A stretch of 64,000 bases of DNA from Rhodothermales bacterium (GTDB lineage Bacteria > Bacteroidota > Rhodothermia > Rhodothermales > Bin80). The stretch covers positions 2,796,450 through 2,860,449 of the forward strand of contig OZ244857.1 in the NCBI GenBank assembly GCA_965220935.1. The letters run 5' to 3'. The notes below the pieces were generated by a model, which worked only from the letters and a program-made list of their open reading frames with translations, was not told where the DNA came from and made no database searches. How positions within the stretch are numbered: the stretch's first letter is position 1; every line of letters begins with the position of its first letter. This document shows positions 1-64,000 of this stretch, in pieces. A program made the position numbers and the translations under genes.

Positions 1-829
1 GGGATCAGAAAAACTTTTTTCTCCATCTTCGGTCGAACAAAAATCAGAAGAACTACGTCTCAGTGCATTTAATAATAAAGGAGACTCCGAAAAATCTCGC
101 ACCTTGATAACTAGGTATTTTGGACTCATTACTGATTTTCTAGCGCGAAGCATCGTGGCGTATATATCAACGGATGTGTATCCCAAATTAAAGGAAGCCA
201 ACCAAGAGTCACATCTAAAACTGAATATCCGTATCCAAGGTAATGGATGGAGACTTTGGTACGGTAGTTCTTCATACCCTGAAATTCAGAGTGAAATTGA
301 AAAAGCAATTAAATCAATTGCAAAAAAATTATTGAAAGATATAAAATCTGTTGATCCGTCATTGCACAGTGAAAAACCCGATTTATGGGTTCCTGACGGA
401 CAACTGCTTGGCCAAATAGAGCCCAAGGTAGGCCCAATTCTTAATGCCATTGGTAAGAAAAATATGGATCCTTACGAAACGGATGACAAATGTTATACAT
501 TCCCTTTGTGCAATGTAACACTTCTTGAGGGGACTAGTGAAGGAAAAAATCAGTGCAAAGACTGGTTTGCTACACTACCGTTCGCTGTTTCACCAAATAC
601 AAGACTCCAAATCGATAAATTTAGCCCCCCACTGAACCCTGATCATCTTCTTGTGACTCCCCAAGAAACCTATGAAGAGGTTGATACTCCCTGCATGAAC
701 AAAATTAATACACAAATTCAGAAACAACAAAACTATGATCCTACTCTTGGACTTTTTTCACCTATCGCCGCAATCATCTGGGAAGAGGTGTTTGGCTCAG
801 ACACATTCAAAAAATCTAATGAAGATTAA
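1..829 (+). CDS. 5'-partial hypothetical protein, possibly the C-terminal part of an actin/Hsp70-fold ATPase
   Basis: The frame of ORF 104..829 stays open back to base 2, so the gene starts before the window. IQGNGWRL and EPKVG loosely resemble C-terminal motifs of Hsp70/actin-like proteins (weak). Confidence 0.55.
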   Translation, partial: GSEKLFSPSSVEQKSEELRLSAFNNKGDSEKSRTLITRYFGLITDFLARSIVAYISTDVYPKLKEANQESHLKLNIRIQGNGWRLWYGSSSYPEIQSEIEKAIKSIAKKLLKDIKSVDPSLHSEKPDLWVPDGQLLGQIEPKVGPILNAIGKKNMDPYETDDKCYTFPLCNVTLLEGTSEGKNQCKDWFATLPFAVSPNTRLQIDKFSPPLNPDHLLVTPQETYEEVDTPCMNKINTQIQKQQNYDPTLGLFSPIAAIIWEEVFGSDTFKKSNED

Positions 830-879
830 CATTAACGTGGTCTTTAGACTTTCTAATTCCGCAAACTCTTAGCTGTACA

Positions 880-1299
880 ATGCATTTAAATTTCTCCGCA
901 GGACGACTGATTGAGATTGCTCAAGGTTCTCACCTTATCTATATAAAACATCCGATTCGGGCGCTCCTCAAAGGAGTGAAAAAGATCATTGATTTGATCA
1001 TGAATCTGTTCACGCCTCAACACTCCAAATCCGACTCTCTGGAGGGTTACCTCCTGCGTAGACTGAAAACGATTGTTGAGAATTTCCCGCAATTGGAATG
1101 CCCATTAACCAACCCCATTTCTGAGGAGCAAAAACCGCATTGGTCATCCTCTCACTCTATTGATTTAACTCGAGACAAATCGGATAATTACGCTGATAAA
1201 TTATATCTGAAAATACTTCAAGATTCCTTGTATATCACACAAGAGATCCTTGAAAAATTAAACTTAGAAAAACCTCTCATTTCACAACAATTACCTTGA
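880..1299 (+). CDS. hypothetical protein
   Basis: 139-aa ORF, co-directional and closely spaced within the 1-5220 cluster; no motif recognised. Confidence 0.5.
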   Translation: MHLNFSAGRLIEIAQGSHLIYIKHPIRALLKGVKKIIDLIMNLFTPQHSKSDSLEGYLLRRLKTIVENFPQLECPLTNPISEEQKPHWSSSHSIDLTRDKSDNYADKLYLKILQDSLYITQEILEKLNLEKPLISQQLP

Positions 1300-1333
1300 T
1301 TCTCGTTGCAACATTATTTACACTTAAAGTATC

Positions 1334-1597
1334 ATGAGCAGACCGAAATGTCCTGATTGCAGTCGTCTAATGGTTCCCCGATATGCTAGACGAGGACCTA
1401 ATGCTGGCAGTCATTTTTGGGGGTGTTCAGACTATCCAGAATGTACGGGTGCCAGTGATATGGATACTCCAGATTGTCCAGAATGCGGAAGCGATATGGT
1501 GCCAAGAAAGGCCACGAGAGGCCAAAACGCAGGAAACTACTTTTATGGATGTAAAGATTGGTCAACAACAGGTTGTAAAGGAATCATTGACCTGTAG
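1334..1597 (+). CDS. stand-alone tandem topoisomerase-type C4 zinc-ribbon protein
   Basis: Two copies of CPxC-x3-MVPR-x-A-x-RG-x-NAG-x2-F[WY]GC, the zf-C4_Topoisom pattern. Confidence 0.85.
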   Translation: MSRPKCPDCSRLMVPRYARRGPNAGSHFWGCSDYPECTGASDMDTPDCPECGSDMVPRKATRGQNAGNYFYGCKDWSTTGCKGIIDL

Positions 1598-1652
1598 TTT
1601 CTGAATACTCTTAGTTAAGTACTACTGATCCCCCATCGTGTGAAAAAGATTT

Positions 1653-3035
1653 ATGCCTAAGTTAATTATATCTGCTTTAACCCTTATTACTTTAGTTATA
1701 GTTACCGGTTGTGATGATCCATCAGAAGAACCCAGTCAAAATGAGACTGATACAGCACCGACAAAAGTGGTTCAGGTTGATCTTCAACCCGTGTGGGATG
1801 CTGCAACCTCCTCACCCACCCACGATATTGATTCAGAGAGTTTTTATCTATTCTGGGATCGCTCTATCCCTATTGGAGGATATATTCATCAAATAAATCA
1901 AGATGACAGATTCAACCTTCAAAGAATACATGAATCGCTTTTAAATGCGCATCTGCTCTCAAATGATAAGCATGGCGAAGTTCAATGTAGAGGAATTACA
2001 GACTTAATTTCTCCCTTTGATTGTGATACTCGATTATTGTCGAGGAATTTTTTTGATGGCACAAATTCTCGCTTGGATAAAGGTGTTAACTATGTGATTG
2101 AAGCACTTACAAGCGGATCCCTGTCACTCGCTACTCTAATCACAGATCTAGTAGTTACCGCTGAGAGTGGAAATCAGACAGTGATTGGTGCCCACTTATT
2201 ACGGCAGTATTTTAATCAACCTGCCATCAGAGGCGCTTTCAACGAAGGCAAATTTCACGTCGCAATTCTAGGTATTAAAACGAATTACTGGGGGGTGCAG
2301 GCGGGGGTGTGTCGCAATCTTCAGGGTTCTTTAGGATGCTGGTATGATGAAGGTGATAGAAGATATAAACGATTAAATGATGTAGCTCAGAGACCGATCT
2401 ATATTCTCATTTTAGGGCGAAACATTAGTGGCACAGACGACAACTTGGTGAACAAGTTTACCAAAAAACTACATGAATTAATTTCTGATCATGGATTTGA
2501 TGCGGTTCAATATGAACTAATCACCACTGGTGCATTACGGACGCCAGCCGACTTTGAATGGAATCCTGTTGATGTTGGTAGAGGACGTCCCCCCGTAGAC
2601 TTAGATCCTCAGCGCGGATATTCTTGTAATGAAGATAAACCTCACATGCTAAAAGCCAAATTCATTGATAGCGGAGTATCTATTGATGAAATTGTAGCCC
2701 AGAACTTTGGTGATGATCATCCAGAGATTTCAATCCAGAAATATGAGAATCATGAAATGAGTATCAGCCTAGACTGCAAGTCTGTACGTAATAAAATTGG
2801 TACAGATAGAACTAGGGAAAATAAAATTTGTACACAAGAAGGGAGGGTTAATCCATCGCTAAGCTCAGTTCAGGTCAAACTCAGATATGACCAACCCAGT
2901 GATGATTGGAGTGCTTGGTCTTCTCGGGATCAAAGAGTTGACGCAACGCCCTTTTTAACAGAATTTATTGAAAGCATACGCCCAAGCTATTATTCAGCAA
3001 CTATTTCACCTTTCCCACCTCTGGATTGCAGTTAA
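1653..3035 (+). CDS. lipoprotein, possibly with a degenerate vWA-like domain
   Basis: Signal peptide with lipobox (VIVTG/C). FYLFWDRSIPIGGY and TLITD resemble vWA DxSxS and strand motifs. Stops 2 nt before the next ATG. Confidence 0.7.
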   Translation: MPKLIISALTLITLVIVTGCDDPSEEPSQNETDTAPTKVVQVDLQPVWDAATSSPTHDIDSESFYLFWDRSIPIGGYIHQINQDDRFNLQRIHESLLNAHLLSNDKHGEVQCRGITDLISPFDCDTRLLSRNFFDGTNSRLDKGVNYVIEALTSGSLSLATLITDLVVTAESGNQTVIGAHLLRQYFNQPAIRGAFNEGKFHVAILGIKTNYWGVQAGVCRNLQGSLGCWYDEGDRRYKRLNDVAQRPIYILILGRNISGTDDNLVNKFTKKLHELISDHGFDAVQYELITTGALRTPADFEWNPVDVGRGRPPVDLDPQRGYSCNEDKPHMLKAKFIDSGVSIDEIVAQNFGDDHPEISIQKYENHEMSISLDCKSVRNKIGTDRTRENKICTQEGRVNPSLSSVQVKLRYDQPSDDWSAWSSRDQRVDATPFLTEFIESIRPSYYSATISPFPPLDCS

Positions 3036-3037
3036 TA

Positions 3038-4459
3038 ATGGAGCATTATTTACTGTCAATCGGAATCCCTGCTATTGCATTTTTAATCGTCTTTAGATTT
3101 CAAATTAATTATTTGAGGCTTTCTAAGGGCACCTCTGTTAAAATTGGTGAGATTTTAACGAGTGATACCTTTAATCATCCCCTGCGATCAGCCGACTGGG
3201 CAATATTGATAGATTACTTTGATCGATTAGTTGAGCCTCCATTAGATAGGCTTCGACAACTGTCCAATGCTACTTTGGTCACTGGCATTGCAGGCACTAT
3301 GGGAATATTCCTCATAAAAATTGTGCTTATTCGAATTTACATTCCTGAATCCTCTGAAATACAAATACCACTTGAATTAATCGTGGGAGTAGCTATCGCT
3401 CTATGTTCAAGTTTACTTGGTTTAATATTTCATCTACATATCGTGAGAGCTTTGGGTCTTTCCCAAAGTAGAGTTAGTGAAAAACAGAGGGAATTATACC
3501 TCAAAATTAACCATTATTCAGATGACAAAGACATTACTCCAGATATGGAAGAATCTGGGGTTAAGTTTCTGGACGGTGCTCTAAAATTTCTTAAAGAGCA
3601 ACGTACTACCACATCCAAACTTGATCAATTGCTTAAACCGCAGCAAGAAATTTCTCAAAAAATGTCCAATTTTATGGATTCACTGAATGAGCAATCTCGT
3701 ACAAGTCAAAAGACAATCACAGATTTAGAAGGAGCGATTCAAGGCATGAACACCTATCAAACCAAGATCTTGCAAGATAGTCAAGAATTATTTTCTGACT
3801 TGTCACATTCTTCCAAAGAGATTAACGAAAATGTTGATCAACTGACTAAGGAATTAAAGGCGCTTCCCACAGCAATTACCCGAGCGCTGGATATGAGCGA
3901 TGAGTTTGAGAAACAAGCTGGACGTCATATAAACGAGTTGCACAAGATGTTTAATGAACACCAAGGCTTTCTTTCTAACGAGATAGTGCAAAATCAGAGA
4001 CAGGTCCAGTCGCAACAAATTGCCCATCTTGAGGCGGCTTTGGAAAAAGTTCTGAAAATCGTGAAAGGCCCCATAGAGTCAGAAATACGTGATCCTTTGA
4101 AAAAAGTAAGTCAACAATTGCATAACACATCACAGGCAATGAAAAACGTTTCAGAACAGTTTAATACAGACCTGAAGCAGGCCTTAGAGAAAATGCCAGA
4201 GGCGGCAACAGAGTTCAGTTCAAGTATTCAAAAATCATCCGATACCTTTTCTGGAATATCCGAGAAATTGCAAGCATCAACCAAGACTATTCACGAAATT
4301 GTGGATGACAGCACGACTAGGGCCTTTGAGCCTCTCTTAGGCGATATGAAAGATTTCATGAATACGATAAGAGATACTCACGAAAGACTGTCAGAAGTTG
4401 TACAGGGTCTTGTGCAACTGATTGATGATCTTGTGCAAGGGATCAATAAGAAAAAGTAA
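3038..4459 (+). CDS. zorA: ZorA-like MotA/TolQ/ExbB-family membrane protein with long coiled-coil tail
   Basis: Three hydrophobic segments including VTGIAGTMG and ALCSSLLG (MotA/ZorA helix motifs), then about 330 aa of heptad-rich helical tail. Translationally coupled (TAATG) to a MotB-like gene. Confidence 0.75.
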   Translation: MEHYLLSIGIPAIAFLIVFRFQINYLRLSKGTSVKIGEILTSDTFNHPLRSADWAILIDYFDRLVEPPLDRLRQLSNATLVTGIAGTMGIFLIKIVLIRIYIPESSEIQIPLELIVGVAIALCSSLLGLIFHLHIVRALGLSQSRVSEKQRELYLKINHYSDDKDITPDMEESGVKFLDGALKFLKEQRTTTSKLDQLLKPQQEISQKMSNFMDSLNEQSRTSQKTITDLEGAIQGMNTYQTKILQDSQELFSDLSHSSKEINENVDQLTKELKALPTAITRALDMSDEFEKQAGRHINELHKMFNEHQGFLSNEIVQNQRQVQSQQIAHLEAALEKVLKIVKGPIESEIRDPLKKVSQQLHNTSQAMKNVSEQFNTDLKQALEKMPEAATEFSSSIQKSSDTFSGISEKLQASTKTIHEIVDDSTTRAFEPLLGDMKDFMNTIRDTHERLSEVVQGLVQLIDDLVQGINKKK

Positions 4460-5220
4460 TGAAGCGGCATAGTAAGACGCAGATTACTGTGTGGCCCGCC
4501 ATTACAGATTTAATGACTGCCGTGACAATCATTGCTATTCTGGGGAGTATTGTTGGACATAATCTTTCATCGGGCCGAGAGCCAGATGATATCACAGAGC
4601 GTGAACGAATCCTTTTGGAGTTAGACGCAGCCCGCACTTCTATCTTGAATGAGTTCAAAAAAGAACTGTCAAAATATGATTTGAATGTGGAAATTATTGA
4701 CGACGAGGGAGTACTACGGCTACATGACGATGCTATCAATTTTGGATTCTCTGAAGAAGCGCCGCTGCCAGAGCACCAGATAAATGTTGGAATCCTTGCG
4801 CAAGTATTAGCCGATATTGTACCCTGCTATAGCAATCAAATCATCCTTAACGGTAAAAAGTCTTACTCCAGGCCGAATTATTGCAACTCATCTACTAAGT
4901 TTAAATGTGGTAAGAATAAATATAAGTGGTTGATTGGCACAATACTTATTGAAGGCCACACCGACAGCGTTCCTGTGGGACGGAAGCATCGTTTAAATAA
5001 TAATCTTGAACTATCTTCAGTACGTTCTGCCTCTGTATATAAGATGATTACTGATTGTGAACCTTCAATCAATAAAATGCGTAATTCTAAGGAGAGTCCC
5101 ATCTTCAGTACGAGTGGTTATGGAGACATGAGACCTGCAATAGAAGGAAATTCTCACGATAAAAAAAATAGACGGATTGATATACGGCTACTTCTTGAGC
5201 CCCGCCCTGATAAAGATTAG
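4459..5220 (+). CDS. zorB: ZorB-like MotB/OmpA-family protein
   Basis: WPAITDLMT (conserved Asp in the TM helix), then ILIEGHTD, NLELSSVRSASV, SGYGDMRP and NRRIDIR OmpA-like peptidoglycan-binding motifs. Confidence 0.85.
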   Translation: MKRHSKTQITVWPAITDLMTAVTIIAILGSIVGHNLSSGREPDDITERERILLELDAARTSILNEFKKELSKYDLNVEIIDDEGVLRLHDDAINFGFSEEAPLPEHQINVGILAQVLADIVPCYSNQIILNGKKSYSRPNYCNSSTKFKCGKNKYKWLIGTILIEGHTDSVPVGRKHRLNNNLELSSVRSASVYKMITDCEPSINKMRNSKESPIFSTSGYGDMRPAIEGNSHDKKNRRIDIRLLLEPRPDKD

Positions 5221-5341
5221 TTACCATGTTCAAAACTATAGACCACTCGCATCACCTTAATTCAGGGAATCCAGATTTACCCTTCCACCATGTCAAATCA
5301 ACTTGGATGAAAGTTTATGTCCAAAATTTGGGCCTCCCATT

Positions 5342-6485
5342 TTAAGAGTGGGTTGGCCGATTTTTGGTGCCTTCTGGATACACATCAAGTCCACCAAGAT
5401 AGAAGTAAATTGCATTCTTTAATCGTTCAGGATTTCTGAATCCACGCGCACGGATTTTGATCATTTTGATGCTTTCAGCCGGCCCATTACTCACATCTAG
5501 AACCACCGCATTGATCATGCCCCAAAGATGATTTCTAATGGTTTTAGCCACTTTTTTCATCGGTTCCAGACGACTGCGTGAGAGCCATCCTAACTTCCAC
5601 GCTTTGAGCGCCCAAGTGCGATGTTTATACTTCCACAGCGTCTGGAACACTTCTTTCATTGCCCGAGCGCGTGCTGTTTTTTAAGAGACTAAACCGCTTT
5701 TTTTGCTTGGCCCGATTCTTAAGCCAATCATACTTTGTCCCTACCAGATCCAGAATCCCCAGTTTCTTTAACGCACGATTCTCCTCTCTGCGAACCTCAT
5801 CTACCCCAGTTCCAACATATTTAGAGAAATGAAAATGATTAAATGCAATCTTGCATCGGGTCTACGCATCCTTGTTGCAGTGATGTAGGCAGGCCACATA
5901 TCCATACTCACATGTTCAATCCCTGCAATTTGCTCAGGTGAACAACGATCGTAGTACTAACTCTCTATTGTTGGTGACACATGTAACACCGTACCGATCC
6001 GATATAATCGTCACATAATTATGTCCCTTCTTGGATGCGGTCTCATCTACGCAGATGTGAGGCACGATCTTCTCTGGCTTGCGCTCCAATCCACGATCCA
6101 TAATATGAGCGATCATCGTCCAACTCACCCCTAAGCGTTTCGCGATCACTGAAATGCTGGTTGCAATCCATCACACAGCCTCAAACATGGACGTGAATTG
6201 CACACGAGCATCGGCCCAAGGAACCGAAATTATACTCACACCATGCTGTGGACACTGCACACGGGGCCACCTCCGTACGATAATCACAGATATTAGTATG
6301 GCGCCATCGGCGCTCTCGGTGATCATACCCCGGACACACCTTCCCACACTCCGGACACCTTAACTCCGCATCCCCCGAAAGCGCTACATGGATCCTCGCC
6401 GCATAACGACTCGTCTCCTGCTCAATCTCGGACACGGTGACGCAATACCAATCAAATGATTCATATCCGTTATTTTTAAAGCCAT
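5342..6485 (-). pseudogene. ISL3 transposase, multiply frameshifted
   Basis: Fragments in different frames: CPECGK..YDHRERRWRH (Zn finger), ICVDETASKKGHNYVT, SNGPAES..IKIRARGFRNPERLKNAIYF. Confidence 0.9.
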
Positions 6486-6598
6486 CTTTTTTTGATAAGT
6501 TGAAGGATAGAGGGGTTGTCCGAAAATTAGTTGACGTTCAATATTCTGGGAACCATCTACTGGTATCCTTACCCATTCCATATTATCAACATTAACTC

Positions 6599-7624
6599 AT
6601 GCTATTACCTGAAGATTTTGGACAGTTACAGCAGACCTTAGAAGAAGCTGGGGCCTCTGGGCAACAGTTACGCGTGTCTCTGTTACGCCACTGTAGTGAC
6701 TTGATCCAGCACCTCACGCACGACCTTGGCATGCCCAGTGCTCTTGACACTACGTCTGATTCTGCTCAAGAACCCATTCATGCAGATCCAGAAGAAGAGA
6801 CATCGACAGCGCCTTTGTCGTCGCCCAGTTTCCCCGAATATGGGGATGAGTCCGATCTCCATCAGATTCGCATGGAGGCGCTGGAAGTCTTTGATCACCG
6901 CCGTCTTGACGAAGAGACCTATGCCGTGTTGTGGATGGATGTGCTACGCGTCTGGGGTGCACCCTTCTTGCTGTGTATGGGCTCTACTTTGGAAGGCGAT
7001 CGGCGTATGTTAGGATTTGAGCAGGCCTCCGCACAGAATATCGCCCGTGTGACGCATTTGTTTGCGTCGCTTCTCCATCGTGGACTGTCGCTTGACGATG
7101 GACTGCTTTGTATCACCCCCGTCACCGTCACGCTGGATCAGGTGCTAATGGACCTGGGTGGTGAGCGCATTCGCCTGCAGCATTGCCATCTGCACAAGCG
7201 TGAACGGATCGTAAGTGTTCTCACCGAGGAGCAACAAACCCAGATGCGGGGGCAGATCAACCGTGCCTTCTCCATTCCTGATGCCAAACAGGCACGGGAG
7301 GCGCTCTTGCGGATTCATGACCGCCTCCTGCGATGGAATCGTTCGGCTGCCCAGCGTCTGTTCAAGGATCTGGATCTATGTCTGACCTTGCATCAAACCG
7401 GACGGTATGAGCACTTGAGTCGCAGTCTGCGCACAACCTCTTGCGTTACCCATACCGTGCAGTATGTGAATCAGCGACTGCGAGGCATCCGTCACTGGCT
7501 GTCTCCCCAGTCGCGTCGTGCACAACTCGAACTGTTGCTGCTGGAACGCGAATCAAAGATGCATCGACTCGCTCATGCTTCGTATCTTTCTTCCATGCAA
7601 ACGTCTCTGTTTCCTTCCACATAA
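6599..7624 (+). CDS. IS256 transposase-like paralogue lacking two of three DDE residues
   Basis: Colinear with the C-terminal two-thirds of the adjacent transposase: YAVLWMD vs YVVLMID, LLCITPV vs LLVCIDG, LQHCHLHK vs VQRCTWHK, RTTSCVTH vs QTTNIIES. Uninterrupted 341-aa frame. Confidence 0.8.
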   Translation: MLLPEDFGQLQQTLEEAGASGQQLRVSLLRHCSDLIQHLTHDLGMPSALDTTSDSAQEPIHADPEEETSTAPLSSPSFPEYGDESDLHQIRMEALEVFDHRRLDEETYAVLWMDVLRVWGAPFLLCMGSTLEGDRRMLGFEQASAQNIARVTHLFASLLHRGLSLDDGLLCITPVTVTLDQVLMDLGGERIRLQHCHLHKRERIVSVLTEEQQTQMRGQINRAFSIPDAKQAREALLRIHDRLLRWNRSAAQRLFKDLDLCLTLHQTGRYEHLSRSLRTTSCVTHTVQYVNQRLRGIRHWLSPQSRRAQLELLLLERESKMHRLAHASYLSSMQTSLFPST

Positions 7625-7717
7625 TGGATCTCTCCAGACGTTGCCAGCAAGAACGACAAAAACCCATAGGTTCTGTCGTTTCTGTTTCTCTTTTTACTCT
7701 TTAATCTACCCAATTTA

Positions 7718-9082
7718 ATGAAAACAACCTATCGACAAGGTCTCCCCGAACGAGACAATGGCTTTATGGAGCTCTTTGAAGAAGAGCTTCAAGATGATGT
7801 CAGCGCAGGGAAGTTAGTGGATGATTATGTCACAATGGCGCAGGAGATCCTTGCCCTGCTGTTAATTGACAATGAAGTAGAGCATTTATGTGGAGCGTAC
7901 GCGAAGCATGACGATGTCCATGAGGGGCGCTATCAACGGTGGGGATCCAATCCAGGCTCCATCAAGATTCAAGGGGAGCGACTGCCGATCCGAGTCCCCC
8001 GTGTCCGCGATAGGGTGACCAAGAAAGAGGTTCCTCTCCAACGCTATCAGAAGTTGCGTAAACTGCCACCGAAGCAACAAGAGCATTTGACCAATCAGGT
8101 CTTCTATGGACTCACGCAGCGTAACTATCGCAAAGTGGTCCGTGCCTTCATCAATGGCATCGTTCCCTTCAAATCCTCGGTCAGTGAGGCATTCATTGAG
8201 CAAAGTACGCGAGAGTTGGAAGCGTTTGAACGGCGCCAGATCGGATCCGAAACGTATGTGGTCCTCATGATTGACGGCAAATATATGCGTGAACGCCAAA
8301 TCTTGCACTGTGTGGGTATTACCGAAGAGGGTCAGAAGCGGGTTCTGGGATTCGTAGAGGCGACGACGGAGGCCGTTGAGGGGTTATTGTTGAATCTGAT
8401 TGAACGCGGCTTGCGTTATGAGAAGGGACTGCTGGTCTGCATTGATGGAGCCAAAGGACTTCGTAAAGCGGTCGAGGATGTCTTTGGGGAGTATGCTCAG
8501 GTGCAACGTTGCACCTGGCACAAACGGGAGAATGTGCTCGGGAAAGTGAGGCAAGCGTCAAAACAACGTATCAAATCGAAACTCAATGATGCGTATAAGA
8601 CCACAGAGTATGACGAAGCCAAGCAGAAGTTGGACACCCTCTGTGATACGCTGGACAAAGAAGGAGAAGGCATGGCCGCCAAGAGCTTGCGGGAAGGCTT
8701 AGAAGAAACCCTGACACTCCAAAAACTCGGAGTGGTGGACGAATTGGGAAGGAGTTTCCAGACGACCAATATCATTGAGAGCATCAATAGCGAGCTTGAA
8801 GCGAACCTCAAGCGGATCAAACGCTGGGTGAACTCAAGTCAGTATCACCGATGGATTGCCATGTCCATCATCAAGAGCGAGCAGAACTTCAACCCCATTG
8901 CTGGATCCAGTCATCTGCCAACGCTGCAGAAAGCACTTCTGGAGCGGGTGCCATCCATGGAGAAAGCACCCAACCCGAGGCAAAATGAACACAAGATACC
9001 CCCTATGGATTCAACAGAATCTGTACATAAAGAGCAAATGAAGTCTATCTCTAATCGGATAAGAATTCCGAACGTCAACTAA
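7718..9082 (+). CDS. IS256 (Mutator)-family DDE transposase
   Basis: RVPRVRDR, LMIDG, CIDGAKGL, QRCTWHK and TTNIIES motifs; the stop codon lies inside the right inverted repeat. Confidence 0.95.
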   Translation: MKTTYRQGLPERDNGFMELFEEELQDDVSAGKLVDDYVTMAQEILALLLIDNEVEHLCGAYAKHDDVHEGRYQRWGSNPGSIKIQGERLPIRVPRVRDRVTKKEVPLQRYQKLRKLPPKQQEHLTNQVFYGLTQRNYRKVVRAFINGIVPFKSSVSEAFIEQSTRELEAFERRQIGSETYVVLMIDGKYMRERQILHCVGITEEGQKRVLGFVEATTEAVEGLLLNLIERGLRYEKGLLVCIDGAKGLRKAVEDVFGEYAQVQRCTWHKRENVLGKVRQASKQRIKSKLNDAYKTTEYDEAKQKLDTLCDTLDKEGEGMAAKSLREGLEETLTLQKLGVVDELGRSFQTTNIIESINSELEANLKRIKRWVNSSQYHRWIAMSIIKSEQNFNPIAGSSHLPTLQKALLERVPSMEKAPNPRQNEHKIPPMDSTESVHKEQMKSISNRIRIPNVN

Positions 9083-9256
9083 TTTTCGGACAACCCCAGG
9101 ATAGATCTAAACTACTATAATAATCCTTACCTAACCTTATTCTTGTTACCCTCGTTTACCCATTTCTGAAAATATCACCCACTTAAAAAATGGGAGGCCC
9201 CAAAATTTATGCCTCATTTGAAATATACCCAAGGATGTCCTTAAATTCACGGTAGC

Positions 9257-11899
9257 ATGAAGCAGAAAAATTACCGACACACGGCGGATGATATTCTTTT
9301 ACTCCTAAGAGATGGCCTCAAGCCCTTTGTGAAACGACAGATAGATCTCGCAACCAAAAACAGAAAACTCCCCCCTGATTGGGAGCAGAAATTTTTTGCA
9401 AAACGTAGGCAACACTCCTCCAAATCATTTGAGGATTGGGATGTATTGGATCTGCTACATTTTTTTGAATTTAGTCGTAGTCTATTCAAAGATTTTCTGG
9501 GAAAAGTCGCATTCAAGTCTCTGCGTAAACTCAGAAATTATAGGAATCTCTGGGCGCATCAAGAACCCTTGAATAAGAAAGATATTATCAATGTTCTTGA
9601 GTTAATTATTCATTTATTAACCTCAATTTCGTCAGCTGATCAGCTAAATAAAGCAAAATCTCTGTTGTACGATATCGTGAATGAACCCATTAAATCAGAT
9701 GCCGAAAATATTTCTGGATCCAATCGTGAGGAACGTGACGAAATTAATGATAACAACTCAGATCGGGCGAGAAAAGATCATAAAACCAAAAACAGTAATA
9801 GCCACATCATATTTAGAAAATGGCGGACGGCCAGTCTCGCAGCATGCTTGCTGATTATTGCTGGTACACTGATGACTTGGTCGCTAGGACAGGAAGAAAG
9901 TTCCCCGCCTCCTGTAGATGGATTGTGTTATCAATTAAATGATTATCAGAATATGGACCTGGACGATGCAATGGTGGAGGTTTTTAACCAGTGCGCTGAT
10001 GATGGCCATGCCTATGCCCAAACCTTTATTGGGGTGAAACAACTCATTTCTGGAGATTGTGACGCAGCTTTGAAGTGGTTGACCGAGGCAGCTGATCGGG
10101 AAGATTCTCAAGGTCAATTTTGGCTTGGATACATGTTTACACACGATTACTGCGGACAAAAAGACCTTGATCAGGCTTTAAATTGGTTGCACTTGTCGGC
10201 AGATCAGAATTATGTCCCTGCCCAAAATTTGCTCGGGGACATTTATCTATATAATCTAGATAAACAAAACTTTGAAGAAGCAAAAAAATGGTATGATCTG
10301 GCGTCCATTCAAGACTCTGTCCATGCCCAATTCGGCTTAGGTGAATTATTTCTAACTGGACTGGGCGTACCCCCAGACATTGCAAAAGCAAAACAGCATT
10401 ACCACACTGCGGCGAATCAAAATCATACCGATGCGCAGGTCATGCTATGCGAAATATATATATATGGCTTCGGAGTAAATCAGGACTATCAAGAATCGTT
10501 CAAATGGTGCAAATTAGCGGCCGAAAATAATCACCCCGATGCACAATATCTTATGGGTTCAATGTATCTCTATGGTCTTGGCGTGCATGAGGATGTTGGA
10601 GAATCTATAAAATTGTATCAATTAGCCGCACAGCAAGGACATGTAGACGCACAGCATAGCTTGGGGATGCTGTTCTTACTCATGTACGAATTTAATCAGA
10701 ATAATGATCTGATTATTGAGTATCTATCTTGGTTCCGACAAGCAGCCACAAATCAGAGAAATTCGTTGGTTATATATGATGAGCATTTGCCTACCCAGTT
10801 GGAGTCTTGGATTGACTCGCTTGGTAGTCACCCATACAATCAATCTCGTAGATGGCGCCGCCTCACCGATAATCAAGGCCAGATAAAATCACAATTTAGG
10901 CTCGGTGAGATATATTATGATGGGATAGGAGTTGCAAGAGACGATGTCATAGCCATCAAATGGTATCGGGAGGCCGCTAGTGGCGGATTGGACCGTGCAC
11001 AAAATTCTCTTGGAGATATGTATCGTAAAGGACAGGGTGTACGGACTGATTTTGAAAAAGCACTGGAGAATTATCGCCTTGCTGCCGACCAAGATTATCC
11101 TCCAGCCCAGACATCCCTAGGTGAAATGTATCTCTTTGGCCAAGGGGTTGAAAAACGGCCAGCAGAAGCCGTGCAACTGTTTCACCGTGCAGCCGACAGT
11201 GGAGATGCCCAAGGGCAGGCATGGCTGGGTTGGGTTTATGGAAACGCGAAAAACTATAGAGAAGCCCTAAAATGGCTCCTTGAATCCGCAAATCAAGAAA
11301 ATGAACTTGGCATTATTCTACTCCAATTGATCTCAGCTACTAATCAGGGCATCCCACAAGATCCAATAGCACAATTACAGTTGGGCCTGATGTTCAAAAA
11401 TGGTGACATCGTTCCTCATGTACCCCAGCAGGCTGTAAAATTCTTTGAACTTGCGGCAGACCAGGGAAATGCTGATGCGCAATTACAGTTGGCCGAGATG
11501 CTTATAAATGGTGACGACATCAATCCAAATCCAGAAAGAGCATGCAGATTATATCAATTAGCTGCTGATCAGGGGCATTCTGAATCGCAATTCCAGTTAT
11601 ATCTGCTGTTTTCCAGCGGGCGAGGAGGATGTGAAAAAGATGATGATCTCGCCTGTAAATGGCTTCGTCAAGCCGCTAATCATCAACATGCGGAAGCACA
11701 ATACCGACTCGGACTAATTTATTATCACGGGCGGACTCATTGTGTAGAAAAGGACATCATTGAAGCCTACGCTTGGTTTGATATTTCTGGAACAACCGAA
11801 GCAAATCAAGCCAAAGAACAATTGAAAATGAGCCGTTCTCAAACACGCCAAGGGCAGGAGCGCTCATCCGAGATTCGTAGCCAGATGAACTCAAAATAA
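9257..11899 (+). CDS. Swt1-like HEPN domain - transmembrane helix - about 15 Sel1-like repeats
   Basis: N-terminal GLKPFV..WDVLDLL..RNYRNLWAHQ (RxxxxH HEPN motif); acidic linker; basic residues then hydrophobic SLAACLLIIAGTLMTW; repeated AQxxLGxxYxxGxGV...AxxWxxxAAxQ units. Confidence 0.85.
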   Translation: MKQKNYRHTADDILLLLRDGLKPFVKRQIDLATKNRKLPPDWEQKFFAKRRQHSSKSFEDWDVLDLLHFFEFSRSLFKDFLGKVAFKSLRKLRNYRNLWAHQEPLNKKDIINVLELIIHLLTSISSADQLNKAKSLLYDIVNEPIKSDAENISGSNREERDEINDNNSDRARKDHKTKNSNSHIIFRKWRTASLAACLLIIAGTLMTWSLGQEESSPPPVDGLCYQLNDYQNMDLDDAMVEVFNQCADDGHAYAQTFIGVKQLISGDCDAALKWLTEAADREDSQGQFWLGYMFTHDYCGQKDLDQALNWLHLSADQNYVPAQNLLGDIYLYNLDKQNFEEAKKWYDLASIQDSVHAQFGLGELFLTGLGVPPDIAKAKQHYHTAANQNHTDAQVMLCEIYIYGFGVNQDYQESFKWCKLAAENNHPDAQYLMGSMYLYGLGVHEDVGESIKLYQLAAQQGHVDAQHSLGMLFLLMYEFNQNNDLIIEYLSWFRQAATNQRNSLVIYDEHLPTQLESWIDSLGSHPYNQSRRWRRLTDNQGQIKSQFRLGEIYYDGIGVARDDVIAIKWYREAASGGLDRAQNSLGDMYRKGQGVRTDFEKALENYRLAADQDYPPAQTSLGEMYLFGQGVEKRPAEAVQLFHRAADSGDAQGQAWLGWVYGNAKNYREALKWLLESANQENELGIILLQLISATNQGIPQDPIAQLQLGLMFKNGDIVPHVPQQAVKFFELAADQGNADAQLQLAEMLINGDDINPNPERACRLYQLAADQGHSESQFQLYLLFSSGRGGCEKDDDLACKWLRQAANHQHAEAQYRLGLIYYHGRTHCVEKDIIEAYAWFDISGTTEANQAKEQLKMSRSQTRQGQERSSEIRSQMNSK

Positions 11900-12045
11900 A
11901 TGAGCATCCATCGTTTAGATTCTACTACAAGCGACACACAAACAAGCATCTCTATCTCAATAGAATGTTCTCAGGACGCTCCTATCACTTATCCTGCCAC
12001 CCAATTCTACAACGACGGACAATCCTTAATCGGTCACATGAATCA

Positions 12046-12885
12046 TCATAATTCACTTGGACCTGGATCAATTCTCGCACCCTCTGGCATCACTAAACGA
12101 CTTTCATCAAAGGGTTGGGTATAGGAGTGCTCACTTGAAGTAGCCTCGTAATACTTATCCCCTTTTTGTCCATTAGAGAATCCAAATCCTTCAAACTTTG
12201 TCGGCACCGTCAGTCCATCAACGACAACATAATCCTTATAGTACAATAAGGTTTCATGCATATTCTCATCAATAGGCGGACGCCCATTGCCAAAGGTTGA
12301 CCGATACCGGAGAGCATTCATCATATAGGTCTCTGGGTGAATATAGAGCGTGTAGTGGTCACCAGGCGCATCACCTACTCCGTCATCAAAGGTTGCCCTG
12401 AGCAAATAATGCTCAATACCATCTAAACCCGCAGGCGGCAGGACTTCATAACGGACACCAGGGTCTGCGAGAATAAATGGAATGGACTGAAAGTAATATC
12501 CAGTGGTCGCCATAAAGCGCGCACTAGCGGGTAGTGTATCTGGATAGGCCCAAGCCTCTGACCCATCCCAAACCATTTGTGCTCCCTCTGGGAGGCTATC
12601 TTGCCCAATTGACAAGACATCATGATACACCTGCCGAGTTCGATTATGGGCAACCATCTTTGATTGTATTCCCCCACCAAATCCCCAGATATAGCTGCTC
12701 GTCTCTGCATGATGCCATGCATCCAACCCACCATGGGCATCAAGAGAACGCAGAAGTAGCTCCCCGCCCTCAGATGCCATCAAACGCTGGGTCACCTCAG
12801 CTGTAAGTAGGTCCTCGTCTGACTCAATATCTGAACAACCAATCATCAAAATCGTGATAAAAAAAGTAAATCTCAATATTCGCAT
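12046..12885 (-). CDS. putative lipoprotein (DUF6503-like)
   Basis: MRILRFTFFITILMIG/C lipobox; DAHGGLDAW, SIPFILADPGV and GDAPGDHYTLY motifs. Confidence 0.65.
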   Translation of the reverse strand: MRILRFTFFITILMIGCSDIESDEDLLTAEVTQRLMASEGGELLLRSLDAHGGLDAWHHAETSSYIWGFGGGIQSKMVAHNRTRQVYHDVLSIGQDSLPEGAQMVWDGSEAWAYPDTLPASARFMATTGYYFQSIPFILADPGVRYEVLPPAGLDGIEHYLLRATFDDGVGDAPGDHYTLYIHPETYMMNALRYRSTFGNGRPPIDENMHETLLYYKDYVVVDGLTVPTKFEGFGFSNGQKGDKYYEATSSEHSYTQPFDESRLVMPEGARIDPGPSEL

Positions 12886-12935
12886 CAAATCATGGCGTAA
12901 AATAGTTAAACAGTAAATATACATCACGCAGTCCA

Positions 12936-13748
12936 ATGTTAATAAATCCGATTCGATTTGCTTGCGTGCAGATGTGCTCTAAGCAGGATGTTGATGCCAA
13001 CCTCGAAAATGCCGCATCTCTTATTGAACAAGCAGTCAAACAGAATGCACAATTAGTTGCACTGCCAGAAAATTTTTCGTACCTAGATACCGAAGGAAAG
13101 AAGATTAATGTCGTTGAGAATTTTGAAGATGGCATTGCCATACAACTACTCCGAGAACTATCAGCCACATACTCAATTTATATCGTTGGAGGATCCGTCC
13201 CTCTAAGAGCGAACGACCGTGTGACAAATACATGCATTGTTTTTGATCCGAACGGAGAGATCATTACTCGTTATGATAAGATTCATCTGTTTGATATTGC
13301 ATTAGATGATCAACACTCATTTATGGAGTCTCGCTATATTGAACATGGAACCAAGCTCGTAACCTTTGAAGCATTTGACATTACGATGGGACTCAGTATT
13401 TGTTATGATTTACGCTTTCCTGAACTATATCGAAGATTGACCAAAAAAGGGGCCAAGGTCCTGTTTGTGCCGTCTGCATTTACATGGCGAACAGGTGCCT
13501 ATCACTGGCTCCCACTTCTACGAGCACGTGCGATTGAAAACCTTGCATATGTCGTTGCACCAGCCCAATTTGGACGACACAATGCCGAGCGCGAAAGTTT
13601 TGGACACTCCGTGATCATTGACCCATGGGGGCAAATCATTGCACAAGCGCCTGATCGGAACTGTGTGATCACCAGTGAACTTGATTTTACGTATCAGGCA
13701 CAGCTTCAACAGCGCCTGCCATGCCTCAACCATAGACGTATTCCCTAA
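12936..13748 (+). CDS. carbon-nitrogen hydrolase (Nit1/deaminated glutathione amidase-like)
   Basis: LPENF, YDKIHLFD, ICYDLRFPE and RARAIEN motifs (Glu-Lys-Cys triad). Confidence 0.92.
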   Translation: MLINPIRFACVQMCSKQDVDANLENAASLIEQAVKQNAQLVALPENFSYLDTEGKKINVVENFEDGIAIQLLRELSATYSIYIVGGSVPLRANDRVTNTCIVFDPNGEIITRYDKIHLFDIALDDQHSFMESRYIEHGTKLVTFEAFDITMGLSICYDLRFPELYRRLTKKGAKVLFVPSAFTWRTGAYHWLPLLRARAIENLAYVVAPAQFGRHNAERESFGHSVIIDPWGQIIAQAPDRNCVITSELDFTYQAQLQQRLPCLNHRRIP

Positions 13749-13759
13749 TTGTGGATCCA

Positions 13760-13931
13760 GAAACCCTAAGTTTACTCAAATGGTGACAACAACATGCGGG
13801 CGGGGAACCATAGAAACTCAGTACCGCTTCAAAATGGCATATCACTAAAGAATGGAAACCCCAGATACTTTTCAGACTCTGTAAAGTGGTACCATAAATT
13901 TGCCATGCAAGGACATATTTTGTTCAACTAA
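13760..13931 (+). pseudogene. eroded Sel1-repeat gene fragment
   Basis: Manual translation across stops and frameshifts gives KW*QQHA..GTIETQYRFKMAYH*...SDSVKWYHKFAMQGH, about 1.5 Sel1 repeats. Confidence 0.6.
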
Positions 13932-14546
13932 ACATGAACAAGATTGATAAATTGAAATTCCATAGTTCTGAGAAATTAACAAAGAGTAACCATTAGATCA
14001 CGGCAGAGAGACTCAATTACACAATGGACGCGATCTTTATAAAAGAATCAACAACCACTGATAGATCCTACCTCAGCAACAAAGCACCTTGCATTATCAT
14101 GAATCTTTCTATGAACATTATTCTCCACTGCTGATGCACGACCAATTCTCCACGATATCATTAAAAGCCACCAATGAGATTAAAGAGGAATTTGTACCAC
14201 TCATACCCGAACGATCATCTCAACCGAACAATTATATTCTTTCTTCCAATCTGTTTAGAATGTAGTGGGAATTATTTGGCCTGCTTCATCCTTAATTCTG
14301 TCAACCCAAAATATCAGTATCTCTTTGTTAATGTGAACACAATATTGTATCTTTGCATTTTAAGGGCATCAATTTGAACCGTTAACCAGTTGAGAATTTT
14401 TATTAATTATTGACGTTTTCATTTGGATTCAGATTTTTAATCCTACTATCATGGATATACAAAACGCCATGATTACACTCATCAGATAAGCATGACGCTC
14501 AAATTTGGCGAATCCTGAAGTACTCAAATACCCCTCAAATTAAGAC

Positions 14547-16562
14547 ATGAAAATAGCAGTTAGATTGTGGCGTACAGCTGCTGAATGTGGAAACGTTCAG
14601 GCACAGTACCACCTTGGGTGTGCTTACCTTCTCGGAGAAGGTGTAGACGAAGATCATGCCGAGTCAGCCAAATGGCACAAAAAAGCTGCCGAAAAAGGAG
14701 AGATAAGATCGCAATACCACCTCGCAACTGCATACTTTTGCGGAGAAGGCATAGAAAAAGATGTTCCAAAAGCCATCTACTGGTATAAAAAATCAGCCGA
14801 GTCAAACTATGCAGAGGCGCAATATGCACTTGGAAAAATCTACTATACTGAGGACTCAGGAGTAGAACAGGACTATTCAGAGGCGTTCAAGTGGTTGAAG
14901 AAAGCCGCCGATCAAGGACATGAAATCGCCTACCACGATGTGGCCGATTCCTATTATCACGGTGAAGGCGTAGAGCGAGATTTTACTCAAGCGTTTATCT
15001 GGTTTAAAAAATCTGCGCATTACGGCGAGGTTTTCTCACAGTACATGCATGCACAAATGTTCTACTATGGAGAGGGAACTGAAGTTGACCTTAGCGAGGC
15101 ATTTTTATGGTTTAAGGCTGCGGCTGACAATGAATATACTCCTGCATACCACGATGTCGGAGAGGCCTATCAGAATGGTGATGGTGTAGAAAAAAATTTA
15201 AATGAAGCGGCCAAGTGGTTCAAAAAAGGGGCTGACAGAGGATGTAAGTATGCGCTACACACCCTTGGACTCGCCTACTCTGAAGCGACTGGAGTTGAAA
15301 GAGATGTTGGTAAAGCGATTGAATGTTGGAAAAAAGCTGCAGATCAAGGACTTGCAAAATCTCAGTATGCCCTCGGACGATCCTACTCTGAGGGATATGG
15401 TGTAGAGCAAGATTTCGTCAAATCAATTGAGTGGTGGAGGAAAGCCGCAGATCAAGGAGATCCACTTTCTGAGCACGCTCTCGGACGCGCCTATTTCTCT
15501 GGAGAAGGAGTGGAAGAAGATCTCGTAAAATCTCTTCAGTGGCATAAAAAAGCAGCGCTCCATGGACTACCTGATGCCCAATTTCTCCTTGCAACCCACT
15601 ATCTCCATGGAGAAGGGGTCAAACAAAACAAAGCGGAGTCATTCAAGTGGTACAAAAAAGCCGCAGATCTAGGACTCGCAGAAGGCCAGCTGGCTGTCGG
15701 ACGAGCCTACTTCTTTGGAGATGGTGTTAAACAAGACTTCGCAGAAATGATCAAGTGGACCATAAAAGCCGCCGACCAAGGACTCCCCGATGCTCAGAAT
15801 GATCTTGGAATTCATTACTCACAGGGGAGGGGTGTCCCCAAGGATCACGCCGAAGCTCTTAGATGGTTTGAGAAAGCCGCACTCCAAGACAATCCTCAGG
15901 CGATGATCAACATCGGCCTTGCTCACTTCTCGGGGGAAGGTGCTCCACAGGACTCTGACAAAGGTTTGCAGTGGTGGAAAAAAGCCGCTGACTATGGAGG
16001 CGCAAACGAACAGTTTCTACTAGGAAAAGCCTACTATCTTGGAGAGGGCGTTGAGCAAAATCTTGAGGAAGCGGCCATGTGGTACCAGATGGCCGCAGAG
16101 CAAGGGCATGCAAGTGCGCAACACAGTCTGGGAAACGCCTATCTCAACGCAGAAGGTGTAGAAGAAGATCTTCAACAAGCCATTCATTGGTGGACCAAAT
16201 CCGCTGAAAACGGTGACGCTAATGCGCAAGTTAGTCTTGCACTCCATCACATCTCAGAGGAAGACTTTGAAGACGCATTCAAATGGGCTAAAAAAGCCGC
16301 AGAACAAGGATATTTAGTCGGGCAATATCTTGTCGGTAAAGCCTACGCTACGGGAGACGGGACAGCTCAAAATGATACAGAAGCTTATATCTGGTTTAGT
16401 CTGTCCAAAATGGAAGGTATTGGAGATATATTGGATGACTTTCCTGAAACCTTCAGTGATGCGCAAACGAAGCTCACAGCTGATCAACTAAAAGAGGCTG
16501 ACGCTGAAGTCATTAGGCGCTCAAATGAGATTAAAGCAAAAAAGCCACGCAAAATATATTAG
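14547..16562 (+). CDS. Sel1-like repeat protein (about 17 repeats)
   Basis: 17 countable ~36-aa units (AQYxLGxxYxxGxGVxxDxxxAxxWxxKAAxQG). It starts mid-repeat right after an in-frame TAA and has no signal peptide, so it may be 5'-truncated. Confidence 0.9.
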   Translation: MKIAVRLWRTAAECGNVQAQYHLGCAYLLGEGVDEDHAESAKWHKKAAEKGEIRSQYHLATAYFCGEGIEKDVPKAIYWYKKSAESNYAEAQYALGKIYYTEDSGVEQDYSEAFKWLKKAADQGHEIAYHDVADSYYHGEGVERDFTQAFIWFKKSAHYGEVFSQYMHAQMFYYGEGTEVDLSEAFLWFKAAADNEYTPAYHDVGEAYQNGDGVEKNLNEAAKWFKKGADRGCKYALHTLGLAYSEATGVERDVGKAIECWKKAADQGLAKSQYALGRSYSEGYGVEQDFVKSIEWWRKAADQGDPLSEHALGRAYFSGEGVEEDLVKSLQWHKKAALHGLPDAQFLLATHYLHGEGVKQNKAESFKWYKKAADLGLAEGQLAVGRAYFFGDGVKQDFAEMIKWTIKAADQGLPDAQNDLGIHYSQGRGVPKDHAEALRWFEKAALQDNPQAMINIGLAHFSGEGAPQDSDKGLQWWKKAADYGGANEQFLLGKAYYLGEGVEQNLEEAAMWYQMAAEQGHASAQHSLGNAYLNAEGVEEDLQQAIHWWTKSAENGDANAQVSLALHHISEEDFEDAFKWAKKAAEQGYLVGQYLVGKAYATGDGTAQNDTEAYIWFSLSKMEGIGDILDDFPETFSDAQTKLTADQLKEADAEVIRRSNEIKAKKPRKIY

Positions 16563-16850
16563 ATCAATTTCAACTGATCTCCATAATGAATGAATTAGAT
16601 TGAAGGGTCGTTTCGTGGTAGCCAGTATGGTCACCAATAAAGACTTAAAGCCATTATACCTCCACGCTGATTCTTGAGGTTTCTTAAGTGGATATTAATC
16701 TCGTGGAACAGCGCTTACTGCAAAAACCAAGAACGCGATGACATTTCAAACTAATATAAGATTCTCTATAACGCAAGATTAGAGACAACCCTCTTACATG
16801 GTGGGCAAATTTATAGAATACGCATAGCATGACACTCATTCACAAATCTA

Positions 16851-16882
16851 TTTGTTTGGGGAGAATCAAAATTGTATCTTTG
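16851..16882 (+). promoter_or_regulatory. Bacteroidota-type promoter (-33 TTTG / -7 TAnnTTTG)
   Basis: TTTG at 16851-16854, 20-nt spacer, TATCTTTG at 16875-16882, 37 nt before the ATG at 16920. The same arrangement occurs at 14324-14355. Confidence 0.5.
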
Positions 16883-16919
16883 AAGTCCTAATAATTACTA
16901 GACTTAAATTCTTTCTCGT

Positions 16920-19900
16920 ATGAATTTTCTCATTCGCATTACTCTTCTGCTTTGTTTATTAATCTCTGCTTCGGCTTCCGCACAGGAAACACTCGTCAGT
17001 GAGACCGATTTTTCTGGGATGAAACTACGCAATGTGGGGCCAGCATTCACGTCTGGGCGCATTGCTGACATCGCAATGCATCCTGATGATGATAACCTGT
17101 GGTATGTGGCCGTTGGAAGTGGGGGCGTATGGAAAACCGTTAACGCTGGCACAACATGGGAATCTATTTTTGACGAACAAGCATCCTACTCCATTGGTGC
17201 CATCACCCTTGACCCTCAAAATCCACATACGGTCTGGGTGGGAACTGGAGAAAATGTCGGCGGACGACATGTCGGCTATGGTGACGGGATCTATCGTAGT
17301 ACCGATGGCGGACAGTCGTGGAGCAACATGGGACTCAAGGAATCTATGCATATCTCGCGGATTATCGTTCATCCAGATAACAGTGATGTCATCTGGGTTG
17401 CCGCGCAAGGACCTCTATGGTATAGCGGTGGAGAGCGGGGGCTTTACCTCAGTGTTGATGGAGGAGAATCTTGGCAGCACACGCTCGGAGATACTGAGTG
17501 GATAGGTGTCACTGATGTTGTCATCGACCCGCGTGACCCTGATGTCTTATATGCGGCTACTTGGCAACGACATCGTAATGTCGCGGCCTATATGGGTGGA
17601 GGCCCCGGTAGTGGGCTCCATAAAAGCACAGATGGCGGCCGCACTTGGAAAGCGCTGACCAAAGGAATTCCGACATCAAACCTTGGAAAGATTGGATTAG
17701 CAATTTCACCTCAAGACCCTGATATCATCTACGCTGCGATTGAACTGGATATGAGGACTGGAGGGATCTTCATGTCTTCCGACCGCGGTGCCTCCTGGGA
17801 GAAAATGTCCGACGCCGTCGCCGGAGCCACCGGCCCCCATTATTATCAGGAACTCTATGCTTCTCCTCACCAAGAGGGGACCATATACCTGATGGATGTG
17901 CGTGTTCAAGTCTCTCATGATCACGGGCGTACATTTTATCGAATGAGCGGGACCGATAAACATGTTGACAATCATGCCATGGGCTTTCGCATGGATGATC
18001 CAGATTATATCCTGATGGGAACTGATGGTGGACTCTTCCAAACCTATGATGGGACAAAGTCATGGGATTTTATTGCTAATCTCCCTGTGACTCAATACTA
18101 CAAAGTTGCCGTTGATGACCATGAACCCTTTTATCGCATCTTTGGCGGCACCCAGGACAACGGCTCCCATGGTGGTCCGTCTCAGACGGTCAGTGAACGC
18201 GGTATTCGGAATTCGGATTGGTTTTTTACACTTGGAGGAGATGGACATCAATCTGCGACTGAGCCCGGTAACCCAGATATTATCTATGCTCAATCTCAAC
18301 AAGGTCGACTGCATCGCATTGATATGATTACTGGTGAGCAGACTCTCATCCAGCCCCAAGCCGATGCAGGCGGAGATCATGAACGCTACAACTGGGATTC
18401 TCCTATTTTAGTTAGTCCTCACATACCTACGACAATCTACTTTGCTTCCTATCGCGTGTGGAAATCCACGAATCGGGGGGACAGTTGGGTTGCGATCTCT
18501 GATGACTTAACCCGTGATCAGGAGCGCATTGAACTTCCGATCATGGGACGTGTACAGAGTTATAATAATCCATGGGACTTCTATGCCATGTCTGTATACA
18601 ATACGATCACTTCATTGGCAGAGTCACCCCTACAGCCAGGCCTCTTGTATGCAGGCACAGACGATGGATTGATTCAGGTCACTGAAAACGGCGGAGAGAG
18701 TTGGCGCTCCCTTGAAGTAGGTGATATTGACGGAATTCCATCTGGTGCATTTGTCAATCACCTTTATGCCGATTTATATGATGCTGAGGTCGTATATGCT
18801 GCATTAGACCACCATAAGTTCGGAGATCTTTCTCCCTATCTGATCAAAAGCAATGACCGCGGCCTAACATGGACATCCATTTCAGGAAACCTTCCTGGGC
18901 GAACCTTGATCTGGCGGATCGTGCAAGATCATGTAAACCCCGATCTACTATTTACTGCAACAGAATTTGGTGTGTACTTCACTGTAGACGGTGGACAACA
19001 GTGGATCAAGCTGGAATCTGATGCAAATATTTCATTCAGAGACCTTGTCATTCAAAAAAGAGAGAACGATCTGGTTGCAGCATCATTTGGACGTGGCTTC
19101 TTCGTTCTAGATGATTATACTCCCCTACGATCTGTAGATGACCAGTTACTTTCAAAAGATGCCCATCTATTTGAAACCCCAACCGCGAAACTATTTATTG
19201 AAAGAGATTTTGCAGGGAGCGCACAAGGAACGAACTACTTTGCTGCTCCAAATCCGCCTTTCGGTGCAACCTTTACCTATTACCTTCGCGAAGAGACGAA
19301 AACATTAAAACAGATTCGTACGGAAAAAGAAAAGGACATCGATGCTGACGAGGATATTCCTTTCCCAGGTTGGGTTGCCCTTGACGTAGAATTGAACGAA
19401 GTTGAAGATCAAATATTTGTCGTGATTACAGATGCGGCAGGTCATGTGGCCGGGCGCGTTTCTGGAAGCACCTCTAAGGGGGTTCATCGCGTCTCCTGGA
19501 ACCTGCGATATCCTTCCAGCAGTGTGATTACGCCTGGCAGTCCTAGCGACGGAAGCCCATTCAGTCGTTTTCTGGCCACTCCTGGCACTTATTATGCCAG
19601 CTTAGTGCGAGTCAGCAACGGAGAAGAGTCGGTCTTGTCTGGACCAATTTCTTTTGATGTGGAACCCTTACTTGAACCTGCCCTTGAAGGAAAACCCGCT
19701 GATGAAATCAATGCCTATCGTATGAGGATCGCGGGTCTTATGCAACGCGCAAGCATCTTTTCCGAATCTCTTGAAGATCATACCGAGTTGATTGATGCCA
19801 TGCAAACTGCACACCTCCGCGCACCGAATCCATCCGCAGATTTAGTGACGCAACTGCACAGCGCTCGCACAACGCTCCTTGAGATCACCCACAATCTGGA

Positions 19901-20144
19901 AGGTTATGCGTCAAAGCAGCCACCTGGAGAGCGAAATAAACCCTCGGTCATGTCTCGAATATTTGTGGCCATGAGTGGTCTTCGGACAACGTACGGACCA
20001 ACCGAACTACACCAAAAATCCTTAGAAGTTGGTGAGGCACAGCTGATTGAATTGGAGTCGGCACTGTCATCATTTACAGAGTCAGTACTCCCTGTAATCA
20101 CCAGTGCACTTGAAGCCACTGGCGCGCCTCCTATCATAAGATAA
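16920..20144 (+). CDS. secreted BNR/Asp-box (VPS10/sortilin-like) glycosyl hydrolase-like protein
   Basis: Signal peptide; GPAFTSGRIAD; many SxDGGxTW Asp-boxes; GGTQDNG; C-terminal coiled coil. Confidence 0.9.
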   Translation: MNFLIRITLLLCLLISASASAQETLVSETDFSGMKLRNVGPAFTSGRIADIAMHPDDDNLWYVAVGSGGVWKTVNAGTTWESIFDEQASYSIGAITLDPQNPHTVWVGTGENVGGRHVGYGDGIYRSTDGGQSWSNMGLKESMHISRIIVHPDNSDVIWVAAQGPLWYSGGERGLYLSVDGGESWQHTLGDTEWIGVTDVVIDPRDPDVLYAATWQRHRNVAAYMGGGPGSGLHKSTDGGRTWKALTKGIPTSNLGKIGLAISPQDPDIIYAAIELDMRTGGIFMSSDRGASWEKMSDAVAGATGPHYYQELYASPHQEGTIYLMDVRVQVSHDHGRTFYRMSGTDKHVDNHAMGFRMDDPDYILMGTDGGLFQTYDGTKSWDFIANLPVTQYYKVAVDDHEPFYRIFGGTQDNGSHGGPSQTVSERGIRNSDWFFTLGGDGHQSATEPGNPDIIYAQSQQGRLHRIDMITGEQTLIQPQADAGGDHERYNWDSPILVSPHIPTTIYFASYRVWKSTNRGDSWVAISDDLTRDQERIELPIMGRVQSYNNPWDFYAMSVYNTITSLAESPLQPGLLYAGTDDGLIQVTENGGESWRSLEVGDIDGIPSGAFVNHLYADLYDAEVVYAALDHHKFGDLSPYLIKSNDRGLTWTSISGNLPGRTLIWRIVQDHVNPDLLFTATEFGVYFTVDGGQQWIKLESDANISFRDLVIQKRENDLVAASFGRGFFVLDDYTPLRSVDDQLLSKDAHLFETPTAKLFIERDFAGSAQGTNYFAAPNPPFGATFTYYLREETKTLKQIRTEKEKDIDADEDIPFPGWVALDVELNEVEDQIFVVITDAAGHVAGRVSGSTSKGVHRVSWNLRYPSSSVITPGSPSDGSPFSRFLATPGTYYASLVRVSNGEESVLSGPISFDVEPLLEPALEGKPADEINAYRMRIAGLMQRASIFSESLEDHTELIDAMQTAHLRAPNPSADLVTQLHSARTTLLEITHNLEGYASKQPPGERNKPSVMSRIFVAMSGLRTTYGPTELHQKSLEVGEAQLIELESALSSFTESVLPVITSALEATGAPPIIR

Positions 20145-20147
20145 TGA

Positions 20148-20744
20148 CTAGTGAGACGGAACGGCGATGAGCTCAAAGGAAATGACGAGTTCATCGCCGG
20201 TCCTGTATGCCCCAAACATCATACTAGGCGGCTTGAGTCCATAATCAGTCATCAGAATTTCGTGTTGACCAGAAAAATGGATTTTCCCATCCAATGATTT
20301 AATGCCCTCAACTGGCACGGTGATTTCATTTGTTTCCGCTGCAATTGTTAGATTGCCTGATGTGTTGAGGGTAAAGGTACTATCATCCACCATAGAGATG
20401 TCTGACACGCCAGATAACTCATAGACGATCTCCGGGTACTCGTCGGCTTTCAGCGCTCCGTACATGCCCCGGTCCATGATAGGACTTTTCCCGCTTTTCA
20501 TCATTTTAGAGGGGACGACCACTCGTACAGAATCTACGCTACCCTCCTCATTCATGCTGATTGTTCCATCAATCTGCGTCGCATAAACGGACCACTCTGG
20601 TGTCTGATTTGAGGTTCCATCCACCTGTATAGTACTCTCAGGATCAACCATATAGTTTAATGTCTGTGCGTTAACAGATGCATTAAGAGACAATACAATC
20701 AATAGTCCAAAGAGTAAAGATTTTACGTTGAAAAAACATATCAT
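20148..20744 (-). CDS. YceI-family periplasmic binding protein
   Basis: Signal peptide; MDRGMYGALKADEYPEI, GNLTIA and MTDYGLKPP motifs. Confidence 0.85.
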   Translation of the reverse strand: MICFFNVKSLLFGLLIVLSLNASVNAQTLNYMVDPESTIQVDGTSNQTPEWSVYATQIDGTISMNEEGSVDSVRVVVPSKMMKSGKSPIMDRGMYGALKADEYPEIVYELSGVSDISMVDDSTFTLNTSGNLTIAAETNEITVPVEGIKSLDGKIHFSGQHEILMTDYGLKPPSMMFGAYRTGDELVISFELIAVPSH

Positions 20745-21126
20745 GATCTTGTAGGAGTTGTGATTTCTAGTAAGGATTTGAACTCATCTATGAGTGTGAA
20801 AATTAGTAAAGATCCAGAAATACAGCCGAATGAAGTATAAAACTTTGTTTACCCATTTTAAGATAACAATTCTTACACCTCTAACTTTCCGACAGAATTG
20901 AAGGTTTCATTACCTGATCGTGATTAAACAGTGTCCGTCCATCTGTACATGGACTCCACCTCGTATACTCAGATTGATCCGAAACTCTCCCTGAAAAAAT
21001 CTCATTTCCAAGGTGTGTGGGTTATATATGGGCTTCACATACGAAAACTGGATCTATCTCCCATTATTGATTACTCCAATCTATACAATCATTTTATTAT
21101 ATTAGGTAAACTTAAATTACTTTCAC

Positions 21127-22527
21127 ATGCTACGTATATTTTCTTTGCTTATCATCACCACGATGATTGCATTTTCGAGCCACGCCCAGCAATGGACAAC
21201 CCTTGTTGATGGGGACAACCTTTCTGAATGGGAAAAACTTGGTGGAGATGCTTCCTATACTGCATCTGATGGTGAGGTTACTGGAACCACAGCTGCCAAC
21301 ACTCCCAATACATTTCTGGCTACTAAGCAGACTTATGGAGACTTCGTACTAAGCGTAGAATTATGGGTTGATCCAGATATTAATTCTGGCATTCAAATTC
21401 GGAGCGAATCCAAGGAGGATTATCTCAATGGGCGAGTCCACGGCTATCAGGTTGAGATTGATCCTAGTCCACGCGCCTGGAGTGGAGGGATTTATGATGA
21501 AGCACGCAGAGGCTGGTTATATCCTCTTTCCGTGAATCAGGACTGTCGCAAGGCATTTGATGTTCAGAATTGGAATCATTACTATGTTGAAGCCATCGGC
21601 CATTCAATCCGAACATGGGTCAATGACATCCCATGTGCTGCTCTTTATGATGACATGACATCTTCTGGTTTTATTGCCCTCCAAGTCCATAGTGTCCCTG
21701 ATTCATCTCTCAGCGGCCGTCATGTCCGTTGGCGCAATATCAGAATCATGGATGAAAATTTAACACCGCGCCCATGGACTGACAATTATGTGATTAATCT
21801 AGTTCCAAATACGTTGAGTCAGCAGGAAATGCATCAAGGATTTTCCCTACTTTTTGACGGTAATACAACAGACGGTTGGAGAGGGGCAGGAAAAGAATCA
21901 TTCCCCGAAAAAGGCTGGAAAGTCGTTGATGAGACCCTGATGGTAGAATCTTCTGGTGGTGCTGAATCTGCTTACGGGGGGGATATCGTGACCCTGGATG
22001 AATATTCTACCTTTGAGTTTAGTTTAGATTTTAAGCTCACCGAGGGTGCGAACAGTGGAATCAAATATTTTATCACTGAATCTTATGGAAGTGATGCATC
22101 GGCCATTGGACTTGAGTTTCAGCTACTTGATGATGAAAACCATCCAGATGCGGCCCAGGGTGCCGCTGGGAATCGAACACTAGGATCTCTTTATGATCTG
22201 ATTCCTCCTGTCAGTGGAAAAACTGTCCGTAAGCCTGGTCAATGGAATCGAGCACGGGTCGTAGTCAATGGAACCCGCACAGATGAAAGATTTCGCGGCA
22301 ACGCTATGGAAAGCAGCGATTTTGTAGGAGCCCATGTAGAACACTGGCTCAACGATCGGAAAGTACTGGAATACGAACGTGGGACGCCAGTATTTGATGC
22401 CCTAGTTGCACGTAGTAAATATGTCGTCTGGGAAGGATTTGGACACTGGCCCAAAGGACATATCCTCCTTCAAGATCATGGGGATGAAGTCCACTTCCGT
22501 AGTATTAAAGTCCGTCGACTTGATTAA
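21127..22527 (+). CDS. tandem DUF1080 (3-keto-disaccharide hydrolase-like) protein
   Basis: Two domains with NSGIQ/NSGIKY, GYQVEID/LEFQLLD, WNHY/WNRA and LQVH/LQDHG motifs; signal peptide. Confidence 0.9.
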   Translation: MLRIFSLLIITTMIAFSSHAQQWTTLVDGDNLSEWEKLGGDASYTASDGEVTGTTAANTPNTFLATKQTYGDFVLSVELWVDPDINSGIQIRSESKEDYLNGRVHGYQVEIDPSPRAWSGGIYDEARRGWLYPLSVNQDCRKAFDVQNWNHYYVEAIGHSIRTWVNDIPCAALYDDMTSSGFIALQVHSVPDSSLSGRHVRWRNIRIMDENLTPRPWTDNYVINLVPNTLSQQEMHQGFSLLFDGNTTDGWRGAGKESFPEKGWKVVDETLMVESSGGAESAYGGDIVTLDEYSTFEFSLDFKLTEGANSGIKYFITESYGSDASAIGLEFQLLDDENHPDAAQGAAGNRTLGSLYDLIPPVSGKTVRKPGQWNRARVVVNGTRTDERFRGNAMESSDFVGAHVEHWLNDRKVLEYERGTPVFDALVARSKYVVWEGFGHWPKGHILLQDHGDEVHFRSIKVRRLD

Positions 22528-22608
22528 TGGCCGAATACCAACCATTCCTTACGGTATAGTCGCCAATGGCAGACTATATCTTTTTGCTGAATTCTATCAA
22601 GTGCTACC

Positions 22609-23607
22609 ATGAGGGGGGCTCAACTTCGCTGGGGAGTGATGTCATGTGCTCGTATCGCTCAAAATCATGTCATTCCAGCAATTCAAGATAGCCACCGAGG
22701 CACCGTTGTCGCCATTGCATCAAGGGATGCTGATGTAGCCAACACGGTTGCGAAATCTCATCAGATCCCTATTGTGTGTTCTTCGTACGAGGAATTAATT
22801 AATCTCAACACGATTGATGCAATCTATATCCCCCTGCCAAATCATCTTCATGTTGAATGGAGCATTAAAGCCGTTGAAGCGGGTAAGCATGTGCTGTGTG
22901 AGAAACCACTAGGCCTCAGCGAGAACGATCTGGAACCCCTTGTCTCCGTCTCTAAAAAACGCCCAGATATCATTGTTGGTGAAGCGTTCATGTACAGACA
23001 CCACCCTCAGTGGAGCTATACATTTGCAGCGATTAAATCCCAAAAAATTGGAGACCTAAAAAGCGTTCATGTTCATTTTTCTTATGATAACAAGGATCCG
23101 CAAAATATTCGTAATCAATTAGAGTTTGGCGGCGGAGGACTGATGGATATTGGCTGTTATGGTATTTCAGTCGCACGCTGGTTATATCGCTCCGAACCCC
23201 TACGAGTATGTGCACTCATGGAGCGCGATCCAGAATTCAAAACAGATATACACACAACGATTGTCTTAGATTTTCCGATGGGAAGTGCAACCGTTGTCTG
23301 TGCGACACAAATGCATAGATTTCAACACGTCTCTTTGGTTGGAACTGACGGCCGAATAATTTTGGAAGAGCCATTCAATATCTCTCCAGATGTCGAAGCA
23401 CATATAGAATTCCAACAAGGACTCAGTAAAAATTTGACCATCATCATGCCATCAATGAATCAGTTTTCACTACAATTTGACGCATTCGCGGCAGCTGTTC
23501 AGGAGGGTAAACCGTTTTCTACTCCTATCTCAGATTCGCAATGCAATATGCATGTCATTGATGCATGTTTTCAAAGTGCTGAGTCAAAATCGTGGGTTTC
23601 CTGCTGA
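22609..23607 (+). CDS. Gfo/Idh/MocA-family oxidoreductase
   Basis: YIPLPNHLH, GKHVLCEKP, EAFMYRHHPQ and GGGGLMDIGCY motifs. Confidence 0.92.
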   Translation: MRGAQLRWGVMSCARIAQNHVIPAIQDSHRGTVVAIASRDADVANTVAKSHQIPIVCSSYEELINLNTIDAIYIPLPNHLHVEWSIKAVEAGKHVLCEKPLGLSENDLEPLVSVSKKRPDIIVGEAFMYRHHPQWSYTFAAIKSQKIGDLKSVHVHFSYDNKDPQNIRNQLEFGGGGLMDIGCYGISVARWLYRSEPLRVCALMERDPEFKTDIHTTIVLDFPMGSATVVCATQMHRFQHVSLVGTDGRIILEEPFNISPDVEAHIEFQQGLSKNLTIIMPSMNQFSLQFDAFAAAVQEGKPFSTPISDSQCNMHVIDACFQSAESKSWVSC

Positions 23608-23776
23608 GATCAGGAGTGTCTATTTCTGTTAATAATTTAGAGTCAACAAATCAAGCAACAATCTATTTTCAAATGTGAACGATGATGTTTATAGATTAAA
23701 ATCGGCAGTACTATTGGGTGATTTGACCTGAATGGTAATCAGGGCTCATAGGACTGTGCAATTGTTACTGACATAT

Positions 23777-23819
23777 CAGGTGCTCCCACCAACTCAAACT
23801 GAGTTGGCGGGAGCACCTG
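23777..23819. repeat. 20-bp inverted repeat hairpin
   Basis: CAGGTGCTCCCACCAACTCA-AAC-TGAGTTGGCGGGAGCACCTG, 19/20 paired. Confidence 0.85.
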
Positions 23820-24102
23820 CGTTATCTTTGAGAAATTAAAAAGGGGGGAAGTTTGATTAATCCCCTAAATCACACCATCTAAATGAATACTAACAACCGC
23901 CTCATTAACCCATATTATTCACTACAACTTAGCGATCAAAACTTTTTTCTTTTAATTGGAGCTTTTTTTTCAACTAACCTGATTTACCCTTAATAAGCCT
24001 ATTATATGGGTGTTCAGGGTTATTTCGTTGGAGATGTATCTGGATGATTCGTGGAATAGGTGATGATTAATCAACTTCACCTATTAAGTGATAAACAAAT
24101 CA

Positions 24103-25390
24103 GGGCCTTCCGCCTAAAGTGTGAGAGAAATTGTAAATTTAAGGAATTTTCGTAGCATACTTGGTAAAATTTATCCTACTGACTATGGTTAATGATTCAC
24201 TTAACAATTTAATCAACAAATGAAAAAGAATTCGGTGAGTAAAAGTTTAGGTATAGAGGCACCATGGAAGATTATAGAGGATGATACAGCGAAACAGAGG
24301 ACGGTGACTTGTACTGACACATCGTCACTGGAGTGTCCAAAGTGTGGAAAGGCGAGTCCATTTTATGATTTGCGATCTGCGCGTCAATGGCGGCATTTGG
24401 ATACCTGTAACTATCAAACGGCGTTGAGAGCGCAGGTTCCCCGGGTCAAGTGTAGTGAGTGTGGGGTAAAGACGGCGCGGGTTCCATGGGCGGGCCCGAG
24501 TTCTCGGTATACTTTGAGGAGTCGGTAATTGGGTGGATCAAAGAGGCGAGTATATTGGCGATTTCGCGCCAGATGGGGCTTGGATGGAAAGTCATTGCGG
24601 GCATTGTTCATCGTGGACTGGCAAGAAAAAAAAGAGCAGGTCGTTGCGAACATCTGTGTCGATGAGGTGGCTTATAAGAAAGGACATAAGTACTTTACTG
24701 TCGTATCCGATGCCGACACAGCAACGGTGTCGGCATTGGGCGTGATCAAAAGGTGTTGATGCGTTAGCAATTATCCACCGAGCAGTTGAACGGGATCAGG
24801 AGTATGAACATGGACATGTGGCCTGCCTATATTCGTGCAACCTTAGCTTGTCTGCCAGACGCAAAAAAGAAGATCTGCTTTGATCGGTTTCATGTCGCGA
24901 AGCATCTGGGAGATTCGGTTGATAAAGTCCAGCACAAAGCGCTCCTCAAGGAAGGCAATCCGATTCTGACGGGGACCAAGTATAGTTGGCTTAAAAGTCC
25001 TCACAACATGTCATTAGCAGGGCCTTCCATGCCATTCGCACCAGTTCCCTCCAAAGCCTGGGCCAAACGTTCAGAAACATGTGGGACTATAAAAGCGCAA
25101 CTTGGGACTTGGAATAAAACATTGAGTTGGGCTATGCGCTTGAGCCAGTCAAAGATGTCGCAGAATGATTAGAAAGCATCTCTGGGGGATCATCAATGCC
25201 ATTGTTCTTGATGTCAGTAATGGCCCGGCTGAAAGCATCAATAGTCGGATCAAAACCGTCAAAATCCGCGCACATGGATTCTGCAATAAAGAACGATTTA
25301 TTGATGCAATTTACTTCCATTTGGGCGGACTTGATCTAAGCCCCAGATACGCAAAATCATGACTTTTTTCACAAAAAAAGCGGAAGCGCC
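24103..25390 (+). mobile_element. second ISL3-family insertion sequence (degenerate)
   Basis: Imperfect ends GGGCCTTCCGCC.. and ..AGCGGAAGCGCC about 1.29 kb apart around transposase fragments; no target duplication seen. Confidence 0.75.
24220..25362 (+). pseudogene. ISL3 transposase, multiply frameshifted
   Basis: CPKCGK..YDLRSARQWRHLD, ICVDEVAYKKGHKY, MDMWPAY..FDRFHV and SNGPAESINSRIK..RAHGF in different frames. Confidence 0.9.
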
Positions 25391-25758
25391 ATTTACAAAC
25401 TGTTAGAGTAATAAACCACCTCTGTCTTCAAAAATGGTTTTGCGGATTGGATTGTTGGTGAGAGATTCACAGGATTTGTTATGGAGTCTGTATTAGTGCA
25501 GATGCCATGATTGGATAAATTTCACTAGATCAGCCCATGAGAGTAGTACCGATAAAGATTGATCCAATGGCCTCTATCAGATTAGTCACTTGTTTTTACG
25601 GTGGCTTTTCGCCCCATAGGACTACCCTCATGCAGTTTGTTAAGTCATTGACCCACCCCCTTGAACATTCGTGGCACACTGCCCTATGGAATGTATTTTC
25701 GGCGAGGCTTTTGCTTGGATGGTTCAGGATTGACCAATTCAATGGGAATATATCTGTC

Positions 25759-26007
25759 ATGAATGACTCTAAGAACAAAATTGATACAGAGTCCACCTCA
25801 ACTGAGAAATCTAACTCAAAATCACACAATTCTGACAAGTTAGATGAGGAAATACTGATCGGACTTTTTGCCCTACTTGCCTACTTTGGATATCCTATTG
25901 AGAAGGCATTCAGTAGCACACTTGAGCCTACAATGGATAAACTCTTTAATGTACTTTCTTCGTATATGAAGAATCAAAAGCTCCGACCACAAAGAGGAAA
26001 ATATTGA
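25759..26007 (+). CDS. small hypothetical protein with one hydrophobic segment
   Basis: In-frame ATG within ORF 25537..26007; Ser/Lys-rich N-terminus, then ILIGLFALLAYFGY. Confidence 0.35.
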   Translation: MNDSKNKIDTESTSTEKSNSKSHNSDKLDEEILIGLFALLAYFGYPIEKAFSSTLEPTMDKLFNVLSSYMKNQKLRPQRGKY

Positions 26008-26453
26008 GTTACACGATAATGTTGTTCACCGACTTCTGTTCAATTCCAGCAGATATCCGGCCCTGTATCAATTTCCCTTTCAGATTAAAGTAAATCTGAC
26101 AATATGTCCACAGGTATAAGGACAACTGGGAAAGCCTCAACAAATGATTAAGCGTCTCGGTGTGAACACCTCGTCAATGTTGTTTTCGTGTTGACGCGCC
26201 GTGTTTTTTTACATATATGTCTATGGTCAAATTTATTGACCGTCTCATAAGAAACGGCGTACGAAGATAAAACATCTTCGGTCTTGTAGCCTTTGATAGA
26301 ACCTTACCATTTCATTAATTGATCTAATCTCAGATGATTAATTTCATTTATGATTTATCGCGTAGGATGTCGCCTTAAAAAACAAAGGATGCTAACCATC
26401 TAACACACTTATGTCAATAACCGTACCATTATTTTAATGGGTACTTGACTCTG

Positions 26454-27956
26454 TTAATCCACTTCCCCCATAAGGCGCTTGATCCATGGAAATACCACCA
26501 GCGCCACTATTCCAGCAATTCCAATGGTCATGGCAACATTCCAAAAAAGATCTACAGGAGCAAGCGTTTCTAACTGTCCAGCTACAAGTCCAGCAAATAA
26601 ATTCCCCAATGCAGTTCCAATAAACCAGACACCCATCATTTGCCCGACTCGCCCAGCGGGTGCTAATTTCGTAATTGATGATAACCCAACTGGACTCAGA
26701 CTCAACTCCCCCACCGTATGAAGAAAATACATCACCACTAGCCACGCTGGAGATACGAGTGAACCATTTTGTGCATTCGCAGCACCCCATGCAATCACAA
26801 AAAAACCTGCCGAAAGTGCCAGCAGTCCGAGCGCAAATTTGACTGGAATTGAAGGATTGCGCTGCAACCTCGCTAGGGCAACCCATAGAGATCCAAAGAC
26901 TGGGGCTAAAATAATGATGAATGTAGAATTGACAGACTGAAGCCAACTCGCTGGTAGCTCCCATCCCCCCAACATCCTATCGGTTGAATCACGAGCAAAT
27001 AAATTAAGAGACGAGCCCGCTTGTTCAAACCCCGACCAGAAAATAGCGGAAAGGATAAATAGCCAGAAAATAACCACCAGACGTTTCTTTTCAAGAACTG
27101 TATGATCGGTAAATATCAGTAGATAGGCAAAAAATAGTACTGCAATCACGATCACTGAATACCCCAACCCTGCGGCAATCGCCTCTAATTCAAGTGCCTG
27201 CAACAATAACGTACCCAGAATCACAGCAACGATCAATGAAACGGCTACCACAATGTAGGTCAATTGGGTCTTTCGTTTTAACACCTCCTTCGAAACATTC
27301 GTACTTAATAGACCTGCATGACCCAGATATTTAGTTCCAAAACGATACTGAATCAATCCTAAAATCATGCCCAATCCTGCCACCGAGAATCCATAATGCC
27401 AGTTGTAAGCCTCTCCCAGCCATCCCGTCAAAATCGGCCCAGCAAAAGCCCCAAGATTGATTCCCATATAAAAAATGGAAAACCCTGCATCTCTTCTTGC
27501 ACCCCCTTCAGGGTACAAATCTCCAACCATGGTACTCACGTTCGGCTTGAGTAAACCGGTCCCAATGGCAATCAACATCAACCCAACAAAAAAACTGAAT
27601 TGCTCTGGTAACCCTACCAGAGGCCCCGCCATCGTAAAATGCCCTAATGCAATGATGCATCCCCCGACAAAAACAGCCCTGCGTTGCCCCCAAATATTAT
27701 CAGCTATCCATCCTCCTGGCAAGGCAAATACATATACAAAAAATGTATATAAACCGTAAATCGCCCCCGCTTTTCCCTCCCCAAAATCCAACCCAGGATT
27801 TCCACCCACAGCTGCGGTGGTCATAAATAGCACCAAGAGCGCACGCATACCATAGTAACTGAATCGCTCCCACAGCTCTGTGAAAAAAAGTGTTGACAAC
27901 CCTCTCGGATGGCCGAACCATTGAGCATCTTGTTGAGAATTCATAGGGGAAATCAT
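26454..27956 (-). CDS. proton-dependent oligopeptide transporter (POT/PTR family)
   Basis: FGHPRGL, ELWERFSYYGMR (ExxERFxYY), GTGLLKPN and FSIFYMGINLG motifs. Confidence 0.95.
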   Translation of the reverse strand: MISPMNSQQDAQWFGHPRGLSTLFFTELWERFSYYGMRALLVLFMTTAAVGGNPGLDFGEGKAGAIYGLYTFFVYVFALPGGWIADNIWGQRRAVFVGGCIIALGHFTMAGPLVGLPEQFSFFVGLMLIAIGTGLLKPNVSTMVGDLYPEGGARRDAGFSIFYMGINLGAFAGPILTGWLGEAYNWHYGFSVAGLGMILGLIQYRFGTKYLGHAGLLSTNVSKEVLKRKTQLTYIVVAVSLIVAVILGTLLLQALELEAIAAGLGYSVIVIAVLFFAYLLIFTDHTVLEKKRLVVIFWLFILSAIFWSGFEQAGSSLNLFARDSTDRMLGGWELPASWLQSVNSTFIIILAPVFGSLWVALARLQRNPSIPVKFALGLLALSAGFFVIAWGAANAQNGSLVSPAWLVVMYFLHTVGELSLSPVGLSSITKLAPAGRVGQMMGVWFIGTALGNLFAGLVAGQLETLAPVDLFWNVAMTIGIAGIVALVVFPWIKRLMGEVD

Positions 27957-28069
27957 CGTTTAGATCGTATAAGATACGAGTCTGATGGAAAATATTCCCA
28001 TCAACGCGATTTCATTAAATACATGGTGGACTTTTTAACCGCCTCTTCATTACTAATAAATACATTGAC

Positions 28070-29905
28070 ATGATGTCAACAAATCCTGAGAAAACACCAA
28101 ATCTGCATTCTGATCGCAGTCATACATGTGGAGAACTCACTGATGCACACTTGGATCAGCAAGTGATCCTAAAAGGTTGGGTTGATACCCGACGTGACCT
28201 AGGAGGCGTCATTTTTGTGGATCTACGAGACCGATATGGACTTACACAGGTCGTGTTTTCACCTCAAAATAATGCTCAAGCTCATGAACTCGCCGATAAA
28301 CTACGCAACGAGTTTGTCATCTCTGTCGTTGGCTCTGTCGCCTTACGTTCAAAAGAAACGATTAATCCTAAGATCTCAACAGGGATGATTGAGGTTCGTG
28401 TTGTGGATCTGCTAATCCTATCTTTCTCTGATCCACTGCCATTTTCTATTTCAAGTCACACACAGAAGACAAAACTCGCATCCGAGGACTTACGTCTTCG
28501 GTATCGCTATCTTGATCTCCGCAGACCAACCCTCCAACAAAAACTGATTCTAAGACATCAAGCTTATCAGGTGATTCATCGATACTTTGATGATCAAGGG
28601 TTTCTGGAAGTAGAAACGCCAACCCTCATGAAATCAACCCCCGAAGGTGCCCGTGATTACCTAGTACCAAGTCGGGTCCACCCTGAATCGTTTTATGCCC
28701 TGCCTCAAAGCCCTCAAACCTACAAGCAACTTCTGATGGTCGGAGGCCTAGATAAGTATGTTCAAATTGTTAAATGCTTTAGAGATGAAGACCTGCGTGC
28801 TGACCGTCAACCCGAGTTTACCCAGATTGACATAGAGATGGCATTTGCAAACGAAGAAATGATTTATTCTGTCACCGAAGGACTCATGAAATCTCTTTGG
28901 CAGGATGTCCTCAATGTTACACTCTCGCCTCCATTTCCACGCTTAACCTATCAGGAGGCGATGTGCAAATATGGATCTGATAAGCCCGACATCCGATTTG
29001 ATCTTGAAATTTGCGACCTCAGTTCAGTCTTCAAAGATTCAGGGTTTCGCGTCTTTGATCAAACACTCTCTAAAGGTGGATCTGTCTTAGGACTTGTCAT
29101 ACCAACCTATGGAGATAAGGGGCGTGGGTATATGGATCGATTAGATAAGACGGTGGTCCAAAGGCAGATCGGCGCAGGCGGCCTGATACATATTCGGATA
29201 CCATCCGATGGAACAGCACCAAATTGCTCAGTCAAATCACATGTGCTTGCGGAATCCTTTGTTGAGAATGCAATTCAGTCCTCTGATGCTCAAACTGGTG
29301 ATCTCTTACTTCTGTTGTGTGGCCAGTGGCCTCATGTCCATCAACAGATGGGATCTTTACGACTGCACATGGCCAACGAATTGGGCTGTATTGATGAAGA
29401 TTTATGGAAATTTGTGTGGGTTACAGATTTTCCACTCTTAGAATTTGATCAACAACAAAACCGCTATTCTTCTAAGCATCATCCCTTTACTTCTCCAAAA
29501 CATGAGGATATTCCATTATTGGCAACCCATCCCGACCGTGTAGAGGCGCGTGCGTATGATATTGTCCTGAATGGCATGGAGATCGGCGGCGGATCCATCC
29601 GTATTCATGACCGAGAGATCCAAAAAAAGGTATTTGATATTCTTGGAATTTCGGAGGAAGAGAGCGAGGATAGATTTGGGTTTTTGCTTGACGCTTTCCG
29701 TTACGGTGCGCCGCCTCATGGCGGAATAGCCTTGGGACTTGATCGAATTGTCATGCTACTTTCTGGTTCCACATCTCTTAGAGAAGTGATTGCATTCCCA
29801 AAAACCCAAAGTGCCCAGGAACCAATGTCTGGCACCCCCGCAGCCGTAGACTCCGAGAGATTGAGCGAGCTAAATATTCAATCCGTTCCCCAGAAAGATG
29901 ATTGA
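28070..29905 (+). CDS. aspS: aspartate--tRNA ligase
   Basis: RDLGGVIFVDLRD, TPEGARDYLVPSR, FRDEDLRADRQPEFTQID and GAPPHGGIALGLDR motifs. Confidence 0.98.
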   Translation: MMSTNPEKTPNLHSDRSHTCGELTDAHLDQQVILKGWVDTRRDLGGVIFVDLRDRYGLTQVVFSPQNNAQAHELADKLRNEFVISVVGSVALRSKETINPKISTGMIEVRVVDLLILSFSDPLPFSISSHTQKTKLASEDLRLRYRYLDLRRPTLQQKLILRHQAYQVIHRYFDDQGFLEVETPTLMKSTPEGARDYLVPSRVHPESFYALPQSPQTYKQLLMVGGLDKYVQIVKCFRDEDLRADRQPEFTQIDIEMAFANEEMIYSVTEGLMKSLWQDVLNVTLSPPFPRLTYQEAMCKYGSDKPDIRFDLEICDLSSVFKDSGFRVFDQTLSKGGSVLGLVIPTYGDKGRGYMDRLDKTVVQRQIGAGGLIHIRIPSDGTAPNCSVKSHVLAESFVENAIQSSDAQTGDLLLLLCGQWPHVHQQMGSLRLHMANELGCIDEDLWKFVWVTDFPLLEFDQQQNRYSSKHHPFTSPKHEDIPLLATHPDRVEARAYDIVLNGMEIGGGSIRIHDREIQKKVFDILGISEEESEDRFGFLLDAFRYGAPPHGGIALGLDRIVMLLSGSTSLREVIAFPKTQSAQEPMSGTPAAVDSERLSELNIQSVPQKDD

Positions 29906-30338
29906 TGGATACGCCACACTATTAAAGGATCATTTCCCTTGGAAACGCTGGGAAAAACTCATTCTATCCGAAGGCGTGGAGCTGGATCGCCCTCAATCCA
30001 CTCCACATCCACGATATCCAGATATCATCTATCCTATGAACTATGGTTACATCTGCAATACGACGAGTTCTGATCATGCGGAGGTGGATGTGTTTGTCGG
30101 ATCTGGATGTCGTAAATTAAGTGGAATGATCGTGACCCATGACTACCGGCAAAAAGATCAAGAAATCAAACTGTTGTGGCGTTGCATTCCGTCTGAGATA
30201 TATATGGCTTATGGCTTCATCAACTTTGATCGCTCAAAACTGACAGGAGAGCTCGTGCTTCGCTATCCAATGAAGAAACTCTGGAAAATAATGAAACATT
30301 CAGAAGAGAATTCTGTAAGAGGTGAGTCAGTTCATTAA
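29898..30338 (+). CDS. small inorganic pyrophosphatase-like protein
   Basis: HPRYPDIIYPMNYGYI..TTSSD..VDVFVG resembles the family I PPase signature; overlaps the aspS stop. Confidence 0.65.
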   Translation: MIDGYATLLKDHFPWKRWEKLILSEGVELDRPQSTPHPRYPDIIYPMNYGYICNTTSSDHAEVDVFVGSGCRKLSGMIVTHDYRQKDQEIKLLWRCIPSEIYMAYGFINFDRSKLTGELVLRYPMKKLWKIMKHSEENSVRGESVH

Positions 30339-30354
30339 TTGTTCTTTACATATT

Positions 30355-30750
30355 GATCCCGTAGCTCAGTTGGAAGAGCATCTGACTTTAAGTCACGGAG
30401 CCTTATTCAAGAAACTGAATAAGTGGAGGCTGCTATATGCTGGAACCCCCTAAAGCCGTTGCTACGTCGTCACACGTAATAATGCAACGGATAACGATGG
30501 GCAATCAGCAGGCAACCTTGATTGGCCAGTTCTATCATCCCTAAACCGTGCCGAGTTTAGGGGAGTTTTCTGGTCGTATCTGCTGTACGGCGGATTCAAG
30601 AGAGCCCTCAGAGGCCATACGCGGCCCACCCGCCTTCATGATTATGAAAGGGTGAAGAGATGGTCCAGACCACAACACACTATGATGGCCGGTGAAAGCC
30701 GGTGTGGTAAGTTAATCAGAGGGTCCCAGGTTCGAGCCCTGGCGGGATCA
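30355..30750 (+). tRNA. tRNA-Lys(UUU), intron-containing (exons 30355-30388 and 30712-30750)
   Basis: Joined exons give a 73-nt cloverleaf: acceptor GATCCCG/CGGGATC plus A73, D-arm GCTC/GAGC, anticodon stem TCTGA/TCAGA with loop CT-TTT-AA, T-arm CCAGG-TTCGAGC-CCTGG. CCA is not encoded. Confidence 0.92.
30389..30711 (+). ncRNA. group I self-splicing intron (323 nt, no ORF)
   Basis: Follows exon U34 and ends in G. IGS GAG (30398-30400) pairs with exon CUU. P2 CTTATTCA/TGAATAAG; P3 GGCTGC/GCGGCC; P4 TGCTG/CAGCA; P7 GA-GGCCA/TGGTCC; P8 CACCC/GGGTG; J8/7 GAAGAGA; P9 with GAAA tetraloop. Confidence 0.93.
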
Positions 30751-30756
30751 CAACTA

Positions 30757-30840
30757 GCCCGGGTGGCGGAACAGGTAGACGCGCTGTCTTGAGGGGGCAG
30801 TGCCCTTACGGGCGTGCTGGTTCGATTCCAGTCCCGGGCA
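30757..30840 (+). tRNA. tRNA-Leu(GAG)
   Basis: GCCCGGG/CCCGGGC-type acceptor, anticodon arm CTGTC-TTGAGGG-GGCAG, long variable arm GCCC-TTAC-GGGC, T-loop TTCGATT. Confidence 0.95.
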
Positions 30841-30928
30841 CATCCACATGTTGTCATGCTCCTTACAGATCTGCTTGATCCATTATCGTGAGTGCACTTA
30901 CTGAAATCTGTGGCATGTAAAGATCACA

Positions 30929-31363
30929 ATGGATTCGTCCGCCCAATTCGTCCCGAAGTACAATAAACCAGAATCTCCTGGAGTCTGGATGAATTTTGAC
31001 AACTCTGTATCAATATACATGATTGTCACTCAAACGATGACCTTCGCCGAGGCGGCTCGGTCTGCATTTGATCTCCTTAAAGATGCACAGCATCGGTTCC
31101 CAGACTGGCCTCGCAACTTCTATCTTGACATTGACGGGCATCACCACCCTGAGCATGGCTTTCTTGATGATTGGATTGAATTTCAACAAGAGTTCTGGTT
31201 CTCTACACTCGCGCCATTTTTGACGGGATTTGATTTACCGCTGACGGGTCCATTACTTAATCCTGATGCACAGAAAAATAACATTCCAGATTCACTTGCT
31301 ATTCAAGGAGGAACTCAAATTCAGAGCAATGGAACCGTCACTAATGTTTTCAGTCATACATAA
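30929..31363 (+). CDS. hypothetical protein
   Basis: 144-aa ORF with protein-like composition, ending 8 nt before the ABC ATPase. Confidence 0.65.
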   Translation: MDSSAQFVPKYNKPESPGVWMNFDNSVSIYMIVTQTMTFAEAARSAFDLLKDAQHRFPDWPRNFYLDIDGHHHPEHGFLDDWIEFQQEFWFSTLAPFLTGFDLPLTGPLLNPDAQKNNIPDSLAIQGGTQIQSNGTVTNVFSHT

Positions 31364-31371
31364 CGCTATCT

Positions 31372-32529
31372 ATGAATCAAACTCAAAAAGAGCCTATAGA
31401 TAGCGACATACGCCACACTCCATCAGAACTTGATCGCAACAAGACCCATGTTGAATTCAATATGGTCAGCAAAAGTTATGATGGCCATGTTCGGGTCATC
31501 AAAGATCTCAATCTGAACATTCATGTTGGTGAATTTGTAACTTTGCTGGGGCCATCAGGATCTGGAAAAACCACAATTTTGATGATGCTCGCGGGCTTTC
31601 AGTCACCAACTAGCGGAGAAATTTTACTTGATGGACAGCCGATTCAAGATCTTCCCGCACGGAAACGCGGGATTGGAATGGTCTTCCAAAACTATGCTCT
31701 CTTTCCACACATGACTGTCGGTGATAATCTTGCATTCCCACTGGAAGTTCGTGGTATCGGATCGCAGGAGCGTAAAAATCGGGTCAATCGGGTTTTAGAT
31801 CTCGTCCAGCTTGATGGGTTTGCTGACCGTCGCCCAAATCAGCTCTCTGGCGGTCAGCAACAGCGAGTCGCCATTGCCCGTGCCCTAGTCTTTGAGCCCT
31901 CTCTTGTACTGATGGATGAACCCTTAGGCGCGCTTGACCGAAGCCTCAGAGAGGAAATGCAATACGAAATTCGTCGTATTCATCGTAGCTTAGATGTGAC
32001 GATCGTCTATGTGACCCATGATCAACAGGAAGCGATGGTCATGTCAGATAGGATCGCCGTTCTGCGTAACGGTATCATTGATCAAATTGCCGTTCCTGAG
32101 GGATTATATGAAGCCCCAACTAGCGCATTTGTTGCACGTTTTATTGGCGAAAGCAATCAACTACATGGGCGTGTCACCGCATTGATAGAGCAGGATAACG
32201 TATGCGTTGTAGACACTGGAGTCGAAATAATTCGCGCTTTGAAAGTTACCCCATGTGCGATTGGCGACAGTGTAACTCTCTCAATTCGACCTGAACGCAT
32301 CAAGATTAACCCCGAAATCGGAGATTATACTAACGAAGTGCAAGGCACTGTAGAGGACATGACATTTTTAGGGGATCAGTTACGAATCAGATTGGCAACC
32401 TGTGGACGAAATGACTTCATCGCTACAATCCCAAATATCGTTGGTCATGGTGGATTGGTGACAGGAGATTCTGTTCATGTCGGATGGACGGTTGTTGACT
32501 GTCGGGCGCTAGACTATGAACATTCATAA
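31372..32529 (+). CDS. potA: polyamine-type ABC transporter ATP-binding subunit
   Basis: GPSGSGKT, FQNYALFPHM, LSGGQQQR and MDEPLGALD motifs; TOBE-like C-terminus. Confidence 0.9.
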   Translation: MNQTQKEPIDSDIRHTPSELDRNKTHVEFNMVSKSYDGHVRVIKDLNLNIHVGEFVTLLGPSGSGKTTILMMLAGFQSPTSGEILLDGQPIQDLPARKRGIGMVFQNYALFPHMTVGDNLAFPLEVRGIGSQERKNRVNRVLDLVQLDGFADRRPNQLSGGQQQRVAIARALVFEPSLVLMDEPLGALDRSLREEMQYEIRRIHRSLDVTIVYVTHDQQEAMVMSDRIAVLRNGIIDQIAVPEGLYEAPTSAFVARFIGESNQLHGRVTALIEQDNVCVVDTGVEIIRALKVTPCAIGDSVTLSIRPERIKINPEIGDYTNEVQGTVEDMTFLGDQLRIRLATCGRNDFIATIPNIVGHGGLVTGDSVHVGWTVVDCRALDYEHS

Positions 32530-32541
32530 TCACAGAAACTC

Positions 32542-33642
32542 ATGAATCATTCCATTAAACTACTCACCATCTTAATGATGATAACTCTGTTTTCATCGGC
32601 GTGTGAAACTAGTGAGCCTCGTTCAGTTACAGCGATTTCTTGGGGAGGCTCCTACGGAAAGGCGGTCAATGAAGGGGTCAATATTCCTTTTACCGACTCA
32701 ACAGGCATTACTGTTAATGTTGAGGATTACAATGGAGGCCTCGCTCAAATTCGTGGGCAGGTAGAAATTGGAAATATTTACTGGGATGTCGTTGACTTGG
32801 AAATCGCTGATGCGGTTCGTGGATGCGATGAAGGGCTTTTGGAACCCCTTGACATTAACTCCCTGCCTGATGGCCTTGATGGAACCCCCGCTCACGAAGA
32901 TTTTCCTGCCGAGGTTCAAACCGAATGTGGTGTGGGAAGTCTTTATTATTCTACCATCTACGCCTACAATGATAACACGATTAGCGATATTTCTGATATA
33001 AAACCTATGACGATGGCAGACTTTTTTGACCTAGACAAATTCCCTGGCCGCAGGGGAATGCGACGCGTTCCCCAAGTCAATATTGAGTTCGCTTTAATTG
33101 CAGATGGGATTCCACTAGATAAGGTTTATTCTGTCATGAGCACATCCGAGGGGCTTGATCGAGCATTTACCAAGCTCAATACGATCAAGGATGAAGTCAT
33201 CTGGTGGGAAGCAGGTGCTCAACCACCTCAAATGCTTGCTGACGGTGAAGTCATGATGAGTACTGCATACAATGGGCGCATCTTCAACGCACAAATTCTT
33301 GAGAACCAACCATTTGTGATCGTATGGGATGGGCAACTGTTAGATATAGGACAGATTTCAATTGTTAAAGATACCCCACGTTTAGAAGAGGCGCTTGAAT
33401 ACATTTTTTTCGCGACCAGTGCCGAATCCTTGGCTAGAATTTCCAGTCGAATTTCATATTCTCCTGCGCGTAAATCAGGAATGTCCTTGGTGAACACACA
33501 CATTATAGCTGGTATAGAGATGGAACCACATCTGCCTGCCAGCCCCGCCAATGTGGCCAACGCTTTGCAGTATGACTGGAAGTGGTGGGTTGATCATCAA
33601 GATGAGATGAACGAGCGGTTTAGCGCATGGTTGGCCCTCTAA
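32542..33642 (+). CDS. ABC transporter substrate-binding lipoprotein (PotD/PotF-like)
   Basis: Lipobox FSSA/C; SWGGSY, WDVVD, DFFDLDKFPGRRG and TAYNGR motifs. Confidence 0.88.
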   Translation: MNHSIKLLTILMMITLFSSACETSEPRSVTAISWGGSYGKAVNEGVNIPFTDSTGITVNVEDYNGGLAQIRGQVEIGNIYWDVVDLEIADAVRGCDEGLLEPLDINSLPDGLDGTPAHEDFPAEVQTECGVGSLYYSTIYAYNDNTISDISDIKPMTMADFFDLDKFPGRRGMRRVPQVNIEFALIADGIPLDKVYSVMSTSEGLDRAFTKLNTIKDEVIWWEAGAQPPQMLADGEVMMSTAYNGRIFNAQILENQPFVIVWDGQLLDIGQISIVKDTPRLEEALEYIFFATSAESLARISSRISYSPARKSGMSLVNTHIIAGIEMEPHLPASPANVANALQYDWKWWVDHQDEMNERFSAWLAL

Positions 33643-34838
33643 CATCGTCTAGTGGGCTTGGAACACGACTCAGAGCTTTAGGACTTGTCGCTCCCCTTGT
33701 GATCTTCGTTGGTGTCACCTTTGTCGCTCCACTGGGGACAATGTTGATGCGCAGTCTGTATGATCCAGTCGTTGCTGATGCGCTACCACAGACTCTGACT
33801 CTGCTTGAACAGTGGAATGGTCATGGACTTCCGAGTGAAGTGGTCTATGCGACGATAGCGAAAGAAATAAAGCAGGCATCTACTGAGCGAACACTTGGTC
33901 AGATATCTGGGAGAATTAACCGAGTTCAAGGTGGATTTCGCAGTACGGCGACTCGCACAGCCCGAGAGCTACTCTCAGTGCAGAGTGGATCTTGGCATGT
34001 GTCAATGATCGCAATTGATTCTATGTGGGCTGATCCAGCGACTTGGAATGCGATCAAGGTTACTGGGCAGCGCTTTAGCACACGTCATTATTGGAATGCT
34101 CTGGATCTTCAGATTCTTTCAAACGGCTCTATTGTCAAACAGCCTGAAGAGAGGCGTATCTATATCCGATTATTTTTGAGAACTTTACTTGTGAGCGGAA
34201 TCATTACGCTACTCTGTCTGATTCTGGGGTATCCTATCGCGCATCTGATTGCCAACTCGTCACCGAGTCGTGCAAACTTGCTCCTGATTTTAGTTCTAAT
34301 TCCATTTTGGACTTCACTTCTAGTACGAACCACTTCATGGATCGTATTACTTCAAACTCAGGGAGTTCTGAACGATCTTTTTGTTTCTATTGGTTTGATC
34401 AGTGACGATGGGCGACTATCAATGATCTATAATATGACGGGGACTATCGTAGCAATGACGCATGTGCTACTACCATTCATGGTTTTACCCCTCTACGCTG
34501 TGATGCGTGGGATCTCTCCAACTCATATGAATGCTGCCGCGTCACTAGGAGCAACCCCTCTGCAGGCTTTTCTGCGTGTCTACTGGCCTCAATCTCTGCC
34601 TGGAGTTGGGGCAGGGTCTCTGCTGGTATTCATCATAGCCATCGGCTATTATATCACACCAGCCCTGGTTGGTGGTAGCGATGGGCAGTTGATATCAAAT
34701 ATGATCGCCTATCACATGCAAACCTCTCTTAATTGGGGATTAGCTGCTGCACTGGGAGGTATCTTATTTGTTGGTGTATTAATTCTTTATGCCGTCTATG
34801 AACGACTCATTGGAATTGATAGGATCGGGTTAAGATGA
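33627..34838 (+). CDS. ABC transporter permease (PotB-like)
   Basis: LGYPIA, PFWTSLLVR, HVLLPFMVLP and AAASLGA (EAA-like) motifs. Confidence 0.9.
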   Translation: MVGPLTSSSGLGTRLRALGLVAPLVIFVGVTFVAPLGTMLMRSLYDPVVADALPQTLTLLEQWNGHGLPSEVVYATIAKEIKQASTERTLGQISGRINRVQGGFRSTATRTARELLSVQSGSWHVSMIAIDSMWADPATWNAIKVTGQRFSTRHYWNALDLQILSNGSIVKQPEERRIYIRLFLRTLLVSGIITLLCLILGYPIAHLIANSSPSRANLLLILVLIPFWTSLLVRTTSWIVLLQTQGVLNDLFVSIGLISDDGRLSMIYNMTGTIVAMTHVLLPFMVLPLYAVMRGISPTHMNAAASLGATPLQAFLRVYWPQSLPGVGAGSLLVFIIAIGYYITPALVGGSDGQLISNMIAYHMQTSLNWGLAAALGGILFVGVLILYAVYERLIGIDRIGLR

Positions 34839-35659
34839 TCACTTCCACACGACCGAGAATCGGTCGAATTGTGTATTTGGCGATTTGCGCATCAATTTTT
34901 GTATTTCTGATGGCACCGATCATCGTTATCGTTCCTTTGAGCTTTAATGCCGAGCCTTATTTTACCTTTACTGAGGGGATGCTACGTCTGGATCCTGAGG
35001 CGTGGTCATTAAGGTGGTATCGTGAAATTATAACCAGTGATGCTTGGACGAAGAGTTTGATCAATAGTCTAGTGATCGGTGTCAGTGCGACCATCCTTTC
35101 AACGATCCTCGGCACACTGGCTGCTTTGGGGCTTGCGAGTCCAGCCATTGTTGCGCGGCGAACGATCATGGGAATCATCATTTCGCCGATGATTACGCCA
35201 GTGATCATTGCAGCGGCGGGTATGTTCTTCTTCTATTCTGGACTTGGCCTGGGTCAGACGCATCTGAGTATCATTCTGGCGCATACTGTGTTAGGGGTTC
35301 CTTTTGTTGTGGTGACTGTGACGGCAACCCTTGCATCCTATGATACGACGCTCAATCAGGCAGCTGCGAGTTTGGGCGCAGGCCCATGGACAATTTTTCG
35401 GCGAGTGCAATTTCCACTGATTGCTCCAGGGGTACTCTCTGGTGGCCTTTTTGCATTTGCAATTTCATTTGATGAGGTCGTGGTCATCTTATTCATGGGG
35501 GGACTTGATCAGCGAACGATTCCACGTCAGATGTGGGCAGGCATCAGGGAGCAGATTAGCCCTGCAATTTTAGCAGTCGCTACCTTCCTGATTGTATTTG
35601 CAATGCTCCTGCTACTAACAGTAGGATGGTTGCAACGCAAAGGAGGGTCTCAGCAGTGA
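34835..35659 (+). CDS. ABC transporter permease (PotC-like)
   Basis: PLSFN, LAHTVLGVPFV, AAASLGA and SFDEVV motifs. Confidence 0.9.
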   Translation: MITSTRPRIGRIVYLAICASIFVFLMAPIIVIVPLSFNAEPYFTFTEGMLRLDPEAWSLRWYREIITSDAWTKSLINSLVIGVSATILSTILGTLAALGLASPAIVARRTIMGIIISPMITPVIIAAAGMFFFYSGLGLGQTHLSIILAHTVLGVPFVVVTVTATLASYDTTLNQAAASLGAGPWTIFRRVQFPLIAPGVLSGGLFAFAISFDEVVVILFMGGLDQRTIPRQMWAGIREQISPAILAVATFLIVFAMLLLLTVGWLQRKGGSQQ

Positions 35660-35759
35660 TTGACTGGTGACTAGCTTGATTCACGAAATCAACTGGTCTG
35701 GCATTCATTCCTTTATGTCACAGACTAATTACAATCTCATTGAAGCGTGGTGGTCGTTA

Positions 35760-36767
35760 TCATTTATCTTCCCATATCATTCTAATTGGAATGGCATACA
35801 TCCCATCGCCAAAACTTCCGCATACCTCTCCATCATATAATACTGCACCAGACTTGAATCTATCGCCTTCATCAGACTTGAGTTTTCTAAGTCCCTTAAA
35901 ATCCGAGTTTACGACCGTTGCAGAGGCCTGCACTTCAATACCAACTAATTCATTAGAACCTAATTCAACCACTAAGTCAACTTCCACCCCATCTTTATTA
36001 CGATAATGGTAGAACTCATATGGGTCTTGTGAATAACTTGCCTGTCGCTTCAGTTCTTGGAAAACAAACGTCTCAAGAAGTTGCCCAAAAAGGGATTTAT
36101 CTTTCATCAATGACTGAGAGTCCACACGAAGTAGTGTGCACGCTAATCCTGTATCACAAATATGAACCTTTGGCTACTTGACGAGTCGTTTCATCCTGTT
36201 ACTATGCCAGGGCAACTGCCGTTCAATCAGAAATTGCCTCTCAAGTAATATTAGGTAATCTCGGATGGTGTTTCGAGTTATTTTGAACTGGGAAGCTATG
36301 TCGGTCACATTGAAAAGTTGTCCAGTTAAATGAGCAACTGATCTGAGAATCTTAGGTAATATATCTGCCGAATGAATCTTTGCCAAATGTAAAATATCTT
36401 TTTGAATGAGAGCAGTCGCATAACTACGATACCAAGAAATACGACTCTGCTCTGTGGGGCTTTTTAGTGCGACTGGATATCCACCTGCAACGACTCGATC
36501 GGCCAGATTTTTATCGAGACGATCAGCGCGTTGAGTCTGAAAATCACCTGTAATCAGCCTCTCCAAAAAATTTGGTGATTGCGAGTCTTCAATTTCGTGC
36601 TGAGATAGCGGGTACAGGTTGACGATTTCCATTCGGCCTGTAAGTGCATCAACGAGGTCGGGAGCATAGAATAGATTGGTGGAGCCTGTCAAAATGAATC
36701 TTCCTGGCACTCTATGACGATCAACAGACATCTTAATAGCCCTACATAAAAATAAGTGAATACTCAC
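35760..36767 (-). pseudogene. AAA_14/DUF4143 ATP-binding protein, 5'-truncated with an internal stop
   Basis: PGRFILTGS, LTGR, GGYP, KRLVK*PKVHICDTGL (in-frame TAG at 36174-36176), LETFVFQEL and EVDLV..IEV motifs; Walker A region missing. Confidence 0.85.
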
Positions 36768-38110
36768 TATTCTGCAGATTGGGAGAAATCAAGAGAACGA
36801 GCAACTCGAATCCATTGATCATAGCTATGCATGTCGCTTTTGAGAATTTCATTTAAACTTTTGATTATCTTGTCCGCACTGTCTTTATCCAGTCCAGATG
36901 AGAGAGCTTTGAAACCATGAGCTAATAAACCATGATTCCGTGCACGAACATATTCTTTTTTATCTTCATCCAACAGGTCAGTAGCCATTGGGTCTTTTAA
37001 GATATTCTTCAAGAATCTAAAAGTCTGTGATTTACTGGAAGTACAAAAACCCTTAACACAAGTCATTTGATTTGACTTCTTTTTCCGCAAATAATTATTA
37101 AATTCTTGTACCCTCTCATCATTCTCTGGGAGCCGACCACTATCATAGCCATGATCAAAAAGTCGCGCTTGTCCAATTAGTTCTAAAACACGATACCATC
37201 TGGTACCAGCATCTTCAAAATGTCCATCTCGAAATCTACGTTCAGCGTTGGCCAATAAGTCATATGCTAAGTATCTGGTATAAACCGCCATTCTTTTCTC
37301 GTATTGATTTGAATCAATCTCTCTGTTCGGGACATTAGCAAGTAGAGTCATCCACTCTTTCATGTCATGAGTTGGTGAAAAATCTCCTGCTGCTATAATC
37401 ATCTCTTCATCGGTACTCATCAACTCAAGTGCACCCTGATAATCAAAGCGATCCCATGCAGCATAAATCTTAGCAACATAGACATATGCACTTAATCGTA
37501 TATGCCTAGATTCTGAAATACTCTCCAGATGAAAAGAATTTTTGATGGACAATATTGAAATTGCTTCAAAATCACCACGACGCATTAGACGTTCAACAAT
37601 AATAATTTGTTGACGAACATTGGCAATCTCGGGGTTGACCGCTCTAATCTTCTCAGCGCCAGCAATCACCCTACCTCCATCTCCTCGCTTACCTTCCACG
37701 TATCGTAAGCAAGGAATATTCCATGCAACCCCTGCTAAAACCAGTGCTGCACTCATTGCTTTGGTACCTCGCGTAAAATCTATGGTGATAGATTTAGAGG
37801 GCACATCACCTGATTTAATGAGTTTCTCAAGAATTTCATCAAAATGGGCAAAACAGGCATCAGTATCGTTTTCATCACCGTCTTCTGGAATCGGATGAAT
37901 TACCACAGACAAGTCACGGTTACGTCGCTCAATCTCTTTAGCCTGTTTCTTGGTAGACTGTGATGGCAACAAAATCACTTGATTCCAACCGCCATCGTTT
38001 ATACTCTTTTGCAGGGGAGTATAAAGAGAATCATCTAAGTTGTTCTGATTACCAGTTCCAATAGTAAGAATAAGAACCTTCCTCCCCATTTTAGATGTAT
38101 TCATCTCCAC
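36767..38110 (-). CDS. CRISPR-associated CARF-HEPN effector (TIGR02710/Csm6-Csx1-like)
   Basis: VLILTIGTG and IDFTRGTKAMSAAL (CARF); YRVLELIGQ; C-terminal RNHGLLAHG (HEPN). Confidence 0.88.
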   Translation of the reverse strand: MEMNTSKMGRKVLILTIGTGNQNNLDDSLYTPLQKSINDGGWNQVILLPSQSTKKQAKEIERRNRDLSVVIHPIPEDGDENDTDACFAHFDEILEKLIKSGDVPSKSITIDFTRGTKAMSAALVLAGVAWNIPCLRYVEGKRGDGGRVIAGAEKIRAVNPEIANVRQQIIIVERLMRRGDFEAISILSIKNSFHLESISESRHIRLSAYVYVAKIYAAWDRFDYQGALELMSTDEEMIIAAGDFSPTHDMKEWMTLLANVPNREIDSNQYEKRMAVYTRYLAYDLLANAERRFRDGHFEDAGTRWYRVLELIGQARLFDHGYDSGRLPENDERVQEFNNYLRKKKSNQMTCVKGFCTSSKSQTFRFLKNILKDPMATDLLDEDKKEYVRARNHGLLAHGFKALSSGLDKDSADKIIKSLNEILKSDMHSYDQWIRVARSLDFSQSAE

Positions 38111-40449
38111 CTCTTCCCTGTGTGATGATTAGATTTTGATTTAGAATGATTTCGCTTGTTGGAAATAGATTTTCTGCGGGGAGGTGCACTCCATTGAAAA
38201 AATATTTGTTGATTACCGTTATGTACAGACTGAACATAGAGTTGCACTTCATCACCACCCTGCACATCTTTATCAGGTATGTCATCAATGATAGGCCCAT
38301 TCCAACCACTTGCAACATGTTTAGCTCTTCGTTTATCTGTTTTCGTTCGTTCACTTAGAATCTCAGCATCAACTATATCACCAATTGATGGAAGTCGCTC
38401 TAATTGTACTCCAGATGGAGAATCATCAAATGAATGAGAATGCTCTGAGTCAGCATTAATTTTGTGAGAAATATTTCCCTTTGGCTTAGGTGACTCCTTA
38501 GAACTCCTTGATTTAATTAGTCCTTTTACAAGATCTATAAATTCTTTAAGAATCTCTTCACTTTCTTCAGCATTAGGCAGTCTAGGTGAGGGAAAAGCAG
38601 TAAAGCGAATGGCAAAATTGCCATTCGAAAGAGAAACCAGACTCCATAAGACAGGAGAAGCATGGCGATATTGGAATTCATCCATATTAACCCCTTCTAG
38701 CTTTCTGGGGAGACCTAATGCAATGCGATCAATTTTTTCTTCAAGACGCTGGGTAGCAATCTTCACGGATTCTCCAATCATATGACATGCAAACCATGGA
38801 TTGTCAAAATTCCACTCGGTAGGGAAATCTTCAAACAATGCATTGTCTAGGGAGGGCGCATAGAGTTCTTGCTTTTTAGTATTAATTCCACATTTGGCGG
38901 CAAAATCGAGTGCAAGACGAGTGCAATCTTTAAGTGATTCAAGTCCATCAACAGAGATGTCCGATAGTGAACCGAATCCTTTCCTTGATTTAGCACCTAT
39001 CCCACCATAACGGCATAATAACCACAATGCTACTGATACTTGGCGTTCTACCTCATTGGCATCAATCCTTATTTTCTTCTCAGTTTCTGAACCAATATAA
39101 GTGTCTCTCGTTGTGAAGGTGATCTCCCATTGAGCATGTTCATGCATATACCATCGATTATCTTTTTCGTTTTTGTCTTCCATACCATAAGTATAATAAT
39201 ACAAGCCCATCGTCATTTTCTTGGGAGTCCTACGTCTCTGATCTGATATGCCACAGTTATCAAGAAAAGTAGAATTCAAGGAATACTGATCAATAGGATT
39301 GCCAGAAATGCTATGTATGGAGATGCAAATAGGGCTACCACTATCAATACTGCCCCAGATGCCGTTTTCAAGTCGTTTTAAATTTTGAAGATCAATCTTT
39401 CCAGCATACATCGTTCTCCACCACCATCGGAGTAGACCGCGTAGGGTTGAACCTCGCAATTCGCAGTCTTCTCTCTGTTGATTTGCACCCGCCAGAAATG
39501 CCGGTGAAACGAGTTTCAACTGGTATTTCTTCGTTCGTAATGTGGATGGCGTAGTGATTTTAATGGATTCTGGCGAATGAAATCGCCCGAATCCAGCATT
39601 TGTTTTTGCTCCAGCTCCATAGGTACTCAAAGCATGGATGAGCCATGATGACGCAACTTCAAGTGCATCATCGCCTGATGGATTCCTATCGGTAATTGCA
39701 AATGTAAAAGTTGTATTGGACTGGACACATAGAAAATATACTGGAACTGGATCCTCCCAGTCACCAGGTGCAGACTTCTGATTGTCAGAACTATAATAGT
39801 TTGTATGATGATTGTTTGTGATATCCACAATCAGACGCGGCCAGTCTTTTGGCCAGGCATCATGAAAGACCAATCGCCCGGTAGTTAAAGATAGTTCTGG
39901 TTCAATTCCATCTGGTCGCCAGCCAGTTGGATTCTTATGTTCAGAGACATATTTGAAAGATTCCGAGTTGACACTGTATCCAAAAAGTTCGTCTATTTTC
40001 TTCCATGCCTCTTGCTGGTTTTCTTGATCTGGCGCCCATCTCGTCTCGGCCCAACTGCGAACCAGTCCTTTAATCCCGCTACCAGGTATGTATGGAAATC
40101 CATAGACTGGATGTAGGCAAAGTCCCGCATTTTCCCATACTCCATTACGGGAAAGATGAAGTGCAAGAGGGCTGGCCGTCACCAAATCAATATGACATGC
40201 CTTCAAAGTGTCCAAGAAGGCTGTGCGTCGATCAGAAAGATTTTGGAGAAGTTCATTGGATCCATCTATTTTGATAATGTCATTTAAGACATTTTTCTTG
40301 TCCTCTTCCTTGGCGTTATTCATGATCGTAAACTTATCCAGATGAAGTCCCACCTGGCGCGATCTTAATGGAAAGAGTGATTGATTCCCATTGAGTTTTA
40401 CAAGATCTTGAGTGGTTTTGGGAAGAACTAATCCTAAAGCGTCGTGCAT
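38101..40449 (-). CDS. cmr6: Cmr6-Cmr1 fusion RAMP with C-terminal OB/S1-like extension
   Basis: N half has HPVYGFPYIPGSGIKG, DITNNHH, PVPVYFL and GAGAKTNAGFG (Cmr6). C half has LRGSTLRGLLRWWWR and GGIGAKSRKGFGSL (Cmr1). Single frame. Confidence 0.88.
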   Translation of the reverse strand: MHDALGLVLPKTTQDLVKLNGNQSLFPLRSRQVGLHLDKFTIMNNAKEEDKKNVLNDIIKIDGSNELLQNLSDRRTAFLDTLKACHIDLVTASPLALHLSRNGVWENAGLCLHPVYGFPYIPGSGIKGLVRSWAETRWAPDQENQQEAWKKIDELFGYSVNSESFKYVSEHKNPTGWRPDGIEPELSLTTGRLVFHDAWPKDWPRLIVDITNNHHTNYYSSDNQKSAPGDWEDPVPVYFLCVQSNTTFTFAITDRNPSGDDALEVASSWLIHALSTYGAGAKTNAGFGRFHSPESIKITTPSTLRTKKYQLKLVSPAFLAGANQQREDCELRGSTLRGLLRWWWRTMYAGKIDLQNLKRLENGIWGSIDSGSPICISIHSISGNPIDQYSLNSTFLDNCGISDQRRRTPKKMTMGLYYYTYGMEDKNEKDNRWYMHEHAQWEITFTTRDTYIGSETEKKIRIDANEVERQVSVALWLLCRYGGIGAKSRKGFGSLSDISVDGLESLKDCTRLALDFAAKCGINTKKQELYAPSLDNALFEDFPTEWNFDNPWFACHMIGESVKIATQRLEEKIDRIALGLPRKLEGVNMDEFQYRHASPVLWSLVSLSNGNFAIRFTAFPSPRLPNAEESEEILKEFIDLVKGLIKSRSSKESPKPKGNISHKINADSEHSHSFDDSPSGVQLERLPSIGDIVDAEILSERTKTDKRRAKHVASGWNGPIIDDIPDKDVQGGDEVQLYVQSVHNGNQQIFFQWSAPPRRKSISNKRNHSKSKSNHHTGKRWR

Positions 40450-40450
40450 G

Positions 40451-40864
40451 TCAAATTTCTCCGTCCTGTTTGATTTCGGCTTCGGCAAATCGACCAAGCC
40501 ACTGCAAATATCTCAGCAGTTCATCAGTGATGCGCCGCAAAATTTCTGCATCACTTTTAATGATAGCCGTTAGAATCGCTTTGGGTGTTAGGGGATTCTG
40601 AATTTGATTGGTAAATTTTCGTTCATTCAGGATCCATTTGGATAGATCTATTAGAAGCAGTGCCTTGGCATCAGAGCTACCATTTGATTTTGCATACAGA
40701 AACCCCAATGCCTGGCCAAGTCCAGAGGTTCTAATCCGGATAGGCAGTCGTTTCACTTCTCGGGCATACTCCTCACCGATTGAATCCGCTTTCCCCTGGA
40801 TTCGTTCTATGGATTTCCATGCATGTTTTGCACGAAGTTGGTCAAGTGTAGCTCGGTTACTCAT
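40451..40864 (-). CDS. cmr5: type III-B small subunit Cmr5
   Basis: TLDQLRAKHAW, LPIRIRTSGLGQALGFL and LQWLGRFAEA motifs. Confidence 0.92.
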   Translation of the reverse strand: MSNRATLDQLRAKHAWKSIERIQGKADSIGEEYAREVKRLPIRIRTSGLGQALGFLYAKSNGSSDAKALLLIDLSKWILNERKFTNQIQNPLTPKAILTAIIKSDAEILRRITDELLRYLQWLGRFAEAEIKQDGEI

Positions 40865-40876
40865 CAATATCAACCT

Positions 40877-41752
40877 CTAAAAACGATTGGAAAACCGAAT
40901 ACCACAGATTCCCTTTCCAATGGTTTCTCCGCCGCCAATCTGAATATAGGGAAGGAGTCTGCTCTGAAATGTCTCCAGTAACTCTTTACCATTGGCTTTA
41001 AAATCAGATCGATGACTATCCTGACAAATCATCAAGGAATAGAGGATTGTTTCTGCGGGCAGGTACTCCTCATAGAATAGTGCAGATTTTTTAACCGTCT
41101 TGGTACGATAGTCAAGTCCAATGCGGGCATTGACTTCAGTGGCATTTTGAACAAAGAAGGTAAAATCATCATTATTCAGCACGGCTAAATGACTCTTGAT
41201 TCTCTCTGCAGTATGTTCATCTGATGTCACTCGCGGAGCTATCCATTCGGACAAGTCACTGGGGCATCTCTTGACAGAAAATTCAAACTCCTCCAGAATC
41301 ATTTTATCACCAGAAACCAATGGACTGCTCTCAGAACAGTATGCATGATCTCGATCGGGTTCAGGAATTGTAGGTACGGATCCCCCGTTAATGATACCTA
41401 AATCACGTTGCAAACGATACAACACATCTGGGCAAGTTGCCCATGCAAAGACACCAGACAACGATCGGACTGGAAAAGCAAGAATGCGTGCATCCGAAAG
41501 ATTCAATGCACCAGCATAATCCTCACTTGATGATGTTTCAGGGCCAAATAAGGTCAGTTCCTCGTCGTTATTTTCCATAGATGTACCCTTGAATGAACTA
41601 CGAAACACTCCCTTCAATGATGAACCAGGGATGGTAGGCCAGTTTGTGTGCCGTTCTCTCTGTATGGGCAAATCAATGACCCCTAAAGCAGTGCCTCCAC
41701 CGGGATGAAGTCCAGTGAGTGCGTGAATAAACATGATCGTTTGATCAGACAT
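40877..41752 (-). CDS. cmr4: type III-B RAMP Cmr4
   Basis: HALTGLHPGGG..IDLPIQRE, IPGSSLKG, LFYEEYLP and QIGGGETIGKG motifs. Confidence 0.95.
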   Translation of the reverse strand: MSDQTIMFIHALTGLHPGGGTALGVIDLPIQRERHTNWPTIPGSSLKGVFRSSFKGTSMENNDEELTLFGPETSSSEDYAGALNLSDARILAFPVRSLSGVFAWATCPDVLYRLQRDLGIINGGSVPTIPEPDRDHAYCSESSPLVSGDKMILEEFEFSVKRCPSDLSEWIAPRVTSDEHTAERIKSHLAVLNNDDFTFFVQNATEVNARIGLDYRTKTVKKSALFYEEYLPAETILYSLMICQDSHRSDFKANGKELLETFQSRLLPYIQIGGGETIGKGICGIRFSNRF

Positions 41753-42836
41753 ATGTCCAATTACCCGTTAAAAAGTGGCCCCATCCCTCCAATGCATCAT
41801 GGTGTTCAACCAGTGATGTGGGAATAGGTGTATCCTTTGATAGAAAATATACTGTTCCAGCTGGAACCATAAATCGGTTTGGCTTTGGTCCACCCCTCGC
41901 CAAATCCCAACCAGAGATACCCTCTGGATGAGAAACAGATGCCGCAATACAAGGGACATCGGGTGGTTTCCATCCATCAAAATACGCTGGTGTAGTAAGA
42001 AGGAGTATACGACCATCACATTCATCAAGCGGAATGTCATTTGGCCAGAAATCATCCTCTTCTGGTGAAATTACGACAGACCTGCCCTCTCCTCCAAATT
42101 TCAAAATGATATTCTCCGCTAAAAGAGGTGCAATCAGTTCATCATCCCCTGAAATTTCACCGCAAAATTCAACATCTGGTTGAAGAACAAGCATGCCAGA
42201 AGAATAAATCATTCCTTCGCTTGCAGCATTGCTTTCTGGGTCAATCGCTATACCAACTCTTCGGTCAATTTGATATAATTGATCCGCGGTGACCAGTTCA
42301 CTCAAAGAGAGCCTACTCCCCTGCAGAAAGGAGCGAAGTCCAGATTGTGTGAGGTAGCCCGATACTGATTCGTGAGACTGCCGGCCATAGCTCCAAAGTG
42401 GGAAAAGTCCAGAATTGTTACAATTCCACCCAGTGGGTAATGTTTGAAGTGGATCCAGACGAATCAGTGGTTGAGATTGGTCTGATGAGTTCCGCTGTTT
42501 GTCAATCCTTAAGTTAGATGGCACAGGTATTAAGGTTTCACCATTTTTTCTGAGCCATGGACCGCTCATCTTCATCTTCTTTAAGGCAAGCACCGGGGCA
42601 TCTTCATCATCAAGGGCGCTATCAAAAGAACCGTACTTCTTGACATGATGTCCAAATTGTTTGAGGTTCACATCATGCGCTCTGAGAAGAAATGTTCGAA
42701 TTGCACCCGCAAATGTTTGAGGAGATGGGAGGGTCGAGTCTGCATATTGGGTCGTATCGAATGGGCGCGCATCTCTGAATGAAAGAGTATCAAGCGGACG
42801 CATGGATATTCTTAGTGTAGTCCGTCTAACTGCCAT
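41745..42836 (-). CDS. cmr3: type III-B RAMP Cmr3
   Basis: PLDTLSFRDARPF, RVGIAID, FGGEGR, LLTTPA, SGWDL..PKP and VPAGTVY motifs. Confidence 0.92.
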   Translation of the reverse strand: MAVRRTTLRISMRPLDTLSFRDARPFDTTQYADSTLPSPQTFAGAIRTFLLRAHDVNLKQFGHHVKKYGSFDSALDDEDAPVLALKKMKMSGPWLRKNGETLIPVPSNLRIDKQRNSSDQSQPLIRLDPLQTLPTGWNCNNSGLFPLWSYGRQSHESVSGYLTQSGLRSFLQGSRLSLSELVTADQLYQIDRRVGIAIDPESNAASEGMIYSSGMLVLQPDVEFCGEISGDDELIAPLLAENIILKFGGEGRSVVISPEEDDFWPNDIPLDECDGRILLLTTPAYFDGWKPPDVPCIAASVSHPEGISGWDLARGGPKPNRFMVPAGTVYFLSKDTPIPTSLVEHHDALEGWGHFLTGNWTYV

Positions 42837-45345
42837 CAACTCCTCGTGCAATAAATGCCGCCCCCAGACATAACTGGATAAAATTTTCCAATTGACTGTT
42901 GGAATTTTTAGTGTGCAATCTGTAATGAGGCCACCATTGATCAATGGCTTTTACATCTTCCATTGCCTGTGATCTATTGATGAGGCGTTTGATTTCAGCA
43001 TTGACCGCATCGCTTGGCAAATGAGAAAGAACGGATGATTCTCGTCTGATTTGGTAAAGCCATCGATCCGAAAGTCCAGAGCTGAATGCATTAGAGATAC
43101 CTTCAAACCAATTTGCAATCTTCCATGAGAGATCACAACGACTGTGCTCCCCTGATCGGCGCATGAATCGTAAAGTCATACGGTTTTTTCCGTTAGACTT
43201 GGACTCTTTTTCAGCATCCCGTGCGGCCTGTAAAGCTGCACGTAAATCCTCCTTGTAGTGTACATAGGCTATCCCAGCGGAGAGTGTGGCCTTGTCTCCC
43301 ATGGCTAAAAAAGATCTTTGTTCAACTTGGGACCAGCCTTTCATATCCCCGTTGTTCCCCCGAAATGCTTCATATAAATCGAGTGCACATTGCAATGCAC
43401 GACAGGCGGGTAACAGTGCTAAGACATCATCACCTCCTGAATAGATCAGTGTTCCATGATGACCCTTAACTATATTTGGTATGGCAAAGTTGTTCAGTGC
43501 TTCGCTAATTGCACCATGCAACGCTGGGCCGACTGGACGCTTGGCTTGAAGCCCCTCAGCATCTAAATTTTCATAGTACTTATGCAGATTAGGATGACGT
43601 ATTTCTATAACTTCTGGAGCATGTTCTCCTTTTAGCCATAAACCCATATCGTCAGCATCCATCATCAAAATGGCATAGTAGCTTGGAGGAGCACTAGATG
43701 ATTTTTTTGCGTATACAATCTCATCCCAATACTTCTTAGGTACAGCATCTTCTTCTTTCCGCAGTCTTTGATGTAGCCACTGACCGTTCCAAGGATCCCA
43801 ATCTTTGAAATCACTCAGACTTGTTTGAAGCCATTCAATGGCCGCAATCGTGGCAGTATCTGGATAGGGAAGGTCCGACTTTTTCAACTTGAGTTGATGT
43901 TGGAGAAACAACGAAGGAGCAAAACGCTTGCAGAGTGCATGGCACAAAATCGATCTTTCTTTCTGATCTTATCAATGAGATGGTTGGATGCATCGCCTGC
44001 TTCACACCAGAATGTAGCAGAGTCGTCTAAATTTGCAGGTCCCATCTGTTCATAAGTTCCAAATAAACTACATTTTGGACCAGCGGGCCATTTCGGTGGA
44101 TTCTGTGGAATGAACCGAATAGACCGGTTCGCTTCAGACATTCGTGCAGAGACTTCCATATGTGCTTGCCACTGACCAGCTTTGTCTTGTTTGATCGGGG
44201 TTTTTCATGATGTGGAATCACATCATGCATCTCGCGAATTTTCTGTGCGTGATCCCATACATCTCCAAAGTTTGGTTGATTACCAATGAGCGATGCCATG
44301 GTTGAATCATTCAAGGCATTGACAGGGCAAATGGACATACTTATGTCAAAATAATTGTTCACCTGAGAATGCCAACGGTTACCCCAGTCAGGATCAAGTT
44401 GAGAAAATGTTTGATTTAATTTCTTATAAACCTGATCCGAGAGGGATTGCCATGCTGAGGAGATTGCATCCTTTGACGCTGTTTCAAAAGCAGAAGCGAT
44501 CGTACTGTCTAGTCCACAAGGCACCAATGCAACAAATCTATTGGGGAGAGATGGGGACTGTCTGCTCAAAGATGAAGGCATGGGATCAATTCTTCAAGGG
44601 CTGGACTTTCTCGTAACCACAAATCAACTAATGAATTCCCCCGCAAGGCAGGATAAACCATGGCTGTTGGACCAAGATCTTGTAAGACGGGGCGAATCCC
44701 TTGAAAAATCAGCCAGGAGAGAATCGTACTGCCAGACCACAAATCTCTTAAACTCCGCGATGCCTGAATAAATGGCTGAACTGGGCCTAAGGATACCGAA
44801 AGGATTGCATAGCCATAGCCAAATTGACTAGCCGCTTTAATTCCACTTGTAATGTCTGCGTGCTGAATTAAGGTGTGATCTGGCACTCGCGTATCTGCTG
44901 GCAATTGAATTGAATCACGACCAAATTTTTCGGATAATTGGCTAGGCAAAAGTCGCCAGAGAGCTAAAAAACGTAATCGAGCGTCAGCATCTTCTGGTAA
45001 TTGATCAACGATATGACCGATAACATTTGATATTTCCAAAGAGGACAGGTCAGATACATTGATTTCACGGGGTGCCCACTGACTGGGTGAAATATTTTAA
45101 ATGAACCATTTGATATATTCACAGCACGCTCTCCATCATAGCCAGCGGTGGGCATTGGAATTCTATCAGCAGTGGATGCAATCAAATCAGCAGATTTGGA
45201 GGTGCTTTTCACATCAAGCATTGTGGCATCCTTCCCCAATGCTCTTGATAGGTGATCCAATGCCCGCCTTTCATGATCACGAATGGATAGAGCTTTATCG
45301 AATGGATCATGCACCAAGCACCCTTTCCCAGTCAGTTCTGCATAC
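42826..45345 (-). pseudogene. cas10: cas10/cmr2, broken by at least four frameshifts
   Basis: Successive fragments: HDPFDKAL; LPADTRVPDH..GPVQPFIQASRSLRDLWSGS; SLPNRFVAL; KCSLFG..E; YYAILMMDADDMG..IYSGGDDVL..SAGI. Start position approximate. Confidence 0.9.
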
Positions 45346-45741
45346 AACTCTTTCCCGAGCGTTATCCATGATGTGAAAGCAATACGAAGTAAAATGATAC
45401 CCAATTTACGAAACCTTGTTTAATTCTCAGTCATCAATCGTGTGACCTGATTTCAATTTCCTTCAACTACATGTTCAAGAGGCATTTTTCGGATTTTGAT
45501 GACGATGGCTATGGTAATTTCTTAATCATACGCCACTTCGATTTATAACTGATATCAGCAGTCCATCCAACCCAATGATGGTAAATGAATCAAATAAACT
45601 TACAATGTTGCATGCATCAATAATATTGAATTTGATAAACCATGTAACCGATACAGGGGCGGATGTTTACAATCAATGATGTAAATTATCCGGTAAGTTA
45701 ATCTTTCATCATCTTCATACATCTTTCTATGAGTTCATTCA

Positions 45742-46653
45742 ATGACAACCATGACGAGTAATCCTCAAAATGACCCACTTTCTGAGTTTGAAGTGAATCT
45801 CCAAAAACTACTTGGAACGATCAGGGTCAATGCCTGGCGGCTTTGTCTACGTACTCCATACACACATGCTACGACTCCAATGATTTGAGGCGTTTGGGGG
45901 CGTGCACTCAGACATGTTGATCGCACTTTATATGACGAAATATTTATCGGTTCTAATCAGCCGAGCCAGAATTTGCCCCGATACATCTTACGCCCCGCAC
46001 CAGCGGATCCCGACACTGCACCAGCCATTGACTTAATTCTATTTAACGTAGATGAACATTGTGATCAAACCATATGGAAATCTTGGGAAATGGCAAGTGC
46101 AATGGGGTTGGGGAAAAATCGTGAGCCATTTCGGATGAGAAGGAGAGAATGTTTAACTTCGGATAATTCCATAGATGGGTTAAACTGGGATTCTTGGACG
46201 CTATCCGATGTGCAGTGGCCATTACCATATCCACTTGAATCTAGCCCCTGTCAATTGAGATTTGATGTTCCATTGCGACTTATAAAAAAACGCAGCTTAT
46301 TACGAACCCCTGAGTTTTCAGATTTAATCACCGCGTCATTTCGAAGGATTGCTTTATTGGCTGGAATGCAACGTAGTGCTACTTACGCTCATCTGATCCG
46401 AACCGCTAAGTTCTTATCCAGTCAGACTGAGGCTCACCCATGGGTTGGAGAAAAATGTAATCTTGTCCGATGGTCTGGAGCACAGCAACGAGAAGTTGAA
46501 CTCTTTGGAGTGACGGGTTCAATTGTGTTGCCAAATGGTGCTGGGGCGGTTTGGTCCCTTATTTCCGCATCTCAGTGGTCCCATCTAGGGAAAGGAACAG
46601 TGTTTGGAATGGGGCAGATTCAGATTATGAATGTGTCTAGTACAAAGCGATAG
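45742..46653 (+). pseudogene. cas6: cas6 crRNA-processing endonuclease with premature stop
   Basis: ATG 45742/45751 is in frame with ORF 45973; TPMI*GVWGRALR has TGA at 45886-45888 where Arg is expected; C-terminal G-loop HLGKGTVFGMG. Confidence 0.85.
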
Positions 46654-46794
46654 GTTTATCTCAAAGGATGGTGTAGATGAAATATTCCATTGGCAGTGAC
46701 CACTGGTTTCCCAAACTTCAGAAACGAAATCAATGTACCGTATGAGAAGAATATCTATTGATGAAAGAGAAAACCACATCATGCATGGATTCAT

Positions 46795-49700
46795 TCAATC
46801 TGATGGTTTATTTTGGATTCCTGCCCACTGAGAAAGTAGATCATCATCACTTTCAGATGGATCAGAATTCTTTAATGACTCCCTTTCCTCGTTATACTTT
46901 GAGACACTCGGAATTTCAAAAAACGTAATCGTCACTTGCTTTTCTGTAAGGGTCTGGAATTTTTTCTCTAACTGATGATCGGCATTCAGCCCCCAGGCAA
47001 CACTTCCACCATGCTGTCCATTATTTGCAACAATAACCAATTGACCCATGTGATAACTTAACGCCGAAGCCATTTGATTAAGACGATTCACATTTTCCTG
47101 TCGGGTCGGAATAGCGAAAATATCGGATTGATCTTTGAGATAGGCAATCAAGTTTAAATCCGTTGCGTCATTACATTGAGATGCGGCGAGCCAGAATGGA
47201 TTCTGCCTTAAATCTCCACGATGGGGATATCTAACCACCCACTGGCATGGACGAAACCCTTGAATCAAGTTCCCCTTCTTTAAATTGATCTCTTTGTCCA
47301 AGTGGTTCAAGGATTTCTTAACCTGTCGGCGCGTTCTTATTTGTAAACCGTATTGCTGCCGAAACTCAGGAATGATCCACAGTAGTGAATTTACCAGTGG
47401 GTAGTCAACTGAAATTTCATCATAAATCAGGCCTGCTAAAATGATGGACTTGTGAGCACGGGCAAACGGCATCAAAAAGGAATAAACATCTTCTGGATGT
47501 ACAGATAATTCTGGGAGAATCAACCAGTCCACCGAGGGAATACGATCTGGATGATAACTCTTGCGGTTTAATTTTAATAGACGATCAACAGTAGCGAGAA
47601 CAGATGATAAATGATAGCGATGTTTTCTGCGAAGTTCTTCATGGGTGCTCAATGCTGGCTTATAGTATTGAAACTCATAATCCTCTGGACACGTCGTTTG
47701 AACGATACACGCTCGGAGCATAGGCCTCCACTCTTCTTTGTAGGGGTGAGCGGGTTTCATGGGAAGAATCAGGGTATGACTTGATGTACCATAATATGTT
47801 TTAATTTCCCCGATGCGATCTCCAATCTTTTCTATTGTTGATTCAATTCCTTCAAAGATCCACCTAAAATCGTATGGACAGGTACATCCAGGCCAGCGTA
47901 AAAGACCGAATAAAAACATCTCACACCAGTCACTGATCGGAAGCCAATCATCTCCGAAGGCCGAATGTCCACAATAAAAGCCATATAAACGATTATGCCA
48001 ATGACTTAGCAAAGGCCGGTAAATGCGATCCTTTTCTTTCCATGGATTTGAGTACACATTTAATGTGAAGTCTGGCTGACCTGACAGAATAAAACGTAGC
48101 AGGAAGCCAAGTTGGAATTCCCAATGAAAGTCAGGCTTGCACCAGTCATGCGTGTGATAGATTGATCTAAAGTTGGTAAGTTCTGATTCGTTGGATAGGA
48201 TGATCACCTTTGAAACCTCTGCCTCATCAATAGCAGTATTGGTATTGGTGTTGAATTTGATGATGACATCTTCTGGTGTGATCACATGAGAATGTGGGCA
48301 ATCTAGATCTGACCAAGCTTCAAGAAATGCCTTGGCAAACGTTAACAGAGAGTACTCATTGCGTAGTTTCCCATGTGGATGATGATCCATGACCACTTTA
48401 GCAAGAGTTTCATCTTCCAAATCCTTTGAAACTAGACACATATCACATTGTATTTCGACTGGCAAGTCACTACCACTGAGTGAAACCTTAGGGCTTTTGA
48501 TCAACTCAAGAGCTAATGTAAGATCACGAATAGCGATTTCGTACAGGCGTGATACGGTGAGATGCTTAGCAGTCAATGTTAGAGTTTCATCTTGATTACG
48601 AAGCGATCGACGGGTTACCATTGCGAGTTGAGCAAAATCTGAATCCGATACATCAAGTTCTTCACCATTAAGGAATTGAATTATTTCCCCGTAGATGTGA
48701 AATTCTGGGATATCCTGAATATGATTGGGAAAATTTATTTGATCCTTGGAATAAATGATCACAAATAACAATGCCTGTTGACGAAGATACCAGGGTATGC
48801 TCTCTTCTGGCAAACAGGATAGACGCAGGGCCTCTTGGTACAATTCTTCTCGGTAACTCTCTATGCAAGTGCCTAATGGAAGCATTTTCTGATTTTTAAC
48901 CAATCCTGTCTCTATGGCCCCAGCACGTAAAACCTCTGAAAGACAGTACCAACCCACACGCTTTGATTCTTCATCAATTTCTGGGCTGATGGTAAATGGC
49001 TTAAGAATGGAGAGGATGTACTGTAACACGTTCACATCAGGCCATAGATCAAGTCCGATACGAAGTAAGCGAACGTTAGAAGGATTTTTGATCCATCTCT
49101 GTATTAAGTCATAGGCAAATCGCTTGGCTTCCTGATTTAGTTGAATTTCAGTGGAAATTTGTGGGAACGTCGTTTGATGCTCCTGATTGCCATGGGGAGG
49201 AAGTATCAGTCTAAGCGATCGAAATGTTCTTCGAAATCGTCCAGCAGCAAATCTGGCTACCGTTTCAGGTTGAACATCTGGTTTGATCACTAAGTCGTTA
49301 TTATTGCCCAAACTGACTTCATTTTCAGTTCGCAACATTCCCTGAATGGCATCAAGAATTTCCATTCCACCTTCAGCATCAAATCCTCCCGAGACCGCAG
49401 ATTGAATGCGCCTCATTTTCTCGGATTGTGGCAATAATTGGGAGTCCGTGCGAGTGTATTTGATGATATCTGTTTTCTCTGTCGAAAAGATCAAACCAGA
49501 AGCAGTCTTATCTAATTGACCCTTGAGCCACTGAAACACTTTAGTATTTACTGTATCATGTGGGTAGTTTTGGGAATGCTTTGAAGCCACAGATACAACC
49601 ACCCTCAAATCATCAACGTATCGACACACATCCAGTAGTCTAATATCATCACAAATCTTTTTTCCTATATCGGATTTAAGTATATCATCAAAATCAAGTA

Positions 49701-50610
49701 GAACAAAATTCGCCATAAAACCAGATACGACAAGTCCTTGGGGAAGTGCAACCCGACTATAATCATTTAATTTAGCGCATTCTTGGTACTCCTTGACGAA
49801 CTCATGATCTCTTGGGTCCCATTGCCAATCAAATATAGATTGAATAAACGCATAGAAGTCTGGATCATCTTTGACATACTTAATCTTTTCAAGGATCTAC
49901 TGAGCAAATCAGGGGTTACCCGGTCATAGAATTTGGATAGATCTGCCTCAATAATGTAGATATCTCTATTGTTCTTTTTTTTTTTTGAATATAATTCGGC
50001 TACTTTTTTCGGTCTTGAAAGAAATTTTCGATAATCTTGAAAGTACGATTGATACAGCTTAGTTGATCCCCATCTGTGAGAAAGTTTGCCATCTTGCAGG
50101 TCGCAGAAAAGTCTGTTTCCGTATGCGATCACCTTCTTACGTTTTTTTCTCTTATTAATTTTTTCACGAGGATCACCCATCTTTGATTCAACCCAATCGG
50201 CAAGACATAGCATAATTGCGGTTGCAATGACCTGATCTGCGAGGCTTACATGTGCTAATGGTCGGAGATGAATGTCTGTTCCACCAGATGTTTGTTCCAT
50301 CTTGGCAGATCTCTCAGATGTATCCTGTGGAATACGCCCCCAACGATCACTTGTAACTTGCCAATCTTGCGATTTGGGAGCGGGTACAATTCTTAACGGA
50401 TCATTTTTCCATTGATCGGAAGATTTGATTCGTTCTTGAATATTCGCTATAAATTCTGGAAGATTCGCCGTTACATGATCTAATGCGAGCGTATCAGCGA
50501 ACGAGTTATGGTATCGTATGTAGCTTGAAGCTTTCTTCCACGCCTGAATAAGAACCGCCTCCTGACTAATCCAGGAGCGGCGGGAGAACGTGTATGTTTG
50601 GTCATCAACA
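46795..50610 (-). pseudogene. reverse transcriptase-nitrilase fusion (DRT1-like/UG-type), one clear frameshift near 49890
   Basis: QAWKK..YIRYHN, LRPLAH, YGNRL, ADLSKFYDRV | LPQGLVVSGFMAN, RYVDDLR. C-terminal LPELSVH, RQVK, SQCNDATD and VANNGQHGGS (nitrilase E-K-C). Start uncertain. Confidence 0.88.
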
Positions 50611-50841
50611 ATATTATAGGAATGAACAATCTTTTGCAAAATTACTGCATAAATTGAAAATGGATAGAGCGTGAGTCTTTGGAAAAACCTCCCAGTCAAT
50701 CCCCCAAAATGCGTCACAGGTACTCTAGGCAGTATCTCTGCTGAAACGCGGAGGTTTTGCAAACGCCTTGAATGCTATTCATTTATGTTTGATTAGCAAC
50801 AACAATGTTATCCGTGATTCAAATCCGTAGTTAAATTGCTC

Positions 50842-52329
50842 CTACTCCGACTGATCATTTTCAGGATGAGCCGCCCAAAACGGGATATACTCTACATCTA
50901 GTTGCTGATCTGGTGGATGTTTGATAACAATATCACCTGCATTAACCGTCTGAGTCAATAGCTGGGTAGATTGATTATTGTCTGGGGCAGTTAAATTGAA
51001 TCGCCGTTGTACCGTCGCTTCGGTAATGCCATCCCCCGAACTAATATACTTTAAGCAAGCGTGAAAATAGATCGCTCGAATCCGATCGTAGGAATCTATT
51101 TCAGAAAGTGGACGATAAGCATAGATGGTCACCCGAGTAGAATCATCAATCACTTCTACTTTGGGTGCTGGTAAATGGAATTTTTCAATCTCATCAACGA
51201 TCTTATCCCATCCACTCCCCAATTCTTCACACATTCCAAATCTGCGAAAAAGCGTTGCTAATGCTTTGTTACGAGTTTTCGGTGGAGCATTGATAAACTG
51301 CCTACGATCTATCAGTGGAATACCTCGGTTCATGACTTCAATACGATTATCAAAAATTTCCACGATGGGTCCACCATTTCTGGAAGATAAGTCCTGATGG
51401 ATCATTGCGTTTGCGATCACCTCACGAACAGCCAAAATTGGAAATCGTTGACTCTGTTTCCTTATTCCATTTGTGAATGTTTCGTCAGTAGGAATCACAT
51501 GATCAACAAATTGAATGATCTTGGAAAACCCGGATGCATACCCCAACATGAACTCTTCCTGCCGACTTTCATGATGCCTTCCCCATCCCTTGTAAGTGAC
51601 AACCCTGATTGCTTTGTCTCTTAATGAGGGAACATCTGGAAGATGCTGGGCAAGTGATAGAAATCCTAAATTTAGAATATCCCATGCTCCATCATCTCGT
51701 TGATGAATAAAATCCTCCAACTGTAACTGTAGAAGTAACGCTGATACATGAGTGGGGACTGGAATTTTTTCTTGGTTGAAGTAGAACTCATAGTCAAGTA
51801 ACTTCATTACATCTTGATCCTTTACATATTCTATTGCTGTCGATTTTTCAAAGATTCTACTCTCAGACATACGCCATAATATTCTCTCCTTCTCTGGAAA
51901 ATGTTTTAAATCTCTGGTATGGGATCCTACGCGTATGTAGGCTTCATGATTAAACCTTACAGGCTGGTTCAACGCATGCGGAATGACGAGTACGACTATA
52001 GGTTGATCATCTATAATCTCTTGGTGGAAACGGAAGTTAACCGATGGTTTTAACCTGTTTGATAGCCAATGATCAAGATCATCCTTCTGCACCTGTTTTT
52101 TCGATGGGTTGAATGATGTACCAATGATTCGGTGATCATGATCTTGAATCCCCCAAATGATATACCCATGGGATCTTCCAGAAACCGCCACAGCATTTGC
52201 GATAGCAGAAATATTTTTTCCCAACTGAATTGGGTCAGCATCATTGGACTTAAACTCAACCCAGTCCGTTTCCTCTGGTAGCTTGCACAGCCGTTTAACT
52301 AAAAGAGGAATATTCTTAACGGTTGTCAT
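50842..52329 (-). CDS. AlbA_2 (Schlafen-like) domain - HATPase_c_4 protein
   Basis: ETDWVEFKS, ISAIAN and GYIIWGIQD (AlbA_2); REVIANAMIHQD, IEVMNRG and RNKALA..CEELGSGW motifs. Confidence 0.88.
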   Translation of the reverse strand: MTTVKNIPLLVKRLCKLPEETDWVEFKSNDADPIQLGKNISAIANAVAVSGRSHGYIIWGIQDHDHRIIGTSFNPSKKQVQKDDLDHWLSNRLKPSVNFRFHQEIIDDQPIVVLVIPHALNQPVRFNHEAYIRVGSHTRDLKHFPEKERILWRMSESRIFEKSTAIEYVKDQDVMKLLDYEFYFNQEKIPVPTHVSALLLQLQLEDFIHQRDDGAWDILNLGFLSLAQHLPDVPSLRDKAIRVVTYKGWGRHHESRQEEFMLGYASGFSKIIQFVDHVIPTDETFTNGIRKQSQRFPILAVREVIANAMIHQDLSSRNGGPIVEIFDNRIEVMNRGIPLIDRRQFINAPPKTRNKALATLFRRFGMCEELGSGWDKIVDEIEKFHLPAPKVEVIDDSTRVTIYAYRPLSEIDSYDRIRAIYFHACLKYISSGDGITEATVQRRFNLTAPDNNQSTQLLTQTVNAGDIVIKHPPDQQLDVEYIPFWAAHPENDQSE

Positions 52330-52869
52330 GACAACAATGTACCGTACTCAATTTTGAATGGCCAATCACTCTAAAAACGCCAAAAAAGATATGCACACCC
52401 ACAGTTCCCTTGGGTGATTTCCATGATACTACCCCATATTCCCTGACAGTACTAGCAATTTAAGAATAGATAGTTTGGTATTGGACATCCAAATCACTCA
52501 CACCATAAAACCCAGTAAAAATGATTGCGTTCGTTCTACTTTTTCAAGAAGATAATATTAGAGTAATTGCCTTCAGTAGAGGTATTTCAACTAGTCGTGA
52601 TCGTTTATACATTTGAAACTTATGATTTCATCCTTCTAAATGGTTGAGATGCGCACCTTTATCAAAATAGTAGGCATATGAGTCATTGACAAAACTGTCC
52701 TTCAGATGGGCTTACATCCATTACAATGACAATATACGACGATGTGACTACGAAAATAAAAGGATTGGTCTTGTTTGATGAAGATGAGGATGATTTATCA
52801 TCACTCAGTATGGTATCTATGGTTTCAAATCTCGAGAGAATTGAGTCTATTATCATCTCATCAAGATAT

Positions 52870-53785
52870 CTATTTGAGGATACGCGCGCTCACATCACTT
52901 GAGCACCTTCTTCATCAAGGATCATGCTGTAGAGTAAGCCATTCTGAATTTTGGAAAGATACGTACTCTCAATTTTGAAGGGCATCTGAACTTCACCCAA
53001 ATAATCTCCGTCGGAATTAAAAATATCAAAGAGTGATTCTGTTTGATCGGGGCTTGACTCGGATCGTTTTACCCAAAGGTTACCCTCGTCATCCGAGAAA
53101 AAAGAATCAATAGCTGGCTTGTGTCTGGGAATTCTGTCGACATCAATCCTCCCACCTTGGCAATAAACCATTGGTGATTCTCAATGACCTGTTGCAGTTC
53201 AGAATCGATTACTTTAATCTTGTCCATGTCCTTTGTGACTCGGCGGATAACTTGACCGCCCGCAGATACCTTTGTAAGTTCATAGGGATCCGTGACGAGT
53301 ATCCAAAAATGGACATCACTGGAAAATCCCCAGCGAAATGATGCCTGAAATGGTATCGCCATACTCTGGCTTTCTCCATTGTCGGTAATATGCGTAAAAT
53401 ATTCATTGGTCAATGGGACGTTAGGAATAGCAATGGTGTCTAATGGCGCAAACGTCTGGTCATAGCGAGCAAGCATTCTCTTGGTCTCTTGTTCATGATT
53501 GTCATAGCATAGGACTACCGCGTTGTATCGTCCTAAAGCATCGGAACGCCAGGATAGGGCAGAATAATCCATCCAGCAGTATTGACCTGCTCCGTACGTA
53601 GATAATTTCCATCTGAATCAAAAATTGTCAGTTTGCCTGCTTGCATTTCCATCACCCAGATCTCACCACTCTCGCTTACGTCAACTGAAACTGCATTTTC
53701 AAATTTGCCAGGCCCTTCCCCAATTGATCCAACGTAAGAACATGGGTTCCCTGATCGTCAAAAACGTAGATTTCCTGAGTGGTAG
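52870..53785 (-). pseudogene. 6-bladed beta-propeller (NHL/TolB-like) protein remnant
   Basis: Fragments EIYVFDDQG..G(E)GP, LTIFDSDG, DDEGNLWV and FDIFNSDGDYLG in different frames; 5' part missing. Confidence 0.7.
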
Positions 53786-54292
53786 AACCCATTTACCTTC
53801 AATAGGCTCACCGTCTGGATAAGGATTACCACCGTGTCTACGCATCTTCATCCACCCAATCTTTTGAATATAGACATCATTCCCTAGTATCTTAAACAGT
53901 CCTTTGGTCGCCGTAAATGAATTGTATTGAAACCGATTATGGAACGTAGGATGATCACGGGTCCCCTTAAAAAACTCTTTCCAGGCATCGGACTGATGCT
54001 TTAAGGTGTTTCGTACAATGTTGGACGAATACCGATTCAACCAAGAAATGGTTGGGCGAAAAGAAGTGTATCTCCTGCTTAATGACGGCCAGGTCAATTC
54101 TGGATTATCCTTATGTTCGTCTTTATAGTCCCTGTTGATTTGGTCAAGAAACGTATTCCATACAAACCTGCATGCTCCGCAAAGCCCTGACAAGAGATGG
54201 GCTTTCCACTGCGTGCCCGGCAATAGACGATACTCTACTCCACGATAGGAACAGTTTGAACCCGAAGGGTTAGAAGCCTTTTGAACAGGCAT
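53786..54292 (-). pseudogene. tnpB: TnpB (IS200/IS605) N-terminal fragment
   Basis: YRGVEYRLLP..LCGACRFVWN (OrfB HTH), AWKEFFKG..HPTF and IQKIGWMKMR motifs. RuvC and Zn-finger half deleted; joined to the propeller remnant. Confidence 0.85.
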
Positions 54293-54322
54293 GATGTCAA
54301 GGTTAAGTTGATGTTATGGTAA

Positions 54323-54355
54323 GCAATAGGGTAGAGTTTCCGTCTATCCTATTGC
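54323..54355. repeat. probable IS200/IS605 subterminal hairpin
   Basis: GCAATAGGGTAGA-GTTTCCG-TCTATCCTATTGC (12/13 Watson-Crick plus one G-T), 30 nt upstream of the tnpB start. Confidence 0.65.
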
Positions 54356-54437
54356 GTCTGTTACACCCTCTCAAATAGAATGGTTCCATTCTTTGGGTAC
54401 TCAGGTATATAATTCCCTATTAACAACCTTTTCATCC

Positions 54438-54777
54438 ATGGGTTTGGCTCAATTACTGGTTCGCTGATTAACTTAGGTAAACGTTACAAAAAGCCTGCAA
54501 TTAATATAAAGGAATTCAATTCTGGAAATAGTCTGTGGTGTGAAGTAGATGAACATACGATCACCGAATTGGAAGAAATAATTCGCGCCAAAGATGTTTG
54601 GGAACAACGGGATATTCTTGTTCAAGGTATGATGACAACGGAAGGCTTACCCACATTACTGATGGTAAAGTTTCTTACTTAGACCGAAAACAAATCTCTA
54701 TTGAAAAATTATATGATCCTGAATTCTCTGAGGGACTTCCATCAGAAGAATATATAGAAAGATTAAGACAAGACTAA
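54438..54777 (+). pseudogene. eroded gene directly upstream of the PIN gene (putative partner)
   Basis: Protein-like fragments in different frames (KPAINIKEFNSG..WCEVD..KDVWEQRDILVQG; IEKLYDPEFSEG; SEEYIERLRQD*) ending immediately before the PIN GTG. Confidence 0.5.
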
Positions 54778-55241
54778 GTGCGCCACATACGCAGATACTA
54801 TTGGGATTCGTGCTTCTGCATTGACTTGCTTTCTCAGTCTGACGAGGACAGATATAAGAGATGTACTCATGTTCTCGGACTGGTTGAAGCCAAGAAAGCT
54901 GAGTTATGGACATCAGCCTTTACACTGGCAGAAGTTTACAAACGAAAATGTAACAATCACTGGGCATCAATGCCTCTTGACCGTGAAGATGATTTTGAAC
55001 AATTTTTCAGCTCCGGCCTACTAAAACCTATTCTTGCTGACCACATGTAGCAAAAATATCACGGCGGCTTTGCAGAAAATATATAACATTACGAAAGCCC
55101 CAAGATGCAATTCATATTGCATCCTGTATCATTAGAAATATTGATGCATTGCACACCTTTGATGATAAAGATTTGATCAGATTGGATGGTCAGATCCAGT
55201 TAAGCAATGGAAATTTACAAAGCCGCCAGCTCCCCTATTAG
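54778..55241 (+). pseudogene. PIN-domain (VapC-like) nuclease, frameshifted near 55045
   Basis: YYWDSC and TSAFTLAEV, then in the shifted frame KPQDAIHIAS..LHTFDD. Confidence 0.85.
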
Positions 55242-55291
55242 ATCAGGCTGAATTATTAATGATTAACCTTCCACTCGCGCTAGATCATCTC

Positions 55292-56659
55292 TCACACTCG
55301 GACCCTCTCTCCTTGATTCGGGGTTAGAATTTTTGCGTGAGGACACTCCTTGCCAAGTGCCTCTTTGAGCCATCTTTTGGCTTCCGTCTGGCCATGCACT
55401 AAAATAATCGTTTTAGGATCAAGCCTCGTGGCAATGTCAAGGAGCTCTCTGCGATGCGCATGCCCACTGAAACGAAACCTGTCTACTTCACATGCAATCG
55501 CTTGCATGCCGCGCTCTGCACCAAGAATGATTCCCTCTGCTCCACTCTGTGCTGCATGAAGAAGCCTTCCAGCGGGCAGATCATCTTTGGCAAACCCAAC
55601 AAAAAAAATGGCATGCCTTTCATGTTCTAGCAACTCCATGGCAATCGCGTGAGACAGCGTATTTTCAATCATCATCCCACTGGCCAACACATGGATGCCT
55701 GGCTGATTCAATACCCTGCGCCGTGCTTTATGAGTTCTAGGAAATCGCTTCTGATCCACCGAATAAACTTCAAAATCAGCATCTATTCGTGGCGAAGATC
55801 CCCGATAGTCATCATAGATTTTGGATACCTCACGTAACCCACCCGCAGAGTAAATAGGAATCATGGGATCTATTAATCTCTGCGCCTTAAAGCGCCCCAA
55901 TAGTGCCAGAATCTCCTGAGCACGACCTAACATAAATACTGGTATCAATACTGACCCTCCCCGATCTAAGACTGCTTTGAGCCTTTCGGCGAAACGAATC
56001 TCTTCGTCAGCACGTGTCTTGGTCTCTGCAACTGGATCTGCGCCCAAGGTTGATTCCATAATCAACACATCAATGGGCGAGGATGGATACTGCCCACCTG
56101 GAATGATTGTCTGGTCCTCAGAGCGGGTGTCACTGGTGTAGAAGATTCGTCGCTTCTCTGAAGTGGTCAACAACACGCCAGCGGCGCCAAGCAAATGGCC
56201 AGAATAAACAAATTCCGCATGAGTTCCATTGGATCCTAAATTGATCCGCTGATTGTAGTTGTGAGAATGATACATATCATAGACATTATCCAAATCGTCC
56301 TCCTCAAACAAGGGAGGGAATGGCGATGACCCTTCATCATACTTACGCCACTGGAGTCGCTCTGACGCGTACAGCATTAGAGTTGTTAATGTCTTTGTGG
56401 CATGGGTGAGATGTAAGCGGGCCATCGGCCAATTGGCATTCACAGCAGGAAGCCCTCCAATATGATCATGATGGGCATGAGTGATCAATACATGATCCAC
56501 TCTACGATTACGAATGGGAGAAAAATCAGGCAATGATGCTGGCCCCTCCTCATTCGGATCAGCACCCGCATCTAATGCAATCCCTACATCATCAACTTGA
56601 AGGAAGTGACAACTTGCTCCAATGTCATTGTCTCTGCCAAGCGAAATAAATTCCATCAC
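55292..56659 (-). CDS. MBL-fold beta-CASP ribonuclease (CPSF73/YSH1-like)
   Basis: THAHHDHIG, SGHLLGA, MESTLG, GRAQE, FSGHA and LVHG motifs. Confidence 0.92.
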   Translation of the reverse strand: MMEFISLGRDNDIGASCHFLQVDDVGIALDAGADPNEEGPASLPDFSPIRNRRVDHVLITHAHHDHIGGLPAVNANWPMARLHLTHATKTLTTLMLYASERLQWRKYDEGSSPFPPLFEEDDLDNVYDMYHSHNYNQRINLGSNGTHAEFVYSGHLLGAAGVLLTTSEKRRIFYTSDTRSEDQTIIPGGQYPSSPIDVLIMESTLGADPVAETKTRADEEIRFAERLKAVLDRGGSVLIPVFMLGRAQEILALLGRFKAQRLIDPMIPIYSAGGLREVSKIYDDYRGSSPRIDADFEVYSVDQKRFPRTHKARRRVLNQPGIHVLASGMMIENTLSHAIAMELLEHERHAIFFVGFAKDDLPAGRLLHAAQSGAEGIILGAERGMQAIACEVDRFRFSGHAHRRELLDIATRLDPKTIILVHGQTEAKRWLKEALGKECPHAKILTPNQGERVRV

Positions 56660-57339
56660 GAAACGGGCGAATCAGACTGCTCCTCAAACTTCTTCCAATC
56701 AGACATGAATTGATGAAGCCCAATATCTGTCAGAGGATGAGAAACCAGCTTCTTAATCACACCTAACGGCATCGTCGCAACATGTGCACCCATCAATGCA
56801 GATTCCAAGACATGCATTGGATGACGAATGGAGGCGGCAAGAACTTCAGTTTCATAACCATAGATTGCATAAATCTCTATGATCTCTTGAACAAGCTTCA
56901 TGCCGTCTGAAGAGATATCATCTACACGACCAATGAAAGGACTAATATATGCAGCACCTGCCTTGGCCGCCATCAGGGCCTGCGTTGGAGAAAAACAAAG
57001 CGTACAGTTAGACCGAATTCCCTCCTGTAACAGAGCATTGATCGCTTTAAGTCCATCCAAAATCAATGGAACCTTCACCACCACATTATCAGCAATGGAT
57101 GCAAGATCTTTTCCCTGTTTCATAATTTCGTCAAACGTGACCGCCGTCACCTCTGCAGACACATCTCCTGAGACTATATCGCAAATCTCTGCAATATGAT
57201 CAAAAAAGTCCAATGACTTGCCTGCACGTTCGGAGGCAACTTTCATCAGCGATGGATTCGTTGTAACCCCATCTAATACGCCCATATCTTTAGCCTCGTG
57301 AATTTCAGCTAAATCAGCAGTGTCAATAAAAAATTTCAT
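56656..57339 (-). CDS. tal: transaldolase / fructose-6-phosphate aldolase family
   Basis: MKFFIDTA, GVTTNPSL, VVVKVP, YISPFIGR and LAASIRHP motifs. Confidence 0.93.
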   Translation of the reverse strand: MKFFIDTADLAEIHEAKDMGVLDGVTTNPSLMKVASERAGKSLDFFDHIAEICDIVSGDVSAEVTAVTFDEIMKQGKDLASIADNVVVKVPLILDGLKAINALLQEGIRSNCTLCFSPTQALMAAKAGAAYISPFIGRVDDISSDGMKLVQEIIEIYAIYGYETEVLAASIRHPMHVLESALMGAHVATMPLGVIKKLVSHPLTDIGLHQFMSDWKKFEEQSDSPVS

Positions 57340-57364
57340 GTTAGTTGATTTTAATTTGAGTGGT

Positions 57365-59056
57365 TTACTGTTCATCGGTCATTTTGATGACAATTAATGT
57401 GCGGTCATCACTTAGTGTCTCAACTGGACCTGTAAAATCTTGAATATCGTTTTGAACCAGGTCAATCAAAGCAGATGCAGATAAGTGACGGTTGGCCTGT
57501 ACAAGATTCAATAGCCGCTCAGAAGAATATTCTTGCATCGCCTCTCCCATAGCTTCGGTAACCCCATCGGTGAACATCACGATCACATCATTTGAAGATA
57601 AGACAATTTCTCCGGAATCATAAGAAGAGGTGGGCAAAATACCCAGTAACGGCCCCCCTTCGCTAAGATACTCTATCGCTCCATTTGCGCGAATCAATAA
57701 TGGTGGCTCATGTCCTGCATTTACAAATGATAGAGATTTGTTGGGGTAATATATTCCAGCAAAAGCGGTAATAAAGATTCCCGAATCTGTATTCTCATAT
57801 ACGACGCGATTGGTGTGCTCAATCGCTTCTTGAAGCGACAACTTCATAGGAAGCATAATGTGGGTACAGGCATGAATACTTGACATCAATAGAGCGGCAG
57901 GAACTCCTTTTCCTGTTACATCCGCAATCATAAACATCGTGCGCTCTCTGTTAAGCTGGGCTACATCGTAGTAATCACCGCCAACCTCTTGACTTGATAA
58001 CGAAAGGGTCGCTATATCCAGACCTGATATTTCTGGAATTTTATCTGGAAGGAGTCGTCGCTGAATATCGCGGGCCGTACGTAACTCTTCTTCCATCCGC
58101 TGCTTAGCCATCCTTGCCTCAATGAGCTCAACATTCTGAATTGATGTGACAGCTAGACTTCCAAGAGCATATAGAAATTCAATATCTTTCTGATCATACA
58201 TTAAAGCATCATGCTTTTCACCAAGACAAAGGACTCCGTGAACGATATCTTGTTGGCGGATTGGAAGAGCAAGTACAATCCCGTGTTGCTCCAGGATATC
58301 ACCTGGTGATGTAAGGATTAAATCCTCAATCTCTATAAGAAACTCCTGAGTTAAGCCTTTCAATTTCGTTTCATTTCCTGACACAAGCTCAAATGAATGA
58401 TCCGATCGTCTCAAATAAAATAGATAGTTATGGACGACCATCTGCCCCATCAAGGCGAACGAAAAAATTTTTAGTACATGAGTTTGATCAACCGTCTTAT
58501 TGAATTCTTTTGATAATTCAAAGAGTGTATTAAGCTGGCGGACTGTACTATCTAAACCAAGATTTGCCTGACGCAACTCTTCCATGATCAAAGAATTGCG
58601 CACTGATGTGGAAGACATATTCACCAACGATTGAACGAACTGAAGCTCATCATCCTCAAATGATTCACCAGTCAACTTCCTACCAAGAGCAATCGCACCA
58701 ATAACGGATTCATCATCACGCAGTGGCAGTAACAGATGCATGCCAATGGCATCAAGTTTTTGAGGCAACTGCGTACCCTCAATCATTGCCCCGGATTTGA
58801 GCTGAGGAAGTTCTAATGAGGTCCCTTCTTTAATCTCTGAGACTCCTTTGACTACAGCAACATGCCAGAGCAGGTGCTGACTGTCATAAAGAAGAGCAAG
58901 CCCCTTAGAAACTAAGAGCTTCCCCATTGTGGTGAGCAATAAGTTGTTAAAGACAGAATACAATTCCAGCGACTCGCTGAGAACCTGACTGGTCTGAAAT
59001 AGTGCTTGTAAATCCTGCCTTTGCGCCTGCTCAACCTTCTGGGCTACATCCTGCAT
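57365..59056 (-). CDS. GAF-containing PP2C/SpoIIE (RsbU-like) phosphatase
   Basis: ARDIQRRLLP, VGGDYYD, IADVTGKGVPAAL, NAGHEPP, FTDGVTEA and DDRT motifs; two GAF-like N-terminal regions. Confidence 0.92.
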   Translation of the reverse strand: MQDVAQKVEQAQRQDLQALFQTSQVLSESLELYSVFNNLLLTTMGKLLVSKGLALLYDSQHLLWHVAVVKGVSEIKEGTSLELPQLKSGAMIEGTQLPQKLDAIGMHLLLPLRDDESVIGAIALGRKLTGESFEDDELQFVQSLVNMSSTSVRNSLIMEELRQANLGLDSTVRQLNTLFELSKEFNKTVDQTHVLKIFSFALMGQMVVHNYLFYLRRSDHSFELVSGNETKLKGLTQEFLIEIEDLILTSPGDILEQHGIVLALPIRQQDIVHGVLCLGEKHDALMYDQKDIEFLYALGSLAVTSIQNVELIEARMAKQRMEEELRTARDIQRRLLPDKIPEISGLDIATLSLSSQEVGGDYYDVAQLNRERTMFMIADVTGKGVPAALLMSSIHACTHIMLPMKLSLQEAIEHTNRVVYENTDSGIFITAFAGIYYPNKSLSFVNAGHEPPLLIRANGAIEYLSEGGPLLGILPTSSYDSGEIVLSSNDVIVMFTDGVTEAMGEAMQEYSSERLLNLVQANRHLSASALIDLVQNDIQDFTGPVETLSDDRTLIVIKMTDEQ

Positions 59057-59061
59057 ATACT

Positions 59062-59748
59062 CTAATGCAACTCTATCAATTCACCTGCCTTTAAGACCTT
59101 GCCAGCGAATTTTTCCTGCTCCATCATCTCCAACCATTTGTCTGTATCTGCCGCGATAGGAGGGAACGTGTCATAATGGATCGGAATCGTCAACCTTGGT
59201 TCAAGCATGCGGACAGCCCTAAGAGAGCCCGATAACCCCATCGTAAACAAGTCGCCAATCGGAAGCAGAGCAAGATCAATCTGATCATCTTGCCCGATCC
59301 AACTCATCTCCATGAAGGCATCAGTATCACCAGAATTATAAATACATTTTCCTTCGGAATGAAGAAGATATCCATTAGCCGTTCCACCATATGTTCCGTC
59401 GGGGAAAGAGGACGAATGCCGCGCATAGGTCATAGTTAATTGACCCCACCCAAATTCAATGGACCCTCCAATATTCATGGATACGACATTGTCGTATTTA
59501 TGCTTCTGGATATACTGACTGATTTCATGATTGCAGATCACCATCGCCTGACTTTGATTGGCAATCTCAAGAGTATCGCCCCAATGATCAAAATGCGCAT
59601 GCGTAACAATGATCACATCTGGCTGCAACGACCTCACTGAGGTGACCGACTCTGCCAAAGGATTACCTGTGATAAATGGATCAAAGAGTAGCGTGCTACC
59701 GCTGGTTTTAATCTGTAATGCCGAGTGTCCAAAATAGGTAATTTGCAT
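59062..59748 (-). CDS. metal-dependent hydrolase (UPF0173, MBL fold)
   Basis: YFGHSA, DPFITGNP, THAHFDH, ARHSSS, SGDT, LPIGD and PIHYDTF motifs. Confidence 0.92.
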   Translation of the reverse strand: MQITYFGHSALQIKTSGSTLLFDPFITGNPLAESVTSVRSLQPDVIIVTHAHFDHWGDTLEIANQSQAMVICNHEISQYIQKHKYDNVVSMNIGGSIEFGWGQLTMTYARHSSSFPDGTYGGTANGYLLHSEGKCIYNSGDTDAFMEMSWIGQDDQIDLALLPIGDLFTMGLSGSLRAVRMLEPRLTIPIHYDTFPPIAADTDKWLEMMEQEKFAGKVLKAGELIELH

Positions 59749-59750
59749 CG

Positions 59751-61436
59751 TTATTTTGCTAGTAAAATTTGCCGTGTCTGTACAGTTCCATCACGCCCCT
59801 GTAAACGTATAAAATACGTCCCGCTAGGTAGATCAGTACCATCCCAGGATGCTTCAAAGATACCAGATTCATGAAATCTATCGGAAAGTATCGCGATTTC
59901 ATGGCCAGAAATATTAACAATTGATAATATGAGATGCTGCGCCTTGCGCACTTCATAAGAGATGACCGTTCTTGGATTAAACGGATTAGGATAACTTCCT
60001 ATTATTTCTACCGATGGAGGGGTGGCTTCGGTGCCGATTCCTAACTTGATCGTCCCCACCAGCTGAGCACCCTCATTCGGTGAATTCAGAACCAATCGAT
60101 AGAAAACCACTTGTTGAGGTGGAGTGATATCGGTATAGGACCATTGATCTGCGTCAAATGATTCTTCAACCTGCGCAAGTTCCTCAAAAATCTGTCCATC
60201 TTCAGAACGCTCAATCAAAAATGATGGAACAATTGGACTATGGCTTTGCCAAGAAAGCATGACACCCTCATCAAACACTATGCCCCGAAAATTGTAATCA
60301 AGTGATTCAATGATCGGACCACCAGGAAGATAATAATCTCTGATATTCTGCTGTTGAAAATACCTTAGAGACTCGGTTGATTCAAAATCAATCTCAAACA
60401 TATCTGGAGCGTTGATGGATTGACCTTTTGCAACTTGAATATGCAGAGCATTGCGCGCGGAGTTCCAGAGTCTGATATTGTCAAGTTTTCCAGAGAACTT
60501 TTGGCCCAGTTGATGATTTTCAAAATCTTCACGCCCGCCTAATGTGAGCGATTGTGATTGATTGAATTGCGTAGAGGTGAGATCTAAGAGAGAATCCGCA
60601 ATCACACCATCCAGATAAAGTTTCGTCCAGTTAGTTTTGCCATCGTTCACAACCGCAATATGATGCCAGCCCCCATCAGCCACAGGAGACTGCGTGACCA
60701 GTGTGACATGATGCCCCGATGTGTTACGGTAATAACGCATTCGCCCTTGAGCATCAACAACAAATTCCATAGGGTATAGAGTTGTACCTGATCCATCCCA
60801 TGTAGACAGTACAACCGTGTTTAGATTTGTTGTTTGAATCCACCACTCAAAGGTATAGGTGTCACTCAGTGACTCGAGCCATTGGGAATCAATGCGAAGA
60901 GGAGTCCGTTGTCCGTCAAAGGACAAGGCGGTTCCATCTTCCTCACTTTCGCGTGCTTGCAATTGAGCATCACGCAGAAACCCTTCGTGCTGGATATAGT
61001 TTGAACCAATCTTAACGGCTGGTGCCACAGATACATCTAGCGCCTCAAATCTGTTCTGAGAACTAGTTGTAATCATTAGGATCAGATCGTAGGTCCCCCT
61101 CAATGACTCAGCAGAAGATAACAGAAATTTTCCCTCAGAAAGACGGTCCACTTCAAGACTCACATGGCGATAGGCCTGACGAACAGCCGTTGCGGTAACC
61201 AATTCCCAGTCTGCGGGGATAAGAGCCAAGAATCCATTCTCAGATGGAACATTTTGCCACTGAGTAAAGAAATTGACCGTTGACCCAGGTTCAAATGTAG
61301 ACGGGAACCACATATCTTGTATCTGAGCGCAACTATCGGTTACCCGCGATAGTAACAAGATAGCAAGCAAACCAGAACACACTAAGCGATTCATGCTCCC
61401 ACACTTACCTTGATCTTTCAACAGATGATGCATCAC
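59751..61436 (-). CDS. secreted LamG-like jellyroll protein with T9SS (Por) C-terminal sorting domain
   Basis: DGGWHHIAVV..KLYLDG..FSGKLDNIRLWN (LamG); YPNPFNP...WDGTDLPSGTYFIRL. Confidence 0.85.
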   Translation of the reverse strand: MMHHLLKDQGKCGSMNRLVCSGLLAILLLSRVTDSCAQIQDMWFPSTFEPGSTVNFFTQWQNVPSENGFLALIPADWELVTATAVRQAYRHVSLEVDRLSEGKFLLSSAESLRGTYDLILMITTSSQNRFEALDVSVAPAVKIGSNYIQHEGFLRDAQLQARESEEDGTALSFDGQRTPLRIDSQWLESLSDTYTFEWWIQTTNLNTVVLSTWDGSGTTLYPMEFVVDAQGRMRYYRNTSGHHVTLVTQSPVADGGWHHIAVVNDGKTNWTKLYLDGVIADSLLDLTSTQFNQSQSLTLGGREDFENHQLGQKFSGKLDNIRLWNSARNALHIQVAKGQSINAPDMFEIDFESTESLRYFQQQNIRDYYLPGGPIIESLDYNFRGIVFDEGVMLSWQSHSPIVPSFLIERSEDGQIFEELAQVEESFDADQWSYTDITPPQQVVFYRLVLNSPNEGAQLVGTIKLGIGTEATPPSVEIIGSYPNPFNPRTVISYEVRKAQHLILSIVNISGHEIAILSDRFHESGIFEASWDGTDLPSGTYFIRLQGRDGTVQTRQILLAK

Positions 61437-61471
61437 TCAACTACGCAGAGTACCGAATGCATCGGTTAAGT

Positions 61472-61927
61472 TTATTCCCAACTCGCTGCGTTGAGAAGAG
61501 TAATATCTGGTATGTCAGATCCAATATAATCGTCTGAATCTGGATCCTGTAGCTTATAAATGGCAACCCGACCAGTATCGTTCAGGGCATATTCAAATGT
61601 ATTTCCAGTGCGAGGAGAATAGATCAGCGAATCCAAATCTAGTTCCACATCAAAAATACTGAGAGGATCATTGGAAACTAGTGAATCTTCATCTATCCAC
61701 ATCATGAGAGAATCCAAAGATCCAGGAAAACTATCTTCCATGCGTTCATAATGGGTGAGAGCAGTACGAACCTGTATCATTTGTTGCCGCGTCAATTGCG
61801 TCAAGGCTTGCTGACGCTCAACGGCTTCCCATGGCCCAGTAATTGACTGATAAAGCCAATAACCAAGTGCCACAATGAGAATCCCCATCATAGCCTGAAT
61901 AGCAATTTTAACGTTTTGATTGACCAT
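61472..61927 (-). CDS. hypothetical membrane-anchored protein
   Basis: N-terminal TM helix; 151-aa ORF in the core operon. Confidence 0.7.
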   Translation of the reverse strand: MVNQNVKIAIQAMMGILIVALGYWLYQSITGPWEAVERQQALTQLTRQQMIQVRTALTHYERMEDSFPGSLDSLMMWIDEDSLVSNDPLSIFDVELDLDSLIYSPRTGNTFEYALNDTGRVAIYKLQDPDSDDYIGSDIPDITLLNAASWE

Positions 61928-62087
61928 AACCTATGAGTAACTGTTTAAGATATCTAAATATAATGTTTAGTCACGAATCAGACCTGTGAATCAGGCTGTA
62001 ACTCGGAGCGGTATGTTTTGTTTTGTATATGAGTACTAATCTACATAAAATATAGATACCACACAAAACAACCTTCATCATTCATTT

Positions 62088-62831
62088 ATGATACTTGATG
62101 CTGTGGTGAATCTACTGATAAATATTGATCATGTTGCTACGCTGCGGAATGCACGCCGTGAAGCCTTTCCTGACCCCGTGAAGGCCGCCCGATTATGCGA
62201 GGAGTCTGGGGCAGATGGCATTGTCTTTCATTTGCGAGAAGATCGTCGACATATCAATGATCTAGATGTCAAGAGACTCAAACAGGTCGTTACGGGAAAA
62301 CTTGATTTTGAGCTTTCCACAAATGACTCAATTGTAGGTATCTGCTGCGAGACATGCCCTGATCTGGCAACACTTGTTCCCGAAAAGAGAGAGGAAATCA
62401 CTACCGAAGGCGGACTTAATGTCATTAAGCATAAGTCCCTGCTAACATCGACTGTAAGACGACTCAATCGTGCTGGTATTGCTGAGGTTGCTCTCTTTGT
62501 AGACCCTATCATAGATCAAATTAAAGCCGTCCTAGATACTGGGGCAACCTGCATAGAGCTCCATACAGGAGATTTTGCCAATGCAACCCACGATCAGTCT
62601 CAGGAATTATGTCAATTAAATGCTGCTGCTGAGTATGCGCATAACTCCCATCTCAAAGTTCATGCGGGACATGGGCTTGACTATGACAACTACAACCTAT
62701 TTGCACGCTCGGTTCCGCATGTCTGTGAGGTATCTATTGGGTTTGCAGTGATTGCAAGGTCCATTTATGTTGGTCTCGGTCAGGCGGTGGCCGAAATGTC
62801 ACACTTGGTCAAACGAACCCATGCCCTCTGA
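62088..62831 (+). CDS. pdxJ: pyridoxine 5'-phosphate synthase
   Basis: NIDHVATLRNAR, HLREDRRHI, LVPEKREEITTEGG, IELHTG and HAGHGL motifs. Confidence 0.97.
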   Translation: MILDAVVNLLINIDHVATLRNARREAFPDPVKAARLCEESGADGIVFHLREDRRHINDLDVKRLKQVVTGKLDFELSTNDSIVGICCETCPDLATLVPEKREEITTEGGLNVIKHKSLLTSTVRRLNRAGIAEVALFVDPIIDQIKAVLDTGATCIELHTGDFANATHDQSQELCQLNAAAEYAHNSHLKVHAGHGLDYDNYNLFARSVPHVCEVSIGFAVIARSIYVGLGQAVAEMSHLVKRTHAL

Positions 62832-63702
62832 TGATCACCAAAGCGGCTATGTCGCTTTGATTGGAAAACCGAATGTAGGCAAAAGCACCCTGATGAATGC
62901 CCTCATCGGACAAAAACTATCTATCGTTACCCGAAAAGCGCAAACAACTCGCCATCGCGTACTCGGAATTTTGACCAACGAAACCTCACAGATCATTTTT
63001 CTAGATACTCCTGGGATTATGCAACCCCGCACATCCTTAGATCAACTGATGATGCAAAAGGTGAGAGAATCTGTTGCAGATACCGATCTGATCGTCTTTC
63101 TCGAAGATGCTAGAGCCACAGAACCCGATCCTCAATGCCTCAAAGTCATTGTTGATCAACCTGCAATCCTAGTTCTTAACAAGATAGACTTAGTGCGGCC
63201 TGAGAGAATGCTTCCCCTACTTGAAGCCTACCATCAATCGCGCGCATTTGAAGCCTTAATTCCTATCAGCGCGCTGACTGGAGAAAACCTTGAATCTCTA
63301 ATATCAGAAATCCGTGCGTTTCTCCCTGTGGGCCCTGCATTCTATCCACCAGAAATGATTAGCGAGCACCCCGAGCGATTTTTTGTTGCAGAAATTATTC
63401 GCGAAAAAGTTTTTGAAAAATTTAGACAAGAAGTGCCCTATTCATCAACAGTTACGATCTCAAATTTTGTGGAACGCCCCAGAGCCAAAGATCTTATTGA
63501 AGCTGACATTGTGATAGAGCGCCCTAGTCAAAAAGGGATCTTACTTGGAGCGAAAGCGCATGCACTCAAATCTGTTGGAATTGCTGCTCGACGTGATATT
63601 GAAGCATTTTTAGGTCGAGAAGTTTACTTGAAGCTCTTTGTTCGGGTTCGTAAGGATTGGAGAAATCGAGATCATTTTTTGCGATCTTTCGGATACAAAT
63701 AG
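62821..63702 (+). CDS. era: GTPase Era
   Basis: GKPNVGKST, QTTR, DTPG, NKID, EIIREK..EVPY and a KH-domain SQKGILLG. Confidence 0.97.
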   Translation: MPSDDHQSGYVALIGKPNVGKSTLMNALIGQKLSIVTRKAQTTRHRVLGILTNETSQIIFLDTPGIMQPRTSLDQLMMQKVRESVADTDLIVFLEDARATEPDPQCLKVIVDQPAILVLNKIDLVRPERMLPLLEAYHQSRAFEALIPISALTGENLESLISEIRAFLPVGPAFYPPEMISEHPERFFVAEIIREKVFEKFRQEVPYSSTVTISNFVERPRAKDLIEADIVIERPSQKGILLGAKAHALKSVGIAARRDIEAFLGREVYLKLFVRVRKDWRNRDHFLRSFGYK

Positions 63703-64000
63703 TTCACCCGTAGGCCATCGCGTACAATGCGCAGATACGATGGTGGGACCTCTGCAATTGTGTGGAGAGGAAACGCACGCCGGGGCGGATAGGTACGTCG
63801 AAGCCGACGAAACCTTTCGGCGACTTTGGGTCCTGGAAGTGACTGGATCTGGCTCATACGCGCATGATCTGCCTCAATATCATATAAATTTTTTGTGAAT
63901 TGATCCAACCAGTTTTCTTGAAAAGGCAATGAGATCACTTTGGGAAGATTCTGCCTCAATAGCGCTTGGTAGTTCCATCTTGGTTGAACCATAAAATGTT
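63672..64000 (-). CDS. pdxB: 4-phosphoerythronate dehydrogenase, C-terminal part (gene runs off the window)
   Basis: LYDIEADHARM..FRRLRRTYPPRRAF resembles the PdxB C-terminal dimerisation domain; pdxJ is nearby. Confidence 0.7.
   Translation of the reverse strand, partial: HFMVQPRWNYQALLRQNLPKVISLPFQENWLDQFTKNLYDIEADHARMSQIQSLPGPKVAERFRRLRRTYPPRRAFPLHTIAEVPPSYLRIVRDGLRVNYLYPKDRKK

What the first reader, a model, noticed from the sequence alone, without database searches (positions are those of the whole stretch)
6512..9097. Two-gene IS256-family element carrying a catalytically dead transposase paralogue
Seen: perfect 28-bp IRs and an 8-bp TSD enclose both ORFs, so they moved as one unit. 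ORF1 is colinear with the catalytic domain of ORF2 and keeps the first Asp and the CxxH motif, but has lost the second Asp (CIDG vs CITP) and the Glu (TTNIIE vs TTSCVT). It also has an unrelated acidic N-terminus. It is very divergent from ORF2 yet has no stops, unlike the decayed ISL3 genes around it. Known: IS256 members normally encode one transposase. Inference: ORF1 may be a maintained pseudo-enzyme subunit (regulator, heteromer partner or targeting factor), defining a new IS256 subgroup.
Basis: partly seen in the sequence, partly recalled or inferred. Interest (0 to 1): 0.7.

Follow-up and report, generated by a model that had tools for sequence, protein, structure and literature searches.

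The report
Two-gene IS256 element, dead paralogue
This is a real, recently active jumping gene of the IS256 family that, besides its normal transposase, always carries a second, selected gene for a catalytically dead and DNA-binding-less copy of that enzyme, which suggests the transposase works with, or is controlled by, a pseudo-enzyme partner.

Summary
Window 6512-9097 is a 2586-bp element with perfect 28-bp inverted repeats and an 8-bp target duplication. It is one of nine 99-100% identical copies in this 4.08-Mb Rhodothermales genome, and both genes are intact in all nine.

- **ORF2 (454 aa):** a complete IS256/Mutator DDE transposase.
- **ORF1 (341 aa):** a paralogue of the catalytic plus insertion domain only. 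It lacks the second Asp and the Glu. Two N-terminal helices and an acidic disordered linker stand where ORF2 has its DNA-binding domains.

- **Selection:** ORF1 homologues are under purifying selection (pN/pS 0.22 against 0.14 for ORF2).
- **Linkage:** 45 of 55 related loci keep ORF1 directly before ORF2, and no ORF1-less copy was seen.

Dead proteins and partner transposases each form one clade with matching deep branches. In the genomes sampled the family occurs in one Rhodothermales family only.

I lean to a non-catalytic transpososome subunit (0.4) over an Inh-like inhibitor (0.3).

Five literature searches listed no paper describing it. This scan noted the same architecture twice before on other DNA. 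I rate it a new variant of a known kind.

The parts
6504..6511 (.). left copy of the 8-bp target-site duplication AGGATAGA
   Evidence: The flank with a single TSD copy matches 18 uninterrupted paralogous sites in the genome across the junction.
6512..6539 (+). left terminal inverted repeat (28 bp)
   Evidence: Exact reverse complement of 9070-9097. Only two matches in the window. The same end is present in all 9 genome copies.
6599..7624 (+). ORF1: 341-aa catalytically dead paralogue of the transposase core
   Evidence: Pfam PF00872 E 1.2e-9 over residues 91-295. NCBIfam IS256 67.9 bits, below the 150-bit cut-off. BLASTP to ORF2 E 1e-31. pN/pS 0.22.
6611..6724 (+). ORF1 residues 5-42: two N-terminal helices. 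The second one (LRxSLLRHxSxLIxxL) is conserved in all dead subfamilies.
   Evidence: AF2 model helices 5-16 and 19-42 at pLDDT about 58-70. L28 and L39 are conserved in 92% and 88% of 26 dead-family rows. Alignment. dN/dS 0.18.
6725..6847 (+). ORF1 residues 43-83: acidic disordered linker ending in the EYGDE motif. It stands where ORF2 has its beta-hairpin DNA-binding and HTH domains.
   Evidence: pLDDT below 50 for residues 41-81. Residues 46-87 have 11 D+E and 0 K+R. dN/dS 0.49 for residues 46-78.
6848..7621 (+). [quoted passage not shown]
   Evidence: pLDDT mostly above 85. Foldseek top hits are ISCth4 TnpA 6xg8/6xgx/6xgw, E 8e-10, TM 0.58. hhalign aligns it to ORF2 160-413. pI 9.5.
6938..6940 (+). 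ORF1 codon 114 (Asp): the first catalytic Asp, kept here
   Evidence: Kept in 69% of 26 dead-family rows.
7118..7120 (+). ORF1 codon 174 (Pro) at the column of the second catalytic Asp
   Evidence: No dead-family row read has Asp at this column.
7448..7450 (+). ORF1 codon 284 (Thr) at the column of the catalytic Glu
   Evidence: The Tnp family has Glu in 98% of rows. In the dead family the commonest residue here is Ala (27%), and no dead-type ORF read has Glu.
7646..7686 (+). hairpin followed by a U-rich stretch in the ORF1-ORF2 spacer (candidate attenuator, specific to this lineage)
   Evidence: MFE -17.8 kcal/mol for the 99-nt spacer, z -2.45. The stem is kept through base changes in the G019 relative. 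It is absent from the G026 and G037 versions. The consensus terminator scan did not list it.
7718..9082 (+). ORF2: 454-aa IS256-family DDE transposase
   Evidence: PF00872 E 2.6e-34. NF033543 216.8 bits, above the 150-bit cut-off. The family profile hits ISCth4 TnpA 6xg8 at E 3e-35 over residues 15-359. The AF2 model has two N-terminal helices, a beta-hairpin, an HTH, and a catalytic plus insertion domain.
8273..8275 (+). ORF2 D186 (first catalytic Asp)
   Evidence: Invariant in alignment A3.
8368..8369 (+). site of a 9-bp in-frame deletion (loss of 3 residues in the conserved TENA motif), shared with one other copy
   Evidence: Contigs of runs X4, X5 and X13 carry the 9 extra bases.
8444..8446 (+). 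ORF2 D243 (second catalytic Asp)
8777..8779 (+). ORF2 E354 (catalytic Glu)
9070..9097 (-). right terminal inverted repeat (28 bp); it overlaps the last codons of ORF2
9098..9105 (.). right copy of the target-site duplication AGGATAGA

Best explanation
Shown here: the region is one copy of an active IS256-family insertion sequence whose mobile unit holds two genes.

ORF2 is a full transposase. It has a two-helix N-terminal module, a beta-hairpin DNA-binding domain, an HTH, and a DDE RNase-H domain with a CxxH insertion domain.

ORF1 lies upstream on the same strand. It is an old paralogue of the catalytic plus insertion domain only. It has lost Asp2 and Glu, and deep relatives have also lost Asp1 and the His. 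It has lost both DNA-binding domains. It carries instead a conserved amphipathic helix pair and an acidic disordered linker.

ORF1 is under purifying selection, always travels with a partner transposase, and has co-diverged with it.

Inferred: ORF1 works on the element's own transposition through contact with ORF2. My odds are about 0.8 that it acts in transposition at all.

The mechanism I commit to (0.4): ORF1 is a non-catalytic subunit that the transposase needs or is strongly helped by. Its N-terminal helix pair docks on the transposase. Its basic, dead RNase-H/insertion core then binds or bends DNA at an element end, flank or target. In the ISCth4 transpososome the catalytic domain of protomer A already plays such a role without using its active site.
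For: Mobility as one unit:
- There are 9 copies at 99-100% identity, and 7 of 9 have perfect 8-bp duplications.
- 18 uninterrupted paralogues of the target site exist in the genome.
- There is no inner IR.
- In relatives with different end sequences both ORFs again lie inside the IRs, with 8-bp duplications: G019 2587/2599 bp, G026 about 2509 bp, G037 3917 bp, G040 2665 bp.

Selection:
- ORF1 pN/pS is 0.22 (P 2e-12) against 0.14 for ORF2. Other pairs give 0.50 and 0.28.
- Within the near subfamily, ORF1 amino-acid identity is about equal to that of ORF2.

Linkage:
- Of 55 loci, 45 are tandem and 32 have both ORFs intact. ORF1 is intact with ORF2 broken, partial or absent in 11 loci, and the reverse holds in 3.
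- 8 of 8 further transposase hits that I fetched from genomes of the same family also have a dead ORF directly upstream.
- This genome holds no other IS256-type gene.

One origin and co-divergence: the dead clade has SH-aLRT 100, the partner clade 99, and the three deep subclades match between the two.

Fold and charge: ORF1 84-341 is modelled with confidence and is closest to ISCth4 TnpA. This part has pI 9.5.

Precedent for a non-catalytic role of such a core: passages of PMC7780238 state that loop I and loop II of CD_A widen the minor groove and steer the transposon tip into the active site of CD_B. The Trp of the loop II region is kept in 77% of dead rows and 94% of transposase rows.

Operon layout: the spacer is 3 nt in G037, and the open reading frames overlap in the third subfamily.

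Indirect argument against a pure inhibitor: no ORF1-less or ORF1-null lineage has expanded among the 55 related loci. The three ORF1-broken copies with an intact ORF2 are singletons.
Against: - No binding, activity or expression data exist.
- ORF2 keeps every domain of a self-sufficient IS256 transposase, and ISCth4 TnpA alone carries out all steps in vitro (PMC7780238 passages). So a helper is not obviously needed.
- ORF1 lacks the two interfaces that hold the ISCth4 dimer together (DD and HTH) at the sequence level. Any docking is therefore conjecture.
- Loss of both DNA binding and catalysis, an upstream position, and a possible attenuator hairpin before ORF2 all fit a negative regulator equally well.
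- Known transposon-encoded truncated transposase forms are mostly inhibitors (recalled: Tn5 Inh, P-element KP).
- The WG hairpin motif that I first read as 'loop I' is invariant only in the near subfamily, not across all 26 dead rows.
Confidence: 0.4

Rival explanations
1. ORF1 is a trans-dominant negative regulator. It binds the transposase, either through its helix pair as a poison subunit or through its acidic linker on the DNA-binding domains. It thereby blocks dimer formation, end binding or cleavage and keeps copy number tolerable. This would be a separately encoded counterpart of the Tn5 inhibitor protein.
For: - ORF1 has lost the DNA-binding domains and the active site but keeps the fold.
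- Its linker has 11 acidic and 0 basic residues and could mimic DNA.
- It is the first gene. In this lineage a hairpin plus U-rich tract precedes ORF2, which would favour an excess of ORF1.
- ORF2 has all the domains of a transposase that works alone in ISCth4 (PMC7780238 passages).
- Recalled precedent: Tn5 Inh, IS1 InsA, IS911 OrfA and P-element KP are mostly inhibitory.
Against: - A separately encoded inhibitor is free to be lost, yet it is kept in all three deep subfamilies with constraint close to that of the transposase.
- ORF1-null copies have not expanded.
- The element still reaches 9 to at least 32 copies per genome.
- The hairpin is specific to one lineage.
Confidence: 0.3
2. ORF1 has a role outside the chemistry of its own element. 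It might steer target choice, exclude rival IS256 elements, or serve the host as a passenger gene.
For: It is selected, has a basic core, and carries family-specific conserved residues that transposases do not share: A94, W112, C126, N247, G268, L277 and R323.
Against: - The 7 perfect duplications in this genome share no motif, so nothing points to sequence-specific targeting.
- ORF1-type genes were seen only next to a partner transposase or in truncated copies, never as fixed single host genes, in the loci read.
- The trees of the two genes match.
- This genome has no other IS256-type element to exclude.
Confidence: 0.1
3. ORF1 is a functionless relic. It would be the remnant of a second IS256 copy that inserted next to, or nested with, the active one and is decaying.
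For: It is a paralogue that lacks its N-terminus and its catalytic residues, as a relic would.
Against: - There are no stops in 9 of 9 copies here.
- Length is kept at 316-347 aa down to 46% identity.
- pN/pS is 0.22-0.50 with P from 2e-12 to 5e-3.
- There is no inner IR remnant.
- The same architecture occurs in three deep subfamilies with different IRs.
Confidence: 0.02

Closest known systems
IS256 family insertion sequences (IS256; ISCth4, whose transposase TnpA is solved as PDB 6xg8/6xgw/6xgx, PMC7780238)
   Same: ORF2 is a Mutator-family DDE transposase above the NCBIfam IS256 cut-off, with a CxxH insertion domain and the ISCth4-like domain order. The element has terminal IRs of 28 bp and 8-bp duplications.
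   Different: - It has two genes and is 2.6 kb long. PMC7780238 describes ISCth4 as a 1,503-bp IS with a single ORF (passages).
- The extra gene is a dead, truncated paralogue of the transposase.
- The subterminal TGTAAA motif noted for the family in PMC7780238 is not present in the first 40 bp of either end.
Tn5 inhibitor protein Inh (recalled; no paper read here)
   Same: A transposase form that lacks the N-terminal DNA-binding part but keeps the core. It acts through protein-protein contact with the full enzyme.
   Different: Inh is made from the transposase gene itself through a second start and keeps the catalytic residues. ORF1 is a separate gene at 28% identity, with the active site gone and an N-terminal module of its own. 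An inhibitory effect is not shown here.
PiggyMac and its catalytically inactive PgmL paralogues in Paramecium (PMC6143343; search listing and abstract only)
   Same: Catalytically inactive paralogues of a DDE (DDD) transposase that work together with the active one.
   Different: Those are domesticated, immobile host genes of a eukaryote and belong to another superfamily. Here the dead paralogue sits inside a mobile bacterial IS.
Two-gene transposons with an unrelated helper: MuDR mudrA/mudrB, PIF/Harbinger Myb-like protein, IS21 IstB (recalled)
   Same: The transposition module consists of a transposase plus a second element-encoded protein. MuDR belongs to the same Mutator superfamily.
   Different: Those helpers are not paralogues of the transposase.

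Membership tests
IS256 family (element) | Mutator-type DDE transposase recognised by the curated family models | tested here: met
   ORF2 scores PF00872 119 bits (cut-off 21) and NF033543 216.8 bits (cut-off 150).
IS256 family (element) | DDE triad and C/DxxH motif in a helical insertion domain | tested here: met
   ORF2 has D186, D243, E354, C265 and H268, all invariant in the 33-row alignment A3. The profile matches ISCth4 TnpA at E 3e-35.
IS256 family (element) | Terminal inverted repeats of some 20-30 bp and 8-9 bp target duplications (family description recalled from ISfinder/TnPedia) | tested here: met
   The IRs are perfect over 28 bp. 7 of 9 copies have perfect 8-bp duplications.
IS256 family (element) | One transposase ORF in an element of about 1.2-1.5 kb (recalled; PMC7780238 gives 1,503 bp and a single ORF for ISCth4) | tested here: not met
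   The element has two ORFs and is 2586-2596 bp here. Relatives are 2.5-3.9 kb.
IS256 family (element) | Subterminal TGTAAA motif in the IRs (PMC7780238 passage) | tested here: not met
   The motif is not in the first 40 bp of either end. The nearest match is TGTCCGAAAA at positions 6-15.
IS256 family (element) | Copy-out/paste-in transposition through a circle with abutted IRs | not testable with these tools
   The runs held are contigs only, and no circle junction was seen among the joints. That does not show absence.
IS256 transposase (ORF1 as a member) | Score above the NCBIfam cut-off and a complete DDE triad | tested here: not met
   ORF1 scores 67.9 bits against a cut-off of 150. It has P174 and T284 in place of Asp and Glu. 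It is a homologue, not a transposase.
Inh-like poison subunit | Lacks the DNA-binding N-terminus but keeps the core fold | tested here: met
   ORF1 aligns only to ORF2 160-413. There is no N-terminal homology. The fold matches ISCth4 TnpA.
Inh-like poison subunit | Forms inactive heteromers with the transposase and lowers transposition | not testable with these tools
Pseudo-enzyme partner of an active paralogue (PgmL-like) | Paralogous to the enzyme, catalytic residues lost, kept by selection | tested here: met
Pseudo-enzyme partner of an active paralogue (PgmL-like) | Required for the activity or assembly of the active enzyme | not testable with these tools
   There is only indirect support: constant linkage and co-divergence.

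The most novel reading that the evidence does not exclude
The IS256 transposase of this subgroup works only as a hetero-oligomer with its dead paralogue. Gene duplication would then have hard-wired a non-catalytic DNA-shaping or end-marking subunit into a copy-out/paste-in transpososome. This would be the first bacterial insertion sequence with an obligate pseudo-transposase, and a natural handle on how one asymmetric IS256 dimer deals with two ends.
Probability: 0.3. Interest if true: 0.8.

Novelty: new variant of a known kind. Interest (0 to 1): 0.6.

Why it matters
IS256-type elements are treated as single-gene transposons. The one structural study left open how an asymmetric transposase dimer recognises the second end (PMC7780238 passages).

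This subgroup has kept a dead, DNA-binding-less paralogue through deep divergence. That suggests the paralogue fills a non-catalytic role in transposition or its control, and the idea can be tested directly: express ORF2 with and without ORF1 on a mini-element.

It is also a clean bacterial example of a pseudo-enzyme maintained inside a selfish element. Annotation pipelines will label ORF1 as a second or partial 'IS256 family transposase', which hides it. The family carries Pfam PF00872 in the precomputed tables, and no source gives it a name.

Tried and rejected
- **Complex prediction of ORF1 with ORF2:** The tool was then declared unavailable. No verdict.
- **Expression:** no RNA holder listed among the 24 runs.
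- **Promoter and terminator scan of 6400-9250:** counts were no higher than in shuffles. The scan's own terminator pattern did not list the spacer hairpin.
- **Homology between the ORF1 N-terminus (1-87) and the partner N-terminus (1-165):** none (hhalign E 0.68). The idea that the ORF1 helix pair is a diverged dimerisation domain rests only on position and helix lengths.
- **Read-through or frameshift fusion of ORF1 and ORF2:** rejected. The spacer has an in-frame TAG, and it is 93 nt in five copies and 94 nt in four.
- **Nested or tandem IS artefact:** rejected, because there is no inner IR.
- **Symmetric change at IR position 24 as a sign of end-to-end copying:** weakened, because mixed T/C copies exist in G019.
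- **ESM Atlas:** only generic Mutator-family clusters.
- **Plasmid collection:** 0 of 72,556 records has a match covering at least 80% of ORF1. The 6 records that matched hit only the core region, 5 of them under a gene annotated as a transposase.
- **Rfam and tandem-repeat scans of the 1.5-kb tail of the G037 version:** nothing.
- **Literature:** five full-text searches listed no paper on a two-gene IS256 element with a dead paralogue. I saw listings and abstracts only, apart from passages of PMC7780238. ISfinder cannot be reached from here.
- **Origin of ORF1:** unresolved. With midpoint rooting the dead clade joins outside all sampled transposases on a long stem. So duplication of the element's own gene cannot be told from capture of another one.
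Full report
**1. What is in the window**

IRL 6512-6539 and IRR 9070-9097 are exact 28-bp reverse complements, flanked by the direct repeat AGGATAGA at 6504-6511 and 9098-9105. A 23-nt IR probe with up to 3 mismatches finds only these two sites in the 64-kb window, and none in 100 shuffles. There is therefore no inner end between the genes.

Two ORFs lie on the + strand: ORF1 at 6599-7624 (341 aa) and ORF2 at 7718-9082 (454 aa).

- ORF2 passes the curated thresholds for a Mutator/IS256 transposase: PF00872 at 119 bits and NF033543 at 216.8 bits against a cut-off of 150.
- ORF1 matches the same models only partly: PF00872 over residues 91-295, and NF033543 at 67.9 bits, below the cut-off.
- The two proteins align at 28% identity over 245 residues, E 1e-31. 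The family profiles align with 100% probability, ORF1 88-341 to ORF2 160-413.
- ORF2 has D186, D243, E354 and C265/H268. ORF1 has D114, P174, T284 and C196/H199.

**2. The element is mobile and recent**

The genome (4,076,850 bases, one contig) holds nine full copies of 2586-2596 bp at 99-100% identity. It also holds a 602-bp right-end fragment and a short end remnant.

- Seven of the nine copies have perfect 8-bp duplications. One has the repeat offset by one base, and one has none.
- The seven duplications share no motif.
- All nine copies encode an uninterrupted ORF1 of 341 aa and an ORF2 of 454 aa (2 copies) or 457 aa (7 copies).
- The window copy and one other lack 9 bp at 8368/8369. This removes three residues of a motif (TENA) that is conserved in the transposase family.
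- tblastn finds no other IS256-type gene in the genome.
- A query made of the left flank with one duplication copy joined to the right flank matches 18 other places across the junction at 92-97% identity. The element thus sits in one copy of another repeat, next to decayed ISL3 transposase fragments.
- Contigs of four further sequencing runs from different studies cover the whole element, and in two of them (X4, X13) one contig spans both ORFs. No joint removes ORF1. The only joints are the uninterrupted paralogues of the flank.

**3. Anatomy of the two proteins**

The ORF2 family profile matches one solved protein, ISCth4 TnpA (6xg8), at E 3e-35 over its residues 15-359. The ORF2 model (mean pLDDT 79.8) shows the following order:

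- two N-terminal helices (14-26 and 28-58);
- a beta-hairpin (72-98);
- helices 108-147;

This is the order described for ISCth4: dimerisation domain, NDB, HTH, then catalytic domain with insertion domain (passages of PMC7780238).

The ORF1 model (mean pLDDT 78.4) has these parts:

- two helices (5-16 and 19-42) at moderate confidence;
- a disordered stretch (41-81);
- a confident core (84-341).

The best structural matches of that core are the ISCth4 chains (E 8e-10, TM 0.58).

ORF1 therefore lacks the two DNA-binding domains. In their place stands a linker with 11 acidic and no basic residues. The core is basic, with pI 9.5. The ORF1 N-terminus has no detectable sequence relation to the ORF2 N-terminus (hhalign E 0.68). 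It does sit in the same position, as a helix pair of similar size.

**4. ORF1 is a selected family**

A search of 5.8 billion clustered proteins gave 11 clusters at 46-100% identity, all 316-347 aa long.

A profile search of 1.84 billion representatives gave 4527 hits at E <= 0.001. I read the catalytic columns of the best 150:

- 27 have a residue other than Asp at the second-Asp column.
- 8 shorter pieces lack that column and have no Glu at the Glu column.
- The rest are DDE-intact proteins, mostly of 400-450 aa.

Among the 26 dead-family rows that I aligned with 51 transposases, the residues that transposases keep around the active site are not kept. These are DGK, DGxKG, RCxxHKxxN, SLxEG and TTNxIE. 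Core residues are shared, and the Cys of CxxH is invariant. Asp1 is kept in 69% and the His in 50%.

Selection:

| Pair | Gene | Nonsyn / syn differences | pN/pS | P |
|---|---|---|---|---|
| window vs G019 | ORF1 | 34.5 / 50.5 | 0.22 | 2e-12 |
| window vs G019 | ORF2 | 42.5 / 89.5 | 0.14 | 2e-29 |
| G026a vs G026b | ORF1 | 147.8 / 107.2 | 0.50 | 6e-8 |
| G041 vs G040 | ORF1 | 9.0 / 11.0 | 0.28 | 0.005 |

- Within ORF1 of the window-G019 pair, dN/dS is 0.18 for the helix pair, 0.49 for the linker and 0.17 for the core.
- Pairs with dS above about 1.5 are saturated and I do not rely on them.

**5. The two genes always go together**

A pattern scan of one genome per species returned 55 loci, all in seven assemblies labelled Rhodothermales or Rhodothermaceae. 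My tally of those loci:

- 45 have an ORF2-type hit within 500 nt downstream on the same strand.
- 4 have it displaced by inserted DNA.
- 6 have none in the flank held (one of these is at a contig end).
- 32 have both ORFs intact.
- 11 have ORF1 intact and ORF2 broken, partial or absent.
- 3 have the reverse.

Element ends were found in four further lineages with different IR sequences:

| Lineage | Size | Ends |
|---|---|---|
| G019 | 2587/2599 bp | related IRs, 8-bp duplications |
| G026 | about 2509 bp | imperfect IRs, 8-bp duplications |
| G037 | 3917 bp | perfect 30-bp IRs, with about 1.5 kb of ORF-less DNA after ORF2 |
| G040 | 2665 bp | imperfect IRs, 8-bp duplication |

Both ORFs lie inside the ends each time.

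Distribution:

- Among 285 genomes of the order, matches at E <= 1e-45 occurred in 30. I read the triads in 30 loci. The dead type occurs only in family f1 (genera g1, g2, g4, g5, g6, g7, g11). The matches in f10, f24 and f25 are DDE-intact transposases.
- In a sample of 401 genomes of the phylum, the matches outside f1 start at model position 74 or later in open frames of 398-473 aa. I judged these to be transposases from that alone, without reading their triads, except for the two loci already read.
- I fetched eight further transposase hits in f1 genomes that looked solitary. All eight have a dead ORF of about 300-334 aa directly upstream, and some are decayed. This third subfamily has lost Asp1 as well.

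**6. Tree**

I built a quick IQ-TREE of 77 rows, with SH-aLRT support only.

- Rows: 14 dead and 10 partner proteins from loci, 5 transposases from other families of the order, and 12 dead and 36 DDE-intact representatives that I picked as full-length from the 150. Fragments and the remaining representatives were left out.
- The 26 dead rows fall on one side of a branch (SH-aLRT 100).
- The 10 partners fall in a clade of 14 (SH-aLRT 99). The 4 other members of that clade are database proteins of unknown context, and three of them are near-identical to partners.
- Three deep subclades recur in both halves: the G023 type, the G034 plus G041 type, and the window/G019/G020/G026/G027/G037 type.

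This fits one origin of the pair followed by co-divergence. Kin share history, so it does not by itself show physical interaction. The root is a midpoint root only. Whether ORF1 arose from its own partner gene is not resolved.

**7. How it most likely works**

Shown: ORF1 cannot cut DNA by the DDE mechanism, and it lacks the domains that read the IR. It is nevertheless kept by selection wherever this transposase clade occurs.

Inferred: it acts on transposition through protein contact.

Arguments for a needed or helping subunit:

- Its constraint is close to that of the transposase.
- A separately encoded gene has never been lost across three deep subfamilies.
- No ORF1-null lineage has expanded.
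- The operons are tight (3-nt spacer in G037, overlapping frames in the third subfamily).
- In ISCth4 a catalytic domain already has a non-catalytic job. Loops I and II of CD_A bend the tip into the active site of CD_B, while recognition of the second end is described as unclear (passages).

Arguments for an inhibitor:

- ORF2 keeps all the domains of a transposase that suffices in vitro for ISCth4.
- ORF1 lost both functions rather than one, so it is an add-on and not a division of labour.
- The linker is acidic.
- ORF1 comes first.
- A hairpin with a U-rich tail lies before ORF2, though in this lineage only.
- Precedents recalled from Tn5, IS1, IS911 and P elements are mostly inhibitory.

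My odds are 0.4 for a subunit, 0.3 for an inhibitor, 0.1 for another role and 0.02 for a relic. The rest is unassigned.

**8. Comparison and novelty**

The element meets the IS256 criteria for transposase type, triad, IRs and duplication length. It fails the single-ORF and 1.2-1.5-kb description, and it lacks the TGTAAA motif (membership table).

Five full-text searches listed no description of such an element. I saw listings and abstracts only, apart from passages of PMC7780238, and ISfinder could not be consulted.

Two earlier notes of this scan (e1-4868659 and e1-3984256) describe the same architecture on other genomes. They are unchecked AI notes and are not independent evidence, but they mean this scan has met the kind before.

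I class it as a new variant of a known kind.

**9. Limits**

- There is no expression, binding or activity evidence.
- The complex prediction could not be run.
- The tree is a quick one.
- The distribution rests on one genome per species and on samples.
- dN/dS rests on a few unsaturated pairs.

Noticed in passing
window 6535 and 9074; genome copies; L032-L038: Position 24 of both IRs is a C/T polymorphism. In this genome five copies are C/C and four are T/T. In G019 the left end is always T, and the right end is C in three copies and T in three. The right-end change also alters an ORF2 codon (Val to Ile), because ORF2 runs into the IRR.
   Followed up: partly
L047 6305-7819 (G037 version of the element): This relative is 3917 bp long. 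About 1.5 kb after ORF2 has no ORF of 90 aa or more, and it holds an internal 190-bp direct repeat at 82% identity. There is no Rfam match and no tandem repeat.
   Followed up: partly
dead proteins of the G041/G034 subfamily (L099, L109, P0023, P0040), linker region: The linker of this subfamily carries a small Cys cluster (CxC/CxxC) where the window's protein has its acidic stretch. It could be a zinc knuckle (alignment).
   Followed up: no
window 7646-7686: A hairpin followed by a U-rich stretch lies between ORF1 and ORF2. It is kept with base changes in G019 and is absent in the G026 and G037 versions. It is a candidate attenuator of transposase expression.
   Followed up: partly
window 5342-6435 (minus strand) and flanks 6312-6511 / 9106-9305: Decayed ISL3 transposase pieces lie here (PF01610 C-terminal part and the ISL3 zinc ribbon). 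The flank of the IS belongs to a repeat with at least 18 uninterrupted copies in the genome.
   Followed up: partly
window 9257-11899 (+): An 880-aa protein has an N-terminal Swt1-like HEPN domain followed by nine Sel1 repeats.
   Followed up: no
L125 2759-3793 and L126 2968-4002 (G023); P0030: These are 345-aa proteins with an intact DDE triad but a short N-terminus. They lie downstream of decayed dead ORFs, and they look like transposases that have lost their DNA-binding part.
   Followed up: no
L031 (G019) 3914-5072: In this copy, similarity to its sister copies stops 46 nt after the ORF1 stop. It keeps the left end and ORF1 only, and no ORF2 lies within 4 kb.
   Followed up: partly
L123 1472-4136 (G040): The IRs of the third subfamily share the core TAGTTG at positions 17-22 with the window's IR, although the rest differs. 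This fits common descent of the ends together with the genes.
   Followed up: partly

Follow-up and report, generated by a model that had tools for sequence, protein, structure and literature searches.

A single-copy tRNA-Lys(UUU) gene with a group I intron in its anticodon loop, kept across a family of Rhodothermales-type bacteria

The window analysed here (the whole stretch of 64,000 nucleotides) belongs to the genome of a marine Rhodothermales-type bacterium, which is assembled into one contig of 4.08 Mb and rated 98% complete. Default ARAGORN finds 42 tRNAs in this genome, with no tRNA-Lys of either anticodon and no tRNA-Arg(tct) among them, and in the window it reports tRNA-Leu(GAG) only. 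Which gene, then, provides the tRNA that decodes lysine codons? A sequence-only reading of the window had proposed that a tRNA-Lys(UUU) gene of a Bacteroidota/Rhodothermota-like genome is interrupted at nt 34/35 by a group I intron that follows a U and ends in G. The host is indeed a Rhodothermales-type genome, and the ARAGORN call with introns allowed, the covariation and the match to RF00028 all agree with an intron of this kind at this position. We consider it highly probable (roughly 0.88) that 30355-30750 is a single-copy, essential tRNA-Lys(UUU) gene with a 323-nt group I ribozyme intron between U34 and U35. The parts of the gene and its nearest neighbour are as follows.

30355-30388, plus strand: 5' exon of tRNA-Lys(UUU), 34 nt with the end ...GACTT; nt 1-34 comprise the acceptor 5' strand, the D arm, the anticodon stem 5' strand and C32 U33 U34; the same or almost the same in 35 relatives.
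30389-30711, plus strand: group I intron, 323 nt, first base T and last base G; full-model match to RF00028 and no ORF with a family match.
30712-30750, plus strand: 3' exon of tRNA-Lys(UUU), 39 nt starting with TTAATC, from U35 U36 to the discriminator A; CCA is not encoded.
30757-30841, plus strand: tRNA-Leu(GAG), 6 nt 3' of tRNA-Lys; the Lys-Leu pair is kept in relatives.

By direct reading, bases 30355-30388 joined to 30712-30750 give a 73-nt tRNA-Lys(UUU) with a canonical cloverleaf, the anticodon UUU and a Lys-type body. When introns are allowed, ARAGORN calls the same gene, tRNA-Lys(ttt) with a canonical cloverleaf and, between nt 34 and 35, an intron of 323 nt. Compared with the joined exons, five uninterrupted tRNA-Lys(ttt) genes that ARAGORN finds in other families of the order show 1, 3, 4, 4 and 6 differences in 73 nt, and the acceptor, anticodon and T stems covary in an alignment across phyla. 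The tRNA-Lys and tRNA-Leu(GAG) genes are probably co-transcribed. The genes upstream of tRNA-Lys are one of aspartyl-tRNA-synthetase type (28070-29905) and a small ORF; downstream, beside tRNA-Leu(GAG), come an ORF that matches no family and an ABC-transporter ATPase; these neighbouring genes have no functional tie to the intron.

The splice register could be read from 36 family sequences. The last intron base is G in all 36, and the first base, T in 23 and C in 13, always pairs with a G, either as U·G or as C-G. With T or C as the first base and G always as the last, the 5' exon can only stop at U34. The final two bases are GG in 31 of the 36 and AG in the window and four relatives. A GG end allows two registers in which a U precedes the intron and G is its last base; the second of them, one base to the left, would give the anticodon GUU and thus a tRNA-Asn. 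Owing to these GG ends, most family loci receive from ARAGORN the label 'Asn(gtt) i(34)', which it also gives to eight further loci. In this second register, however, the AG-ending introns would finish in A, and the U33-A and U34·G pairs with an invariant GGAG are compatible only with a split at 34/35. In addition, the intronless orthologues, 1-6 nt different, are Lys(UUU), and tRNA-Asn(gtt) is encoded elsewhere in the genome, which would be left without any tRNA-Lys. We therefore regard the Asn register as practically negligible and retain the split between U34 and U35 of a tRNA-Lys.

We examined the insert in an alignment of 35 complete precursors from the bacterial family of the window, from which two loci cut by contig ends and a locus with a 691-nt intron were left out. 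The structure model on this alignment includes the tRNA stems and P1, P2, P3, P4, P5, P5a, P5b, P6, P7 (as a pseudoknot), P8, P9 and P9a. A second alignment contains 28 sequences across phyla. The elements of the intron are placed as follows, with counts for the two alignments in this order.

30386-30400, plus strand: P1, formed between C32 U33 U34 plus the first intron nucleotide (30386-30389) and the internal guide GGAG (30397-30400); the wobble pair at the 5' splice site is U34·G, and both this pair and GGAG are found in 35/35 and 28/28 sequences.
30403-30422, plus strand: P2 hairpin, 30403-30409 with 30416-30422, GAAA loop at 30411-30414; both-sided change in 5 of 7 pairs, loop of GNRA type in all scored sequences.
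30428-30433, plus strand: P3 5' strand, partner 30621-30626; 100% paired, the fourth pair across phyla being G-C in 13, A-U in 8, U-A in 6 and U·G in 1.
30439-30509, plus strand: P4 (30439-30443 with 30505-30509) with P5, P5a and P5b inside; P5 is 30448-30450 with 30499-30501; P4 and P5 are invariant and paired.
30456-30462 with 30484-30490 and 30464-30467 with 30474-30477, plus strand: P5a and P5b; both-sided changes in 6 of 7 and 1 of 4 pairs, respectively.
30517-30600, plus strand: P6, 30517-30521 with 30596-30600, which covaries, and a lineage-specific extension at 30522-30595.
30613-30626, plus strand: P7 5' strand (30613-30618), two unpaired nt and P3 3' strand (30621-30626), the 'R' element; invariant in the 35 and the 28, aligned to the RF00028 consensus.
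30627-30654, plus strand: P8, 30627-30631 with 30650-30654, distal part variable; 100% paired, the second pair across phyla being A-U in 18, G-C in 6 and G·U in 4.
30655-30665, plus strand: J8/7 and the P7 3' strand (30660-30665), the 'S' element; invariant, aligned to the RF00028 consensus.
30669-30711, plus strand: P9 (30669-30674 with 30703-30708), P9a (30689-30692 with 30699-30702, GAAA loop at 30694-30697) and the terminal omega G at 30711; P9 and P9a covary.

The helices P2, P3, P4, P7, P8 and P9, which had been named from the single sequence, are all present, together with P1, P5, P5a, P5b, P6 and P9a. The core, made up of P3-P4-P6, P7-P8, the P3/P7 pseudoknot and J8/7, is 97-100% paired in the family set. 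Over the 35 sequences, standard pairs occupy 98.3% of 2940 cells, compared with 34-39% after a shift of the 3' partners by 1-3 columns, and the 21 both-sided pair changes are reached in none of 500 shuffles; for four of the five measures, 0 of the 500 shuffles reach the observed value. Compensatory changes within the family fall in P2, P5a, P5b, P6, P9 and P9a, and P3, P4, P7 and P8 are almost constant. Across phyla, 92.2% of cells are paired, and the count of both-sided pair changes is 34, again reached by none of 500 shuffles. The compensatory changes at this depth include P3, P6, P8, P9 and P9a, with one P9 pair being G-C in 22 and A-U in 6 sequences, while P4 and P7 are invariant across phyla and so uninformative for covariation. 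P2 and P5a are only 64% and 69% paired in the cross-phylum alignment; since both covary cleanly within the family, this is probably due to MAFFT register shifts between lineages. The P9a loop is GAAA in 34 of 35 family sequences, and across phyla it is GAAA in 16 and GAGA in 12. The minimum free energy of the whole precursor has a z-score of −3.58 against shuffles. Judged from these sequence comparisons, the insert is confirmed as a group I intron far beyond chance.

Two minus-strand ORFs that overlap the intron have no Pfam match. We also noticed a terminator-like hairpin at 30538-30563 (nine pairs followed by a short T-rich run) within the P6 extension; the region contains two terminator-like sites where 0.6 are expected, which may be chance.

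The gene is easily overlooked. The gathering score of RF00028 is 50 bits, and a permissive search of 501 nt (30300-30800) matched model positions 1-253 to 30379-30686 at 44.9 bits (E = 2.7e-10). The expected hit to the group I model thus exists over the full length of the model, and it remains below the cut-off of the family model. Such a score is to be expected because the RF00028 seed has no bacterial intron (10.1101/2020.01.27.920355). At gathering score, Rfam returns only tRNA-Leu(GAG) at 30757-30841 in the window, and a scan of the whole genome at this score likewise leaves the window intron unreported. None of ten Lys introns that we tried is found by RF00028 at gathering score; with permissive searching, eight of the ten loci give 32.5-54.1 bits, and the one of the ten above 50 bits is seen with permissive filters only. 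Two introns that carry endonuclease genes (L038 and L124, described below) give no match to RF00028, presumably owing to their large insert. The prediction of the sequence-only reading that standard callers would miss the gene therefore holds, as both default ARAGORN and Rfam at gathering score are blind to this tRNA-Lys. According to passages of PMC8450103, tRNAscan-SE was not designed for such introns.

Is this gene the only source of tRNA-Lys? Neither BLAST with each exon nor a scan for Lys-type anticodon arms recovered a second tRNA-Lys gene in the whole genome, which settles the question, raised by the first reading, of another Lys(UUU) gene: the interrupted gene is the sole tRNA-Lys. Since the genome has no other, it must supply all lysine decoding. 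This provides strong indirect evidence, of a genomic kind, that the precursor is spliced in vivo. It also bears on whether the locus might be a pseudogene with an inert insertion, or an artefact of assembly, a notion in line with default callers seeing no gene here. A dead locus would hardly be the only tRNA-Lys of a complete genome, and in 36 independently assembled genomes the exons are near-invariant and the insert shows compensatory changes, so that we give this explanation almost no weight and treat the locus as a working gene.

Metatranscriptome contigs from four runs, 90-95% alike and from relatives, contain exon 1, intron, exon 2 and tRNA-Leu in unspliced form. A 65-nt contig from a size-fractionated metatranscriptome (run X20 record 12, aligned to window 30712-30746) consists of an adapter, GACTT and then directly the 3' exon. 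It has the predicted junction and three mismatches in 35 nt to the window, and may derive from an intronless tRNA-Lys of another organism; it looks like a 3' fragment of a tRNA-Lys with a spliced or uninterrupted junction. A scan for sigma-70 promoters over 30150-31000 returned no site, the scan being uninformative for this phylum.

Self-splicing without a protein helper is assumed here from the behaviour of the intron family. Many organellar group I introns need protein help for splicing, and the core of this intron might likewise be intact and yet depend in vivo on a host protein, such as a chaperone or a maturase-like factor. Several features would suit such a dependence: the low RF00028 scores of the whole Lys lineage (32.5-54.1 bits, where the genome's two other tRNA introns reach 69.1 and 56), the short P1 and the short P10 (at most 1-2 bp), and, in the window copy, an A-C pair that closes the P2 loop and a C-C at the outermost P5 position. 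However, conservation across phyla, accompanied by compensatory changes, extends to all core helices, J8/7, the guide and the terminal G; the intron of the window encodes no protein; and classical bacterial tRNA introns self-splice in vitro. We thus find a need for a host protein unlikely, and the pathway below is given for an intron that would act as a ribozyme by itself.

In the proposed pathway, which follows the established group I scheme, the precursor would be transcribed, probably jointly with tRNA-Leu(GAG), and the intron would fold into P1-P9 with the P3/P7 pseudoknot, stabilised by the GNRA loops of P2 and P9a. The guide GGAG would pair with C32-U33-U34, and U34·G would mark the 5' splice site, where a free guanosine bound in P7 would attack 3' of U34. 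The terminal G (30711) would then replace the guanosine, and the freed 3'-OH of U34 would attack after the terminal G, yielding joined exons with the anticodon loop CU-UUU-AA. Because P10 is weak, the exons would probably be held by the anticodon stem, which would form alongside P1. Modification of the wobble base would take place only after splicing; since the splice junction lies at the wobble base, which bears a key modification in Lys-tRNA, the order of splicing and modification is testable.

How widely is this intron distributed? All 36 other family genomes compared, which represent 12 genera, have the full-length Lys precursor with its intron. In 24 other families of the order (one genome each), the intron is present in 1 of 24, and many of the others have an uninterrupted Lys gene (five read). 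Among 301 genomes across the phylum, three intron matches were obtained, all in the window's own family, and the other 298 genomes gave none. Next to these, an orphan piece was noticed in L167 (G033:C1:49600-51400, locus 817-927, minus strand), which is 76% identical to P2'-P3-P4-P5-P6 of the Lys intron; tRNA exons and the P7 element are missing from it, RF00028 gives no match, and it may be a decayed or truncated copy of the intron.

We used the 20-mer 30603-30622, which overlaps the 'R' element, as a probe for all species genomes, and found it in at least 119 stretches. Judged by record title, the 80 matches listed comprise about 12 Rhodothermales/Bacteroidota MAGs, about 65 Thermoleophilia, two Chloroflexota and one candidate division KSB3. 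The Thermoleophilia (Actinomycetota) among the matches listed include Solirubrobacterales, Thermoleophilaceae, Conexibacteraceae and the isolate Svornostia abyssi J379, in whose class 5 of 251 genomes have the intron. Nearly all listed matches are tRNA-Lys(UUU) genes of the form ...ACTT/intron ending in G/TTAATC..., in which the intron measures 236-270 nt and the tRNA body is of the type usual in the host phylum. The Rhodothermales copies are set apart mainly by a P6 extension of 75-170 nt, which is absent from the Actinomycetota and Chloroflexota copies. In comparisons between phyla, the core shares 56-69% identity with that of the window intron, and the exons share 61-70%; because the core is about as diverged as the exons, the cross-phylum copies are old rather than recent transfers. 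The 20-mer has no match in viral contigs, and no phage vehicle was found.

Two of these loci differ at the junction. In the KSB3 MAG (L097, about 5275-5680), an intron of the same lineage, with the 20-mer core and 36 bits to RF00028, resides in an apparent tRNA-Lys(CUU); by reading, the gene is apparently split after U35, one base 3' of the usual site, with a guide that is one base longer, and ARAGORN miscalls it as Thr(cgt). In a Thermoleophilaceae MAG (L079, about 620-940), the intron end reads ...CAG and is followed by TTTAATC, so a 7-nt loop calls either for a split after U33 or for an intron that ends in U at the usual site; this may be a one-base junction variant or a sequencing error.

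Two members of the lineage carry a gene of their own. L038, from another family of the order Rhodothermales, has a 691-nt intron with a sense-strand ORF of 177 aa in P6 (130-663, minus strand), and L124, an Anaerolineae MAG, has a 698-nt intron with a sense-strand ORF of 190 aa at the same place (379-951, plus strand). Both ORFs extend into P7-P8, so that the C-termini are encoded by the ribozyme core. They match the PD-(D/E)XK endonuclease family PF11645 in Pfam (E = 1.5e-22 and 8.7e-20) and are 52% identical to each other. A direct PDB search with one of the ORFs gave no match; with a profile of the two sequences, the best match is 2ost_A at a weak E of 0.044. We take 2OST to be I-Ssp6803I, the endonuclease of the cyanobacterial tRNA-fMet intron. 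In the family member L035, remnants of the N-terminus and the middle of the ORF persist, with an internal deletion, and in the window copy the only endonuclease match lies where the ORF overlaps the ribozyme core; the window intron has no homing endonuclease gene. From this we infer that the lineage was once mobile and that the window copy is not autonomously so, being an endonuclease-free, fixed and vertically inherited member of an endonuclease-borne lineage specific for the anticodon loop of tRNA-Lys.

The tRNA-Lys is not the only split tRNA of this genome. Two further genes (loci L044 and L045) are interrupted.

G000:C1:3310888-3311227, plus strand: initiator-type tRNA(CAU) with a 267-nt group I intron, 56 bits to RF00028; ARAGORN miscalls it as Leu(caa).
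G000:C1:3655405-3655677, minus strand: tRNA-Arg(UCU), sole copy, with a 197-nt group I intron after nt 36, 69.1 bits to RF00028.

By reading, the tRNA(CAU) gene has an initiator-like body and is split after U33. The genome has three uninterrupted CAU tRNAs, none of them initiator-like by eye, and the split gene is apparently its sole initiator tRNA gene. At G000:C1:3425092-3425163 (minus strand), ARAGORN calls a 72-nt 'tRNA-Met(cat)' whose unusual body is unlike that of the other two CAU tRNAs; it may be an Ile2 tRNA, an odd elongator or a false call. Homologues of the introns occur in 37 of 38 family genomes for tRNA(CAU) and in 38 of 38 for tRNA-Arg(UCU), some weak matches being cross-matches between the two introns. 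Like the Lys intron, both lie in the anticodon loops of single-copy tRNA genes and are kept across the family; in contrast to it, they are shorter, occupy other positions in the loop, pass the RF00028 cut-off and lack the P5a/P5b arm. The Lys intron is ~73% identical to both over J6/7-P7-P8-P9. GNRA loops on P2 and P9a are typical of Azoarcus-type introns, and these loops, together with the 73% identity in the 3' core, would be in keeping with subgroup IC3, with the P5a/P5b arm as an addition.

To what extent is the intron new? The classical settings of bacterial tRNA introns are Leu, Arg, fMet and Ile2, with introns of subgroup IC3 (10.1101/2020.01.27.920355); the Lys host is outside these four settings, and the kind of intron itself is classical. 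Compared by features, the intron of bacterial tRNA-Leu(UAA) is the same kind of ribozyme at the same insertion point, nt 34/35 after the third loop nucleotide, and has a U before it, a G at its end and a short P1 made with loop nucleotides. The Lys intron differs in its host tRNA, in its P5a/P5b extension and, in this family, its long P6 extension, in its score below the RF00028 cut-off, and in its hosts, which are Rhodothermales, Thermoleophilia and Chloroflexota. The Synechocystis tRNA-fMet intron with the PD-(D/E)XK enzyme I-Ssp6803I resembles the Lys introns L038 and L124 in that these contain a PF11645 endonuclease; in contrast to it, the target would be tRNA-Lys, the hosts are a genome of the order Rhodothermales and an Anaerolineae MAG, and the window copy has no endonuclease gene. 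Close homologues of I-Ssp6803I are described as generally cyanobacterial in the parts of PMC3384342 consulted. Cyanobacterial tRNA inserts of 22-49 nt, including one in tRNA-Lys(CTT), are named 'group I introns' in PMC5733544; inserts of this length are far too short for ribozymes, and we regard them as something different.

A closer precedent is Williams 2020 (10.1101/2020.01.27.920355), in which RF00028, run on 80,413 bacterial genomes with a threshold of 18 to 20 bits, raised the number of intron/tRNA settings from 4 to 21. It deals with the same class of element and also combines sub-threshold RF00028 with ARAGORN split-tRNA calls and a junction with U before and G at the end. Its pipeline would probably have caught Lys introns in its genome set, because those tested here score 32-54 bits, and the Lys setting is rather likely to be already among its 17 new settings. 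The novelty that the sequence-only reading saw in a Lys(UUU) host is thus not established. In the literature searched, a comparison made with sources other than the list of 17 settings, we found no paper on a catalytic group I intron in a bacterial tRNA-Lys, and 'Lys' does not occur in the review PMC3984707. The text of Williams 2020 does not treat dependence on a single-copy gene, nor, for a Lys intron, its covariation, endonuclease content or spread across phyla. We have endonuclease-borne group I introns that are specific for the tRNA-Lys loop, occur in at least four phyla and evade tRNA callers and Rfam; that this lineage as a whole has escaped earlier report seems doubtful. The interest of the locus lies additionally in the single-copy dependence, the family-wide trio of interrupted tRNAs, the endonuclease-associated lineage across phyla and the gap in annotation.

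This gap has consequences beyond one locus. As default tRNA callers and the Rfam cut-off miss the gene, the genomes of the whole family, and some of Thermoleophilia and Chloroflexota, will be annotated without tRNA-Lys(UUU). For the window genome, tRNA-Lys of any kind, an initiator tRNA and tRNA-Arg(UCU) would all seem to be missing, and inferences about completeness and codon usage are distorted. The lineage also displays endonuclease-bearing and endonuclease-free stages in distant phyla, which makes it of use for studies of the homing cycle and of PD-(D/E)XK specificity.

For the bacterium itself, a regulatory role of the intron is very unlikely on present evidence. The locus offers a clear example from nature of an essential tRNA, with one gene copy, that would depend on a ribozyme and has been kept in this state across a bacterial family. 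If the reading is true, the fixed introns of tRNA-Lys, of the apparent initiator tRNA and of tRNA-Arg(UCU) would make initiation and two codon families dependent on ribozyme catalysis, and translation capacity could be coupled to the supply of guanosine nucleotide or Mg2+.
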